This document shows, piece after piece, positions 1-42,081 of a stretch of 42,081 nucleotides of DNA (its first letter is position 1; every line of letters begins with the position of its first letter). A program made the translations under genes and the position numbers. The stretch is from positions 1 to 42,081 of the IMG/VR virus record IMGVR_UViG_3300010366_000020; one strand, written 5' to 3'. The notes beneath the pieces are model-generated. The model saw only the letters and a program-made list of their open reading frames with translations, made no database searches and was not told the origin of the DNA. This DNA comes from a virus (Duplodnaviria > Caudoviricetes).

Positions 1-2264
1 ACGCCGTTGGGTAGCCCGTCGGCGGTGAACCCAGTCAGCAGCGAAATGGCACCGCCCAACTCCAGCAGCGACGTCTGGAACGGCGCGACCATCCCCGCCG
101 TGGGGCCTGTGCTTGTACCCACCGATGCTCCATCGACGTAGAAGTCGACCGTGATGTCCGCTCCGGAGATCGTTGTTACGCCAACGTAGAGATGCGGGTC
201 GCCGTCACCCCAACGATCTGCGACGAGGACTCCCGCCCCTCCGGTGCCGGAAGACGACGCGTACTGGAGTCGGGCAGGCCCGGTGAACGACTGAAGGGCG
301 ATGAGCCGGTTGTACTGCGAGTCGGCAACCGCAAGCGACTGCCCGGAGAATGTGACCGCGCTATGCGCGATCCATACAGCGCAGGTGTACGCCAGCTCGG
401 TACCCGCGCCGCCCACAACAACGGGCGACCCGTTGGTCACCCCTGTCTGGATGACGCTGCACGCGGAAGTGCCGGATCCGCTCACAGCCAACCCCGTACC
501 GGACGGGTCGCCGGGGATGTCGGTCGCCGTCCCAGCCGCGAATGTCGACGCGGCGCCGTACTTGCTGTTCATCCGGGACAGCGACGGCCCGCTGTTGCCG
601 GACTGCTCCCCGAACGTGCTCGCGCCTGCGGCCTCGTTGAGTGACCAGTAGTAGTCGGGCTCCTTCTCCATGATCGCGCTGTGGTATTCGCTGCTCAACG
701 AGATCCGGTTGAGTGGGCCGAAGCTATCAACGCAGGTCGCCTCACACCTGCCGAGGTACCCAGCGCTGTCTTCCTCCCACGAGGCCGGCCAGCGCTCCAC
801 GTAGCCGCGGAACACGCCGTAGATGACCGGCCCCGACGCGGTGAAGGCGGAGGCCGAGGCCGCCTGCTCGTGCTGGATCGCGTCCACGTTGACCGTCCCG
901 GCAACCGCAGCACCGACCGTCGCCACCTGCAAGATGTGCGTCGGCTGGGCTGCGGTCCAGGTCACCGACAACCGCACGTACGAGCCCGTCGTGGTCGTCG
1001 ACGTGCCAGCCAAGGCTGCTACCGAGGTGAGGTTGTCGAACGAGATGGTCACCGGCAGCGTGTTGGTGTTGCCTGTGACCAGCGTCGAGTGGCAGCCCAC
1101 CGACCCGGCCGCGATCAACGCCGAGTCGGTGGTGTCGACGTCCCAGGTGGTCGGTTCGGTGGCGCCCGCGGGCCATGCCCGCGCCTGCAACGTTGCCCCG
1201 ACGACGGTGAATCGCAGGTTGTACTGTGCCCCGGCGACGTGCGTCAGCGACGTGGTTGCGGACGCGACTGTGGCCTCTGCCGCTGCGACGCGTTTGACGA
1301 TCCGAACGTCGATCGTCTGGTCTGTGTTGAATCCGAGGACCGCGCGGTAGTAGTTGGAGGCGTCGGCGTACCGGGCCATCACACCGGCGCGGATCGCGGC
1401 GCCCGCAGCCACCACAGAAGTGGAAACCGTGATGGTCTGGTCCGCGTCGGCTACCGCCGAGGAGATGACGGTCTTACGGGACACGTTCACGCTAGTCAGC
1501 TCGTGCATGCCGACCCCGGCGGCGACCGAGTAGTCCGACGCCGATCCACCCGACGTCGACCAGGGGCCCCCGATGTCGGCTGTTCCCCAGCCGCTCGACA
1601 CGGTACGCCGGTACGCGTCCATCACCGCGGTCTGGCCGCCGACCGTGATCTGTTGTGTTGATGCGGTGGACTGGCGCACGTACAGGCTGCCGGTGTACTG
1701 CCTGCCCGGGATACACGGCACCACCAGCGACACGCCCTGCGTCGTCGACGACGCAGCGATCGTGTAGGTGAGGTCTTTCGTGCCCTGCTGCGGGTTCGTG
1801 GTCGTCACCGTCGGTGTGGTCGACCCGACGGCGGTGATCCACGGCACGGTTGCCCCGTTGGCGTATGACTCGAACGACGGGTCATAGCCCGCACTGCTGG
1901 TGCCGAGGCGGGAATCGGCGCCCTGGCCCGGGTTGAGCAGGTTCCCCGTCGCAGGGTTCCCGGCGGCGGTGTTCCACATGGCCTGCCAGATGATCTGCCG
2001 GTACGGGACAACGTTCGGGTAGTACGGCGACGACGTGTTGGCCGGGTTCAGGTACTCGTACTGGTCCAAGAACCGCAACGTGGGCTGACTCGCCTGGTTC
2101 TGGTCCAGTTCGTACTGCCGACCCCGGGTCACCGCATCAGCGCCCAGAAACGCCCCGCCGACGCCGGAGGAAAGGTCCGTCCACACCGGTACCGCCGCCG
2201 GGTCGTTCGGGTTGGCGTTGAACGCCACTTGCACAACCATGTCCGGGCGCCAATTCGCCGACAC
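1..2264 (-). CDS. Minor tail protein with lectin/LamG-like regions (runs off left edge)
   Basis: Absent from the ORF track because it is incomplete. Reads from GTG 2264 (VSANWRPDMVVQVAFNANPNDP...RGRQYELDQ...YLNPANTSSPYYPNV). Spot checks and consistent shadow ORFs indicate one open frame to the edge. A YSAIMEKEPDYYWSLNEAAG motif resembles the start of LamG-like tail domains. Directly follows the tape measure gene. Confidence 0.75.
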   Translation of the reverse strand, partial: MSANWRPDMVVQVAFNANPNDPAAVPVWTDLSSGVGGAFLGADAVTRGRQYELDQNQASQPTLRFLDQYEYLNPANTSSPYYPNVVPYRQIIWQAMWNTAAGNPATGNLLNPGQGADSRLGTSSAGYDPSFESYANGATVPWITAVGSTTPTVTTTNPQQGTKDLTYTIAASSTTQGVSLVVPCIPGRQYTGSLYVRQSTASTQQITVGGQTAVMDAYRRTVSSGWGTADIGGPWSTSGGSASDYSVAAGVGMHELTSVNVSRKTVISSAVADADQTITVSTSVVAAGAAIRAGVMARYADASNYYRAVLGFNTDQTIDVRIVKRVAAAEATVASATTSLTHVAGAQYNLRFTVVGATLQARAWPAGATEPTTWDVDTTDSALIAAGSVGCHSTLVTGNTNTLPVTISFDNLTSVAALAGTSTTTTGSYVRLSVTWTAAQPTHILQVATVGAAVAGTVNVDAIQHEQAASASAFTASGPVIYGVFRGYVERWPASWEEDSAGYLGRCEATCVDSFGPLNRISLSSEYHSAIMEKEPDYYWSLNEAAGASTFGEQSGNSGPSLSRMNSKYGAASTFAAGTATDIPGDPSGTGLAVSGSGTSACSVIQTGVTNGSPVVVGGAGTELAYTCAVWIAHSAVTFSGQSLAVADSQYNRLIALQSFTGPARLQYASSSGTGGAGVLVADRWGDGDPHLYVGVTTISGADITVDFYVDGASVGTSTGPTAGMVAPFQTSLLELGGAISLLTGFTADGLPNG

Positions 2265-2335
2265 GCAAACCACCGCCTGTCCATACGCATTGATCCGGAC
2301 AGCCGCCACCGCCAGTTGCGGACAGGGTCCACTCT

Positions 2336-2530
2336 GTGGTGGTGAACCCTCAACGCCCCATCTATGTCCAGCAGACTGGCCGCGCCGTCACCCGGAACAG
2401 GCGCTCCGGGTCGTGGCACTTCGGGCAGATCCTGCTGACCTTGTGCAGCGGCGGCCTGTGGGCACCGGTGTACTGGTGGAAGTGGATGAAGGGCCGCTCC
2501 CGCATGACGGTCACCACTTACCGGCGCTAG
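2336..2530 (+). CDS. Small membrane protein (moron-like), antisense to the tail operon
   Basis: 64 aa with hydrophobic HFGQILLTLCSGGLWAPVYWW segment; fills the gap between tape measure and minor tail genes; its stop overlaps the tape measure stop. Confidence 0.55.
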   Translation: MVVNPQRPIYVQQTGRAVTRNRRSGSWHFGQILLTLCSGGLWAPVYWWKWMKGRSRMTVTTYRR

Positions 2531-5349
2531 TCCAGGCCGGTGGTGCCGGTGCGGGACTTGTACTGCTGGGCGTGTGGGATCAACTGCCGGTGAATCACCT
2601 TGCCGTCCAGCAGCGTCGACACGTGAAGGTTGACCACCGCCTGGGCTGGTGCCGACGAGGCGACCGGCACCAGCGACGCCGGGGTACCGGCGAGCGACAG
2701 CGACGGCACTGTCAGCCCAGTGCCGCCGCCGAAGGTGAGCATCCGCGCCACCGCTGCGGTAGCTGATGACGCGTTGTCGGTGATGCCTTTCACGAACCCG
2801 GCCACTACATTGAACCCGGCCACGCCGAACAGTTTCGACGGCGAACTGTTACCCACCGCCGAGTTGAACCCGGACAGAATGTCGTGCCCAAGACCCTTGA
2901 TCGCGTTCACGGCTGAGGTCCACTTGGACTTCAGTCCGTCGATCAGCCCCTGCACCACGTTACGGCCAGCGTCATACAGCCACGTCGCGGCACCCGACAC
3001 CGCGTCCTTCACCTTGCCCGGCAGCGGCTTGATCGCATCCCACGCCTTCCCCGGCAAGCTGGACAGGAACTCCGTCACCTTCGAGATCAGCGACGACGTC
3101 GTCGACACCGCAGTGTCCTTTGTGGACGTGAACCAGGCGCCGACCTTGCCACGCAGCGTCTTGACGAACCCGACCACCTCAGCCACACCTTCGGAGAACT
3201 TCTTGCTGGCCCAGTCCCACATCCCGGTCACAATGGACGCGACCTGGCCAGGCATGGCCATGGTCTCCCGGATCACTAACCCGATGCCGTAGCCGACGGC
3301 GAAGAAGAACTTGTGGAACGCGTCCTTCGCGGCGCGTTCCAGGATGCCTGGCAGTGCCCGCAGTGCGGCCGACACCTTGCCCGGCAGTTGCTTGAACCAG
3401 GCGACCGCCTTGGAGACGAATCCTTCGATGTCGTGCCAGATACCTGCGAACCAGTGGCCGACCTCTTTCCAGGTCTTCGCCTTGAACAGTGCCGCAGCGA
3501 TCTCGTCGCCCAGCTTCACGACGGGCGGCACCACCTTGTCCGCCTCGTCCGCTACCCAGTCCAGGCCCTTCGCCAACGCCTCCACCAGGGGGATGAGCAG
3601 CTTGATGACGGGGACCAGGATCGCAGCCATGAGCCTGACCAGGGCGCTAATCAGCGGCGTCTGCACGAGCAGCGAATCTCCGAGCAGCCGGATCAGCGGG
3701 ATCAGTACGGGCAGCAGTGCAGCAGTCAGTTGGGTGAGGACCGGCAGCAGTTGCGTGAAGTACGGCATGACCGCCTGAAGGTTCTCGGTCAGAACCTGCC
3801 CGAGCGTCGTCGCCAACTGGGCCAGCACGGGGGCCAGGGCGATCAGGACCTGGCCGAGCGAGTCACCCAGGACCGACACGACCGGCATCAATGCCGACAG
3901 CACTTGGCCGAGCGCCGGGGCCAGGGCAGCGACGACCGGCACCAGCGCCGTGCCCAAGCTGCCAACAAGGTTCGCGACAACGGGCAGGAACTGGCCCGTC
4001 AACAGGCCGATGATCGGCTGCAACGCGGTCATCACAGTGGACAGCAGCGACCCGACAACGGGAAGAACTTGCCCTACAGCCCCGCCGAGGGCGTTGGCGA
4101 TCTGCCCCAGGATCGAGAACAGCCCGTTGAGCATCTGTACGCCGCCGGCCGACTTCAGGAACTGGGCGAGCACGCCGATCAGTTGCCCGAACATGCCGAG
4201 GGCCTGCCCACCGGCAGAACCCATGGCCTGGAACACTGACGACAGGATCGACCCGACGTTGGTCAGCAGCGGCCCGAGCAGCTTCAATGCGTCGAGGCCA
4301 CCTTGGATGAACTTCGCCAACTGGCCCGAGTTCTGCACGCGGGTGATGAACGCGTCGAACTTCGCGCCCAACTGCCCGAACCCGGAGGTGAGGCCGGGCA
4401 GGAACTGGGAGCCGACCTGGGTGATACGGCGGAACCCGTCGACCACGCCCGGCACCGCCCGGGTGACGTTGCGGACCGCGTCACCGACGTTGCGCAACGT
4501 CGACCCGACGCCGTTGAAGAAGTCGGGGGTGCGGGCCAGGCGGGTGATCTGGCCGGCCATCTCCCCGAGACCGGAGGACACGTGCCCCAGCTCGGCGGTC
4601 AGCATCGGTAGGTACTGGTCGCCCAGCGGCCGGATGTCGGCGGCGAAGTGGGCGAAGAAGTTGCGCTGCACCACCTGGCGCAGGCCGTCCAGTTGCGGTT
4701 TGAGTGACACGATCGCCCGCACGGCCTGCTGCGCCGCGGGCGCCAGCCCGGCCATCGCCTTGTTGAACGCGGCGGTGTGGCCTGCCAGCCCGGCGGAGAT
4801 GGCGTCACCCACACCGGACAGGGCCAGCTTCAGCGTGCCCAGCGCTGTGGCGGCACCGACCGCGGCGGCGGGGATCAGGCTGATCGCCCCAACGGCGGGG
4901 GCCAGCGCGGACACCAACTGCGCGGCGCCGCCGACTGCGGCTGGGATCGCCGTGGCCATGAAGCCCTTCCACAGCACCCCGAGACTCGTGCCGAGCGCCC
5001 CGAGCCCAGAACGCAGCCCCGACGCGAGTTTGCGCAGGAACGCGAGGAGGAACCCGTCCCCGGCGTGTTCTCCCGCAGCGACGAACCGGCCCCGCTCGTC
5101 GCGCAGCCGGCCCGCCGCATCGCGTGCGATCCGCTTCACGCCGGCCTCGGCCTCGTCCGCGAGACCTTCGGTGAAGGCCTTGCCGGCCTTCTTGCCTTCA
5201 GCCGCTATGCCGGCCTCAGTCGCCTTGAGCGTGTTGGGCACATCGGCGGCGAACTTCTTCAACGCCGCGTCGGCGATCGCCAGTTTCTCCAGGTACTCCG
5301 AAATGTCTGCGCCGAGCTTGAGTACCACTGGGGGCAGAAAGTCCGTCAC
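2527..5349 (-). CDS. Tape measure protein
   Basis: 940 aa, Ala/Gly/Leu-rich amphipathic repeats, RDAAGRLRDERGRF N-terminal motif, SPSKLF C-terminal motif, position in tail module. Confidence 0.93.
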   Translation of the reverse strand: MTDFLPPVVLKLGADISEYLEKLAIADAALKKFAADVPNTLKATEAGIAAEGKKAGKAFTEGLADEAEAGVKRIARDAAGRLRDERGRFVAAGEHAGDGFLLAFLRKLASGLRSGLGALGTSLGVLWKGFMATAIPAAVGGAAQLVSALAPAVGAISLIPAAAVGAATALGTLKLALSGVGDAISAGLAGHTAAFNKAMAGLAPAAQQAVRAIVSLKPQLDGLRQVVQRNFFAHFAADIRPLGDQYLPMLTAELGHVSSGLGEMAGQITRLARTPDFFNGVGSTLRNVGDAVRNVTRAVPGVVDGFRRITQVGSQFLPGLTSGFGQLGAKFDAFITRVQNSGQLAKFIQGGLDALKLLGPLLTNVGSILSSVFQAMGSAGGQALGMFGQLIGVLAQFLKSAGGVQMLNGLFSILGQIANALGGAVGQVLPVVGSLLSTVMTALQPIIGLLTGQFLPVVANLVGSLGTALVPVVAALAPALGQVLSALMPVVSVLGDSLGQVLIALAPVLAQLATTLGQVLTENLQAVMPYFTQLLPVLTQLTAALLPVLIPLIRLLGDSLLVQTPLISALVRLMAAILVPVIKLLIPLVEALAKGLDWVADEADKVVPPVVKLGDEIAAALFKAKTWKEVGHWFAGIWHDIEGFVSKAVAWFKQLPGKVSAALRALPGILERAAKDAFHKFFFAVGYGIGLVIRETMAMPGQVASIVTGMWDWASKKFSEGVAEVVGFVKTLRGKVGAWFTSTKDTAVSTTSSLISKVTEFLSSLPGKAWDAIKPLPGKVKDAVSGAATWLYDAGRNVVQGLIDGLKSKWTSAVNAIKGLGHDILSGFNSAVGNSSPSKLFGVAGFNVVAGFVKGITDNASSATAAVARMLTFGGGTGLTVPSLSLAGTPASLVPVASSAPAQAVVNLHVSTLLDGKVIHRQLIPHAQQYKSRTGTTGLD

Positions 5350-5377
5350 CTGCGCCCTCCAATCCGAGGTAGCGCTG

Positions 5378-5824
5378 TCACGGACGGGTGGACCGGTGCC
5401 AAGCGGCCTGGAATGTGGACCTCACCGTGGGGTGGACGATCCGCCACGCCGGATACAGGGACGGGCGCGGCGGCAGGTGGGTGCGGTGACCCCGGCCGGT
5501 GTCGCCGCCCAACTCCTGGATGCGGCCATAGACCGCGGTCGGCCCGGTCTGCCCTTCCCACCTGCCGAGGCGCAACCTCAACGCGCGGCGCACCGTCACC
5601 GAGTCCCGCAAGTGGCCGGAAATCCTCCATGGAGGTGAACCGGGCGGAGAACCCGTCTTGGTGCCCGGTGGGTGAGAGCCGAGGATGAGAAGGGTGCGCT
5701 GCTGCCGGGTGACGACCCGCAACACGTCGTTGATCGCCTTCGGTGTCGCCGCTTCTGTCCTCGCGATCATCAATGCGAACGCAGCAGAGACCTCAGCGAC
5801 GCCGGCAAGACGGGTGGCAGACAC
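5378..5824 (-). CDS. HK97 gp10-like tail completion protein
   Basis: SPPGSPPWRISGHLRDS...VYGRIQELGG...PRPSLYPA motifs typical of the gp10 family. Confidence 0.75.
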   Translation of the reverse strand: MSATRLAGVAEVSAAFALMIARTEAATPKAINDVLRVVTRQQRTLLILGSHPPGTKTGSPPGSPPWRISGHLRDSVTVRRALRLRLGRWEGQTGPTAVYGRIQELGGDTGRGHRTHLPPRPSLYPAWRIVHPTVRSTFQAAWHRSTRP

Positions 5825-5828
5825 AGGC

Positions 5829-6070
5829 TCACCTGCTCTCGGCGCGGCGTTTCTCCTCCGCCACTTCGGCCACGACGTCGCCGACCACCATCAGTCGCCG
5901 CAGCCGGATCGCCGACTGCCGGTCAACCGCATCCGGCGTCCACCCGAACCTGTCCGCGAACCAGTAGTAGTAGGCGGCCTCGTCGAGCAGCCGCTCCTCC
6001 ACCCCGCGCGGGGGGCGGATGCCACGGAACCCCGCCAGTTGGGCTTTCAGCCGCCGGCGGGCAACGTAGG
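5829..6070 (-). CDS. Tail assembly chaperone C-terminal extension (gpGT-like, -1 frame)
   Basis: The -1 frame after TCC CCT ACG reads PYVARRRLKAQLAG...YYYWFADRFGWTPDAVDR...AESR*; the GWTP motif is typical of the frameshifted chaperone extension. Confidence 0.7.
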
Positions 6071-6424
6071 GGATCCAGGCTTGTTCGCGTCATCCGGCGA
6101 CTCGTTCGGGAACAGCATCTCCACCGCCGGCGTGACTGCGGTGATGACGGCGTTGTAGTCCCGGATCTTCAGCTTCCCCAGCGCGCCGAAGTCGTCCCTG
6201 GGCGGCGGCGCGTCAGGGAGGTACGGGATGGCCCACGCCTCGATCAGCATGCACGCCGTGCCGTAGACAGCGTCCATAGCCATGGACACCTCACTGCCGC
6301 TGATGTTGCGGATCGCGCCGACGACGCGGCGGTGGTCGTCGCCGGTGAGGTCTTCCGGGTCGCGGAAGTCCACGCTCCCGCCGGAGGGCAGGTCAAGATG
6401 CAGGGGGATGATGGGGTCGGTCAC
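6047..6424 (-). CDS. Tail assembly chaperone (gpG-like)
   Basis: Directly downstream of the tail tube gene; GAAAGG RBS before GTG 6424; ends ...PGSPTLPAGG overlapping an open -1 frame. Confidence 0.75.
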   Translation of the reverse strand: MTDPIIPLHLDLPSGGSVDFRDPEDLTGDDHRRVVGAIRNISGSEVSMAMDAVYGTACMLIEAWAIPYLPDAPPPRDDFGALGKLKIRDYNAVITAVTPAVEMLFPNESPDDANKPGSPTLPAGG

Positions 6425-6463
6425 GGCTGGCCTTTCCATTGTGCGAGGGGATTTGCTGGCTGA

Positions 6464-7693
6464 TCAGTAGGAGTTGGGGGCGACGGCGTTCTGCAGCGTC
6501 AGCGAGATCGGCGAGAAGCCGCCGGACTGGCCGGCGTTGACGGTGTTCGCGACCGCGTCGTACCCGGCGCCGTACTCGACGGCGGCCTTACCGCGGCCGA
6601 TTTTCGAATCGGTGAACGCGGCCTGCTGCACGTCGACCTGCAAGGCCAGCAGGTTCGCGCCGCTCAACACATTCGAAACGATGATCTGTAGCTGTGGCTG
6701 GGTGTTCGAGATCAGGTAGGTCAGGAACGTCTCGTCGTTGACGACCGCGTTGAGCTTCCCGGAGGCGGTGAGATTGCCCCGCTGGATGAAGTACGGGTTC
6801 TGGCTGTTCTGCGCCGTGTAGATCAACTCAAGTTCGCGTTTGATGGTGACCTCAAACTCGTTGACCGTCAGGATCGGCGCACCAGACACCGTGCCGTTCA
6901 AACCGACCTGGGACCGCCACGCCGCCTGCGGCAGCGCCGTCGACGGGGACGTCGAAAACGCCGCAGCCGACGCCGACGGCCACCCCATGCCCTTCGCGTC
7001 GAACTCGAGCACCGACGACTCGGGGGTGCCCTTCAGTGTCAGCTCCGACAGGCAGCATCCCGGGTAGACCCGGGTACCCGTCGACGCGGTCGGCCCCTGA
7101 TAGTCGGTGATCGACAGGCTGGACGGCTGCGCCGCGCCCGAGTTGAGCAGGGAGAACCCCGTCGAGTACGGGGTAGTGATCGGCTTGACCGTCACCCCGG
7201 AGTTGTGGGCGATCGACAGCGCCATGTTCAGGGTCAGCGTGTACGGGCCCGACCCCGACACGCTGTTGACGGTACGCACCTCGGAGCTGACACCGGTGTC
7301 GATCTGAATCACGGTGGTCGCCGCGATCGACGCCGCAGTGGAGATCGTCGTCGCACCGGCCGACGCCGACGAGGACATCGTCGTCGTACCCGAGCCGGTG
7401 TAGGTGCCCGAGTACACGACGTCGCCGAAGATGTTGGCGAGCAGGTAGCCGAGCGTGTCGAAAAACGCCGGTCCGCCGATGTCGAACTCGGCATGCTTGA
7501 CGCCCTGGATCTTATTGTAGACCTCGGTCATCGACCCGCGCATGGCGTTGTCGTCGATCCACGCCGGCTTGTCTTCCGGGTCGAACTTGTCGACCGGCAT
7601 CATCACGGTCGGGGCGACCGCAGTTCCCTGCGTGGTCTCCACCGCGAGGCCGATCTTCTGCCTCGCGGAGGCGTAGGTGGTCGGATTCGGCAC
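6464..7693 (-). CDS. Major tail (tube) protein
   Basis: 409 aa; IGLAVETTQGTAVAPT start, GCCLSELTL and ASGKL motifs of tail tube proteins; synteny. Confidence 0.85.
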   Translation of the reverse strand: MPNPTTYASARQKIGLAVETTQGTAVAPTVMMPVDKFDPEDKPAWIDDNAMRGSMTEVYNKIQGVKHAEFDIGGPAFFDTLGYLLANIFGDVVYSGTYTGSGTTTMSSSASAGATTISTAASIAATTVIQIDTGVSSEVRTVNSVSGSGPYTLTLNMALSIAHNSGVTVKPITTPYSTGFSLLNSGAAQPSSLSITDYQGPTASTGTRVYPGCCLSELTLKGTPESSVLEFDAKGMGWPSASAAAFSTSPSTALPQAAWRSQVGLNGTVSGAPILTVNEFEVTIKRELELIYTAQNSQNPYFIQRGNLTASGKLNAVVNDETFLTYLISNTQPQLQIIVSNVLSGANLLALQVDVQQAAFTDSKIGRGKAAVEYGAGYDAVANTVNAGQSGGFSPISLTLQNAVAPNSY

Positions 7694-7697
7694 GGGG

Positions 7698-8012
7698 TCA
7701 GCCCTCCTTCACGGGCTCGGCCGGCTCGGGCCGGTGGTTGTCGGGCATGCGGGACTCGGGCAGGTCCGTTTCCGTCCAGCAGCCGTCAGCGGCCGGTGGG
7801 GAGTGCCAGGCGATGACGTCGCCCGGGTCGGGGGTGACGGGGATGTCGGCGTAGATCCGCCCGGGCGGGCCGGTATAGACCCAGCGGCCCCACGCCAGCG
7901 CGGGCGCCTCGTCCGCCGCTGCCGGCGATTCCTGCGCCAGCGGTACGGCCTTATCTGGTGCCGCGTCGGCGGCTGACGGCGTGGCGGCATCGGCCGCGGA
8001 TGCCTTGGGCAT
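7698..8012 (-). CDS. Hypothetical virion-module protein
   Basis: GAGGAG RBS before ATG 8012; Pro/Ala-rich; precedes the tail tube gene. Confidence 0.6.
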   Translation of the reverse strand: MPKASAADAATPSAADAAPDKAVPLAQESPAAADEAPALAWGRWVYTGPPGRIYADIPVTPDPGDVIAWHSPPAADGCWTETDLPESRMPDNHRPEPAEPVKEG

Positions 8013-8089
8013 GCGGAAACTCCTCGAGGCGAGGCGGGCGGAGACAGAAACAGCCGCCACAGCAGGCGGCCGGGAAGACGCGGAAGGCG

Positions 8090-8599
8090 TCAGGCTTGGA
8101 TGACCTCAATGACCTCAACCGTGATCTGCGCGTCGAAGCGCAGCAGACGCTGGTCGGCGACAGCCCGCACAGGGCCGTACTCCCACGACATGTTCTCCCC
8201 GACGTTGAGCAGATGCGACAGTTGCCCGGTTACGGGGTCGGTGGCGTGCTGGGTCGCGTCGAGCATCTCGACGTTGCGCAGCACCGCCAACACCGCGTCG
8301 AGGATGGCGGGGAAGTTCGAGTCGACGTTGAGGTCTTCGGACGACTCGAACCAGGTCAGCCAGCAGTCAACCCGGTGGGTGATCGCCTTGTCTCCGCCGG
8401 TCGCGAGGTTCCCGTGCACAGCCCGCGGCACTGTCATCCGCGCTTCGTCGGCGTGCGAGCCCCAGATGTAGATGGCCGGCTCAGGGTCGTCACGCGGATT
8501 GGGTGGGGTGATGAACGCGTCGAGGGCGCCCAGCCCCTGGGGCAGCACCATCTGGTCCAGCACCGACTTCAGGTAGACCTGGACTGTGTTCAGCGGCAT
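8090..8599 (-). CDS. Putative tail terminator / head-tail joining protein
   Basis: About 170 aa, TGATG-coupled to the upstream gene; size and synteny fit. Confidence 0.6.
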   Translation of the reverse strand: MPLNTVQVYLKSVLDQMVLPQGLGALDAFITPPNPRDDPEPAIYIWGSHADEARMTVPRAVHGNLATGGDKAITHRVDCWLTWFESSEDLNVDSNFPAILDAVLAVLRNVEMLDATQHATDPVTGQLSHLLNVGENMSWEYGPVRAVADQRLLRFDAQITVEVIEVIQA

Positions 8600-9540
8600 C
8601 AAATCACCCGCCGGAACGACTGAAGCATTCCCTGCGCCAGCTTGTTGTAGTCGTCGGTGTTCGACGGGGCGCCACCCGCGCTGGAGCTGCTGATCGACTG
8701 CACCGCCGTGGCCGTCGCCCCGCGGGTCAGGGCCTGCGCGACGGCGAAGTAGACGGTCCCCCAGATCACGTTGGGGGGCAGTGCTGACACAACAACCCCG
8801 GCCTGATGCGGGTTCGCCAGCGGCGCGGCGAGCGTCAACGTCCCCGGGCCGGTCTGCGCGACGCCAACGCCGTTAGGCAGCGACAGGGGCGACGTGGCCG
8901 ACACTGACGTGACCGCAACAGGTTCGGTTTCCGCCCCGTCATAGACGAACGCCGACGCCCCGGTGAACCCGGTCACGTCGTCGACCTGAAGCGTGGTCGC
9001 AGCTGCCGCCGCAGCGGCCGTCAGGCTCGCGTGTGGCCAGCCATTGACGTATGACACCAAGATCCGGTAGCCGTTACGGCCGAGCCTCCAGGTGATGTAG
9101 CCGGGGGCAACCAGGATCGACTGGGCGCCTTCCGGCATCGTCGCCGATGCGCTGTCCGTGTACATGTTGATCAGCGGGTGGCCGACCTCAAACTTGCCCG
9201 ACGGCACCGCCGACCAGACACGAGGGAAGGTGGCGTTGGGTGAGGTCTGGACGGCGAGCGCCTGCGTCACCGGCCACCGCCGCATGATCAGTTCCCCGTT
9301 GCAGGAACCCTGCTGAACCCCGACCCGAGGCCCACCCGGCCCGGTGAGTTGCTCGTTGTCGACGGTCGCACGCAACACCTGGTCGCAGAAGGTGTCGACC
9401 ATGCCAGTCGCACGCCAGCAGATGTTGGTCTGCTCCGCGAGCTGCTCCTGCGTCGTCGCCTTCAGCGCGGGAATCGTCGACCACGCCACCCCGGTCGGGG
9501 TGTTCGTCAACATGCGGGGCGTCACGTACGGCGTGGCCAC
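8599..9540 (-). CDS. Putative head-to-tail adaptor with inserted beta domain
   Basis: Start GTG 9540 (VATPYVTP); RATGMVDTFCDQVLRAT, VSYVNGWP and LQSFRRVI motifs resemble adaptors; synteny. Confidence 0.65.
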   Translation of the reverse strand: MATPYVTPRMLTNTPTGVAWSTIPALKATTQEQLAEQTNICWRATGMVDTFCDQVLRATVDNEQLTGPGGPRVGVQQGSCNGELIMRRWPVTQALAVQTSPNATFPRVWSAVPSGKFEVGHPLINMYTDSASATMPEGAQSILVAPGYITWRLGRNGYRILVSYVNGWPHASLTAAAAAAATTLQVDDVTGFTGASAFVYDGAETEPVAVTSVSATSPLSLPNGVGVAQTGPGTLTLAAPLANPHQAGVVVSALPPNVIWGTVYFAVAQALTRGATATAVQSISSSSAGGAPSNTDDYNKLAQGMLQSFRRVI

Positions 9541-9551
9541 GAGCCCACCCC

Positions 9552-10022
9552 CTACGCCGGATAGCGGTGGTAGTGCCGCACGGGCGGATCGTGGCGGTGC
9601 TGCCAGTAGCCGCGGTGACGTAACTCGTCGAGGATCCGTACGTCTAGCCGCTGCCAATGCCGTGCCGGGAGACCGCCGGTGCCGTCTTCGCCCACCACGT
9701 CGAGCAAGTCCGGCTCTGCCGCTTTCAGCTCGGCGGTGAACCTCGTGCAGCCGAGGCAGACCAGCAGCTGCTCCCCGATCGGGTACGGGTGCCCGCACCA
9801 CGGTTCCCGGCACGCGGTGAGCCCGGGTACTACCCCGGCGTGGATGCCGATGTCCTGCTCAACGATCAGCAGATCGCCGGGCGTCCGCCACTGCTCGGCG
9901 AGCAACGCCCAGTAGGCGGTGACATCGGCCGGGTCCAGCCGCACCCGCCGATGCCCCGGCGCGTGCCGGTTGAGCAGACGGGCCGTAGCTGGATGAAGCC
10001 GCGTGTACGGAACCAGGACCAC
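9552..10022 (-). CDS. Hypothetical protein, possible minimal GT-A glycosyltransferase-like
   Basis: VLVPY first strand, DLLIVEQD (DxD-like), LGCTRF, acidic WQRLD and C-terminal His residues. Confidence 0.4.
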   Translation of the reverse strand: MVLVPYTRLHPATARLLNRHAPGHRRVRLDPADVTAYWALLAEQWRTPGDLLIVEQDIGIHAGVVPGLTACREPWCGHPYPIGEQLLVCLGCTRFTAELKAAEPDLLDVVGEDGTGGLPARHWQRLDVRILDELRHRGYWQHRHDPPVRHYHRYPA

Positions 10023-10345
10023 TACGAGGACGGAGCGGCCTTACGTGCCCGCGCCGGCTTTGCCTCCGAGGCAGGCCCGGTCGACACGGATCGCGCCGCG
10101 GCAACCAGCTGCTCCACCGCCGAGAGCAGAGTCGCCGGATCCTGACGCCGGTCAAGCTCCTCCTGCATGAGACGGTTCTGCCGCTCGATGTCGGTCTCCC
10201 ACAGCGGCTGCTTCCCGGCGTGGAAGCGGCGTAGCCGCTCGCCGAACTCCTCGGGCACATCGAATCCGCCCTGTTCGTCGGCGTCGAAGTGGCCGTATTC
10301 GGGGTCGTCGAGCGCGGTTGCGCCCGTGCGCGTGTAGAGGCGCAT
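10022..10345 (-). CDS. Hypothetical head-module protein
   Basis: AAGGAG RBS, 107 aa, coupled to the downstream gene. Confidence 0.7.
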   Translation of the reverse strand: MRLYTRTGATALDDPEYGHFDADEQGGFDVPEEFGERLRRFHAGKQPLWETDIERQNRLMQEELDRRQDPATLLSAVEQLVAAARSVSTGPASEAKPARARKAAPSS

Positions 10346-10382
10346 CGTGCTCTCCTTCGAGGGGTGAGGGGTCTGGTGTGGG

Positions 10383-11078
10383 TCAGGTGACGACGACGTA
10401 CGGGACGGTGCCGACCGTCGTCGGCGTTGCGATCGTCGCCGGGGCGGTGGCGGTCAACGACGAACCAGACGTACGGGCGAGCACCTTCTGCCCGGTGACG
10501 ACCGCGCCGGAGGCATCAGCCTGGACCGACGCACCGATCAGCGTCGGCACCGTTGTCGCCTTCACCATCACCGCCGCGTAGTAGATGCCGGTCGCGGCAA
10601 CCGTGTACGGACTGGACAGGGCCAGGGTTTTCGCCGTGTCGGCAGCCCACGCGGTCGTGGTCTGATCGGCGGACTGGGCAATCAGCGCCGGGGTAGCCGA
10701 CGTGTCATAGAGGGCGAACCACCAGTTCGTTGGCACGCTGGCCGCAGTCGCGCCGGACATGAACGTCAGGTTCGTGACAACATCCCCGGCGTACAGCAGG
10801 ATCGCAGCCGACGTCATGACCTGGGTCGTCAGGGCCGCCAGGTTCCCGCCAGCGCTCCTGCGGGGCATGTTGTACCGAATGAACGCAGGGGCGCCGTTCA
10901 GGTAGTACTCGGCTTGGTCGGCTGCCTGCTGGATCTGCGCGGCGTCGGTCGGTGCGCTACCGGCCGCCAGGCCAGTGATCTTGTTGGACCCCATGGCGAT
11001 CGGCCCCGTCATGGTGCCGCCGGCCAGAGGCAGCGTGAGGGCGTAGGCCGCCACAATGCCGTCGTTCGGATTTCCCAC
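10383..11078 (-). CDS. Putative capsid decoration / head fibre protein
   Basis: GGAG RBS before GTG 11078; LPLAGGTMTGPIAMGSNKITGLAAG fibre motif plus a beta-rich C-terminal domain; follows the capsid gene. Confidence 0.6.
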   Translation of the reverse strand: MGNPNDGIVAAYALTLPLAGGTMTGPIAMGSNKITGLAAGSAPTDAAQIQQAADQAEYYLNGAPAFIRYNMPRRSAGGNLAALTTQVMTSAAILLYAGDVVTNLTFMSGATAASVPTNWWFALYDTSATPALIAQSADQTTTAWAADTAKTLALSSPYTVAATGIYYAAVMVKATTVPTLIGASVQADASGAVVTGQKVLARTSGSSLTATAPATIATPTTVGTVPYVVVT

Positions 11079-11098
11079 GGTTACTCCAATTCCTGAAC

Positions 11099-11136
11099 GC
11101 CGATGGGCCGACTGGAGAGCCAGTCGGCCCATCGGC
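11099..11136. terminator. 17-bp perfect hairpin after the capsid/HNH genes
   Basis: GCCGATGGGCCGACTGG-agag-CCAGTCGGCCCATCGGC, intergenic. Confidence 0.6.
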
Positions 11137-11174
11137 ATGTTTGGTCGTGTTGTCCTTACGGAAGCAAACAGGGA

Positions 11175-12179
11175 TCAGGATCGACGATTCGCCCTCAACC
11201 TCAGGTTCTCGCTGCGGGTCACAGCACTAAGGTGCTCCGGGTTCACGCACCTGCGGTTCAGGCATCTGTGGTGCACGTCGTGGCCAGCGGGCACGGCACC
11301 GTTGGCTAGCCCGTACGAGTAGACATGCGCGCCGACCATCACGCCGTGCCGAACGCCGAACTGGCCGTAGCCAGTCTTCGCGTTTACGCTGGCCGCCCAA
11401 AGCCAGCACGTCGGCGTCTTCTGAACCTTCGCCCAGAACCGCTGTGCCGGCGTCCGCTGCGACGGCCGCTCAACCTCGGGGTCCTTGAGCCACTTCCGGT
11501 AGTGCGGCCGGCAGATCGTCCGCTTGAACACTGATCGATCGCAGCCGCCCTCAGTGCAGACGGTTGGTTTCTCCACCTTCGGCTTGGCTAGCACCACTTC
11601 GGGCACGTAGCCCCACGAGTCGCCACCCCGGCCACGGGCAATGTTCTCCCGACGGGTCACCGGTTCGAGGTGCGCAGGGTTCACGCAGCGACGGTGGGGG
11701 CAGTTGGCGTTGTCGGCACAGTCTGGGTCCCTGGTGTGGCAGAGATGGTCGAGCACAAGGCCGTCGGGGATTGGCCCGACGACCAACTGATAGGCAATGC
11801 GGTGCGCGAGGCGCGTCTCGCAGCGGCGGTGCGCGCTTCGGGTGCCGTAGCCGTTGGGCTGCATGTATCCAGTCCATGGCCAGCAGTCGTCAGGTCCGCG
11901 CTGGGTGACCTGCGCCCAGAAGCGCCGCTCTCGGGGATCCGTTGGCTCCCCACGAACCTCGATTCGCCTGGCGTGCATGTGGCAAAGCCCGCGCCTCTGG
12001 GGAGGCGTTTCGCACCCGTCGATGACGCAGATGTCAGGCTGGCGCGCGTAGCGGCGTGTCCGGTATAGCGGGTCGCCGTACGTGCGCCAGCGTGCGTAGT
12101 GCATCGAGCACCAGCCACGCCCAACAACTGGCTTGTCGCAATCCTCGATGGTGCACGGATCGCCTCTTCGTACCTTCAC
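11175..12179 (-). CDS. Free-standing homing endonuclease with two HNH domains and three zinc-finger modules
   Basis: Two CWxW...GYG...AH...H.C..R.CVNP.HL..VT..EN domains; three Cx4C...CxxH modules. Confidence 0.85.
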   Translation of the reverse strand: MKVRRGDPCTIEDCDKPVVGRGWCSMHYARWRTYGDPLYRTRRYARQPDICVIDGCETPPQRRGLCHMHARRIEVRGEPTDPRERRFWAQVTQRGPDDCWPWTGYMQPNGYGTRSAHRRCETRLAHRIAYQLVVGPIPDGLVLDHLCHTRDPDCADNANCPHRRCVNPAHLEPVTRRENIARGRGGDSWGYVPEVVLAKPKVEKPTVCTEGGCDRSVFKRTICRPHYRKWLKDPEVERPSQRTPAQRFWAKVQKTPTCWLWAASVNAKTGYGQFGVRHGVMVGAHVYSYGLANGAVPAGHDVHHRCLNRRCVNPEHLSAVTRSENLRLRANRRS

Positions 12180-12186
12180 TCTTGGT

Positions 12187-12228
12187 CCCTGTAGGTAGCC
12201 GGGCTTATCGCCTTCACTACCTACAGGG
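12187..12228. promoter_or_regulatory. 12-bp inverted repeat upstream of the HNH gene
   Basis: CCCTGTAGGTAG-N18-CTACCTACAGGG, overlapping a minus-strand TACCCT -10-like hexamer. Confidence 0.5.
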
Positions 12229-12269
12229 TACCACTCACGTATTACCGGAGACGGCGAAATGCCCTGCTA

Positions 12270-13769
12270 CTAGCCGACATTCTGCAGCGTCGCCATTGCT
12301 ACCGGAGCCCTGTTGATCATGGCCCCGACACTGCGAATCTCGAATTCTTTCCGTGGACCCCCGCCTGCGGTGTTGGCGACGCGGGAGATGCCGTAGTCGA
12401 ACTGGGCGGTGTCGCGCAGGCTTCGGTACTCCAGCACGCTGGAGATGTTGGCCTGCGGGAACGGAACCCGGTCGGTACGCGCAACGATGGTGCCAGGGGG
12501 CAGCGACACGTGGACCTCGATCGGGACGGTCACGCCACCGGCTGGCGCGTTGACGATCTCCCCGACCCGGCCACCCGCGACCACGCTGATACGGCCGGAC
12601 GCGTCGGTGTTGAGGAACGTGGTCGCCGAGTTCGCGCCGAGGATCAGGTTCGCGATCTCCTGCGCCTGCGCCGCATTGACCATGATGGCGGTCGGGGAGC
12701 ACTTGACCTGGTTCCACAGCGGCAGGAACAGGTAGTTCTCGATTTCGGTGACGGTACCGCCGGTCAGGGTCAGCGCCGCGCCGTCGATCGAGTTGTTGAT
12801 CGACGGGTTCGCGGTGCCGGTGCCGGGCTGTATCCACTGGCCGGAGCCGTTGTAGTCGCCGGCCAGCGATGCGAGGAACCCGTCGTAGTCGTTGGCGTTC
12901 GCCGAGCCGTTGTCGGCCGCCGTGTTGATCGTCGGAACCGTGCTGGCGGTGCCCTTCCACGAAGTGGACAGGTCCGGTGCGGCAGTGACGGACGGCAGCG
13001 ACTGGTTCGCGCTGATCGTCTTGGTCATCGTGACCGAGTTGACCGTCGTCGTCGTGTAGTAGTACCAGGTGGTGCCGTCGGCCGACTGGAACCAGTCGTA
13101 GGCCACCGCGCCACGTACCGATGCCACCGTGGCCGTCACCTTGTGGGTAGACGCGGCGACGGTGGAGGTAGTGACGCTCGCCGAGTTGGCGCGGGAGTTC
13201 CCGGACCCGTAGTAGTACCCGGACCCGGTGCGAGCGGCCACACCGACGTACACGGTGGTGGACGCGGCGATCGTGCCGCCCGTGTCAGCCTGGGTCAACG
13301 TCGGCGCAGCAGGCCGGGCCAGGGCGAACGACTGGGCGCCCATCAGCTTCCGGTCGTCGCCGATCAGGACCTGGTTGAGGACGTTGAACGTGGCGATCGC
13401 GTACGGGTCGCCGTAGCCCTTCGCCAAGTCGAACGCGTCCTGGGTGACCAGGCCAGCGAGACCGGTCGGCTTGTACCGGGCCTGGAAGTCCTGCTCCAGG
13501 AACACGGTCTCGTTGGCGGCGTAGTCGAAACCCATCGACGGGTCGGGCTGCGAACTGGTCAGGTCCATGATCGCCCGCCAGACGGCGTAGGGGTTGCCGT
13601 CGGGGGACTGCTTGCGGGCGACGATGTCGCGAAACGGGATGACGACCGGGATCATGCTGACAAGGCCGGACAGGTCGTAGCTGTAGATACCAGTCGTCTC
13701 AAGGATGCCGGTGGTCTGCGCCTTGGCGATGGCAGCCAACGTCTCCTCGGTGACGTTCTCGATGCTCAC
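12270..13769 (-). CDS. Major capsid protein with internal Thr-rich beta-sandwich insertion
   Basis: 499 aa, follows the scaffold; YSYDL, PTAIMVN and IEVHVSLPPGTIV motifs resemble HK97-fold capsids; AAGAGG RBS. Confidence 0.85.
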   Translation of the reverse strand: MSIENVTEETLAAIAKAQTTGILETTGIYSYDLSGLVSMIPVVIPFRDIVARKQSPDGNPYAVWRAIMDLTSSQPDPSMGFDYAANETVFLEQDFQARYKPTGLAGLVTQDAFDLAKGYGDPYAIATFNVLNQVLIGDDRKLMGAQSFALARPAAPTLTQADTGGTIAASTTVYVGVAARTGSGYYYGSGNSRANSASVTTSTVAASTHKVTATVASVRGAVAYDWFQSADGTTWYYYTTTTVNSVTMTKTISANQSLPSVTAAPDLSTSWKGTASTVPTINTAADNGSANANDYDGFLASLAGDYNGSGQWIQPGTGTANPSINNSIDGAALTLTGGTVTEIENYLFLPLWNQVKCSPTAIMVNAAQAQEIANLILGANSATTFLNTDASGRISVVAGGRVGEIVNAPAGGVTVPIEVHVSLPPGTIVARTDRVPFPQANISSVLEYRSLRDTAQFDYGISRVANTAGGGPRKEFEIRSVGAMINRAPVAMATLQNVG

Positions 13770-13790
13770 GGGTGCCTCTTTCTGGGCATG

Positions 13791-13824
13791 CGAAAGCCCC
13801 GGCCATCTGCTGGTCCGGGGCTCG
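13791..13824 (-). terminator. Hairpin between scaffold and capsid genes
   Basis: AGCCCCGG(ACCA-GCAGA-TGG)CCGGGGCT followed by TTCG. Confidence 0.5.
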
Positions 13825-13848
13825 AAGTGGCTGGAAGGTTGGCGGCTT

Positions 13849-15687
13849 CTACCGCCGCTGGTGAATCTCCTGGAGCCGGGCGATCGCCGCCGCCTGCATC
13901 TCCTGGGCCGCCTCGTTCTGCTCGGGCGCAGTGCCGGCGTAGAGCGTCTTCTTCAGCTCAGCGGCCTTGGCGACGTCGACCGGGACAGCGCCCCGATCCT
14001 GGCCGCGCAGGTGGTGCGCGGGAGGTACGGCTCCGCTGGTGAACACCTTCGGCTCGGCTGGCTGCTCCTCCAGCACCCGGATCTGGCCCTTGAGCGTCTC
14101 GACCGTCTCCGCCATCGCAGCCAGGTCAGCCGCCTGCTTGGCGATGACCTGCTCCTGCGTGGCGCTGTGCGCGGCGAGCTGCGCGTTGACCATGTCCGTG
14201 ATACTGCCCTTGAGAACATCCGAGAGGGTGTCGCTGCTGTTGGTCGGGTTGTCGGTGTCGGTCTGCTTGGCGACGCCGTCGGGTACGGCGTCGGCGGGGA
14301 TGCCGACCTCGGCCGCAGGCGCGGGCTCCAGGTCGGCGGTCTCGGGGGCGCCGTCGGCGGGCATCTCGCCCGCGCCGTCGCCACCGTCGTCCCTGGACGG
14401 CTCGTCCACGTCCGCGGTGTCCTCCTCGGCTGCCATCGAGGCAACCGGGATGACCTGATCCGGGCTGACAACGCCGACGAGCCGCCCCTTCGCGTCGTAG
14501 ATGGGAACCTGCGGGGTCTTCTCGCCGTCGGCCTTCACGACCGGCTCGGTGTGTGTGGTCTGCTCGGCGGGTACGGCCTCGATGTCGGCCACGGTCTCCT
14601 CCTGCTTGGTGACCGGCTGGCCGGCCTCCTCGTCATCGGTAATGGGTGCGGCGGGCAAGCTGGCGAGCACCTTCTGCAAGGACTCGACAGCCCCCCGGAT
14701 GGCGGCCTCGTTCGCCGACGACAGGACCCGGCCAGCCTTCACGACCGGCGCCAACCCTTCGATCGTGTCCAGCACGTTCGGGTCAAAGCCGGAGAGCGCC
14801 TTCCCGACCGCCTGGGCTGCCTCGCCCGCGAGGTCGGCTTCGGCCTGCTCCTCGACGGCGAAACCGGCGAGGACGTCGATGGCGCACGCAATCGCACACT
14901 GCGCGTCCTGAAGGTCCCAGGCCGCCTCGACGTCGCCCGGGTCCGCCCCGGTGGCCGCTTCCACCATCTCGCGTTCCGCGAGCAGACCGAGAGCGTTCTT
15001 GGCGCGCACCAGGATGGCGGTCCATTTGCGGGCGGTCGCCGCGTCGATGGCCTCCCACGCCGGTGAGCCCGGCTCGGCCGGATCGCCCTGCGTCTGCCCG
15101 TCGGGTACGGCGAGCGGCACGGTCGGGTCAAGGATGCCCGTCGCCTCGTCCGGTTCTGTCATCTTGGAGACCTCGATTCCGAACTTCTTCGCGGCGGCGC
15201 GGATCTTCGGCATAGCCTCGTCGCCGAACGGGGACTGGGGTGCGCGGGACAGCGCGTTGCGTACGTGCGCCTCGTCATGGATCGGGAAGTGCCGCAGCGA
15301 CCGGGGGCTGGTGCGACCCTGTTCGTCCTTCGTCCCTCCGCTTTCGATGTAGGCGAAAGCAGAATCGGGAAGGTCGTTGATGTCCGCCGCGCTCATCTCG
15401 GCTTTCTCGACATGTCCGTCTGCCTGCCGCTGGGCGGCCTGATGGATAAGCTTGACGATCGCGGCCGGGCTGCCAGTCATGGTCACCGTCTCCCCGTCGT
15501 CGGTCACAGAGGCAGGTTCGGACTTGCCGATGAGGTCCCGAACGAACTCGGGATCCATCAGGCCCTCGCCGTCTTCCCGCTTGGCGATCAAAAAACGCAG
15601 CCCGTTGGCGGCCTTGTCCACGAGGTCTATGCGCGGGATGTCGGCGTCACGCAACTCGCTGAAGTCGTCGTCGACTGGCGCGGTCAT
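13849..15687 (-). CDS. Scaffold / prohead maturation protein (VDKAAN segment, DUF6582-like domain, coiled-coil C-terminus)
   Basis: GGAGG RBS before ATG 15687; IDLVDKAANG motif; DLPDSAFAY...RHFPIHDEAHVRNALSR domain; acidic linker; immediately upstream of the capsid gene. Confidence 0.75.
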   Translation of the reverse strand: MTAPVDDDFSELRDADIPRIDLVDKAANGLRFLIAKREDGEGLMDPEFVRDLIGKSEPASVTDDGETVTMTGSPAAIVKLIHQAAQRQADGHVEKAEMSAADINDLPDSAFAYIESGGTKDEQGRTSPRSLRHFPIHDEAHVRNALSRAPQSPFGDEAMPKIRAAAKKFGIEVSKMTEPDEATGILDPTVPLAVPDGQTQGDPAEPGSPAWEAIDAATARKWTAILVRAKNALGLLAEREMVEAATGADPGDVEAAWDLQDAQCAIACAIDVLAGFAVEEQAEADLAGEAAQAVGKALSGFDPNVLDTIEGLAPVVKAGRVLSSANEAAIRGAVESLQKVLASLPAAPITDDEEAGQPVTKQEETVADIEAVPAEQTTHTEPVVKADGEKTPQVPIYDAKGRLVGVVSPDQVIPVASMAAEEDTADVDEPSRDDGGDGAGEMPADGAPETADLEPAPAAEVGIPADAVPDGVAKQTDTDNPTNSSDTLSDVLKGSITDMVNAQLAAHSATQEQVIAKQAADLAAMAETVETLKGQIRVLEEQPAEPKVFTSGAVPPAHHLRGQDRGAVPVDVAKAAELKKTLYAGTAPEQNEAAQEMQAAAIARLQEIHQRR

Positions 15688-16064
15688 GCGTTCCTCCGAT
15701 GCGTGATGCGACGGGCTGAACCCTGCGGCGACCAGCCGGTGACACGCCCGGATTTGTAGAGCTGCCACGCGGTCTCGTCGAGGACTGCGCCCACAAGCCA
15801 GTCACCGGCCTTGACGACGACGCCGTCACCGAGATCCCAGTCCGGGCCCCGGTAGACGTAGCTCTCCACCACGTCGGCATGCCCGACGGTCGACTCCGGG
15901 CCGTGGAACAGGCCGACGGCTGGGCCGTTGCGCAGGAACGACCAGGCGGCTTTCTCCAGCTCCTCCGGGGTGAAGTAGTCCCGGCCGCCGTCCGCGCCTC
16001 GCTGAATCCTCGGATCGGGGCCGGCCTGGTAGGCGACGCCAAGGACGTAACGCTGCTCAGGCAT
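15684..16064 (-). CDS. XkdF-like putative prohead serine protease domain
   Basis: QRYVLGVAY...EELEKAAWSF...GLFH...VVESY...GDWLVG...VTGWSPQG. Confidence 0.8.
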   Translation of the reverse strand: MPEQRYVLGVAYQAGPDPRIQRGADGGRDYFTPEELEKAAWSFLRNGPAVGLFHGPESTVGHADVVESYVYRGPDWDLGDGVVVKAGDWLVGAVLDETAWQLYKSGRVTGWSPQGSARRITHRRNA

Positions 16065-16082
16065 CTAACCTCCCAATTCTGG

Positions 16083-19000
16083 CTATCCGGGCCCGACTGG
16101 GTTTTTCCCCTTGCGCTCGCCGCTCCACATCCCGGTGGCGTCGTGGAACCACTGGCTTGTCGTGCGGTCCAGTTCCTCCGGGTCGTGGATGAACTGGGCG
16201 AGGTGGGCGCGCAACGTCCGCCACGGGTGAGGCGCGTCGACCCATTTGCCGAGGCCTTCGCCGCGGGTCCAGTACTCGTGCAGGTGTCGCGCCTCGGCGT
16301 CGCCTGCTACACCCTCGTCGACCTTCTGCACGTCGGCTGGCGCGGGCTGGTCCTCGTCGCCGAGCACCGTCACCGTCGCTCCGGCGACGGCCGTGCCCGC
16401 AGCGACACCGCCGAGGGTTGCGACACCACCGCCTGCCGCCTGCCGTAGGTCTCGCAGCAGGCCCTGAAGGTACGGGCGTTGCTGCTCGGCCCGCTGGTCG
16501 GCGATCCTGTCCAGCAGGTCGGCGTACGGGCCGCTGGTCGGATCTCTGTGACCAGCCTGCCGCACCTGCCGGGCCGCGACGATGTCCGCCGTGAGCCGCT
16601 GTTGGAACGCGGCGACCCCAGACTGACCCGTGGATGGAGTCGGTATAGGGCCACGCTGTCCCGCCGAACCCGGCTGCGCCGCACCGCCCTGCGACAGGTA
16701 CGTGATGCCGCAACGGCACCTCGGTCCCCCGCGGCACACCGTGGCCAAATCGCCGAAACCACCCATGCCGGGCAAGCCCGGCAGGTCACCCGGCTCATAC
16801 AGGTTGCCGTCGCGGGCCGAGCACAGGTCGCAGGCACCCGGCTTCGCGTCCCACCGGATCAGCCAGCCATCACCGGTGGAGAGGGTGGCGAGGGACCGGC
16901 CTTCCTCGTATGCGGTCTGCACCACGGTCGCGTACTGGGCGAAGCGGGCGTCGAACGCCTTGCGCCACTCCTCGAACTCCGCCGACGTCTTCGCCACGGC
17001 CGCGGTATCGGCATCCTGGGTGCCGAGGGTCAGACCCTCCCGGATTCCGTCACGCAACACCCCGACGGCGTCGTCAACGAACGGGCCGGTTGAGGCGCCG
17101 CCGTCGGTGAGGGTGTCAGCGAGTCGCGCAAGCCCGTCAACAACCCGCTGCTGCGCGGGCGCGATCGCCTGCGCCCGCTGACCGGCGTCGGCTTTGGCGA
17201 CCGGTTCGCAGCCGAGAGCCGCGAGAACCGCGTCGATGGAGTCGAGGAGTTCCGGGCGCACTGCCGGGTTGCCGGGCAACTGTGCCGGGTCCCACCAGGC
17301 GACCGCTTCGACGGCATCACCGTCCGGGTCGTCCGGGTTGGTGACGGTGTCCCGGCTGCCGTTGACCGGCACGCAGGACTCCGAGTCGACGGTCCACACG
17401 ATGCCCTGGTAGACCCCGTCGGGGCTGGTCCAGGTCCCGGTCTGTTGCCCGGGAGGCGGGATGCACCCCGTTTCCTCTGCCCATTCCCGCCAAGCGCCTT
17501 GCAGCGGCGTCTCGTCGCCTTCCAGGTGGCCGCTCGGACATTCCCAGCAGCCTGCAGCGGGGTCATCGTCGCACAGCGCCCGCTGCAACATGAGGACCCG
17601 CCCGGTGTCGGCCGCACGAACCGCCAGCCCAGCCACAGCAACCTTCCCCGCAGCCTTGCGGACCGCGAGCCGACCGCCGTCGTTGAGCCGATGCGCCTCG
17701 ACCTGGTCGACGTGGCGGAACTCGAAGTCACGCCACGTGCCAGCGCGGCGTCGGGCCTGGCGGAACCGGCGAAACGCCGTCAGTTCCCGCTTGACCAACT
17801 CCTGCCGCTCGTATTCCTCGTCCTCGTCTTCGTCGGGGCTGTGTCCTACGAGGTCGTAGCCGACGATCCCTGTCTCGGTGGTGATCCCCGCCGAAGGGGC
17901 TTGGGCGTCCTTCGCCACCGGGCCCGGCGCTGCTGGCGACGGCGGGGCGATGTTCGGCTGGTCCGGGGCGGGCCCGAACGTCTCCGGATCCACCTTGCCC
18001 GCAAGCCCGTCGATCGCCGCCAAAGGAAGCGGACCGGTGCCCGTGTTGTAGAACCGCGGCGTCGGCCGGTGCGGGTCGCCCGGCAGGCCCAGCAGTTGCT
18101 CGCGGCCCTCGTCGGCGCTGGCCATCCCCGACTCGATGTAGATCTGCCACGCCTGCGCCAGGGCGAGACGGTCTTCCTTCTCCTGCCCGGTGTCGAACGA
18201 GAACTCAACCGGCAGCCCGAGGTCGTGGCGCAGGAATCCGGTAAGGATGCCCTCGACGTGGGAGAGTAAAGGCAGATCACCGACGCGGTGCTGCACATCA
18301 GCCTGCGTCTCACCCGAGGAGCGGTTGACGTTCTCCGTGAACCCCAGATCCGCAGGCACCACGTGGTACGCGGCACAACTCTTACGCATCAAGAACAAGC
18401 TGAACTGGTCGGAGAAGTCTTTCTCGTTCGACCACTCGATGGTCGACCCGCCGGGAATCCAGCGGATCTGGTTCTTCATCGCCTGGTCGCCGAGCATGAA
18501 CGCGTCCCAGTACTCCTGGAACTGCTCGATCTGCGTCGGTGTCCACGTCTCCGGCGCCGACGCGAACGCCTCCGGGATGTTGCCCTCAGTGAAGCGTTGC
18601 AGGAAGTATGCCTGGAACCGCAGGTCGGTGTTGGCGTTCAGCAGGATCGACTCCAGCGGCGCCCGCCCGTAAGGGCTGTTAGTGACCGGCCGGAACGGCT
18701 CATAGACCAAGTCGGCGCGGGTCAGCCAGTTGAACGGCAGGCCCTGCACGTATTGCACGTAGGCCTCGGCCGGCGGCTCCGGGCTGTTGCCCCAGTAGTC
18801 GAGCAGCGGGGCGATACTCGTGCCGTCCACCACCCGCAGCCCGATCGCGTCACCGCGACGGTTCCGCATCCGGTACAGCGTGCCGGCGTCGTAGGCGAGC
18901 ACGTCGTACAGCCACTTCGCCAGCCAGTTCGCGAACGGGGTCTGCCGGTCGGGCTTCTCCAACACGGCCATGCCCGCGGCGATGGCCGCGTCGGCGTCGC

Positions 19001-19343
19001 CGTGGTACCCGCGGGCCGCGACGAGGGACCAGTCCATGGCGCGGATCGAGTCGATGCGGTGCCAGATGCACATCTGCGCCACGTCGTACGCGTCGACCAG
19101 ACCCTTGAGGGTGTCGAACGCTACCCGCTCGTGGCTGCGGGGCCGGGCGGAGATGTTGTAGCCGGTGACGAAGTCCCGCGACCGTGGGTTACGGGAGTAT
19201 CCGTCGTAGGGGCCGATCGGTTCGCCGGGGGAGAACGGGCGGCCAGGGGTCATGCCGGCGTCGGCCTCAGCCGCCGCGACCGATGGTGGTTCGGCGGGGC
19301 CGAACACCTTCCGCAAAGCGGCGAGGCGGTCGCGGACACCCAT
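16083..19343 (-). CDS. Portal protein fused to Nudix hydrolase, MuF-like and C-terminal domains
   Basis: N-terminal ~420 aa portal (YGRAPLE, FTEGNIP, AYHVVPADLG); Nudix box GHLEGDETPLQGAWREWAEETG; CDLC...GPRCRC MuF-like motif; C-terminal YWTRGEGLGKW...HPW domain. Confidence 0.88.
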   Translation of the reverse strand: MGVRDRLAALRKVFGPAEPPSVAAAEADAGMTPGRPFSPGEPIGPYDGYSRNPRSRDFVTGYNISARPRSHERVAFDTLKGLVDAYDVAQMCIWHRIDSIRAMDWSLVAARGYHGDADAAIAAGMAVLEKPDRQTPFANWLAKWLYDVLAYDAGTLYRMRNRRGDAIGLRVVDGTSIAPLLDYWGNSPEPPAEAYVQYVQGLPFNWLTRADLVYEPFRPVTNSPYGRAPLESILLNANTDLRFQAYFLQRFTEGNIPEAFASAPETWTPTQIEQFQEYWDAFMLGDQAMKNQIRWIPGGSTIEWSNEKDFSDQFSLFLMRKSCAAYHVVPADLGFTENVNRSSGETQADVQHRVGDLPLLSHVEGILTGFLRHDLGLPVEFSFDTGQEKEDRLALAQAWQIYIESGMASADEGREQLLGLPGDPHRPTPRFYNTGTGPLPLAAIDGLAGKVDPETFGPAPDQPNIAPPSPAAPGPVAKDAQAPSAGITTETGIVGYDLVGHSPDEDEDEEYERQELVKRELTAFRRFRQARRRAGTWRDFEFRHVDQVEAHRLNDGGRLAVRKAAGKVAVAGLAVRAADTGRVLMLQRALCDDDPAAGCWECPSGHLEGDETPLQGAWREWAEETGCIPPPGQQTGTWTSPDGVYQGIVWTVDSESCVPVNGSRDTVTNPDDPDGDAVEAVAWWDPAQLPGNPAVRPELLDSIDAVLAALGCEPVAKADAGQRAQAIAPAQQRVVDGLARLADTLTDGGASTGPFVDDAVGVLRDGIREGLTLGTQDADTAAVAKTSAEFEEWRKAFDARFAQYATVVQTAYEEGRSLATLSTGDGWLIRWDAKPGACDLCSARDGNLYEPGDLPGLPGMGGFGDLATVCRGGPRCRCGITYLSQGGAAQPGSAGQRGPIPTPSTGQSGVAAFQQRLTADIVAARQVRQAGHRDPTSGPYADLLDRIADQRAEQQRPYLQGLLRDLRQAAGGGVATLGGVAAGTAVAGATVTVLGDEDQPAPADVQKVDEGVAGDAEARHLHEYWTRGEGLGKWVDAPHPWRTLRAHLAQFIHDPEELDRTTSQWFHDATGMWSGERKGKNPVGPG

Positions 19344-19363
19344 GTGACGAACCCTCCGTTCGC

Positions 19364-21822
19364 CTACCTGTGGTGGTGTCCTCGGTGGAGGGCGTCACGA
19401 ACTCGTTTGCGGGCGGCAACGGGATCCTCGGTAGGCGCGGGTGTGGGCTCGACGGCCGATGTGGGTGCGGCTTCCCCTGCCGGGGCGGCTGGCGTGGGTT
19501 GCGTGGCGACGGTTTCCGCCCTGCGGCGGATGTAGTCGATCCACGCCTGGGCGCCGGTGCCGTCCAGCATCAACTGCGCCAACGCCTGACTCGTCGCGTC
19601 CACCTGGTCGTCGTGGCCGCCGTGGGGGAACGCCGCCGCCTCGTCAATGAGCCCTTCAGGGTCGAACAACGCGATCGACGCCTCCGGCAGATGCACGTTA
19701 CCGGCCTCGATGATGGGCGCGACAGCGTTGGCCCGGGCGTACTTGCTCTCCGTCGGGGTGACCGCCACGATCCCCGGGATTTTCGACCGGAACGTGTCGA
19801 TGATCGCTGTCCCGTTGGCCTTGTCCTCCACGTACTTCGCGGTGGCTTGCGGCCACCGCGCCGTCATCGCCTTGAACGCCGCCATCGTGTCGGTAAACGA
19901 CAGGCGTCTGTGGATCTGGTCGAGCAGGTACAGGTTCGCGCCGCGCCGGGCCCACACCTGCCCAACCACGTAGTCCGAGGACTTGGTGTCCTTGAAGGTC
20001 ATGTCCCACGACATGACCATCTCGTCGCACTCGTCCACGAGGTAGGCGTCCGGCGCCGTCGGGTGCTGCGACCACAGCGGCGCGCTGTAGCGACGCCACC
20101 ACGTCCGCCTCCACACGTTCCCGGCATCCGGCGACGGGCGCCCCTGGTACAGGGCGTTGAACACACGGGAGCCGACGTCGAGGCGGATCTGTTCCCACTG
20201 CGCGACGGTCCGGCCGCGGGCCGACACCATCCACTCGCCCGGCTGCCGGCCCAGCGGATCAGTCTCGCCCGCCTCGGGGTTGTGGTCAGCGAGCGCGGGA
20301 ATGTTGATCAGTCGCCACGGTGACCCGTCCTGGCTTAGCAGCCGACCGGCGAGGTCATCCTCATGCCAGCGAGTGTTATGGCTGACCAGCCCGTTGGCAA
20401 TGAAGTTTTCGGTGCGGTCGACCTGGATGTCGTAGACCTCATCGACTCCCGCTGGCTCTACAGCGGCGACCTCATCGAATACCACGCTCCACGTACTCAG
20501 CGGCCTGACGTAGGAGGCCAGGGTCGCTGCGCCCATATCCGACTGCGAGGTTGCAGCTGTTGCAGAGCAGACCGCGCACTGCTCCGGTGTCGTGGCAGTG
20601 GTCGACGCAGAGCATTTCGGCCCAGTGATCGGGGCTCTTGGCTGCATCCGGGAGTGCATGGCAGATAGCACAGACGCCGCCTTGCTCTCCCAGGATGCGT
20701 TCGTAATCGTCGAGCGTGATCCCGTAGCGATGCTTGAGCTTGGCTGATCGGCGAGAGCGAGAACCAGGCGCAGAAGAGGGTGGGCGGTGGCCGGCAGCCC
20801 AACGGGCTCGGCCGTAATGCGACATGCACATGCCTTTGCAGCGGGCTGGCTCATCGCAGTCATTGATTGAGCAGGTGACGCCTCGGTATTGCCCCCAATA
20901 GCCCTCAGGATGCGTGACGCCGGCCTTAGGCGATCCGTTCGCAGCCATACCTCTGCCCCGTCCCTGACGGTCAGGAATGGGTGGCGGGCGTTGGCCCGCA
21001 CGGTGGCCCCTGACTTCATCCTGATTTTATAGATCGTATCAGGACCTTGGCTGGACCAGTTGCGCACCACTGACGTGACGAGTCTCCCGGCCTCATAGGT
21101 GGCAATGGCGTCCCCTGGACGCACATCCCGCAGTGGCCTCTCCGTACCATCCGCCATGAGCACAGGAGTGTCCCCGGTCATGCACAAGATGAGAACGACG
21201 GGCGCGCCTGGGGCGAGGCGGGTACGAGCGACGTTGGTCCACCAGTCCCACACGCCGTCCCGGTACACCTGAGAGTCGGCCTGCTTGCGGTCCTTGACCG
21301 GATCGTCCAGGAGTAGCAGGTCAACAGGACGGCCGGTCAGCGCCCCGCCGATGCCGACGCAGTACACGCCACCGCGGTGACCGTCAAGCTGCCACTCGTG
21401 GGCGGCGGCCATGTCCTGCCGCACTGACAGCCCTAGTTCGGGGTGTTCGGCGACGTCGTTGCGGATGGCTCGGCCCCACCGACGGGCGACGCCGTGCTCG
21501 TAGGAGGCGATTGCGATACGCAGGTCCGGGTTGCGGGTCAGCAGCCACAGCGGTGTGCGGCGGCTGACCCGTTCGCTTTTCCCTCTTGCGGGCTCATGCA
21601 GATGATCAGCCGCTCGCACGAGCCGTTGGCCACATCCACCAGTGCAGCATCGATCAAGCCCAACGCGGCGGTCTGTACGGTCTTCGGGTCCACCGCCAGA
21701 GCCAGTGCGCCTGGCGTGGCGAAGGAAGGCCCGTAAGACTTAGCTTCAGCCCGAAGCCGGGCCAGAAGCCGTTGCTTCGCTGCGAGATCCCAACTGCGCC
21801 ACGAGTCGTTCGATCTCGGCAT
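19364..21822 (-). CDS. terL: Terminase large subunit (intein-containing; -1 frame break at 21577-21583)
   Basis: Walker A MSPQEGK|SERVSRR split across two frames; LTGRPVDLLLLDDPVKD Walker B; TRWHEDDL; nuclease SWDMTFK, VEDKANG and HDDQVDA. Start ATG 21822 is inferred. Confidence 0.9.
20375..21184 (-). mobile_element. Intein (270 aa) in TerL
   Basis: Starts CMTGDTPVLMADG, block B ANARHPF, ends VYDIQVDRTENFIANGLVSHN with +1 Thr; removal restores VVLIL-TRWHEDDLAG. Confidence 0.95.
20472..20948 (-). CDS. Endonuclease VII-family nuclease nested in the -1 frame inside the intein
   Basis: YGITLDDYERILGEQGGVCAIC...VDHCHDTGAVRGLLCNSCNLAVG; N-terminal Cx4C...CxxHY finger. Confidence 0.9.
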   Translation of the reverse strand: MAANGSPKAGVTHPEGYWGQYRGVTCSINDCDEPARCKGMCMSHYGRARWAAGHRPPSSAPGSRSRRSAKLKHRYGITLDDYERILGEQGGVCAICHALPDAAKSPDHWAEMLCVDHCHDTGAVRGLLCNSCNLAVGYGRSDPGLLRQAAEYVERGIR

Positions 21823-22249
21823 CAACAGCGTCGACGTTGCGCACCTCCGACTTCGATGGAGCGTCAAGCCCGAATGTCTTCGCCACCCGCTCGTGGATCC
21901 GCAACGCCGTGTTGATGGCCGCGATCTTCGGGCCCACGTCTTCAAGCCGCTCGCCAGTCTCGTCATCGCGGATCACGGTGCCCCGCTGAACGCTGACCAA
22001 CGGATGGTGCGAGTTGAGGATCTTCATAGTCTCGGCGTAGAGCATCGCCACGCGATCGGCCTCAACCTTGCGAAGATCATCTACGGCCTCGTCCGGAATT
22101 GACGCCCGAACCTCGGCGAGGATCTGACTGACCCGTGCCTGGCTGATGCCGAACCGCTCGGCGATGGCATCTTGGGTGGCGCCGTTGAGATATGCCTGCC
22201 ACACCTCACCGTTACGGCCACGAAGACGATCACGAGGTCTGCTGGCCAT
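21746..22249 (-). CDS. terS: Terminase small subunit (HTH)
   Basis: N-terminal HTH GATQDAIAERFGISQARVSQIL; ERVAKTFGLDAP motif; directly upstream of terL. Confidence 0.75.
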   Translation of the reverse strand: MASRPRDRLRGRNGEVWQAYLNGATQDAIAERFGISQARVSQILAEVRASIPDEAVDDLRKVEADRVAMLYAETMKILNSHHPLVSVQRGTVIRDDETGERLEDVGPKIAAINTALRIHERVAKTFGLDAPSKSEVRNVDAVDAEIERLVAQLGSRSEATASGPASG

Positions 22250-22336
22250 AAGTTTTCACCACCTCACGCGGCGACCACGAGCAGGACAATGGCGAGCAGG
22301 GGTAGGACCTGCTGCGGACTATTGATCCGTTTCAAA

Positions 22337-24973
22337 TCAAAGCAGGGTGGCGCACACGTCATCAACGTAGATAGTGCCATTAAGATTTGTGTTAGCCACG
22401 TCTATTAATGCTGCTGTTATCCCGGCAGGGACGACGAGTTGGGCTGCGTACGCCGTCCAGTCCTGAACAGCTGTGATCGTCGGACTCAGGTAGGCCACGA
22501 CGGTGCGGGTTGTGTAATCTGACAAATACCAGGACACGCGGAAGACTGTTGAACCGCCGGTCATCGCCGCGACTTTAATCCAGCCGGTAACGATCAGTTC
22601 GCGGCCGGGAATTACCGCGATCATCTGCTGGAGGTTGGAGCCGACAGCTACCCCGGTGCCGACAATCTTGACCGATTTCGTACCCGTCCGGAACACGGAC
22701 GTGTCAAACGTGTAGGTAAGCGTCCCGCCCTTAGTCCACTGGATTCCCGGGTACAGCGGAAACGCGGCGGATGCCCCGAATGATGACGACGATTCGAAAT
22801 CACCGTTGACAAGCAGGTTGGTGTACTGCCCCATCACCGCAGATTGTGTCAAGGAGCCAGTATTGTCCATCTGGCAACCGTGATGGACCACACGCGGCAA
22901 GAATGAGGACAGGTTTTTGAAAACAGTCGTCGTGCGGGCGTAGGTATCAAACGCCACGCCGTACATGCTCAGGTATACACCGGCTACCGATGTTGCCGTG
23001 ACCTCGATTAGGTGGTCCCGGCCATCGCCCGTCTCCGTCTGGACACAGACACCGCCGAACAGGCCCATGGTCGTGCGGGGGTTGGCTGGATTAGAGGTGC
23101 GGGTCAACAAAATGTACGGGTTAGCGTTGTTCGACTCGAAATGGCACCCATAGAACCACAATTTACCGCCCTGATGTAGGACGGCGTAGTTGTTGTAGTC
23201 GAAACTGCATGCGTGGAATGAGACGTCTGGATCGCCGGTGGGTGATGTGTACACGGCTGTCGCGGTTCCGCTGGTGGCATTAGTAGCGTTGAAGAAGGTG
23301 CAGCCGTAGAAATTGTAATTCTCTCCAGCGTTTGCCTGAGCATCAATATTGAGGCTGTACCTGGCCCAGTGACCGGCAATGACCCTATCAAAAGTGATGC
23401 ACCACGTGTTCGCGTCAAAGAAAAACTGGTCCCTGAACCCGTTAACAGATACGTCGCGCAACGCGATCATCGACGAGTTAGCGGAGCCAACAAATCTGAA
23501 CCCGTCCGTGGTTGTCGTGTCCGACTGGGGGCCAAGAATCCTGAGGCCGCCGATGTGGTGCTCAATGGCGCGGAACGCCGCACCGCTGGTGGAGCAATCA
23601 AGCGTGATGGCGTATCCGGAGGTCAGGCCGGTGAAGTCAAGGATCACCTGCCCGGTGGCGAATACGCTGCCCTGGGTCGGATCCCACGCCAAGCTGGTAT
23701 TGCACTTGTACGTGCCCTGTGGGAGGTACACGTCGGCGCCGGTGGCGAGGATAGTGGTGATCGCCGACTGGATCGCGGCGCCTTCTTCCGCCCCGGTACC
23801 TGCGACGCCGAAGTCTCGGATGTTGCGGGCGGTCGAGGTTTTGGCGACGTAGGTAGATGCCGCCGTCGTGCTCGCCAGCTTCGCCGCAAGGTCCGCGACT
23901 AGTCCAGACACCTTCGCCTGGGCGATGGCTGCGGTGTTGGAGATGTCGGTGTCGACGATCGACCCGTCCGCGATTTTCGCCGATGTGACGCTGCCGTCGA
24001 TCGGCGTACGGGCGTCCGCCAATCGGCTGTCTGATCCGATGACCACCTGATCTGACGTGGCGTTGCCTGCCAGTGGGGTGTCTTTAAGCGCCGCGGTTCC
24101 CAGACCTAGATTCTGTCGGGCCGTCGCTGAGTCGGCCAGGTCGGCCAGGTTGCTGGCCTTGTTGAGCTTGGTTGCCGCTGCGGTGTCCGTATAGGCGCTG
24201 GCTGTAGCAAGTGTTGAGGTATCACCTGAGTCTGCGTAGGACTTGTTGACGGCTTGCGCCCCGGTTGTTGGCGTGGGCACGGTCGGCGGTGAAGTGAAAG
24301 TCTTCGTGCCTGCAATGCTCTGCCCTGTTGTCAGGTCAACAAAGTTTTGCGTCGCCGTGCCTGTGCCGCCCTGCGTTATGGGCAATGGAGAGGTTAGATG
24401 GGTGGCTACGACGGTGGGTGCCGTCGCGGCGCCGCCGATGTCGCCTGCAAGTTGCACAGCACCGGGCGACGATTCAGATGCGTTTGGTGCGGCAATGATT
24501 ACATCGACCCGGTTTTGCGCCTGGTTGTCCGTTACGCTCAGTGAAACGTTTGAGCCTTCGACCAGGTTAACCTCGGGCCGAGAGGCGATTACTGATCCGC
24601 CTTTGGCCACCTGCATACCAGTGATCGCCACTGGCGACGGGACCACCGTCGGCGACACCACAATCGACGACACGATGTACGGGCCAGCCCCGTTCGGTAC
24701 GACGATCGCGTACTGAGCAGCGAACCTGGGGTAGTCCCTGCGCTCGGTGACCAGGTAGTAGGTGTTGGCGGGGGAGATCAGGCTGTTTGGGGTCAGCGTG
24801 AGCGACCACACCCCGGAGCCGTTGGTGATCGTCGATATTGGGGCGTTAATCGCTTGGCCGTTGGCGAACCCTGGCATGGTGGAGCCGGTGTACAGCTGCA
24901 CGGTGATGTTGACGCCAGCGATGACGGCGCCGGTCGGGTCCACGACCGTGTTGATCACCGTGGGATTAGTCAC
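22337..24973 (-). CDS. Tailspike/fibre-like protein with beta-helix (pectin-lyase-like) and C-terminal carbohydrate-binding-like domain
   Basis: Fibre motifs (NLADLADSATARQNLGLG, DGSVTSAKIADG); NIRDFG...AIQSAI...VYLPQGTY beta-helix start; NLLVNGDFE...IYVDDV CBM-like end. Confidence 0.8.
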   Translation of the reverse strand: MTNPTVINTVVDPTGAVIAGVNITVQLYTGSTMPGFANGQAINAPISTITNGSGVWSLTLTPNSLISPANTYYLVTERRDYPRFAAQYAIVVPNGAGPYIVSSIVVSPTVVPSPVAITGMQVAKGGSVIASRPEVNLVEGSNVSLSVTDNQAQNRVDVIIAAPNASESSPGAVQLAGDIGGAATAPTVVATHLTSPLPITQGGTGTATQNFVDLTTGQSIAGTKTFTSPPTVPTPTTGAQAVNKSYADSGDTSTLATASAYTDTAAATKLNKASNLADLADSATARQNLGLGTAALKDTPLAGNATSDQVVIGSDSRLADARTPIDGSVTSAKIADGSIVDTDISNTAAIAQAKVSGLVADLAAKLASTTAASTYVAKTSTARNIRDFGVAGTGAEEGAAIQSAITTILATGADVYLPQGTYKCNTSLAWDPTQGSVFATGQVILDFTGLTSGYAITLDCSTSGAAFRAIEHHIGGLRILGPQSDTTTTDGFRFVGSANSSMIALRDVSVNGFRDQFFFDANTWCITFDRVIAGHWARYSLNIDAQANAGENYNFYGCTFFNATNATSGTATAVYTSPTGDPDVSFHACSFDYNNYAVLHQGGKLWFYGCHFESNNANPYILLTRTSNPANPRTTMGLFGGVCVQTETGDGRDHLIEVTATSVAGVYLSMYGVAFDTYARTTTVFKNLSSFLPRVVHHGCQMDNTGSLTQSAVMGQYTNLLVNGDFESSSSFGASAAFPLYPGIQWTKGGTLTYTFDTSVFRTGTKSVKIVGTGVAVGSNLQQMIAVIPGRELIVTGWIKVAAMTGGSTVFRVSWYLSDYTTRTVVAYLSPTITAVQDWTAYAAQLVVPAGITAALIDVANTNLNGTIYVDDVCATLL

Positions 24974-25007
24974 CCGCCACCACCCCCGGGCGTTCGACAA
25001 GCGTGTG

Positions 25008-25310
25008 TCAGCGGCCGGTGGCTGCGAACCACGCGCGGGCGGCTTTCTTCACCCGGGCTGTTCCTCCGAGGCAACCGGGTTTGAACGCCCAGTTCTTCTC
25101 ACGCAGCGCCGTGGCGAACATGGCGTCCGGAACGACGTCGACTCGGTACCTCACGCCGAGCGCATCGGCGATGCGCGACCGGTGGTGGCCGTCGATGGTG
25201 TTGCCGTGCTGGTCACGCACAACCGGCACGAGGACACCGAAGCGTCCGATGCTCGCCCGTAGCGCGTCCTCGACGGGTGCGGGGAGTGCGGCGAAGAGTT
25301 GGTAGGCCAT
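25008..25310 (-). pseudogene. Truncated ParB/Srx-like N-terminal domain
   Basis: ALRASIGRFGVLVPVVRDQHGNTIDGHHRSRIA, followed by an unrelated-looking tail; a 13-bp duplication covers the start codon. Confidence 0.6.
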
Positions 25311-25328
25311 GTTGGTAGGCCATGTTGG
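25298..25328. repeat. 13-bp tandem duplication GTTGGTAGGCCAT x2 plus partial copy
   Basis: Read directly from the sequence. Confidence 0.9.
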
Positions 25329-25417
25329 ACACGTGTTGATCTCCAAGCGGGGAACGGGTGGGGAACAGTGGTGCCCGGCCCAGCCGCCCGTTCCCCAACA
25401 GGGCCAGGCCGGGCACG

Positions 25418-25441
25418 AAAAAGCCGGCCACACGGGCCGGC
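25418..25441 (-). terminator. Rho-independent terminator
   Basis: GCCGGCC-CGTGT-GGCCGGC-TTTTT after the 25460 gene. Confidence 0.7.
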
Positions 25442-25459
25442 GGCTTACAGGGGTGGAGC

Positions 25460-25945
25460 TCAGACGTCCGGGGTGACCTCCTCGGGCGGCCCGGCGACGA
25501 TGTTGGCCCGCTCCGCCAGGCCCGGGACGACCACGATCTGAAGATCACCGGTGAGGGTGAACCCGGCGCCGGTGAACTCGCCGTGCACGTTCGCGACGCC
25601 GAGAACACCGGTGGCCGCAGCGACGGCGGTGCCGTCGCCGTTGTCGGTCAGGTTGACGATGGTGGGGTCGTCGACGGTGTACACGGCGGTCGCATCCTGC
25701 GGGGTGGGGACGGGGTTGCCTACCTCGTCGGTCCACTGCACGGACAGCGTGGTCTTCTTGTCGGCGAGCAGATCCATAGCTACGTCAATCCTTCCGGTCG
25801 GTGTGCTGTACGGGGGCGGGTTGATGGCCCGGTCTTGCGGGGTGGTGTCTTCGGGCGCGCCGATGCGCCACACGACACGCAGAGGGCGCAGCCCTTTGAC
25901 GTGCGCGTTGATGGTGAGGGTGATGTCGCCGAGGTCGAGTTGCAC
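25460..25945 (-). CDS. Ig-like (Big-type) domain protein
   Basis: TLSVQWTDEVGNPV...VYTVDDPTIVNLTDNGDGTAVAAATG...G.A.V pattern; GAGAGG RBS before GTG 25945. Confidence 0.55.
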   Translation of the reverse strand: MQLDLGDITLTINAHVKGLRPLRVVWRIGAPEDTTPQDRAINPPPYSTPTGRIDVAMDLLADKKTTLSVQWTDEVGNPVPTPQDATAVYTVDDPTIVNLTDNGDGTAVAAATGVLGVANVHGEFTGAGFTLTGDLQIVVVPGLAERANIVAGPPEEVTPDV

Positions 25946-26135
25946 GTCGACCGCCTCTCGCTCGGATGGGATGGTTCGGGGCGCCGGGTTCTCACACCCG
26001 GCGCAGCCCACGCCCGGGCGGGCGTCCTGCCGCCACAGGCTTGATGGTGCGGGCGCGCAGGCCAACGCGCGGGGGACGCGCCCGCGCACAGTGCTGGCCT
26101 TCGCAGGGTCAGGGCGTTGACGCGCCCGCACACGT

Positions 26136-26438
26136 TCAGGCGGCGGCGAGCAGCTCGTCGGCGAGGGACCGCAGCCGTTCGCCGGGCGGCTCGCAGCGGC
26201 GGTGCGACTTACCGGAGCGGCGGGTGTCACGCTCGGCGTCAAGTATATCGCCGAGGCGGTGCAGCGGCCTGCCGCGCCAGTCGCGGGCCACGATCGCGAG
26301 CGTCCTGTGTTGCCCGTCGGGGCCGACCCAGCCCCGGGTACGCCAGCCGCGGATGCGATGCTCGGCTACCTGCGCAGCTTGGGCGGCCTTCTCCGTGGTG
26401 ACCTGCGCATCCAGGTCATAGAGGGGGGCGTAGTCCAT
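26136..26438 (-). CDS. MerR-like HTH DNA-binding protein
   Basis: VTTEKAAQAAQVAEHRIRGWRTRG...GRPLHRLGDILDAE. Confidence 0.7.
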   Translation of the reverse strand: MDYAPLYDLDAQVTTEKAAQAAQVAEHRIRGWRTRGWVGPDGQHRTLAIVARDWRGRPLHRLGDILDAERDTRRSGKSHRRCEPPGERLRSLADELLAAA

Positions 26439-26457
26439 CGGCACCCCCTGATACGAC

Positions 26458-26487
26458 AAAACCCCGAGACAACTGCCTCGGGGTTTT
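26458..26487. terminator. Bidirectional-type intrinsic terminator hairpin
   Basis: AAAACCCCGAG-ACAACTGC-CTCGGGGTTTT. Confidence 0.7.
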
Positions 26488-26510
26488 CTGCGCACGATGA
26501 ACGCGCCGTC

Positions 26511-26539
26511 ACTGTAGCTCGGGATTCGGGGAAGATCAA
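26511..26539 (-). promoter_or_regulatory. Sigma70/HrdB-type promoter facing the late genes
   Basis: TTGATC-N17-TACAGT. Confidence 0.6.
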
Positions 26540-26540
26540 A

Positions 26541-27347
26541 TCACCCCGCTAACTCTTTCGCCGCCGCTATCTGCTCCCACTCGTCCATCGTCCACATCGT
26601 GCCGCACACCCCGCACGTGATGTACCGGGCTTGGCTGTCGTCTTCGTCCATCGGATCTATTACCCGCCTCAACGACCCTGCCGTGTCGCAGCGGGGGCAG
26701 GGCTGCCGGTACCGCTGGACGTAGCGCTTGAGGTTGAGCACCTGCCGCATGGCGTCGGTGGCGTGCCGCAGCTCGTCCGCGAACGTCGCGATGTCGGGGT
26801 GCTCCCGCAACGCCCAGTCCAGGCGCTCGGCCAGCCACGACACCGACGGGACGCCCAGTTCACCGACACCGCGCAACGCTGCCCAGCGCGCACACCAGCG
26901 GGCCACGGTCAGGTGGGGTGGTAGGTCGCCGTGCTGGTCGCCGTCGGGGATCAGCGTCGGGTGGCCGTCGTCGGCCACGAGCTCGACGGTCCAGGACTCA
27001 CGCACCAGCGGCCGGGGCAGGCCGGGGACCGGGATCTCCTCCACGTGGCGGACCGTGCGCAGATGGGTGACGAAGTGCTGCGGCGTGCCCAGGTTCCCGG
27101 CGGCGGTGAGGTTGAGCGCCTCACCCCCAGGCAGGGCCGGCTCAGCTCCACGCGGCCCTGGTTCCCGCCACGCCTGGATCGAGGGTGCGACCGCGGCGGG
27201 AAGCAGGGCAACGAGGTCGGGCCAGGCGTCGAGGTCCTGTCGAATGCCGTGGGCGCAGCCGCCGCACGTCTGGGAACGCTCGGCGGCGGGCTGCCTGCCG
27301 CAGATGGCACAGTCGGGCCGGTCAGTCGGTTCGGTGGAGGGGTTCAT
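26541..27347 (-). CDS. Zinc-ribbon phage protein, putative late-transcription regulator
   Basis: CAIC..CGGC N-terminus; WLAERLDWALREHPDIATFADEL; CPRC...CGVC..W C-terminus; last early gene before the late region. Confidence 0.55.
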   Translation of the reverse strand: MNPSTEPTDRPDCAICGRQPAAERSQTCGGCAHGIRQDLDAWPDLVALLPAAVAPSIQAWREPGPRGAEPALPGGEALNLTAAGNLGTPQHFVTHLRTVRHVEEIPVPGLPRPLVRESWTVELVADDGHPTLIPDGDQHGDLPPHLTVARWCARWAALRGVGELGVPSVSWLAERLDWALREHPDIATFADELRHATDAMRQVLNLKRYVQRYRQPCPRCDTAGSLRRVIDPMDEDDSQARYITCGVCGTMWTMDEWEQIAAAKELAG

Positions 27348-27434
27348 CGCGGCGGTTCCTTCCCCGTGGTCCGTATGCTGGGCTTGCGTCGCACCAGCAG
27401 GCGGGCCGGACTCCCTCGGGGTTCGGCCCTTCGC

Positions 27435-28130
27435 CTACAACGGGGCCTCCCCTCCGGCTGTATCCTGGGCGGCCACGGTGCCCCCGAGCAGCCGATACCG
27501 ACCGGGATACGCCCGAGCTGCGGCCTGGGCGAGGACCATCCGCTGGATACCGTGGATGTGGCCGACGAACTCGCGGACGTCACCACCACGGGACGGCCCG
27601 TTGCCGATGACCTCGCCGCAGATCAGGTTGACCAGTTCGGCAGTCAGGTCCATGACCCGATGCTCGGCGGGCGTAAGCGTGGCCGCATGCTCCGGCACGA
27701 GGCGGACAGGCTTCCACCGGGTGGCAATCTCCGCCCAGGTGCCGCGCATCATGCCGTCTTCGATCTGCCACGGCTGGTCGGGGCGCCGCTCGCCGCCGTT
27801 GCGGCGCCAGATCCGGTCAGTGCTGTCGAGGACAATCGTGCCTTCGGGCGGCTCGGGCGGCAGCGGCGTTCCCCTGCCGTTGTCCGCTCGTGGCGCGAAG
27901 ATGTCGGGAACGCCGCCCCATCGCCGGCAAAGGTCTTCCCATGTCGCAGCGTTCCCGCTGCCGTCAGCATTGCGGGACACCCAGCACCGGTTGTCATCGG
28001 TGTCCTCGTCCTCCCGCCACCATAGGAGACCTGCGTTGCGATCACGCAGGATCACATCGCCGGTTGGTTCCGGCCAGGCGGCAATAGTGGCGATGGTTTC
28101 GGCGATGGCCTGTCCGGGTGTCTCATGCAT
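27435..28130 (-). CDS. Hypothetical protein
   Basis: ATG 28130 coupled to the upstream stop; two similar Trp-containing segments; FVGHIHGIQRMVLAQAAARAYP C-terminus. Confidence 0.6.
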   Translation of the reverse strand: MHETPGQAIAETIATIAAWPEPTGDVILRDRNAGLLWWREDEDTDDNRCWVSRNADGSGNAATWEDLCRRWGGVPDIFAPRADNGRGTPLPPEPPEGTIVLDSTDRIWRRNGGERRPDQPWQIEDGMMRGTWAEIATRWKPVRLVPEHAATLTPAEHRVMDLTAELVNLICGEVIGNGPSRGGDVREFVGHIHGIQRMVLAQAAARAYPGRYRLLGGTVAAQDTAGGEAPL

Positions 28131-28566
28131 CGGTGTTCCTCTCGGTGACGTGGGCGGCGGGGTTGAGTGATGCGGATGGCGGCTCGTACCCGTCTGCCAT
28201 GCGGGTTGCGATGACCTGCGTGCCACGGTTGTACTCGTCACCGACCACACCGCTGGGCCGCCCGGCGTTGCGGTACCGCAGGCGCTGCCACCAGTAGGCC
28301 GGAAGCCACACCTCCCACCGGGGCGAATACCCGCCGCGTGGTGGTGGTTCGACGCCGACGCGCCACAGTCGGCCGCAGTCGTCGCAGCGCCACAGGTCAC
28401 CGACGTCGCCGTCCGGGCGCACCAGCGGGGCGCTGTGCGGTGTGGGCTGCGGGTTGCCCTGCAGCCCGGCCGGTGGTGGTGGGGGTGGTGGGAGGCGGAA
28501 CACGACCTCCTGCATCGGCGGCTCGCAGGTGTGGGACGGCTGCTCACGGCGGCGGACAGTGCTCAT
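28123..28566 (-). CDS. Hypothetical protein (CxxC, poly-Pro)
   Basis: ATGA-coupled start; GDLWRCDDCGRLW. Confidence 0.55.
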   Translation of the reverse strand: MSTVRRREQPSHTCEPPMQEVVFRLPPPPPPPAGLQGNPQPTPHSAPLVRPDGDVGDLWRCDDCGRLWRVGVEPPPRGGYSPRWEVWLPAYWWQRLRYRNAGRPSGVVGDEYNRGTQVIATRMADGYEPPSASLNPAAHVTERNTDA

Positions 28567-28886
28567 CGCCACACCGCCACGGTTGCCTTCGGGTGAGCCG
28601 CGAAGTCGCCGGCCAACTCGCGCAGGAACCCCAAGCACGTCTCGTAGCTGCCCCAACCGTTGTCCGGGTTGAGCGGCTCGTACTTACCGGGGTTGTCCTC
28701 CATGTCAGCGATGGCCGCGCGCAGGACCGGCAAGCAGTCACCGGCGGTCTTGCCGTGGAACTCGGCGAGGTCCGCGCCCGCGAGGCGCCACATAGGGGCG
28801 ACGTTGGAGGTCATGTTGCGCCCCCCGGAGACCGTCGCGGGCTCGGGGCCGCCTTTGTCGATGGTCAGCCCGATGTCGTAACTCAC
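28563..28886 (-). CDS. Conserved-looking phage hypothetical protein
   Basis: AAGGAGG RBS; NMTSNVAPMW...YEPLNPDNGWGSY motif. Confidence 0.7.
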   Translation of the reverse strand: MSYDIGLTIDKGGPEPATVSGGRNMTSNVAPMWRLAGADLAEFHGKTAGDCLPVLRAAIADMEDNPGKYEPLNPDNGWGSYETCLGFLRELAGDFAAHPKATVAVWR

Positions 28887-28953
28887 CGCTGCCCTCCTTC
28901 GATGCTGGGTTCCCCGACCCGTGGCGTGCTCACGACTGACCTCCCTCCGAAGA

Positions 28954-29334
28954 TCATGGTCCGACCTCCCCGGCAGGCTCGGCGCGCTTTGCTCGGCTGC
29001 GGCGCCCCGAGTACCAGGGCAACGCGAGCCCGTCATCCTCACACCGCGGAACCACATGCAGGTGCAGGTGGAACACGGACTGTGTGGCCTCCCGCCCAGC
29101 TGAGGCGATCAGGTTGCAGGGCGGGGCCGCGATCTCCGCCGCGCGCGCCATCACCGCCCCAGTGATCCCGGGGGCGGTCGTGAAGTCCTTGACGTGCGCG
29201 AGCGGGATCACCAGCAGATGCCCAGGGGTCACCGGGTTGAGGGGCACGATCGCGATCGCGTCGTTCCAGCGGCGTGCCACCTCGGCCGGTTCGGTGCCGG
29301 CGACGATCTGGCAGAAGATGCACGACTTAGCCAC
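28954..29334 (-). CDS. HIT family nucleotide hydrolase (copy 1)
   Basis: CIFCQIV, PLNPVTPGHLLVIP, QSVFHLHLHVVPR histidine triad. Confidence 0.92.
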   Translation of the reverse strand: MAKSCIFCQIVAGTEPAEVARRWNDAIAIVPLNPVTPGHLLVIPLAHVKDFTTAPGITGAVMARAAEIAAPPCNLIASAGREATQSVFHLHLHVVPRCEDDGLALPWYSGRRSRAKRAEPAGEVGP

Positions 29335-30079
29335 GTCGGGCTCCTTCGGTGTCCTCGTCGGAGGCGTCGATCAGCACGTTCGGGTCGTCGTCGCGCCACG
29401 AGTGCCAGATCAGCACGGTCCCGTCCTGGTCTTCGCGGCGCACGCCGTGGTTGGGGAACACCGCTGTGTGGCCGGCGTAGAACTGGCAGCGGGTCACCGC
29501 CCCACCGGTGTCGGCGCGGCTGCGGCACTGGGTGTCGAGCTGGCCGCTGGCGGCCGCGCCTTTCCCTTCGCCTGCGCCCCGTGGCTGCGCTGTGGCGCGG
29601 TTCAGGGCCGGGTCCATACCGGAAGACCCCCCCTGTGGGTGGGCTGTCTTCGACGCCTCTGCGTGGCCTACAGCGCCGCCTGCGTCGATGGCGGCGAGTA
29701 TCCGCTGGGCAAGGTCGCGCCCTTGGCCGTTGCCGTGGGTGATCCACGGGGCCGCCAACGCCCGCACGGCGTCGAGGGTGACGTTGGCCCGCGCCAGGTC
29801 GGTGCGCAGCCGGTTGCGCTCGGCTTCGGCTTCGCGCAGCTCTGCGTACTCGGTGCGGGTGACGGCTATGAAACGGTCTTCGCCGACGTTGGCCTCCAGT
29901 TCGGCGATGCGCTCCAGCAGGTCTCGCCGGGCGACCCGCCACACCCGATCTGTGGCGGCACGCAGCGCGCGCTGCGAGTAGTCGTGGTCGTCGGTGGCGT
30001 ACTCGTACGCCTCGATCGCTAATGCCTGCACCTCGCCCGGGACGGCGCCCGGGGTCGGGTAGGCGGCGGTGTCGGTCAC
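29327..30079 (-). CDS. Coiled-coil hypothetical protein (AIEAYEYAT family, copy 1)
   Basis: Coupled to both neighbours; N-terminus paralogous to the 39765 ORF. Confidence 0.65.
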   Translation of the reverse strand: MTDTAAYPTPGAVPGEVQALAIEAYEYATDDHDYSQRALRAATDRVWRVARRDLLERIAELEANVGEDRFIAVTRTEYAELREAEAERNRLRTDLARANVTLDAVRALAAPWITHGNGQGRDLAQRILAAIDAGGAVGHAEASKTAHPQGGSSGMDPALNRATAQPRGAGEGKGAAASGQLDTQCRSRADTGGAVTRCQFYAGHTAVFPNHGVRREDQDGTVLIWHSWRDDDPNVLIDASDEDTEGARRG

Positions 30080-30285
30080 GACATCCCCCACTGGGCGCGC
30101 AGCTCCTCGGCGATCCGGTCCAGCTCGCCACCCAGCCGCTCGGTGAGGGCCTCCTGCTCAACCTCGGTGAGCCCGTCGAGGCGCTCGTCGAGCAGTTCGC
30201 CGAGGCCCATGGTGTCGCTGCTGACGTTGGCGATCTCTCCGAGGACGATTTCGCGGGCTTTGGCGGTGATCTCTTTATCGGTCAT
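30076..30285 (-). CDS. Hypothetical protein
   Basis: 69 aa, AGGAGG RBS, coupled. Confidence 0.65.
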   Translation of the reverse strand: MTDKEITAKAREIVLGEIANVSSDTMGLGELLDERLDGLTEVEQEALTERLGGELDRIAEELRAQWGMS

Positions 30286-30288
30286 CGG

Positions 30289-30684
30289 TCAGTCCTCCTG
30301 GTGCCGGTCGTAGACGGCCTTAGCCTGCCCAGCCGTCATCGGCTTGGTGGTGAGCACGATCGCGTACTGGTCGCTGCCGGTGTCGACCTCGTGCAGGCCG
30401 ACGGCGGCGCCGGTCAGGTCGTGCAGGGCCCGGGCAAGCTGGTCGAGGGGTAGCTGCTCGCGCCAGGCCCAGATCAGCACGCGCGTGGCGGTGTCGGCAG
30501 GGTCCTCGCGGGTCTCCACGGCGGCCCGTAGTACTGCGCCGCCGATCGCGTCCCGCATCTCGCCGCAGAACCGGCAGACGATGTAGGGGTCGTCGCCGTC
30601 GAAACCCCACGAGTGGTTCAGGCCATCCACCCGTCCCGGGGCGGGACAGATGTCCTCGGCTGGAGTGATGATGGTTTCGGTCAT
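30289..30684 (-). CDS. Hypothetical protein
   Basis: ATGA-coupled; H...CRFC putative zinc site. Confidence 0.6.
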   Translation of the reverse strand: MTETIITPAEDICPAPGRVDGLNHSWGFDGDDPYIVCRFCGEMRDAIGGAVLRAAVETREDPADTATRVLIWAWREQLPLDQLARALHDLTGAAVGLHEVDTGSDQYAIVLTTKPMTAGQAKAVYDRHQED

Positions 30685-31160
30685 GGCTTGGTGTGGTCTC
30701 CGTTCCGGCTCAGGGCTTCCATTTCGACCCGCTCGCGGGCACACACGTCGACATAGATCCGGGCATCACCGACGCCGGCTGCCTTCCCGCCACCCATGGA
30801 CAGGTCGATCTCGCCCAAAGCGCAGACCAGCGCGTACACCTGCGACTGGACCAGATCCAGAACCTCGACCGCTGTCTCGTCGGTGCGGACCTTCACCACG
30901 TCGCGGATGTCGGCCAGCAGCCACTCCAAGCGCTGGCGGGCCTCCACGTCGGCGAACGTGGCAACCCTGTGCTCGACGTGGGAGCACCATTCGACCTCGG
31001 GCCTGTCCGTGCCGTCGTCGTGCCAGTACTCGTCGCAGTCCCGATCCCCATTCGCGCAGCCCTCCGGGCCACGGATGTACTCCCACGGCTTCGGCTGTTG
31101 CGCCGCTGTCGGGGTCGGCTCGGGGAAGTTGATCGGTAGCGGGATGTCGAGATCAGTCAT
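30681..31160 (-). CDS. Hypothetical protein
   Basis: GGAG RBS, 159 aa. Confidence 0.6.
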   Translation of the reverse strand: MTDLDIPLPINFPEPTPTAAQQPKPWEYIRGPEGCANGDRDCDEYWHDDGTDRPEVEWCSHVEHRVATFADVEARQRLEWLLADIRDVVKVRTDETAVEVLDLVQSQVYALVCALGEIDLSMGGGKAAGVGDARIYVDVCARERVEMEALSRNGDHTKP

Positions 31161-31213
31161 GCCAGTCTCCGTTCAGGTCGGGATGGTCGGGAAGGTCACG
31201 GGCTGTAGGTCAC

Positions 31214-32572
31214 CGGAAGCCTCCGAGGATGCCCCGTCCTTCAGGGCGGGGAGGAATCGGATCGCCTGCGGAGCAGGACAAGGAAAGGATGACCTGCAAG
31301 GTCAGCCGTTTAGCCAACATCACGTCTCCTGGTAAGATGTGTCCTATGCGGACGGCGTTCAAGTGCAGGGCGTACCCGACGCCCGAGCAGGCGTCGCTTC
31401 TCAACCGCACGTTCGGCTGTATCCGGCTGGTGTGGAACAAGACCCTCGCCGAACGCCACGCCCGCTACCACCGCGAGGGCCGGTCGACGTCGTACGCCGA
31501 GACTGACCGGCAGCTGACCGAGTGGAAGAAAACCCCGGAACTGGCGTTCCTCGCCGAGGTCAGCTCCGTGCCGTTGCAGCAGGCGTTGCGGCACCAGCAC
31601 AACGCGTTCACCGCCTTCTTCGCCAAGCGCGCTCGATACCCGAGGTTCAAGTCCCGCAACGCCAAGCAGGCGGCCAGCTTCACCCGGTCGGCGTTCCGCA
31701 TGAAAGACGGGGCGTTGTGGCTGGCGAAGACCACGCATCCGCTGGCGTTCGTGTGGTCCTGGCCCGGCCTCGACCCGGCCACCCTGGACCCGTCGACAGT
31801 GACGGTGTCGCGTGACCCGGACGGCCGCTGGTACGTGACCTTCGCCGTCGATGTGGAAACCCCAGCAGTTCCCGAGCCGACCGGTCAGTCCGTTGGTGTG
31901 GACCTCGGCCTGACCGACTTCGCGGTCCTGTCCACCGGGGAACGCATCCCGCACCCACGGCACATGGAACGCCACGAACGCCGCCTGAAGCGCTACCAGC
32001 GGATCCTGGCCCGCAAGCAGCGCGGCTCGAACAACCGCAGGAAAGCCAAGCAGAAGGTTGCCCGCGCCCACTCCCGGGTACGTGACGCCCGCCGGGACTT
32101 CCTCCACAAGACCAGCACCAGCCTCGTGCGCCGCAACAACATGATCGCGGTGGAAGACCTCAACGTGGCCGGCATGGTCCGCAACCGGTCGCTGTCCAAG
32201 GCGATCTCCCGCACCGGGTGGGGCGAGTTCCGCACCCTGCTGGCCTACAAAGCCCACCGCGACGGGCGGCACCTCGCCGTGGTTGACCGGTGGTACCCCT
32301 CCTCCAAGACCTGCTCCGCGTGCGGGAACCTGCTCGCCGCGCTGAGCCTCGGGACACGCCACTGGACGTGCCCCGGCTGCGGCACCCGACACGATCGGGA
32401 CATCAACGCCGCCAAGAACATCTTGGTCGCGGCTGGGCTGGTCGAGACCTAAAACGCCTGCGGAGCGGATGTCAGACACGAGGGGCAACCTTCCGTGCAG
32501 TCTGCTGTGAACCAGGAACCCCCAGGGGCGACCATGGGGAATCCCCCGCCTTCAGGCGGGGGAGGAAGTCAA
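31214..32572 (+). mobile_element. Non-autonomous IS200/IS605-family (tnpB-only) insertion
   Basis: Left hairpin GATG-CCCCGTCC-TTCA-GGGCGGGG downstream of TCAC; right end GAAT-CCCCCGCC-TTCA-GGCGGGGG-AGGAAG-TCAA; no tnpA; lies opposite to the phage genes. Confidence 0.88.
31346..32452 (+). CDS. tnpB: TnpB RNA-guided endonuclease
   Basis: MRTAFKCRAYPT HTH; RuvC GVDLG, VEDL and DRDINAAKN; CSAC/CPGC zinc ribbon; TAAGAT -10 seven nt upstream (leaderless). Confidence 0.95.
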   Translation: MRTAFKCRAYPTPEQASLLNRTFGCIRLVWNKTLAERHARYHREGRSTSYAETDRQLTEWKKTPELAFLAEVSSVPLQQALRHQHNAFTAFFAKRARYPRFKSRNAKQAASFTRSAFRMKDGALWLAKTTHPLAFVWSWPGLDPATLDPSTVTVSRDPDGRWYVTFAVDVETPAVPEPTGQSVGVDLGLTDFAVLSTGERIPHPRHMERHERRLKRYQRILARKQRGSNNRRKAKQKVARAHSRVRDARRDFLHKTSTSLVRRNNMIAVEDLNVAGMVRNRSLSKAISRTGWGEFRTLLAYKAHRDGRHLAVVDRWYPSSKTCSACGNLLAALSLGTRHWTCPGCGTRHDRDINAAKNILVAAGLVET

Positions 32573-32592
32573 AGGACGGGTCAGGCAGCCGG
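32400..32592 (+). ncRNA. Predicted TnpB omega/reRNA (scaffold to 32572, guide = right flank)
   Basis: Inferred from established TnpB biology: the RNA overlaps the tnpB 3' end and IS right end. The 5' boundary is approximate. Confidence 0.6.
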
Positions 32593-33423
32593 GTCCTCAC
32601 CGCGTAGCCGGGCGAGGTAGTACGGGTTCGGCTGGTCGTCGGTGCGCGTGTGGTGCCGCTGAAGCCGATTCCAGGTTTTCGTCGCCCACCGCAGCTTCTC
32701 CGGATCACCTGCGGGGATGTCGACACGCAACTGGGCGAGCAACGCCCGCACCTCGGGGGACCGGTCGCGGACGGTCGAGTCCGGCGTCGGCGTCTCGGTG
32801 GGCGCGGCTGGTGCGGCGTGACGCGGCTGATACCGGCGGTCATCCCCGCGCATCGCCACGACGATGCAGGACTGGGCGATGCGGGACACGATCTGCTCGG
32901 AGAAGTCGCCGGAAAGCAGCTTTGGCGGCACGTTCGCCGTCAAGATCGTGGCCAACCGGTTACGGCGACGGTAGTCGACGACCCGCCACAGTTCCTCGAT
33001 CGCCCATTCGGAGTTCGTCTTCACCATGCCCAAGTCGTCGACGATGAGCAGGTCCGCGCGCTCGTATCGGCACCCGTCTACCTGCGCCGCTGATGGTCGG
33101 CGGGATTCGAGCAGCGCCGAGAACGTGACCAGATCCCACGCCACCGTGCGCGGCACCTGGACGGCCTCGCGGAGGGCGGCCACGGCGGCGTGGGTTTTCC
33201 CGACCCCAACCGAGCCGAACAGGTACAACCACGGCGCCGCGTTCTGGTCGGCCTGCCATAGGCGTACCCACTCGGCGACCTGCGGGTTGTCGGTCGTGGC
33301 GTCGGTGTACCCGTCGGCGATCCGGGCCAGTCTCGCGGCCGTCACCGCGACGTTGCGGGCGATCAGGAACCCGGCCCGGTTCACGCTGGCATCGGCGGGG
33401 ATTGCCGAGTGGTCGATGGTCAT
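32581..33423 (-). CDS. DnaC/IstB-like ATPase (helicase loader)
   Basis: GSVGVGKT Walker A, LLIVDDLG Walker B, TILTAN, IVSRI...GDDRR; ATGA-coupled to rep. Confidence 0.88.
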   Translation of the reverse strand: MTIDHSAIPADASVNRAGFLIARNVAVTAARLARIADGYTDATTDNPQVAEWVRLWQADQNAAPWLYLFGSVGVGKTHAAVAALREAVQVPRTVAWDLVTFSALLESRRPSAAQVDGCRYERADLLIVDDLGMVKTNSEWAIEELWRVVDYRRRNRLATILTANVPPKLLSGDFSEQIVSRIAQSCIVVAMRGDDRRYQPRHAAPAAPTETPTPDSTVRDRSPEVRALLAQLRVDIPAGDPEKLRWATKTWNRLQRHHTRTDDQPNPYYLARLRGEDPAA

Positions 33424-34499
33424 CGGAAGCTCCAGAGACTCTCGTCGTCGTAGTTGATCGACCCGTCGCGGGTGTTCTGACCGCGCAGCTTGTTCGCGGC
33501 GCTCGGTGGGCGCGCCAGTACATGCTCGCTGGCGGTCAATATCCAGTTCCGCCACGTTGCGGCCCAGTCCACCTTGGTCGCGTCCTTGCCAGATTTGGCT
33601 TGCCAGTAGTTGACGAACTTCTCCGTTTCCAGGCGACCGTCCACGTTGGGCGCCTTCTCCCGAGCCCACGTGACCATCTGCGGGGTCACAGTGAAGTCGG
33701 CGGGGATTCTGGTTCCTCGTTTGGCGCGCTCTTGCGCGCTCGAAGCCGAAGGCTTCGCGGAGTCCGGGGAATGGGGATCGGGGAAACCACTACTTACGGC
33801 CGTAACCACTCCCCATTCCCCGGGAGTGCCGGGCGTAGCCTCCCCGGAAGGGTTATCGGAAGCCTTTTCGCCTGCGGAAACGCCAGTAGGTGGTTGTGGC
33901 CGTGTGTCAATGTCCTGTTTGCCCTGTTCCCGCATTGCGGGACTATCTTTGAATGTCCGTCGATGCGCTGAGGCCTCGCCGCTCGTGCCCGAGGAAGGGT
34001 TCTCGGAAGGGTTCCCGGTACCCCCAATGGGTGAGGCATTCAAGATCACGGTAAGGGTTTCGACCATCTCTGCAACGATGGCGGCCGAGGATTCCGCCAT
34101 AGGTTCGCCCGCCACTCGACGCAGCTCCGTGAGCAGCGCACATCGGATCAGCGGACTCGACACCAACGGCAGGTGATCGGCGGCAGCACGTAGTACGTTG
34201 GGCTGCCGATACACCTTGTCGCGGCGGATGAATGAGCGGATCAACAACTCCTCGGTGTCCTCGTCGACCACCACGAAGCCAGATGCGCTCAACTCGACAA
34301 TGCCCTTCTGGACATCAGCGACGGTCAGCCCAGCCGCGAGGCGTGCCCAGCGTCGCTCCCGAAGGGCGAGTACGCCGTCATGGGCAAGGTCGGACTGTGA
34401 CAACAGGAACATGAACATCCGCTGCGCCGTCGGCGAGCGGGCTATAAAGTCTGGGTCCTCCCAGATCGCGGTGAGGAGCCGCGCTTCGCTGCGTGCCAC
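33420..34499 (-). CDS. Phage replication initiator (Rep)
   Basis: IWEDPDF...LLSQ...RRWA wHTH N-terminus; RGTRIPADF...FVNYW...DWAATWRNW C-terminus; upstream of the loader. Confidence 0.8.
   Translation of the reverse strand: MARSEARLLTAIWEDPDFIARSPTAQRMFMFLLSQSDLAHDGVLALRERRWARLAAGLTVADVQKGIVELSASGFVVVDEDTEELLIRSFIRRDKVYRQPNVLRAAADHLPLVSSPLIRCALLTELRRVAGEPMAESSAAIVAEMVETLTVILNASPIGGTGNPSENPSSGTSGEASAHRRTFKDSPAMREQGKQDIDTRPQPPTGVSAGEKASDNPSGEATPGTPGEWGVVTAVSSGFPDPHSPDSAKPSASSAQERAKRGTRIPADFTVTPQMVTWAREKAPNVDGRLETEKFVNYWQAKSGKDATKVDWAATWRNWILTASEHVLARPPSAANKLRGQNTRDGSINYDDESLWSFR
33846..34059. repeat. Iteron-like GGAAGGGTT repeats within rep (putative origin)
   Basis: GGAAGGGTT at 33846, 33993 and 34005; GTAAGGGTT at 34051. 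Confidence 0.5.
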
Positions 34500-34522
34500 G
34501 GATACCCCGTTCTATGCGGTCA

Positions 34523-35670
34523 TCAGAAAGGTGGTTCGCTTGCGGACCACGGATCGGTCGGGACTTCGGCGTAGCGGTCAATCGCGAGGAGCTTCGGCAA
34601 GGTCGAGTCGCCCGCGCGAGCAGTAAGGGCGCCTCGTACTGCCTTTGCGATATGGGTCGCGCAGAATGCCACGTGACCGGCGCACTTCATGGCTCCCCGC
34701 GGAAGGCAGTCAGCGCAGTCGATAATCCATACGCGCCACGTAGCCCGCTGTGGACACTTGGCCCAGCGCCCAGCGTCGGCGTAACACATGCCGTGCAGGA
34801 CACGGCCGGTCTCCCGGTATCTCTGCGCCATCCGCATGGCCCGCGCCCGGATGTGGTCGCCAGATGGCCCCTCCTCGTGGTCGTCGGAGCCAAGGGCGCA
34901 TGCGAGCCATTCGACCTGCTCGTCGTGGGGAAGAAGCCCGAAGTTGGCGGCATAGATTCGGTCTTCAGCGAACCGCGCCGCACGGCACGGCACAGCACAT
35001 CGATGTTGTCGTGCTGGCTGCCCATGAACTCGATAACATCTTGCCGAGCAGCCTCAAAATCGGCTTCACGCTCATTTTCCGGGAAGGCGTAGAGAAGGTT
35101 TTCGAGCGCATTCTCAAGCGACGTCCTGTGATCCGCTGCCTGCTCCATCGCGGCAACAGCAAGGTTGACTGTGTCGTCGCTGGATACGGCATCGCCTTGC
35201 CACTCGGCTCGGCGACGGATACCCGGCATATCGCCCGGGTCATAGACGTACTCCAGGATGTGCTCAGCGAGAGCATGCATCCCCTGCTCATGCCCTTGCT
35301 CATGCGCGGGGGCTGCAATGATGTTGCGTTCTACAGGATGGAGTCGTCGGATCTTCTCCTCGGTGTTGAGATCGTCGAAAGACGACTCGACGAGAGCAAG
35401 ATCGTTATGCGTATCGTTGAACAGTGGGCCTTCGGTCTCGATGGCGTGCTTCTCTGCGTCGAGGGCTGCCCGGCGGATGGGGAAATACTCAACCTGCACT
35501 CGGCTGATCGCTAACCACCACGCCTTGTCGGACCGATGCTGCCGGAGCCGGGCGGGCAGGTTGACCGAGATGCCGATGTACAACAGGGCGTCTGTCCGGT
35601 CAAAGAACCGGTAAAGGGCGTGCGGCATTTGCGGCAGTTTCATCGTTGCAACGCTGACGCGATCAACCAT
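34523..35670 (-). pseudogene. GIY-YIG nuclease-domain protein, frameshifted by a 5-bp repeat expansion
   Basis: ALYRFFDRTDALLYIGISVNLPARLRQH...AEKHAIETEGPLFN; removing one GTGCC unit at 34979-34998 joins the two ORFs as IDVLCRAARFAEDRI. Confidence 0.7.
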
Positions 35671-35697
35671 TCGGGTCTCCCGGCGGGCAGGGGCAAT

Positions 35698-35785
35698 TCG
35701 TAGGTCCAACTGTAGGCCCATTTGAACCACGGGACAACACTCGTAGGTCCGTTTGTTGCCCTGTCGGGGCATACAGCCGTACCCT
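35698..35785. promoter_or_regulatory. Divergent promoters with direct-repeat operator candidates
   Basis: Minus strand TTGTCC-N17-TACAGT (35709-35737); plus strand TTGCCC-N18-TACCCT (35756-35785); TCGTAGGTCC at 35698 and 35741. Confidence 0.55.
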
Positions 35786-35791
35786 GTCTGC

Positions 35792-35992
35792 ATGGCTACC
35801 GAGAGCGACGTGCGCCGCGTGCGGATCGACGCGGAGACGTGGGCTGCATATGCCGAGGTGGTCGGCGATGCGGGACGCTCGGCGGACATCAAGGCGTACG
35901 TCGAGTGGCGCCTCGACAACCCGGCCACCCCCCTGCCGGGCAGGCGTCGCGGGCCGGTCAAGAAGAGCCGCCGCACCTCCGCTGACACCTAG
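35792..35992 (+). CDS. Ribbon-helix-helix-like DNA-binding protein
   Basis: VRRVRIDAETWAAYAEVVG...RSADIKAYVEW; leaderless start 6 nt after TACCCT. Confidence 0.7.
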   Translation: MATESDVRRVRIDAETWAAYAEVVGDAGRSADIKAYVEWRLDNPATPLPGRRRGPVKKSRRTSADT

Positions 35993-35997
35993 CCCGT

Positions 35998-36168
35998 TCA
36001 TGCGGCCTTCTTTCCCTTGCCCGCCAGCCACGCCAGCGCGGGCTTTTTGCCCATGTGCCTGCTCTGGTAGTGCGTCTCCAGCGCCTCGAACGCTGTGTTC
36101 GGGTCGGCACCGACTCCGCGCGTCGGGCACAGCCAGCAGCGCCACGGCCTGCCGGTCTCGGCACTCAT
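35998..36168 (-). CDS. 56-aa CxxC...HxxxxH zinc-finger-like protein
   Basis: Hand-translated: MSAETGRPWRCWLCPTRGVGADPNTAFEALETHYQSRHMGKKPALAWLAGKGKKAA; below the ORF-track cutoff. Confidence 0.6.
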   Translation of the reverse strand: MSAETGRPWRCWLCPTRGVGADPNTAFEALETHYQSRHMGKKPALAWLAGKGKKAA

Positions 36169-36409
36169 GCGGCACGTTCCCGTTTAACGGGATCACGTTG
36201 TCGTCCTCCTGGTACACGCCGTCGACGGCCTCGCACAGCACCCGCCTGCGGCGTTCCTGTGCCTGCTTTTCGGTGTCGGCCAGCAGGTCTGCGTACACAT
36301 CGGCGTAGACCACGGACGTCTCCGGGGGTGGCGCCTGACGTGGGGCGAACCGCTCGAAGGTCAGTTCGCGTAGGAGTTCGTCGAGGGTCCGAGGCTCGGG
36401 TCGGATCAC
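36165..36409 (-). CDS. Hypothetical protein (apparent 1-nt frameshift near its end)
   Basis: VIRPEPRTLDELLRELTFERF...; adding one A at CCG TTA AAC gives ...VIPLKRERAA* with an ATGA overlap to the next gene. Confidence 0.5.
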
Positions 36410-36606
36410 GCTGCCACCTCGCTCAGGTCGAAGTCGAACAGGGCCATCTGGTCTGGGTGGGTGTCGTGCTGGTGGTGATCGACGTGCACCGCCGGTGTCC
36501 GCGGGGTGTGGATCCGGCCGCCGCAGCGTGGGCCGATGCGACGCCCGGCGTATGGACTGGCCGCGCCTATCGGGTGGCCGCAGACACGGCACGGGACGGT
36601 ATTCAC
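36406..36606 (-). CDS. Small zinc-binding protein (DUF6011-like)
   Basis: CRVCGHPI...IGPRC motif; GTGA-coupled. Confidence 0.55.
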   Translation of the reverse strand: MNTVPCRVCGHPIGAASPYAGRRIGPRCGGRIHTPRTPAVHVDHHQHDTHPDQMALFDFDLSEVAA

Positions 36607-36929
36607 GCCGCCTGCCCCTGCTGGGTGCCGTCGAGTTGCGGGTTGCCGACGCCGGGCGGGATGTGGTGGCGTCGGCGCATCTTCCGCACCGCTGCCGGTG
36701 CCGGCTCGGCCCACGCTTCGGCGACGAGCACGGTCGGTGTGTCCCGCCAGCCCGGTAGGTCGCCTGTTTCCTGGATCGACCAGTGGGGCCAGCCGGTCAG
36801 GTGGGCGCCCGTCGCGGCGGCGAGCGCCGGCAGTTCCGCGGCTGCGGTGTTGACCATCTCGTCGTAGGTGGCGTCCGGGTCCCGGAACACGGCGACGTCG
36901 GGCGGCCCGGTCAACGGCGAGGTGATCAT
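36603..36929 (-). CDS. Hypothetical protein
   Basis: ATGA-coupled chain. Confidence 0.55.
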   Translation of the reverse strand: MITSPLTGPPDVAVFRDPDATYDEMVNTAAAELPALAAATGAHLTGWPHWSIQETGDLPGWRDTPTVLVAEAWAEPAPAAVRKMRRRHHIPPGVGNPQLDGTQQGQAA

Positions 36930-37240
36930 GGTGTGGCCGCCTTGGGTCGTCCCGGGCGGCGAGCGGCCTGCCCGGTGCCGGGGCAGCGAGGCGTGTGCCG
37001 CTCCGGGACCGGCCGACCGTCCTTGTCGAGGAGCGGCTTCCCCGTAGCAGGGTCGCGTTTGGCTCGGATGTGGGGCCCGGCCGCATCCGGGTGGGCGAGT
37101 ACCTTCCGACCGGCGGTCAGGGGTAGCCGCCCACGTCCGCATACCGGGCAGGTACCCACCGCGACAGGCGCGGCGGGTGCGGCGGGCGTCGCCGCCGAGG
37201 CGGTGAACGGGGACGCGACCCCCGTGGGCACCCCGGTCAC
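36926..37240 (-). CDS. Hypothetical protein (CPVC...H...CPG)
   Basis: GTGA-coupled chain. Confidence 0.55.
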   Translation of the reverse strand: MTGVPTGVASPFTASAATPAAPAAPVAVGTCPVCGRGRLPLTAGRKVLAHPDAAGPHIRAKRDPATGKPLLDKDGRPVPERHTPRCPGTGQAARRPGRPKAATP

Positions 37241-37482
37241 GGCTGCCCCCCGGCGCCGAGCATCGCGCACAACTCGGCCCACTCCTCGGCCGCGACCCGG
37301 GCCTGCGGCGGCTGCGCCGCCACGTCGACGTCCACATCGAGGCCGTGGACGCCCGCCGCGTATTCGGCGAGTACCCGCCGCACCTCGGCGTGCTGGCGTT
37401 CCCGCCACGACAACGCGTCGCCCACGCGCTCCCGCAACCGTGTCACGTCCATGCCGGCGGCGATCTCGGCGTGGGAACCCAT
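37237..37482 (-). CDS. Hypothetical protein
   Basis: TGATG-coupled. Confidence 0.55.
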   Translation of the reverse strand: MGSHAEIAAGMDVTRLRERVGDALSWRERQHAEVRRVLAEYAAGVHGLDVDVDVAAQPPQARVAAEEWAELCAMLGAGGQP

Positions 37483-37826
37483 CAGGCCACCGCCCCTGCG
37501 GCGACCTGGATCAGTACATCGGCGTGGCACGGAAGGTTGAGCGAGCACCAGCACGCGAGGTCGCGCCCGGCCAGCTCGGCGCGGGCCGCCTCGATCAGGT
37601 CGGGGCGCCCGCGTAGGTACTCGCGGTACCGCTGTACCGCCTCGGCGTGCGCCTGCGGGGTGTGGACCGCCGGCCGGTACGGGTTGGCGAACTTGCTGGG
37701 GGCCGAGACGACGACGGCGCCCAACGGCTTGCGCCATCCCGTGGTGCGTCGTAGCTGGATGCGATGAGGAAACTCGCTGCAACCAGGGTTTGCCTCATTA
37801 CATCCCGCGGATATCTTGTTACTCAC
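37482..37826 (-). CDS. DUF4326-type protein
   Basis: RIQLRRTTGWRKP...PSKFANPY...ELAGRDLACWC...CHADVL. Confidence 0.85.
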   Translation of the reverse strand: MSNKISAGCNEANPGCSEFPHRIQLRRTTGWRKPLGAVVVSAPSKFANPYRPAVHTPQAHAEAVQRYREYLRGRPDLIEAARAELAGRDLACWCSLNLPCHADVLIQVAAGAVA

Positions 37827-38542
37827 AGCAGGGCCTCAAATCGCATCTCGTAGTCCGAGTACCAGTGCTCGTTGTGTTGAAGAGCAAGATCAGAAAGGTC
37901 ACTCCACAGGTCAGGAAGAGCGACCATCCCCAACTCAATCCACGGGAACGGGTCACGATCCCCCTTTCTGCTGTTGCAACTCACACACGCCGGAACCAAG
38001 TTGGCTGGCGCCGATCGGCCACCGCGGGCGACCGGCCAGATGTGGTCCCAACTTCCCCGCCATCGGCCACATCCGTAGGCGCAAGCACCGGAGAAGTCCT
38101 CAACGCGGTCGGTCGCCCACCACGCCGGAATCGGATCAAGTCCACGGCGGCGAGCTTTTGTCCGCGCCCTTATCGGCGCCGGGTTGGCCGCGTAGTGTTG
38201 GCGGTACTCGGCGTTTAGATGAGTCCGGCAGGCACCTTGTGACACCGAGGCCGAAGGAAGCCACGCCTGGCAGCCACGACACCAAGCGAATCCAGCAGCG
38301 GCCTGAACGCGACGCTCGCGACCACCCGGACCATTGCTCGTCCGCCTGATGTATTTGGACTCGCGACAGACAGATGAGAGTCCGTCGCCGCGAGAGCGGT
38401 CCGCGCCAAAGTCAGCGCGCAACTGCCATGTTTTGCAGCGGGTGCACCACTTTTCACCAGCATCGAGATGAGCGAGGTATTCGTCGAAAGGGAGACCCGC
38501 TCGTGTGGCAGTCGCTTTCAATGCTCCAATCGCGCTACCCAC
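37823..38542 (-). CDS. HNH endonuclease with zinc-finger repeats
   Basis: CAYGC...DHIWPVARGG...NLVPACVSCNSRKG; KWCTRCK and WCRGCQ repeats. Confidence 0.88.
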   Translation of the reverse strand: MGSAIGALKATATRAGLPFDEYLAHLDAGEKWCTRCKTWQLRADFGADRSRGDGLSSVCRESKYIRRTSNGPGGRERRVQAAAGFAWCRGCQAWLPSASVSQGACRTHLNAEYRQHYAANPAPIRARTKARRRGLDPIPAWWATDRVEDFSGACAYGCGRWRGSWDHIWPVARGGRSAPANLVPACVSCNSRKGDRDPFPWIELGMVALPDLWSDLSDLALQHNEHWYSDYEMRFEALL

Positions 38543-38987
38543 GGCGGTTCGCCGTCTCGTCCACCGCATCCCGGTCCCGGCGGGCCTGCCACCTCGCCAT
38601 CGTGGTCAGGGCCACGTCCAGCAGCTCGTAGTCGACATCCCCGTCACCGGCCCACGCCTGCTGGAGCTCGTCGACCTCCATCTCGATCACGGCGCGGGCG
38701 TAGCTGTCCGGTACCTCGGGGTGGATGACTGCGGCGTCGCCGTGCTTGCTGAGCGCGTGGCGGGCGCGGGCCTGCAACGTGGTGATGGTGGTGGTGTCCA
38801 GCGGCCCAGACATGGCTGCCAGGCGCCGGTTCACCACGGCGAGTTGGCGACGCAATTCGGTGTTGCGCCCGGCCACACCAGCAGCCCACGTCTCCAGGCG
38901 GGCCAAGTAGTTCGCGAGTTGGGGTGGCACGGTCACACCGTCCGGGCGTACCGGGCAGGTCGTCGGACGAGAAAGCTCAGGCGGCAT
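38535..38987 (-). CDS. Hypothetical protein
   Basis: Coupled 150-aa ORF. Confidence 0.6.
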   Translation of the reverse strand: MPPELSRPTTCPVRPDGVTVPPQLANYLARLETWAAGVAGRNTELRRQLAVVNRRLAAMSGPLDTTTITTLQARARHALSKHGDAAVIHPEVPDSYARAVIEMEVDELQQAWAGDGDVDYELLDVALTTMARWQARRDRDAVDETANRRG

Positions 38988-39765
38988 TGGGTACCGCCCG
39001 TCGCCTGCGGCGTCCCGAGTACCAGGGCAGCGCGATCCCGTCGTCTTCGGCGCGGGGCACGATGTGGGCGTGCAAATGGAACACGGACTGTGTGGCCTCC
39101 CGCCCTGCTGAGGCGATCAAGTTGCAGGGCCTCACCGCGATTTCCGCCGCGCGCGCCATCACCGCCCCGGTGATCCGGGGGACCGTCGTGAAGTCCTCGA
39201 CGTGTTCGACCGGGATGACCAGCAGGTGTCCATCGACGACGGGGTTGAGCGGGATGATCGCCACCGCGTCCGGCCAGCGCCGGACGACGGTCGCGGGCTC
39301 GTCGCCTCGGATGATGCGGCAGAACACGCACGCCTCAGCCATGGCGTTGTCCTTCGGTCGCGTCCGGCGCGACGGCAGGCTCGGCGGAGACGACCGGACC
39401 TCCAGGGCGCGTCCACGCCGAAGCGCCTCGACCAGCTCGGCGACACATGCGGCGTCGACGAGTTCGCGTAGCCGGTCGCGGTCCTGCTCGACGTCGTCGC
39501 GGTCGGCCTCGGCCGCCGACAGTGAGGCCCGCATGTCGCCGAGTTCCCCTTCGCGGGCCGAGGCCTCGGCCTCCAGTTCGGCGATGCGCTCCTTCAGCGA
39601 TCGCCGGGCGGCACGCCACACCCGGTCGACGGCGGCGCGTAGCGCGCGGTGCGATGCCGGCTCGGTGGTGGCGTATTCGTACGCCTCGATCGCGAACGCC
39701 TGCACCTCATCCGGGGCGGTGGTGAGGTAGACGTCCGGGATCGGGTCGGCGGTGGGGTCGGTCAT
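38977..39765 (-). CDS. AIEAYEYAT coiled-coil region in frame with HIT hydrolase (copy 2; internal start at 39342)
   Basis: CVFCRII...GHLLVIP...QSVFHLHAHIVPR; GAAGGA RBS before internal ATG 39342. Confidence 0.85.
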   Translation of the reverse strand: MTDPTADPIPDVYLTTAPDEVQAFAIEAYEYATTEPASHRALRAAVDRVWRAARRSLKERIAELEAEASAREGELGDMRASLSAAEADRDDVEQDRDRLRELVDAACVAELVEALRRGRALEVRSSPPSLPSRRTRPKDNAMAEACVFCRIIRGDEPATVVRRWPDAVAIIPLNPVVDGHLLVIPVEHVEDFTTVPRITGAVMARAAEIAVRPCNLIASAGREATQSVFHLHAHIVPRAEDDGIALPWYSGRRRRRAVPNAA

Positions 39766-39989
39766 CGGTTCCTCCTGCGGTAGGCGATGTGCATCGCGGA
39801 CATGCGGCGCCGGTGCGCGGCCAGGAGCTCGGTCACCGCGGCGACGGTGCTGTGCGGGTTCGGGTCGGCCCAGATGGCCTGGAGTGCGCGCATGAGGGTG
39901 GGACCGGCGGGGCGGCCGTCGACGGTGGCGATGATCAGCCGGGCAACGAAGCGGGGCTCAACTGCGGTGGGACCGCCCGGGTCAGTCAC
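39762..39989 (-). CDS. Hypothetical protein
   Basis: Coupled 75-aa ORF; AAGGAG RBS. Confidence 0.6.
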   Translation of the reverse strand: MTDPGGPTAVEPRFVARLIIATVDGRPAGPTLMRALQAIWADPNPHSTVAAVTELLAAHRRRMSAMHIAYRRRNR

Positions 39990-40143
39990 CGTTCGACTCC
40001 TTCGGTTCGGTCTTGATCGCCTTCCAGCGGTACCCGTACGCCTCGGTCCATTCGCCGTCAGGCAGCCGGTCGTGGAGCTGGCCGATGGTCTCGGCGGGTT
40101 CGTCTACGAAGCGGACGGGCGGCTCCCAGTCGCGGGCGGTCAT
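39982..40143 (-). CDS. Hypothetical protein
   Basis: GAGGAGG RBS, ATGA-coupled. Confidence 0.55.
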   Translation of the reverse strand: MTARDWEPPVRFVDEPAETIGQLHDRLPDGEWTEAYGYRWKAIKTEPKESNGD

Positions 40144-40343
40144 TGGTCCTCCTCGGCGGGCCAGCAGCGTGGGCACCAGACGGCCTGGTGGCGCTCGCGG
40201 GCGGTGGTGGCGGTGGTGGTGGTGAGTCCGGTTCGGGTGCTGCGTCCGCAGCGGGTCTTCGCCTGGGTGGCGAGGCGGTGGGCGGTGGTGCCGCGGCGTG
40301 CGGTGGCGATCCACACCTGCTCGTGCTCGGTCGGGCCGGTCAT
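40140..40343 (-). CDS. Small H-C-CxxC zinc-binding protein
   Basis: AH...TRCGR...WCPRCW; ATGA-coupled. Confidence 0.55.
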   Translation of the reverse strand: MTGPTEHEQVWIATARRGTTAHRLATQAKTRCGRSTRTGLTTTTATTARERHQAVWCPRCWPAEEDQ

Positions 40344-40669
40344 GCGGCACCGGCCAGGCGTTCGCTGCGGCATGGGCCGCAGGTGGTCGCAGGTTGGCCG
40401 CGGTGGCGCTGGCACTGGGGTGCGGCTCGGCGGCGTTCGGACTCGGCGAGTTCCCACCGTTCGCGGGCTCGGCGCGCGTCGGCGCACTGGCCGCAGGGTG
40501 GTGGGTCGGGGGTGTCGAGGTGTTTGGGGCATTGGGGTGGGGGTTCTGCGCTCGCGTGCGCGACACCGTGAGCTGATCCCCTACCTGTACCCCCTTTAGG
40601 GTCGGGTCGGGTCGGGTCGGGGCGATTCGGATGGGAGTGGAACGAGTCGTCCACCTTGAACCAGGTCAC
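40340..40669 (-). pseudogene. Internally deleted actinophage replication-initiator-like gene
   Basis: N-terminal MTWFKVDDSFHSHP joined directly to C-terminal PDPTRPDP...CPKH...PCGQCADARR. Confidence 0.65.
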
Positions 40670-40756
40670 GGCTCTCCATCTCGGATCGTTGGTTGATGTT
40701 GCTGGGCTGTCCGGCCCGGCCGCAGGGAAGGGCGGCCGGGCCGGGACCCGCAGGGC

Positions 40757-41185
40757 TCAGTCCTGCACGAGCCGGATCTCATCCGCCTGCTCACGCTGGC
40801 GGCGCACCACATAGGAGCCCGGCGCAATCCCGGCGTAGCCGTGCTCCGGGTGCGCCAGATAGCCGACCGCACCGTCGGCGACGGTCAGCACGCCCAGGTC
40901 CAGCTCGCCGGCGCGCGGGCTGCCCGCGTCGTAGAACACGTCCCCGGACGGCAGCAGCAGGTGGGTGTTCCCGCCGTTCTCGCCACGCACCACGGCCACA
41001 CCGTGGCCGGGCACCGCGGTGGTGGCGTGGCGACCGGACCGGCCGGCCATTGCCGCGGGGATGACGATGATGTCGCCCTGGCGCTGCAGCTCGGCGCAGA
41101 TGGGGACGGTGATCTGCCGGTCGAGGTGCTCGTCGACCTGGACGCCGTGGGCGTCGACGAGCTGCGCGAGTGTTGCTGTTGTCAC
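40757..41185 (-). CDS. Conserved partner of DUF6745-type protein
   Basis: QRQGDIIVIP, GENGGNTHLL and HPEHG...PGSYVVRRQRE motifs; AAAGGAG RBS. Confidence 0.75.
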   Translation of the reverse strand: MTTATLAQLVDAHGVQVDEHLDRQITVPICAELQRQGDIIVIPAAMAGRSGRHATTAVPGHGVAVVRGENGGNTHLLLPSGDVFYDAGSPRAGELDLGVLTVADGAVGYLAHPEHGYAGIAPGSYVVRRQREQADEIRLVQD

Positions 41186-41233
41186 GGTGTTGCTCCTTTC
41201 GCCCGTCCACTGTGGACGGGAGTCGTAGGGGGT

Positions 41234-42081
41234 TTAGTACGCGTACTGGAGTTGGGCGTAGTCGGAGGGGTTGAGGCCGAACGTCCACGCTGCTGCGGCG
41301 AGAGGGCCGGGGATGGATGCGGGGACGGTCAGGCCGAACCGGCGCCGGGTGCCGTCTCGTTCGACGGTGGCGTTGGTGCATAGCAGGACGCGGACGGGTT
41401 CGTCGTAGATCTGTTCGGGTACGTCGTAGAGGGCGAGGTGGTGGCCCGGGTTGCCGGGGTCGGGGATGGTGTCGCCGACCTGGGTCAGGTGGGCGTCGGC
41501 TATGAACTGGTCCCAGCCGAGCTTCTCGATGGCGCAGCGGCGGATTTCGGCGTTGGGTTCGCGCAGGATGTCGTTGGTGGTCCAGTGGCCTTCGATGAGG
41601 TCGGCGGGGACTCGTGTGCCGTGCCAGGCGTGTACGGCCCATCCGTCGGCGTAGGCCACGGCGGGCCCGGTTTCGTGGTGGAGGCGGCCTTGCGTGTCGC
41701 GGTGCAGGGCGGTGGGCCGGTCGGTGAGGATCGCGACGCCGGTGTAGGGCCACCACCAGCCGAGGTCTGCGGTGTCGAACAGCGCGTTCAGGCGTGCGTC
41801 GAGTTCGGGTGGGTAGGTGGCGCCTAGGGTCCGGCCGTGAGCATAGAAGGCGAGCCAGGGTAACTCCTGGCCGCCCCACACCGCGTCCCTGAGCTGGTCC
41901 CCGAGCTGGCCCCTGAGCTGGTCCCCGAGCTGGTCCCCGAGCTGGCCCCTGAGCTGGTCCCAGAGCTGGTCCCAGAGCTGGTCCCCGAGCTGGTCCCCGA
42001 GCTGGTCCCCGAGCTGGTCCCCGAGCTGGCCCCAGAGCTGGTCCCCGAGCTGGCCCCTGAGCTGGCCCCCGAGCTGGCCCC
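41234..42081 (-). CDS. DUF6745-type protein with tetrapeptide repeats (5' end beyond window)
   Basis: GWWWPY, RDTQGRLHHETGPAVAYADG, NAEIRRCAIE and AAAAWTFG motifs; the frame stays open through (G/R/W)(D/G)QL repeats. Confidence 0.8.
   Translation of the reverse strand, partial: GQLGGQLRGQLGDQLWGQLGDQLGDQLGDQLGDQLWDQLWDQLRGQLGDQLGDQLRGQLGDQLRDAVWGGQELPWLAFYAHGRTLGATYPPELDARLNALFDTADLGWWWPYTGVAILTDRPTALHRDTQGRLHHETGPAVAYADGWAVHAWHGTRVPADLIEGHWTTNDILREPNAEIRRCAIEKLGWDQFIADAHLTQVGDTIPDPGNPGHHLALYDVPEQIYDEPVRVLLCTNATVERDGTRRRFGLTVPASIPGPLAAAAWTFGLNPSDYAQLQYAY
41891..42081. repeat. 12-bp coding tandem repeat GAGCTGG(T/C)CCC(C/T/A), 15 full units plus a partial unit
   Basis: Read directly; encodes GDQL/RGQL/WDQL/WGQL/GGQL. 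Confidence 0.95.

Follow-up and report, generated by a model that had tools for sequence, protein, structure and literature searches.

A predicted TerL intein with an endonuclease VII-like gene nested in frame 3, in a terminase gene of an uncultured soil virus that very probably also carries a programmed -1 frameshift

The window, by which we mean the whole stretch of DNA analysed (42,081 bases, 67% GC), comes from an uncultured soil virus and carries head, tail and replication genes on its minus strand. Its GC content, together with DNA matches to the terminases of Arthrobacter and Brevibacterium phages, suggests an actinobacterial host. The large terminase gene (terL) is interrupted by a predicted intein, and part of the same DNA encodes an endonuclease VII-like (EndoVII-like) protein in frame 3, which corresponds to the -1 frame. 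The features of this region are as follows.

19364..20374, minus strand: TerL C-extein, comprising the rest of the ATPase and the RNase H-like nuclease domain (Terminase_6C, E 1.5e-19; TIGR01630)
20375..21184, minus strand: predicted class 1 intein of 270 aa (C1; block B N65-H68; D252; H269-N270; Thr+1)
20375..20491, minus strand: C-terminal splicing half, residues 232-270 (pLDDT 90-98 per block; TIGR01443)
20472..20948, minus strand: nested endonuclease VII-like gene of 158 aa, ATG to TGA, frame 3 (assigned from Pfam, PHROG, conservation and model)
20894..21184, minus strand: N-terminal splicing half, residues 1-97, confidently modelled as a beta-strand HINT fold (pLDDT 80-97 per block)
20956..20959, minus strand: putative Shine-Dalgarno-like run of purines (GGGG), on an intein Gly codon that is conserved, 8-11 nt 5' of the nested ATG
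21024..21048, minus strand: candidate promoter or operator region, in which synonymous sites of intein codons 47-49 are constrained and which contains the non-conserved TATAAAAT

The intein runs from C1 at 21184 to H269-N270 at 20375, is followed by Thr and is flanked by VVLIL|TRWH, as the initial annotation had placed it; all of the coordinates given there hold. Both NCBIfam intein end models, TIGR01445 and TIGR01443, exceed their cut-offs, and the residues of a class 1 intein are present (C1, H68, H269, N270 and Thr+1), with C1, H68 and N270 invariant in 40 of 40 aligned inteins. Foldseek matches of the intein model are solved inteins, the best being the NpuDnaB intein (E 5e-9), which points to a HINT fold, and two terL alleles (L248 and L390) read VVLIL|TRWHED without an intein, as expected of a precise in-frame insertion. 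The insertion site is the one termed TerL6-f in mycobacteriophages, within the ATPase coupling motif (PMC5050341). Splicing of the window intein is predicted, and activity is known from a relative: the Chandler gp6 TerL6-f intein, which shares the site and family (48.7% identity) and itself carries the same frame-3 ORF, was shown to splice in a reporter assay (Kelley et al., 2016, PMC5050341). The available text of that study leaves the hidden ORF unmentioned and, for cleavage, describes tests of the BAKA and Bethlehem inteins only, which are of the LAGLIDADG type. The intein-frame linker between the two splicing halves of the window intein is mostly modelled at pLDDT below 50 and has no nuclease family match in the intein frame, which bears out the earlier description of an in-frame middle free of LAGLIDADG and HNH motifs and sets this intein apart from canonical bifunctional inteins that carry such a nuclease in frame.

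The nested ORF matches Pfam Endonuclease_7 (E 1.9e-21; score 76 bits, cut-off 23.6) as well as five PHROG endonuclease VII families, confirming the 158-aa EndoVII-type ORF with its own ATG and stop that the initial annotation had described in the -1 frame. Its product has a predicted N-terminal zinc finger (C26/C31/C41/H44) and a His-Me core (C93, C96, D116, H117, C129, C132, N133) in which two CxxC zinc pairs surround the D-H...N residues; D116, H117 and N133 presumably correspond to D40, H41 and N62 of T4 EndoVII. Among the matches listed, the seven core residues are invariant in 65 of 65 representatives (chosen to be less than 80% identical to each other), as are C26, C31 and C41 of the predicted zinc finger. 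The nuclease model (pLDDT 87.6) has T4 EndoVII as its best PDB match, with Hpy99I also close, at modest Foldseek E-values to EndoVII (6e-3 to 2e-2). Because the ORF begins at intein residues 79-80 and stops at about residue 238, it overlaps confident strands of both splicing halves, as had been noted earlier. None of the seven intein-bearing GenBank/RefSeq records that we fetched annotates the nested gene, which annotation pipelines miss.

The initial annotation overlooked a -1 break in the Walker A motif of the host gene. The long terL ORF lacks a true N-terminus; the upstream frame reads to MSPQEGK, and the Walker A Ser lies in the -1 frame. The features of this upstream part are as follows.

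21185..21577, minus strand: TerL N-extein past the frame change (Walker A Ser to VVLIL)
21535..21570, minus strand: predicted RNA hairpin, 6 nt 3' of the heptamer (-28.6 kcal/mol, z -3.6)
21538..21822, minus strand: first frame of terL, with a putative start at ATG 21822; the unshifted product would have 94 aa and ends at TGA
21577..21583, minus strand: slippery heptamer G_GGA_AAA within Walker A (PQEGK|S), a predicted -1 ribosomal frameshift site
21746..22249, minus strand: helix-turn-helix (HTH) protein encoded just ahead of terL, probably the small terminase subunit (HTH matches; phrog_645; position as gene 1 of Gordonia phages)

One explanation is that the window copy is dead, the Walker A break being an inactivating deletion or an assembly error and the element lying in a defective prophage gene. 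Loss of one base from a short run would yield an identical sequence, reads over the site come only from the possible source sample, and the closest full extein among the matches listed, L248, has an intact Walker A. However, 13 other distinct terL genes (8 in one scan, L270 and 4 more) share both the codon at which the frame breaks and the sequence G_GGA_AAA_G, so that an in-phase X_XXY_YYZ lies at the frame junction in the window and in all 13, in a search whose patterns required the G_GGA_AAA motif. In the one scan, 8 of 15 distinct terL genes with GGA-AAA codons are shifted versus 0 of 13 with GGG-AAA, and loss of a single base would produce the shifted form from just 6 of the intact alleles. 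The long -1 frame also remains open, and the mean downstream fold is -23.5 kcal/mol in 10 shifted genes versus -12.1 in 28 intact ones, in a comparison from which L090 is absent. The hairpin itself gives some ground for doubt, with covariation within the range of shuffled controls and no local hairpin in the shifted gene L311. We consider a dead copy unlikely, and the Walker A frameshift is very probably programmed. Pattern matches that were not terL were dropped (41 of 49, 43 of 50 and 2 of 36, with 6 more of the 36 being duplicates), and four loci that match the Walker A pattern (L261, L303, L324 and L326) continue in frame into other insertions and were not counted as shifts.

This intein was not seen in the 13 other shifted genes: 10 have an empty junction, in 2 the -1 frame has the length of a gene lacking the intein (421 and 424 aa), and the sequence of L375 is too short to tell. 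Conversely, the heptamer is confined to the window among the 76 distinct intein-bearing loci in the matches listed whose upstream DNA is long enough. L390 is shifted yet intein-free, and its N-extein is 89% identical to that of the window, which suggests that the frameshift is probably older and that the intein homed into an already shifted gene. None of the titles or abstract openings found in our literature searches describes a -1 frameshift in a terminase, which does not establish its absence from print. The nearest described cases are the -1 frameshifts of the phage tail-assembly genes G/GT and a proposed bypassing in the terminase of Streptomyces phage Hau3, in a review that lists G_GGA_AAG and G_GGA_AAC among shift sites (PMC5009743). 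As described there, G/GT resembles the window terL in recoding at X_XXY_YYZ in a phage morphogenesis gene, whereas in the window the terminase would have no complete Walker A loop without the shift, and the Hau3 case involves UUA-linked bypassing rather than a -1 slip.

We examined 247 loci, the window included, of which 119 carry this intein, corresponding to 84 distinct DNAs (again including the window); locus L384 is the window's own record and was excluded from all counts. The searches were seeded by the window nuclease and intein, and the best 80 of 130, 80 of 218 and 80 of 156 candidates were kept, which may have left variants of other kinds, in-frame ones included, under-represented. 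Among the matches listed, all 84 distinct inteins lie at one insertion site, with C first and N|T[RW]W last where flanks are visible, and 80 of them have their full length and an unbroken frame-3 ORF (150-197 aa), while 3 are short and 1 is broken; these homologues are related, and family counts are not independent. The layout is retained in nucleases that, among the matches listed, average 51-54% identity.

It is this conservation of the frame across homologues, and not the openness of the second frame, on which we accept dual coding. Both frames are indeed free of stops over the nested ORF, as the initial annotation had stressed, but this is little proof by itself, since an open second frame is easy to get in GC-rich EndoVII genes: within-residue codon shuffles give a probability of about 0.19 for no stop in the window, and the same second frame is open in 24 of 116 free-standing relatives over a shorter matched segment (about 90 codons). 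Likewise, the CTC and GTC codons before A-starting codons, which had been read as avoiding TGA in the intein frame, are present but amount to three codon pairs, and CTC or GTC also makes up 9 of 14 other Leu/Val codons. Two compensating indels that would put the nuclease in frame had been named as a possible artefact. A contig of run X1 (depth about 20) is identical to the window over 19300-22300, though it possibly represents the source sample and is then not independent, and runs X2 and X3 contain only small shares and do not span the locus. Such indels are instead excluded because the same frame relation is kept in 79 other distinct full-length inteins.

We estimated dN/dS in both frames, as had been proposed. 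Among the matches listed, the value is 0.099 for the nuclease frame (18 disjoint close pairs, 13 of them usable, i.e. unsaturated) and 0.097 for the splicing domain (14 of 18 close pairs usable). Over 125 core columns in the 65 representatives of the matches listed, nucleotide identities at the first, second and third nuclease codon positions are 0.64, 0.68 and 0.38, and identity at the amino-acid level is 0.54 for the nuclease frame versus 0.28 for the intein frame. By these measures, purifying selection over the nested region acts on the nuclease frame only. The intein frame gives a dN/dS of about 2, which we read as a frame-offset artefact and not as positive selection, because neutral third positions of nuclease codons are the second positions of intein codons. 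A nuclease frame free of constraint, which the initial annotation had named as evidence against overprinting, was thus not found: dN/dS is about 0.10 and the predicted catalytic residues are invariant. With the nuclease frame as the selected one, the intein-frame linker appears to be a by-product that needs only to stay free of stops.

The distribution of the element fits homing. The closest extein, L248 (88% identity), and the next 14 are all intein-free among the matches listed, and nucleases that are 86% identical occur in exteins that are only 35% identical (L089/L090). Extein and nuclease identity do correlate (rho 0.31), which indicates that much inheritance is vertical, and the intein-free comparison set of 25 alleles was gathered near the window's terL and therefore says little about other branches. 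Matches in bacterial and archaeal genome records outside Actinobacteria suggest a wider host range than that surveyed in the preprint discussed below, the placement of metagenome-assembled genomes being putative. Three short inteins (L113, L138 and L153) keep pieces of the frame-3 nuclease and so arose by deletion; they are not capture intermediates. Homing cleavage by the nested nuclease, with the empty allele cut and the nuclease's own allele spared, is likely in view of this patchy distribution.

T4 EndoVII is a junction resolvase, and the nested nuclease could be expressed and yet domesticated for a phage task such as resolution of branched DNA or help to the terminase in packaging, with no part in homing. 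HNH proteins are described as assisting some terminases (PMC11855218), and the selection measured here is compatible with either role. Nevertheless, close relatives lack the element altogether, a single insertion site is used across distant terminases (among the matches listed), and deletion derivatives exist; we regard domestication as quite improbable.

The initial annotation left translation of the nuclease to internal initiation or slippage, and the evidence favours initiation. Among the matches listed, a start codon is present at the nested site in 80 of 80 full-length inteins (65 ATG, 15 GTG). It consists of the last base of the preceding codon and the TG of an invariant intein Trp codon and is therefore partly automatic, as Lys, Glu or Gln before the Trp (43 of 65) always give ATG or GTG. 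Further signals are found among the matches listed, in counts that are inflated by the relatedness of the homologues: the base before TG is A or G in all 22 representatives where C or T would be silent (background 44%) and A in 17 of these (background 19%), the Gly codon three positions before the start is GGA in 33 of 62 cases versus 57 of 402 other Gly codons, and anti-Shine-Dalgarno pairing is stronger than in synonymous shuffles in 50 of 65 representatives. The window's own Shine-Dalgarno-like run is not significant (p 0.24).

The nuclease could instead be made without initiation of its own, as a fusion that arises when ribosomes translating the intein frame slip by -1 into frame 3. The 26 codons upstream of the nested ATG are open in frame 3 of the window, and the phage appears to use a -1 shift elsewhere in terL. 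Among the matches listed, however, a stop closes frame 3 at most three codons from the start in 20 of 80 homologues and immediately before it in 8 of 80, and an in-phase X_XXY_YYZ heptamer occurs in the open stretch in only 1 of 80; the window has none. Taken with the conserved start and the biases in start codon and Shine-Dalgarno pairing, which point to initiation, these observations make a slip fusion very improbable.

That the nested nuclease frame has fallen silent as a relic, or represents a transient step toward an in-frame fusion, is hardly credible: both fates are raised in the preprint of Gosselin, Arsenault and Gogarten (bioRxiv 10.1101/2025.01.02.630785), second frames open easily in GC-rich EndoVII genes, and the nuclease of L012 is in frame with the N-half, but a dN/dS of about 0.10 and invariant catalytic residues over deep divergence largely refute this reading, and a stop in L012 cuts off the C-half and the remaining TerL, which marks that copy as broken or misassembled. 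No viable in-frame fusion was found among the 84 distinct inteins in the matches listed, from searches seeded by the window element. The suggestion in the initial annotation of a stage in nuclease capture by a mini-intein, taken as a passing one, is thus not borne out, given also the retained layout and the origin of the mini-inteins by deletion, whereas its view of a dual-coding selfish element stands with respect to the separate nuclease gene, purifying selection in that gene's own frame and the homing-like distribution.

The element is real and, on all the indirect evidence, functional. The intein would excise itself from the large terminase in the manner of a mini-intein whose passenger loop is floppy. 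The same DNA in frame 3 is likely translated separately, from its own ATG, into a conserved endonuclease VII-like protein, with initiation inside the intein message perhaps aided by the Shine-Dalgarno-like run on the Gly codon. This nuclease likely cuts intein-free terL, possibly at or near VVLIL|TRWH, and the whole element would then be copied in, presumably by gene conversion during break repair. We consider this full mechanism of splicing, separate initiation and homing probable. In the window, the TerL precursor would have 819 aa (549 aa after splicing) and would also need the -1 ribosomal frameshift in Walker A. A more speculative and on balance doubtful extension is that three decoding tricks act together in this one essential gene (the Walker A frameshift, protein splicing and internal initiation of the overprinted nuclease), such that most ribosomes would halt at 21538, leaving the intein mRNA lightly translated, freeing the nested start and setting the ratio of nuclease to terminase.

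The architecture is not new, a point that the initial annotation had left undecided. An endonuclease VII-like homing endonuclease in frame 3 of actinophage inteins is described in the same preprint, which names the TerL inteins of Angelicage, Affeca, Keitabear and Sedona (cluster 47) and terms the distribution of such inteins "more ambiguous" (bioRxiv 10.1101/2025.01.02.630785). These four are the top matches of the window intein (53-54% identity over 100% of its length), and the window nuclease is 47-52% identical to those of Angelicage and Affeca, whose loci (L081 and L086) have the same flanks and frame; Keitabear and Sedona were compared by tblastn only. With a same-strand frame-3 ORF in the homing endonuclease region, homology and a shared insertion site, the window is almost certainly a member of this published family. 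Its host protein, insertion site and intein class are those of the family, as are the type and the frame of its nuclease; its sequence differs, it comes from an uncultured soil virus, and its terL is also broken by a -1 change in Walker A. The main text of the preprint contains no mention of start codon, synonymous, promoter or metagenom, and the evidence on selection and initiation and the wider host range are accordingly additions made here. Our literature searches found no further papers on an intein with an out-of-frame nuclease. A partial parallel is the out-of-frame HNH insertion in phage methylases exemplified by ShiLan (PMC11855218), which, as described, has a homing-type His-Me nuclease in frame 3, an open host frame and its own start codon, but unlike the window has no splicing domain and involves another nuclease family and another host gene.

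As the architecture has been published, the locus opens no new class; it sharpens questions left open in the preprint (bioRxiv 10.1101/2025.01.02.630785), and its value lies in added mechanistic evidence and in the combination, within a single essential gene, of a likely frameshift with an intein and an overprinted gene. Selection on the nuclease as strong as that on the splicing domain, a start codon placed on a structural Trp and decay by internal deletion make this look like a stable way to build a mobile intein. Expression and homing could be tested directly in the cultured phages Chandler, Pipefish and Angelicage. If the Walker A frameshift is real, it would be a separate control over DNA packaging, possibly an unpublished one, and such terL genes would be mis-started or called broken.

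The TAA at 21027-21029 and the TATAAAAT at 21024-21031, both pointed out in the initial annotation, are present in the window, but a promoter role for the latter finds no support: TATAA occurs at this position in 2 of 61 aligned homologues among the matches listed, and no sigma-70-type promoter or terminator was called in 20300-21900. Synonymous sites are unusually constrained at intein codons 47-49, 55, 58, 67 and 69, which hints at a DNA or RNA signal in this part of the intein gene.

The large terminase gene (terL) of the window changes frame within its Walker A motif, and the same break, at G_GGA_AAA, is common to 13 other distinct terL genes (loci L270, L311, L316, L319, L321, L328, L332, L333, L336, L352, L373, L375 and L390).

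21535-21583 (-): -1 frame change in terL at G_GGA_AAA, with a predicted 3′ hairpin, within Walker A

Because shifted and intact terL alleles interleave on a tree of the extein sequences, this phylogeny suggests that the Walker A frame change may have been gained or lost repeatedly. At locus L021 the intein and Walker A lie in different frames, which could be an assembly error, and in its close relative L022 both are in frame. Other intein-like insertions of approximately 320-380 aa were seen directly behind the Walker A lysine in four related terL genes (L261, L303, L324 and L326), two bases from the frameshift position of the other alleles.

Within the class 1 intein of terL, we found unusually constrained synonymous sites approximately 90 nt 5′ of the start codon of the nested, EndoVII-like nuclease.

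21035-21048 (-): constrained synonymous sites, intein codons 47-49

GGT is present here in 43/61 and GAT in 52/61, and the synonymous sites of codons 55, 58, 67 and 69 are likewise unusually constrained. These positions may represent a promoter or an operator bound by the predicted zinc finger of the nuclease.

The intein with its nested nuclease was also seen in genome records from outside Actinobacteria, at loci L167, L168, L170, L171, L172 and L173; the record titles name Oribacterium, Dysosmobacter, Kistimonas, Endozoicomonas and two MAGs, one of Iainarchaeum and one of Anaerolineae. Reduced copies were found at other loci.

L113:2001-2453, L138:1301-1837 and L153:2001-2492: mini-inteins at the same insertion site, retaining fragments of the frame-3 nuclease
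L012:2255-2993: intein with a deletion that fuses the nuclease in frame to the N-terminal half, followed by a stop

The three mini-inteins are decay products of internal deletion, and L012 is either a broken allele or a misassembly.

Elsewhere in the window, we recorded the following features.

11175-12179, 34687-35988 and 37823-38569 (-): additional stand-alone genes, three in total, for endonucleases of HNH or EndoVII-like type; two matching stretches in the gene at 11175-12179
16083-19343 (-): portal protein (1086 aa) fused to a NUDIX domain, with a long C-terminal extension
21746-21822 (-): 77-nt overlap between the inferred terL start and the end of the upstream HTH gene, which is likely terS
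22337-25000 (-): 887-aa gene with lower GC, repeats and beta-helix-like sequence

The 887-aa gene, which has only weak Pfam matches and is placed 5′ of the terminase genes, distant from the tail module, may, judging from its sequence, encode a tail spike.
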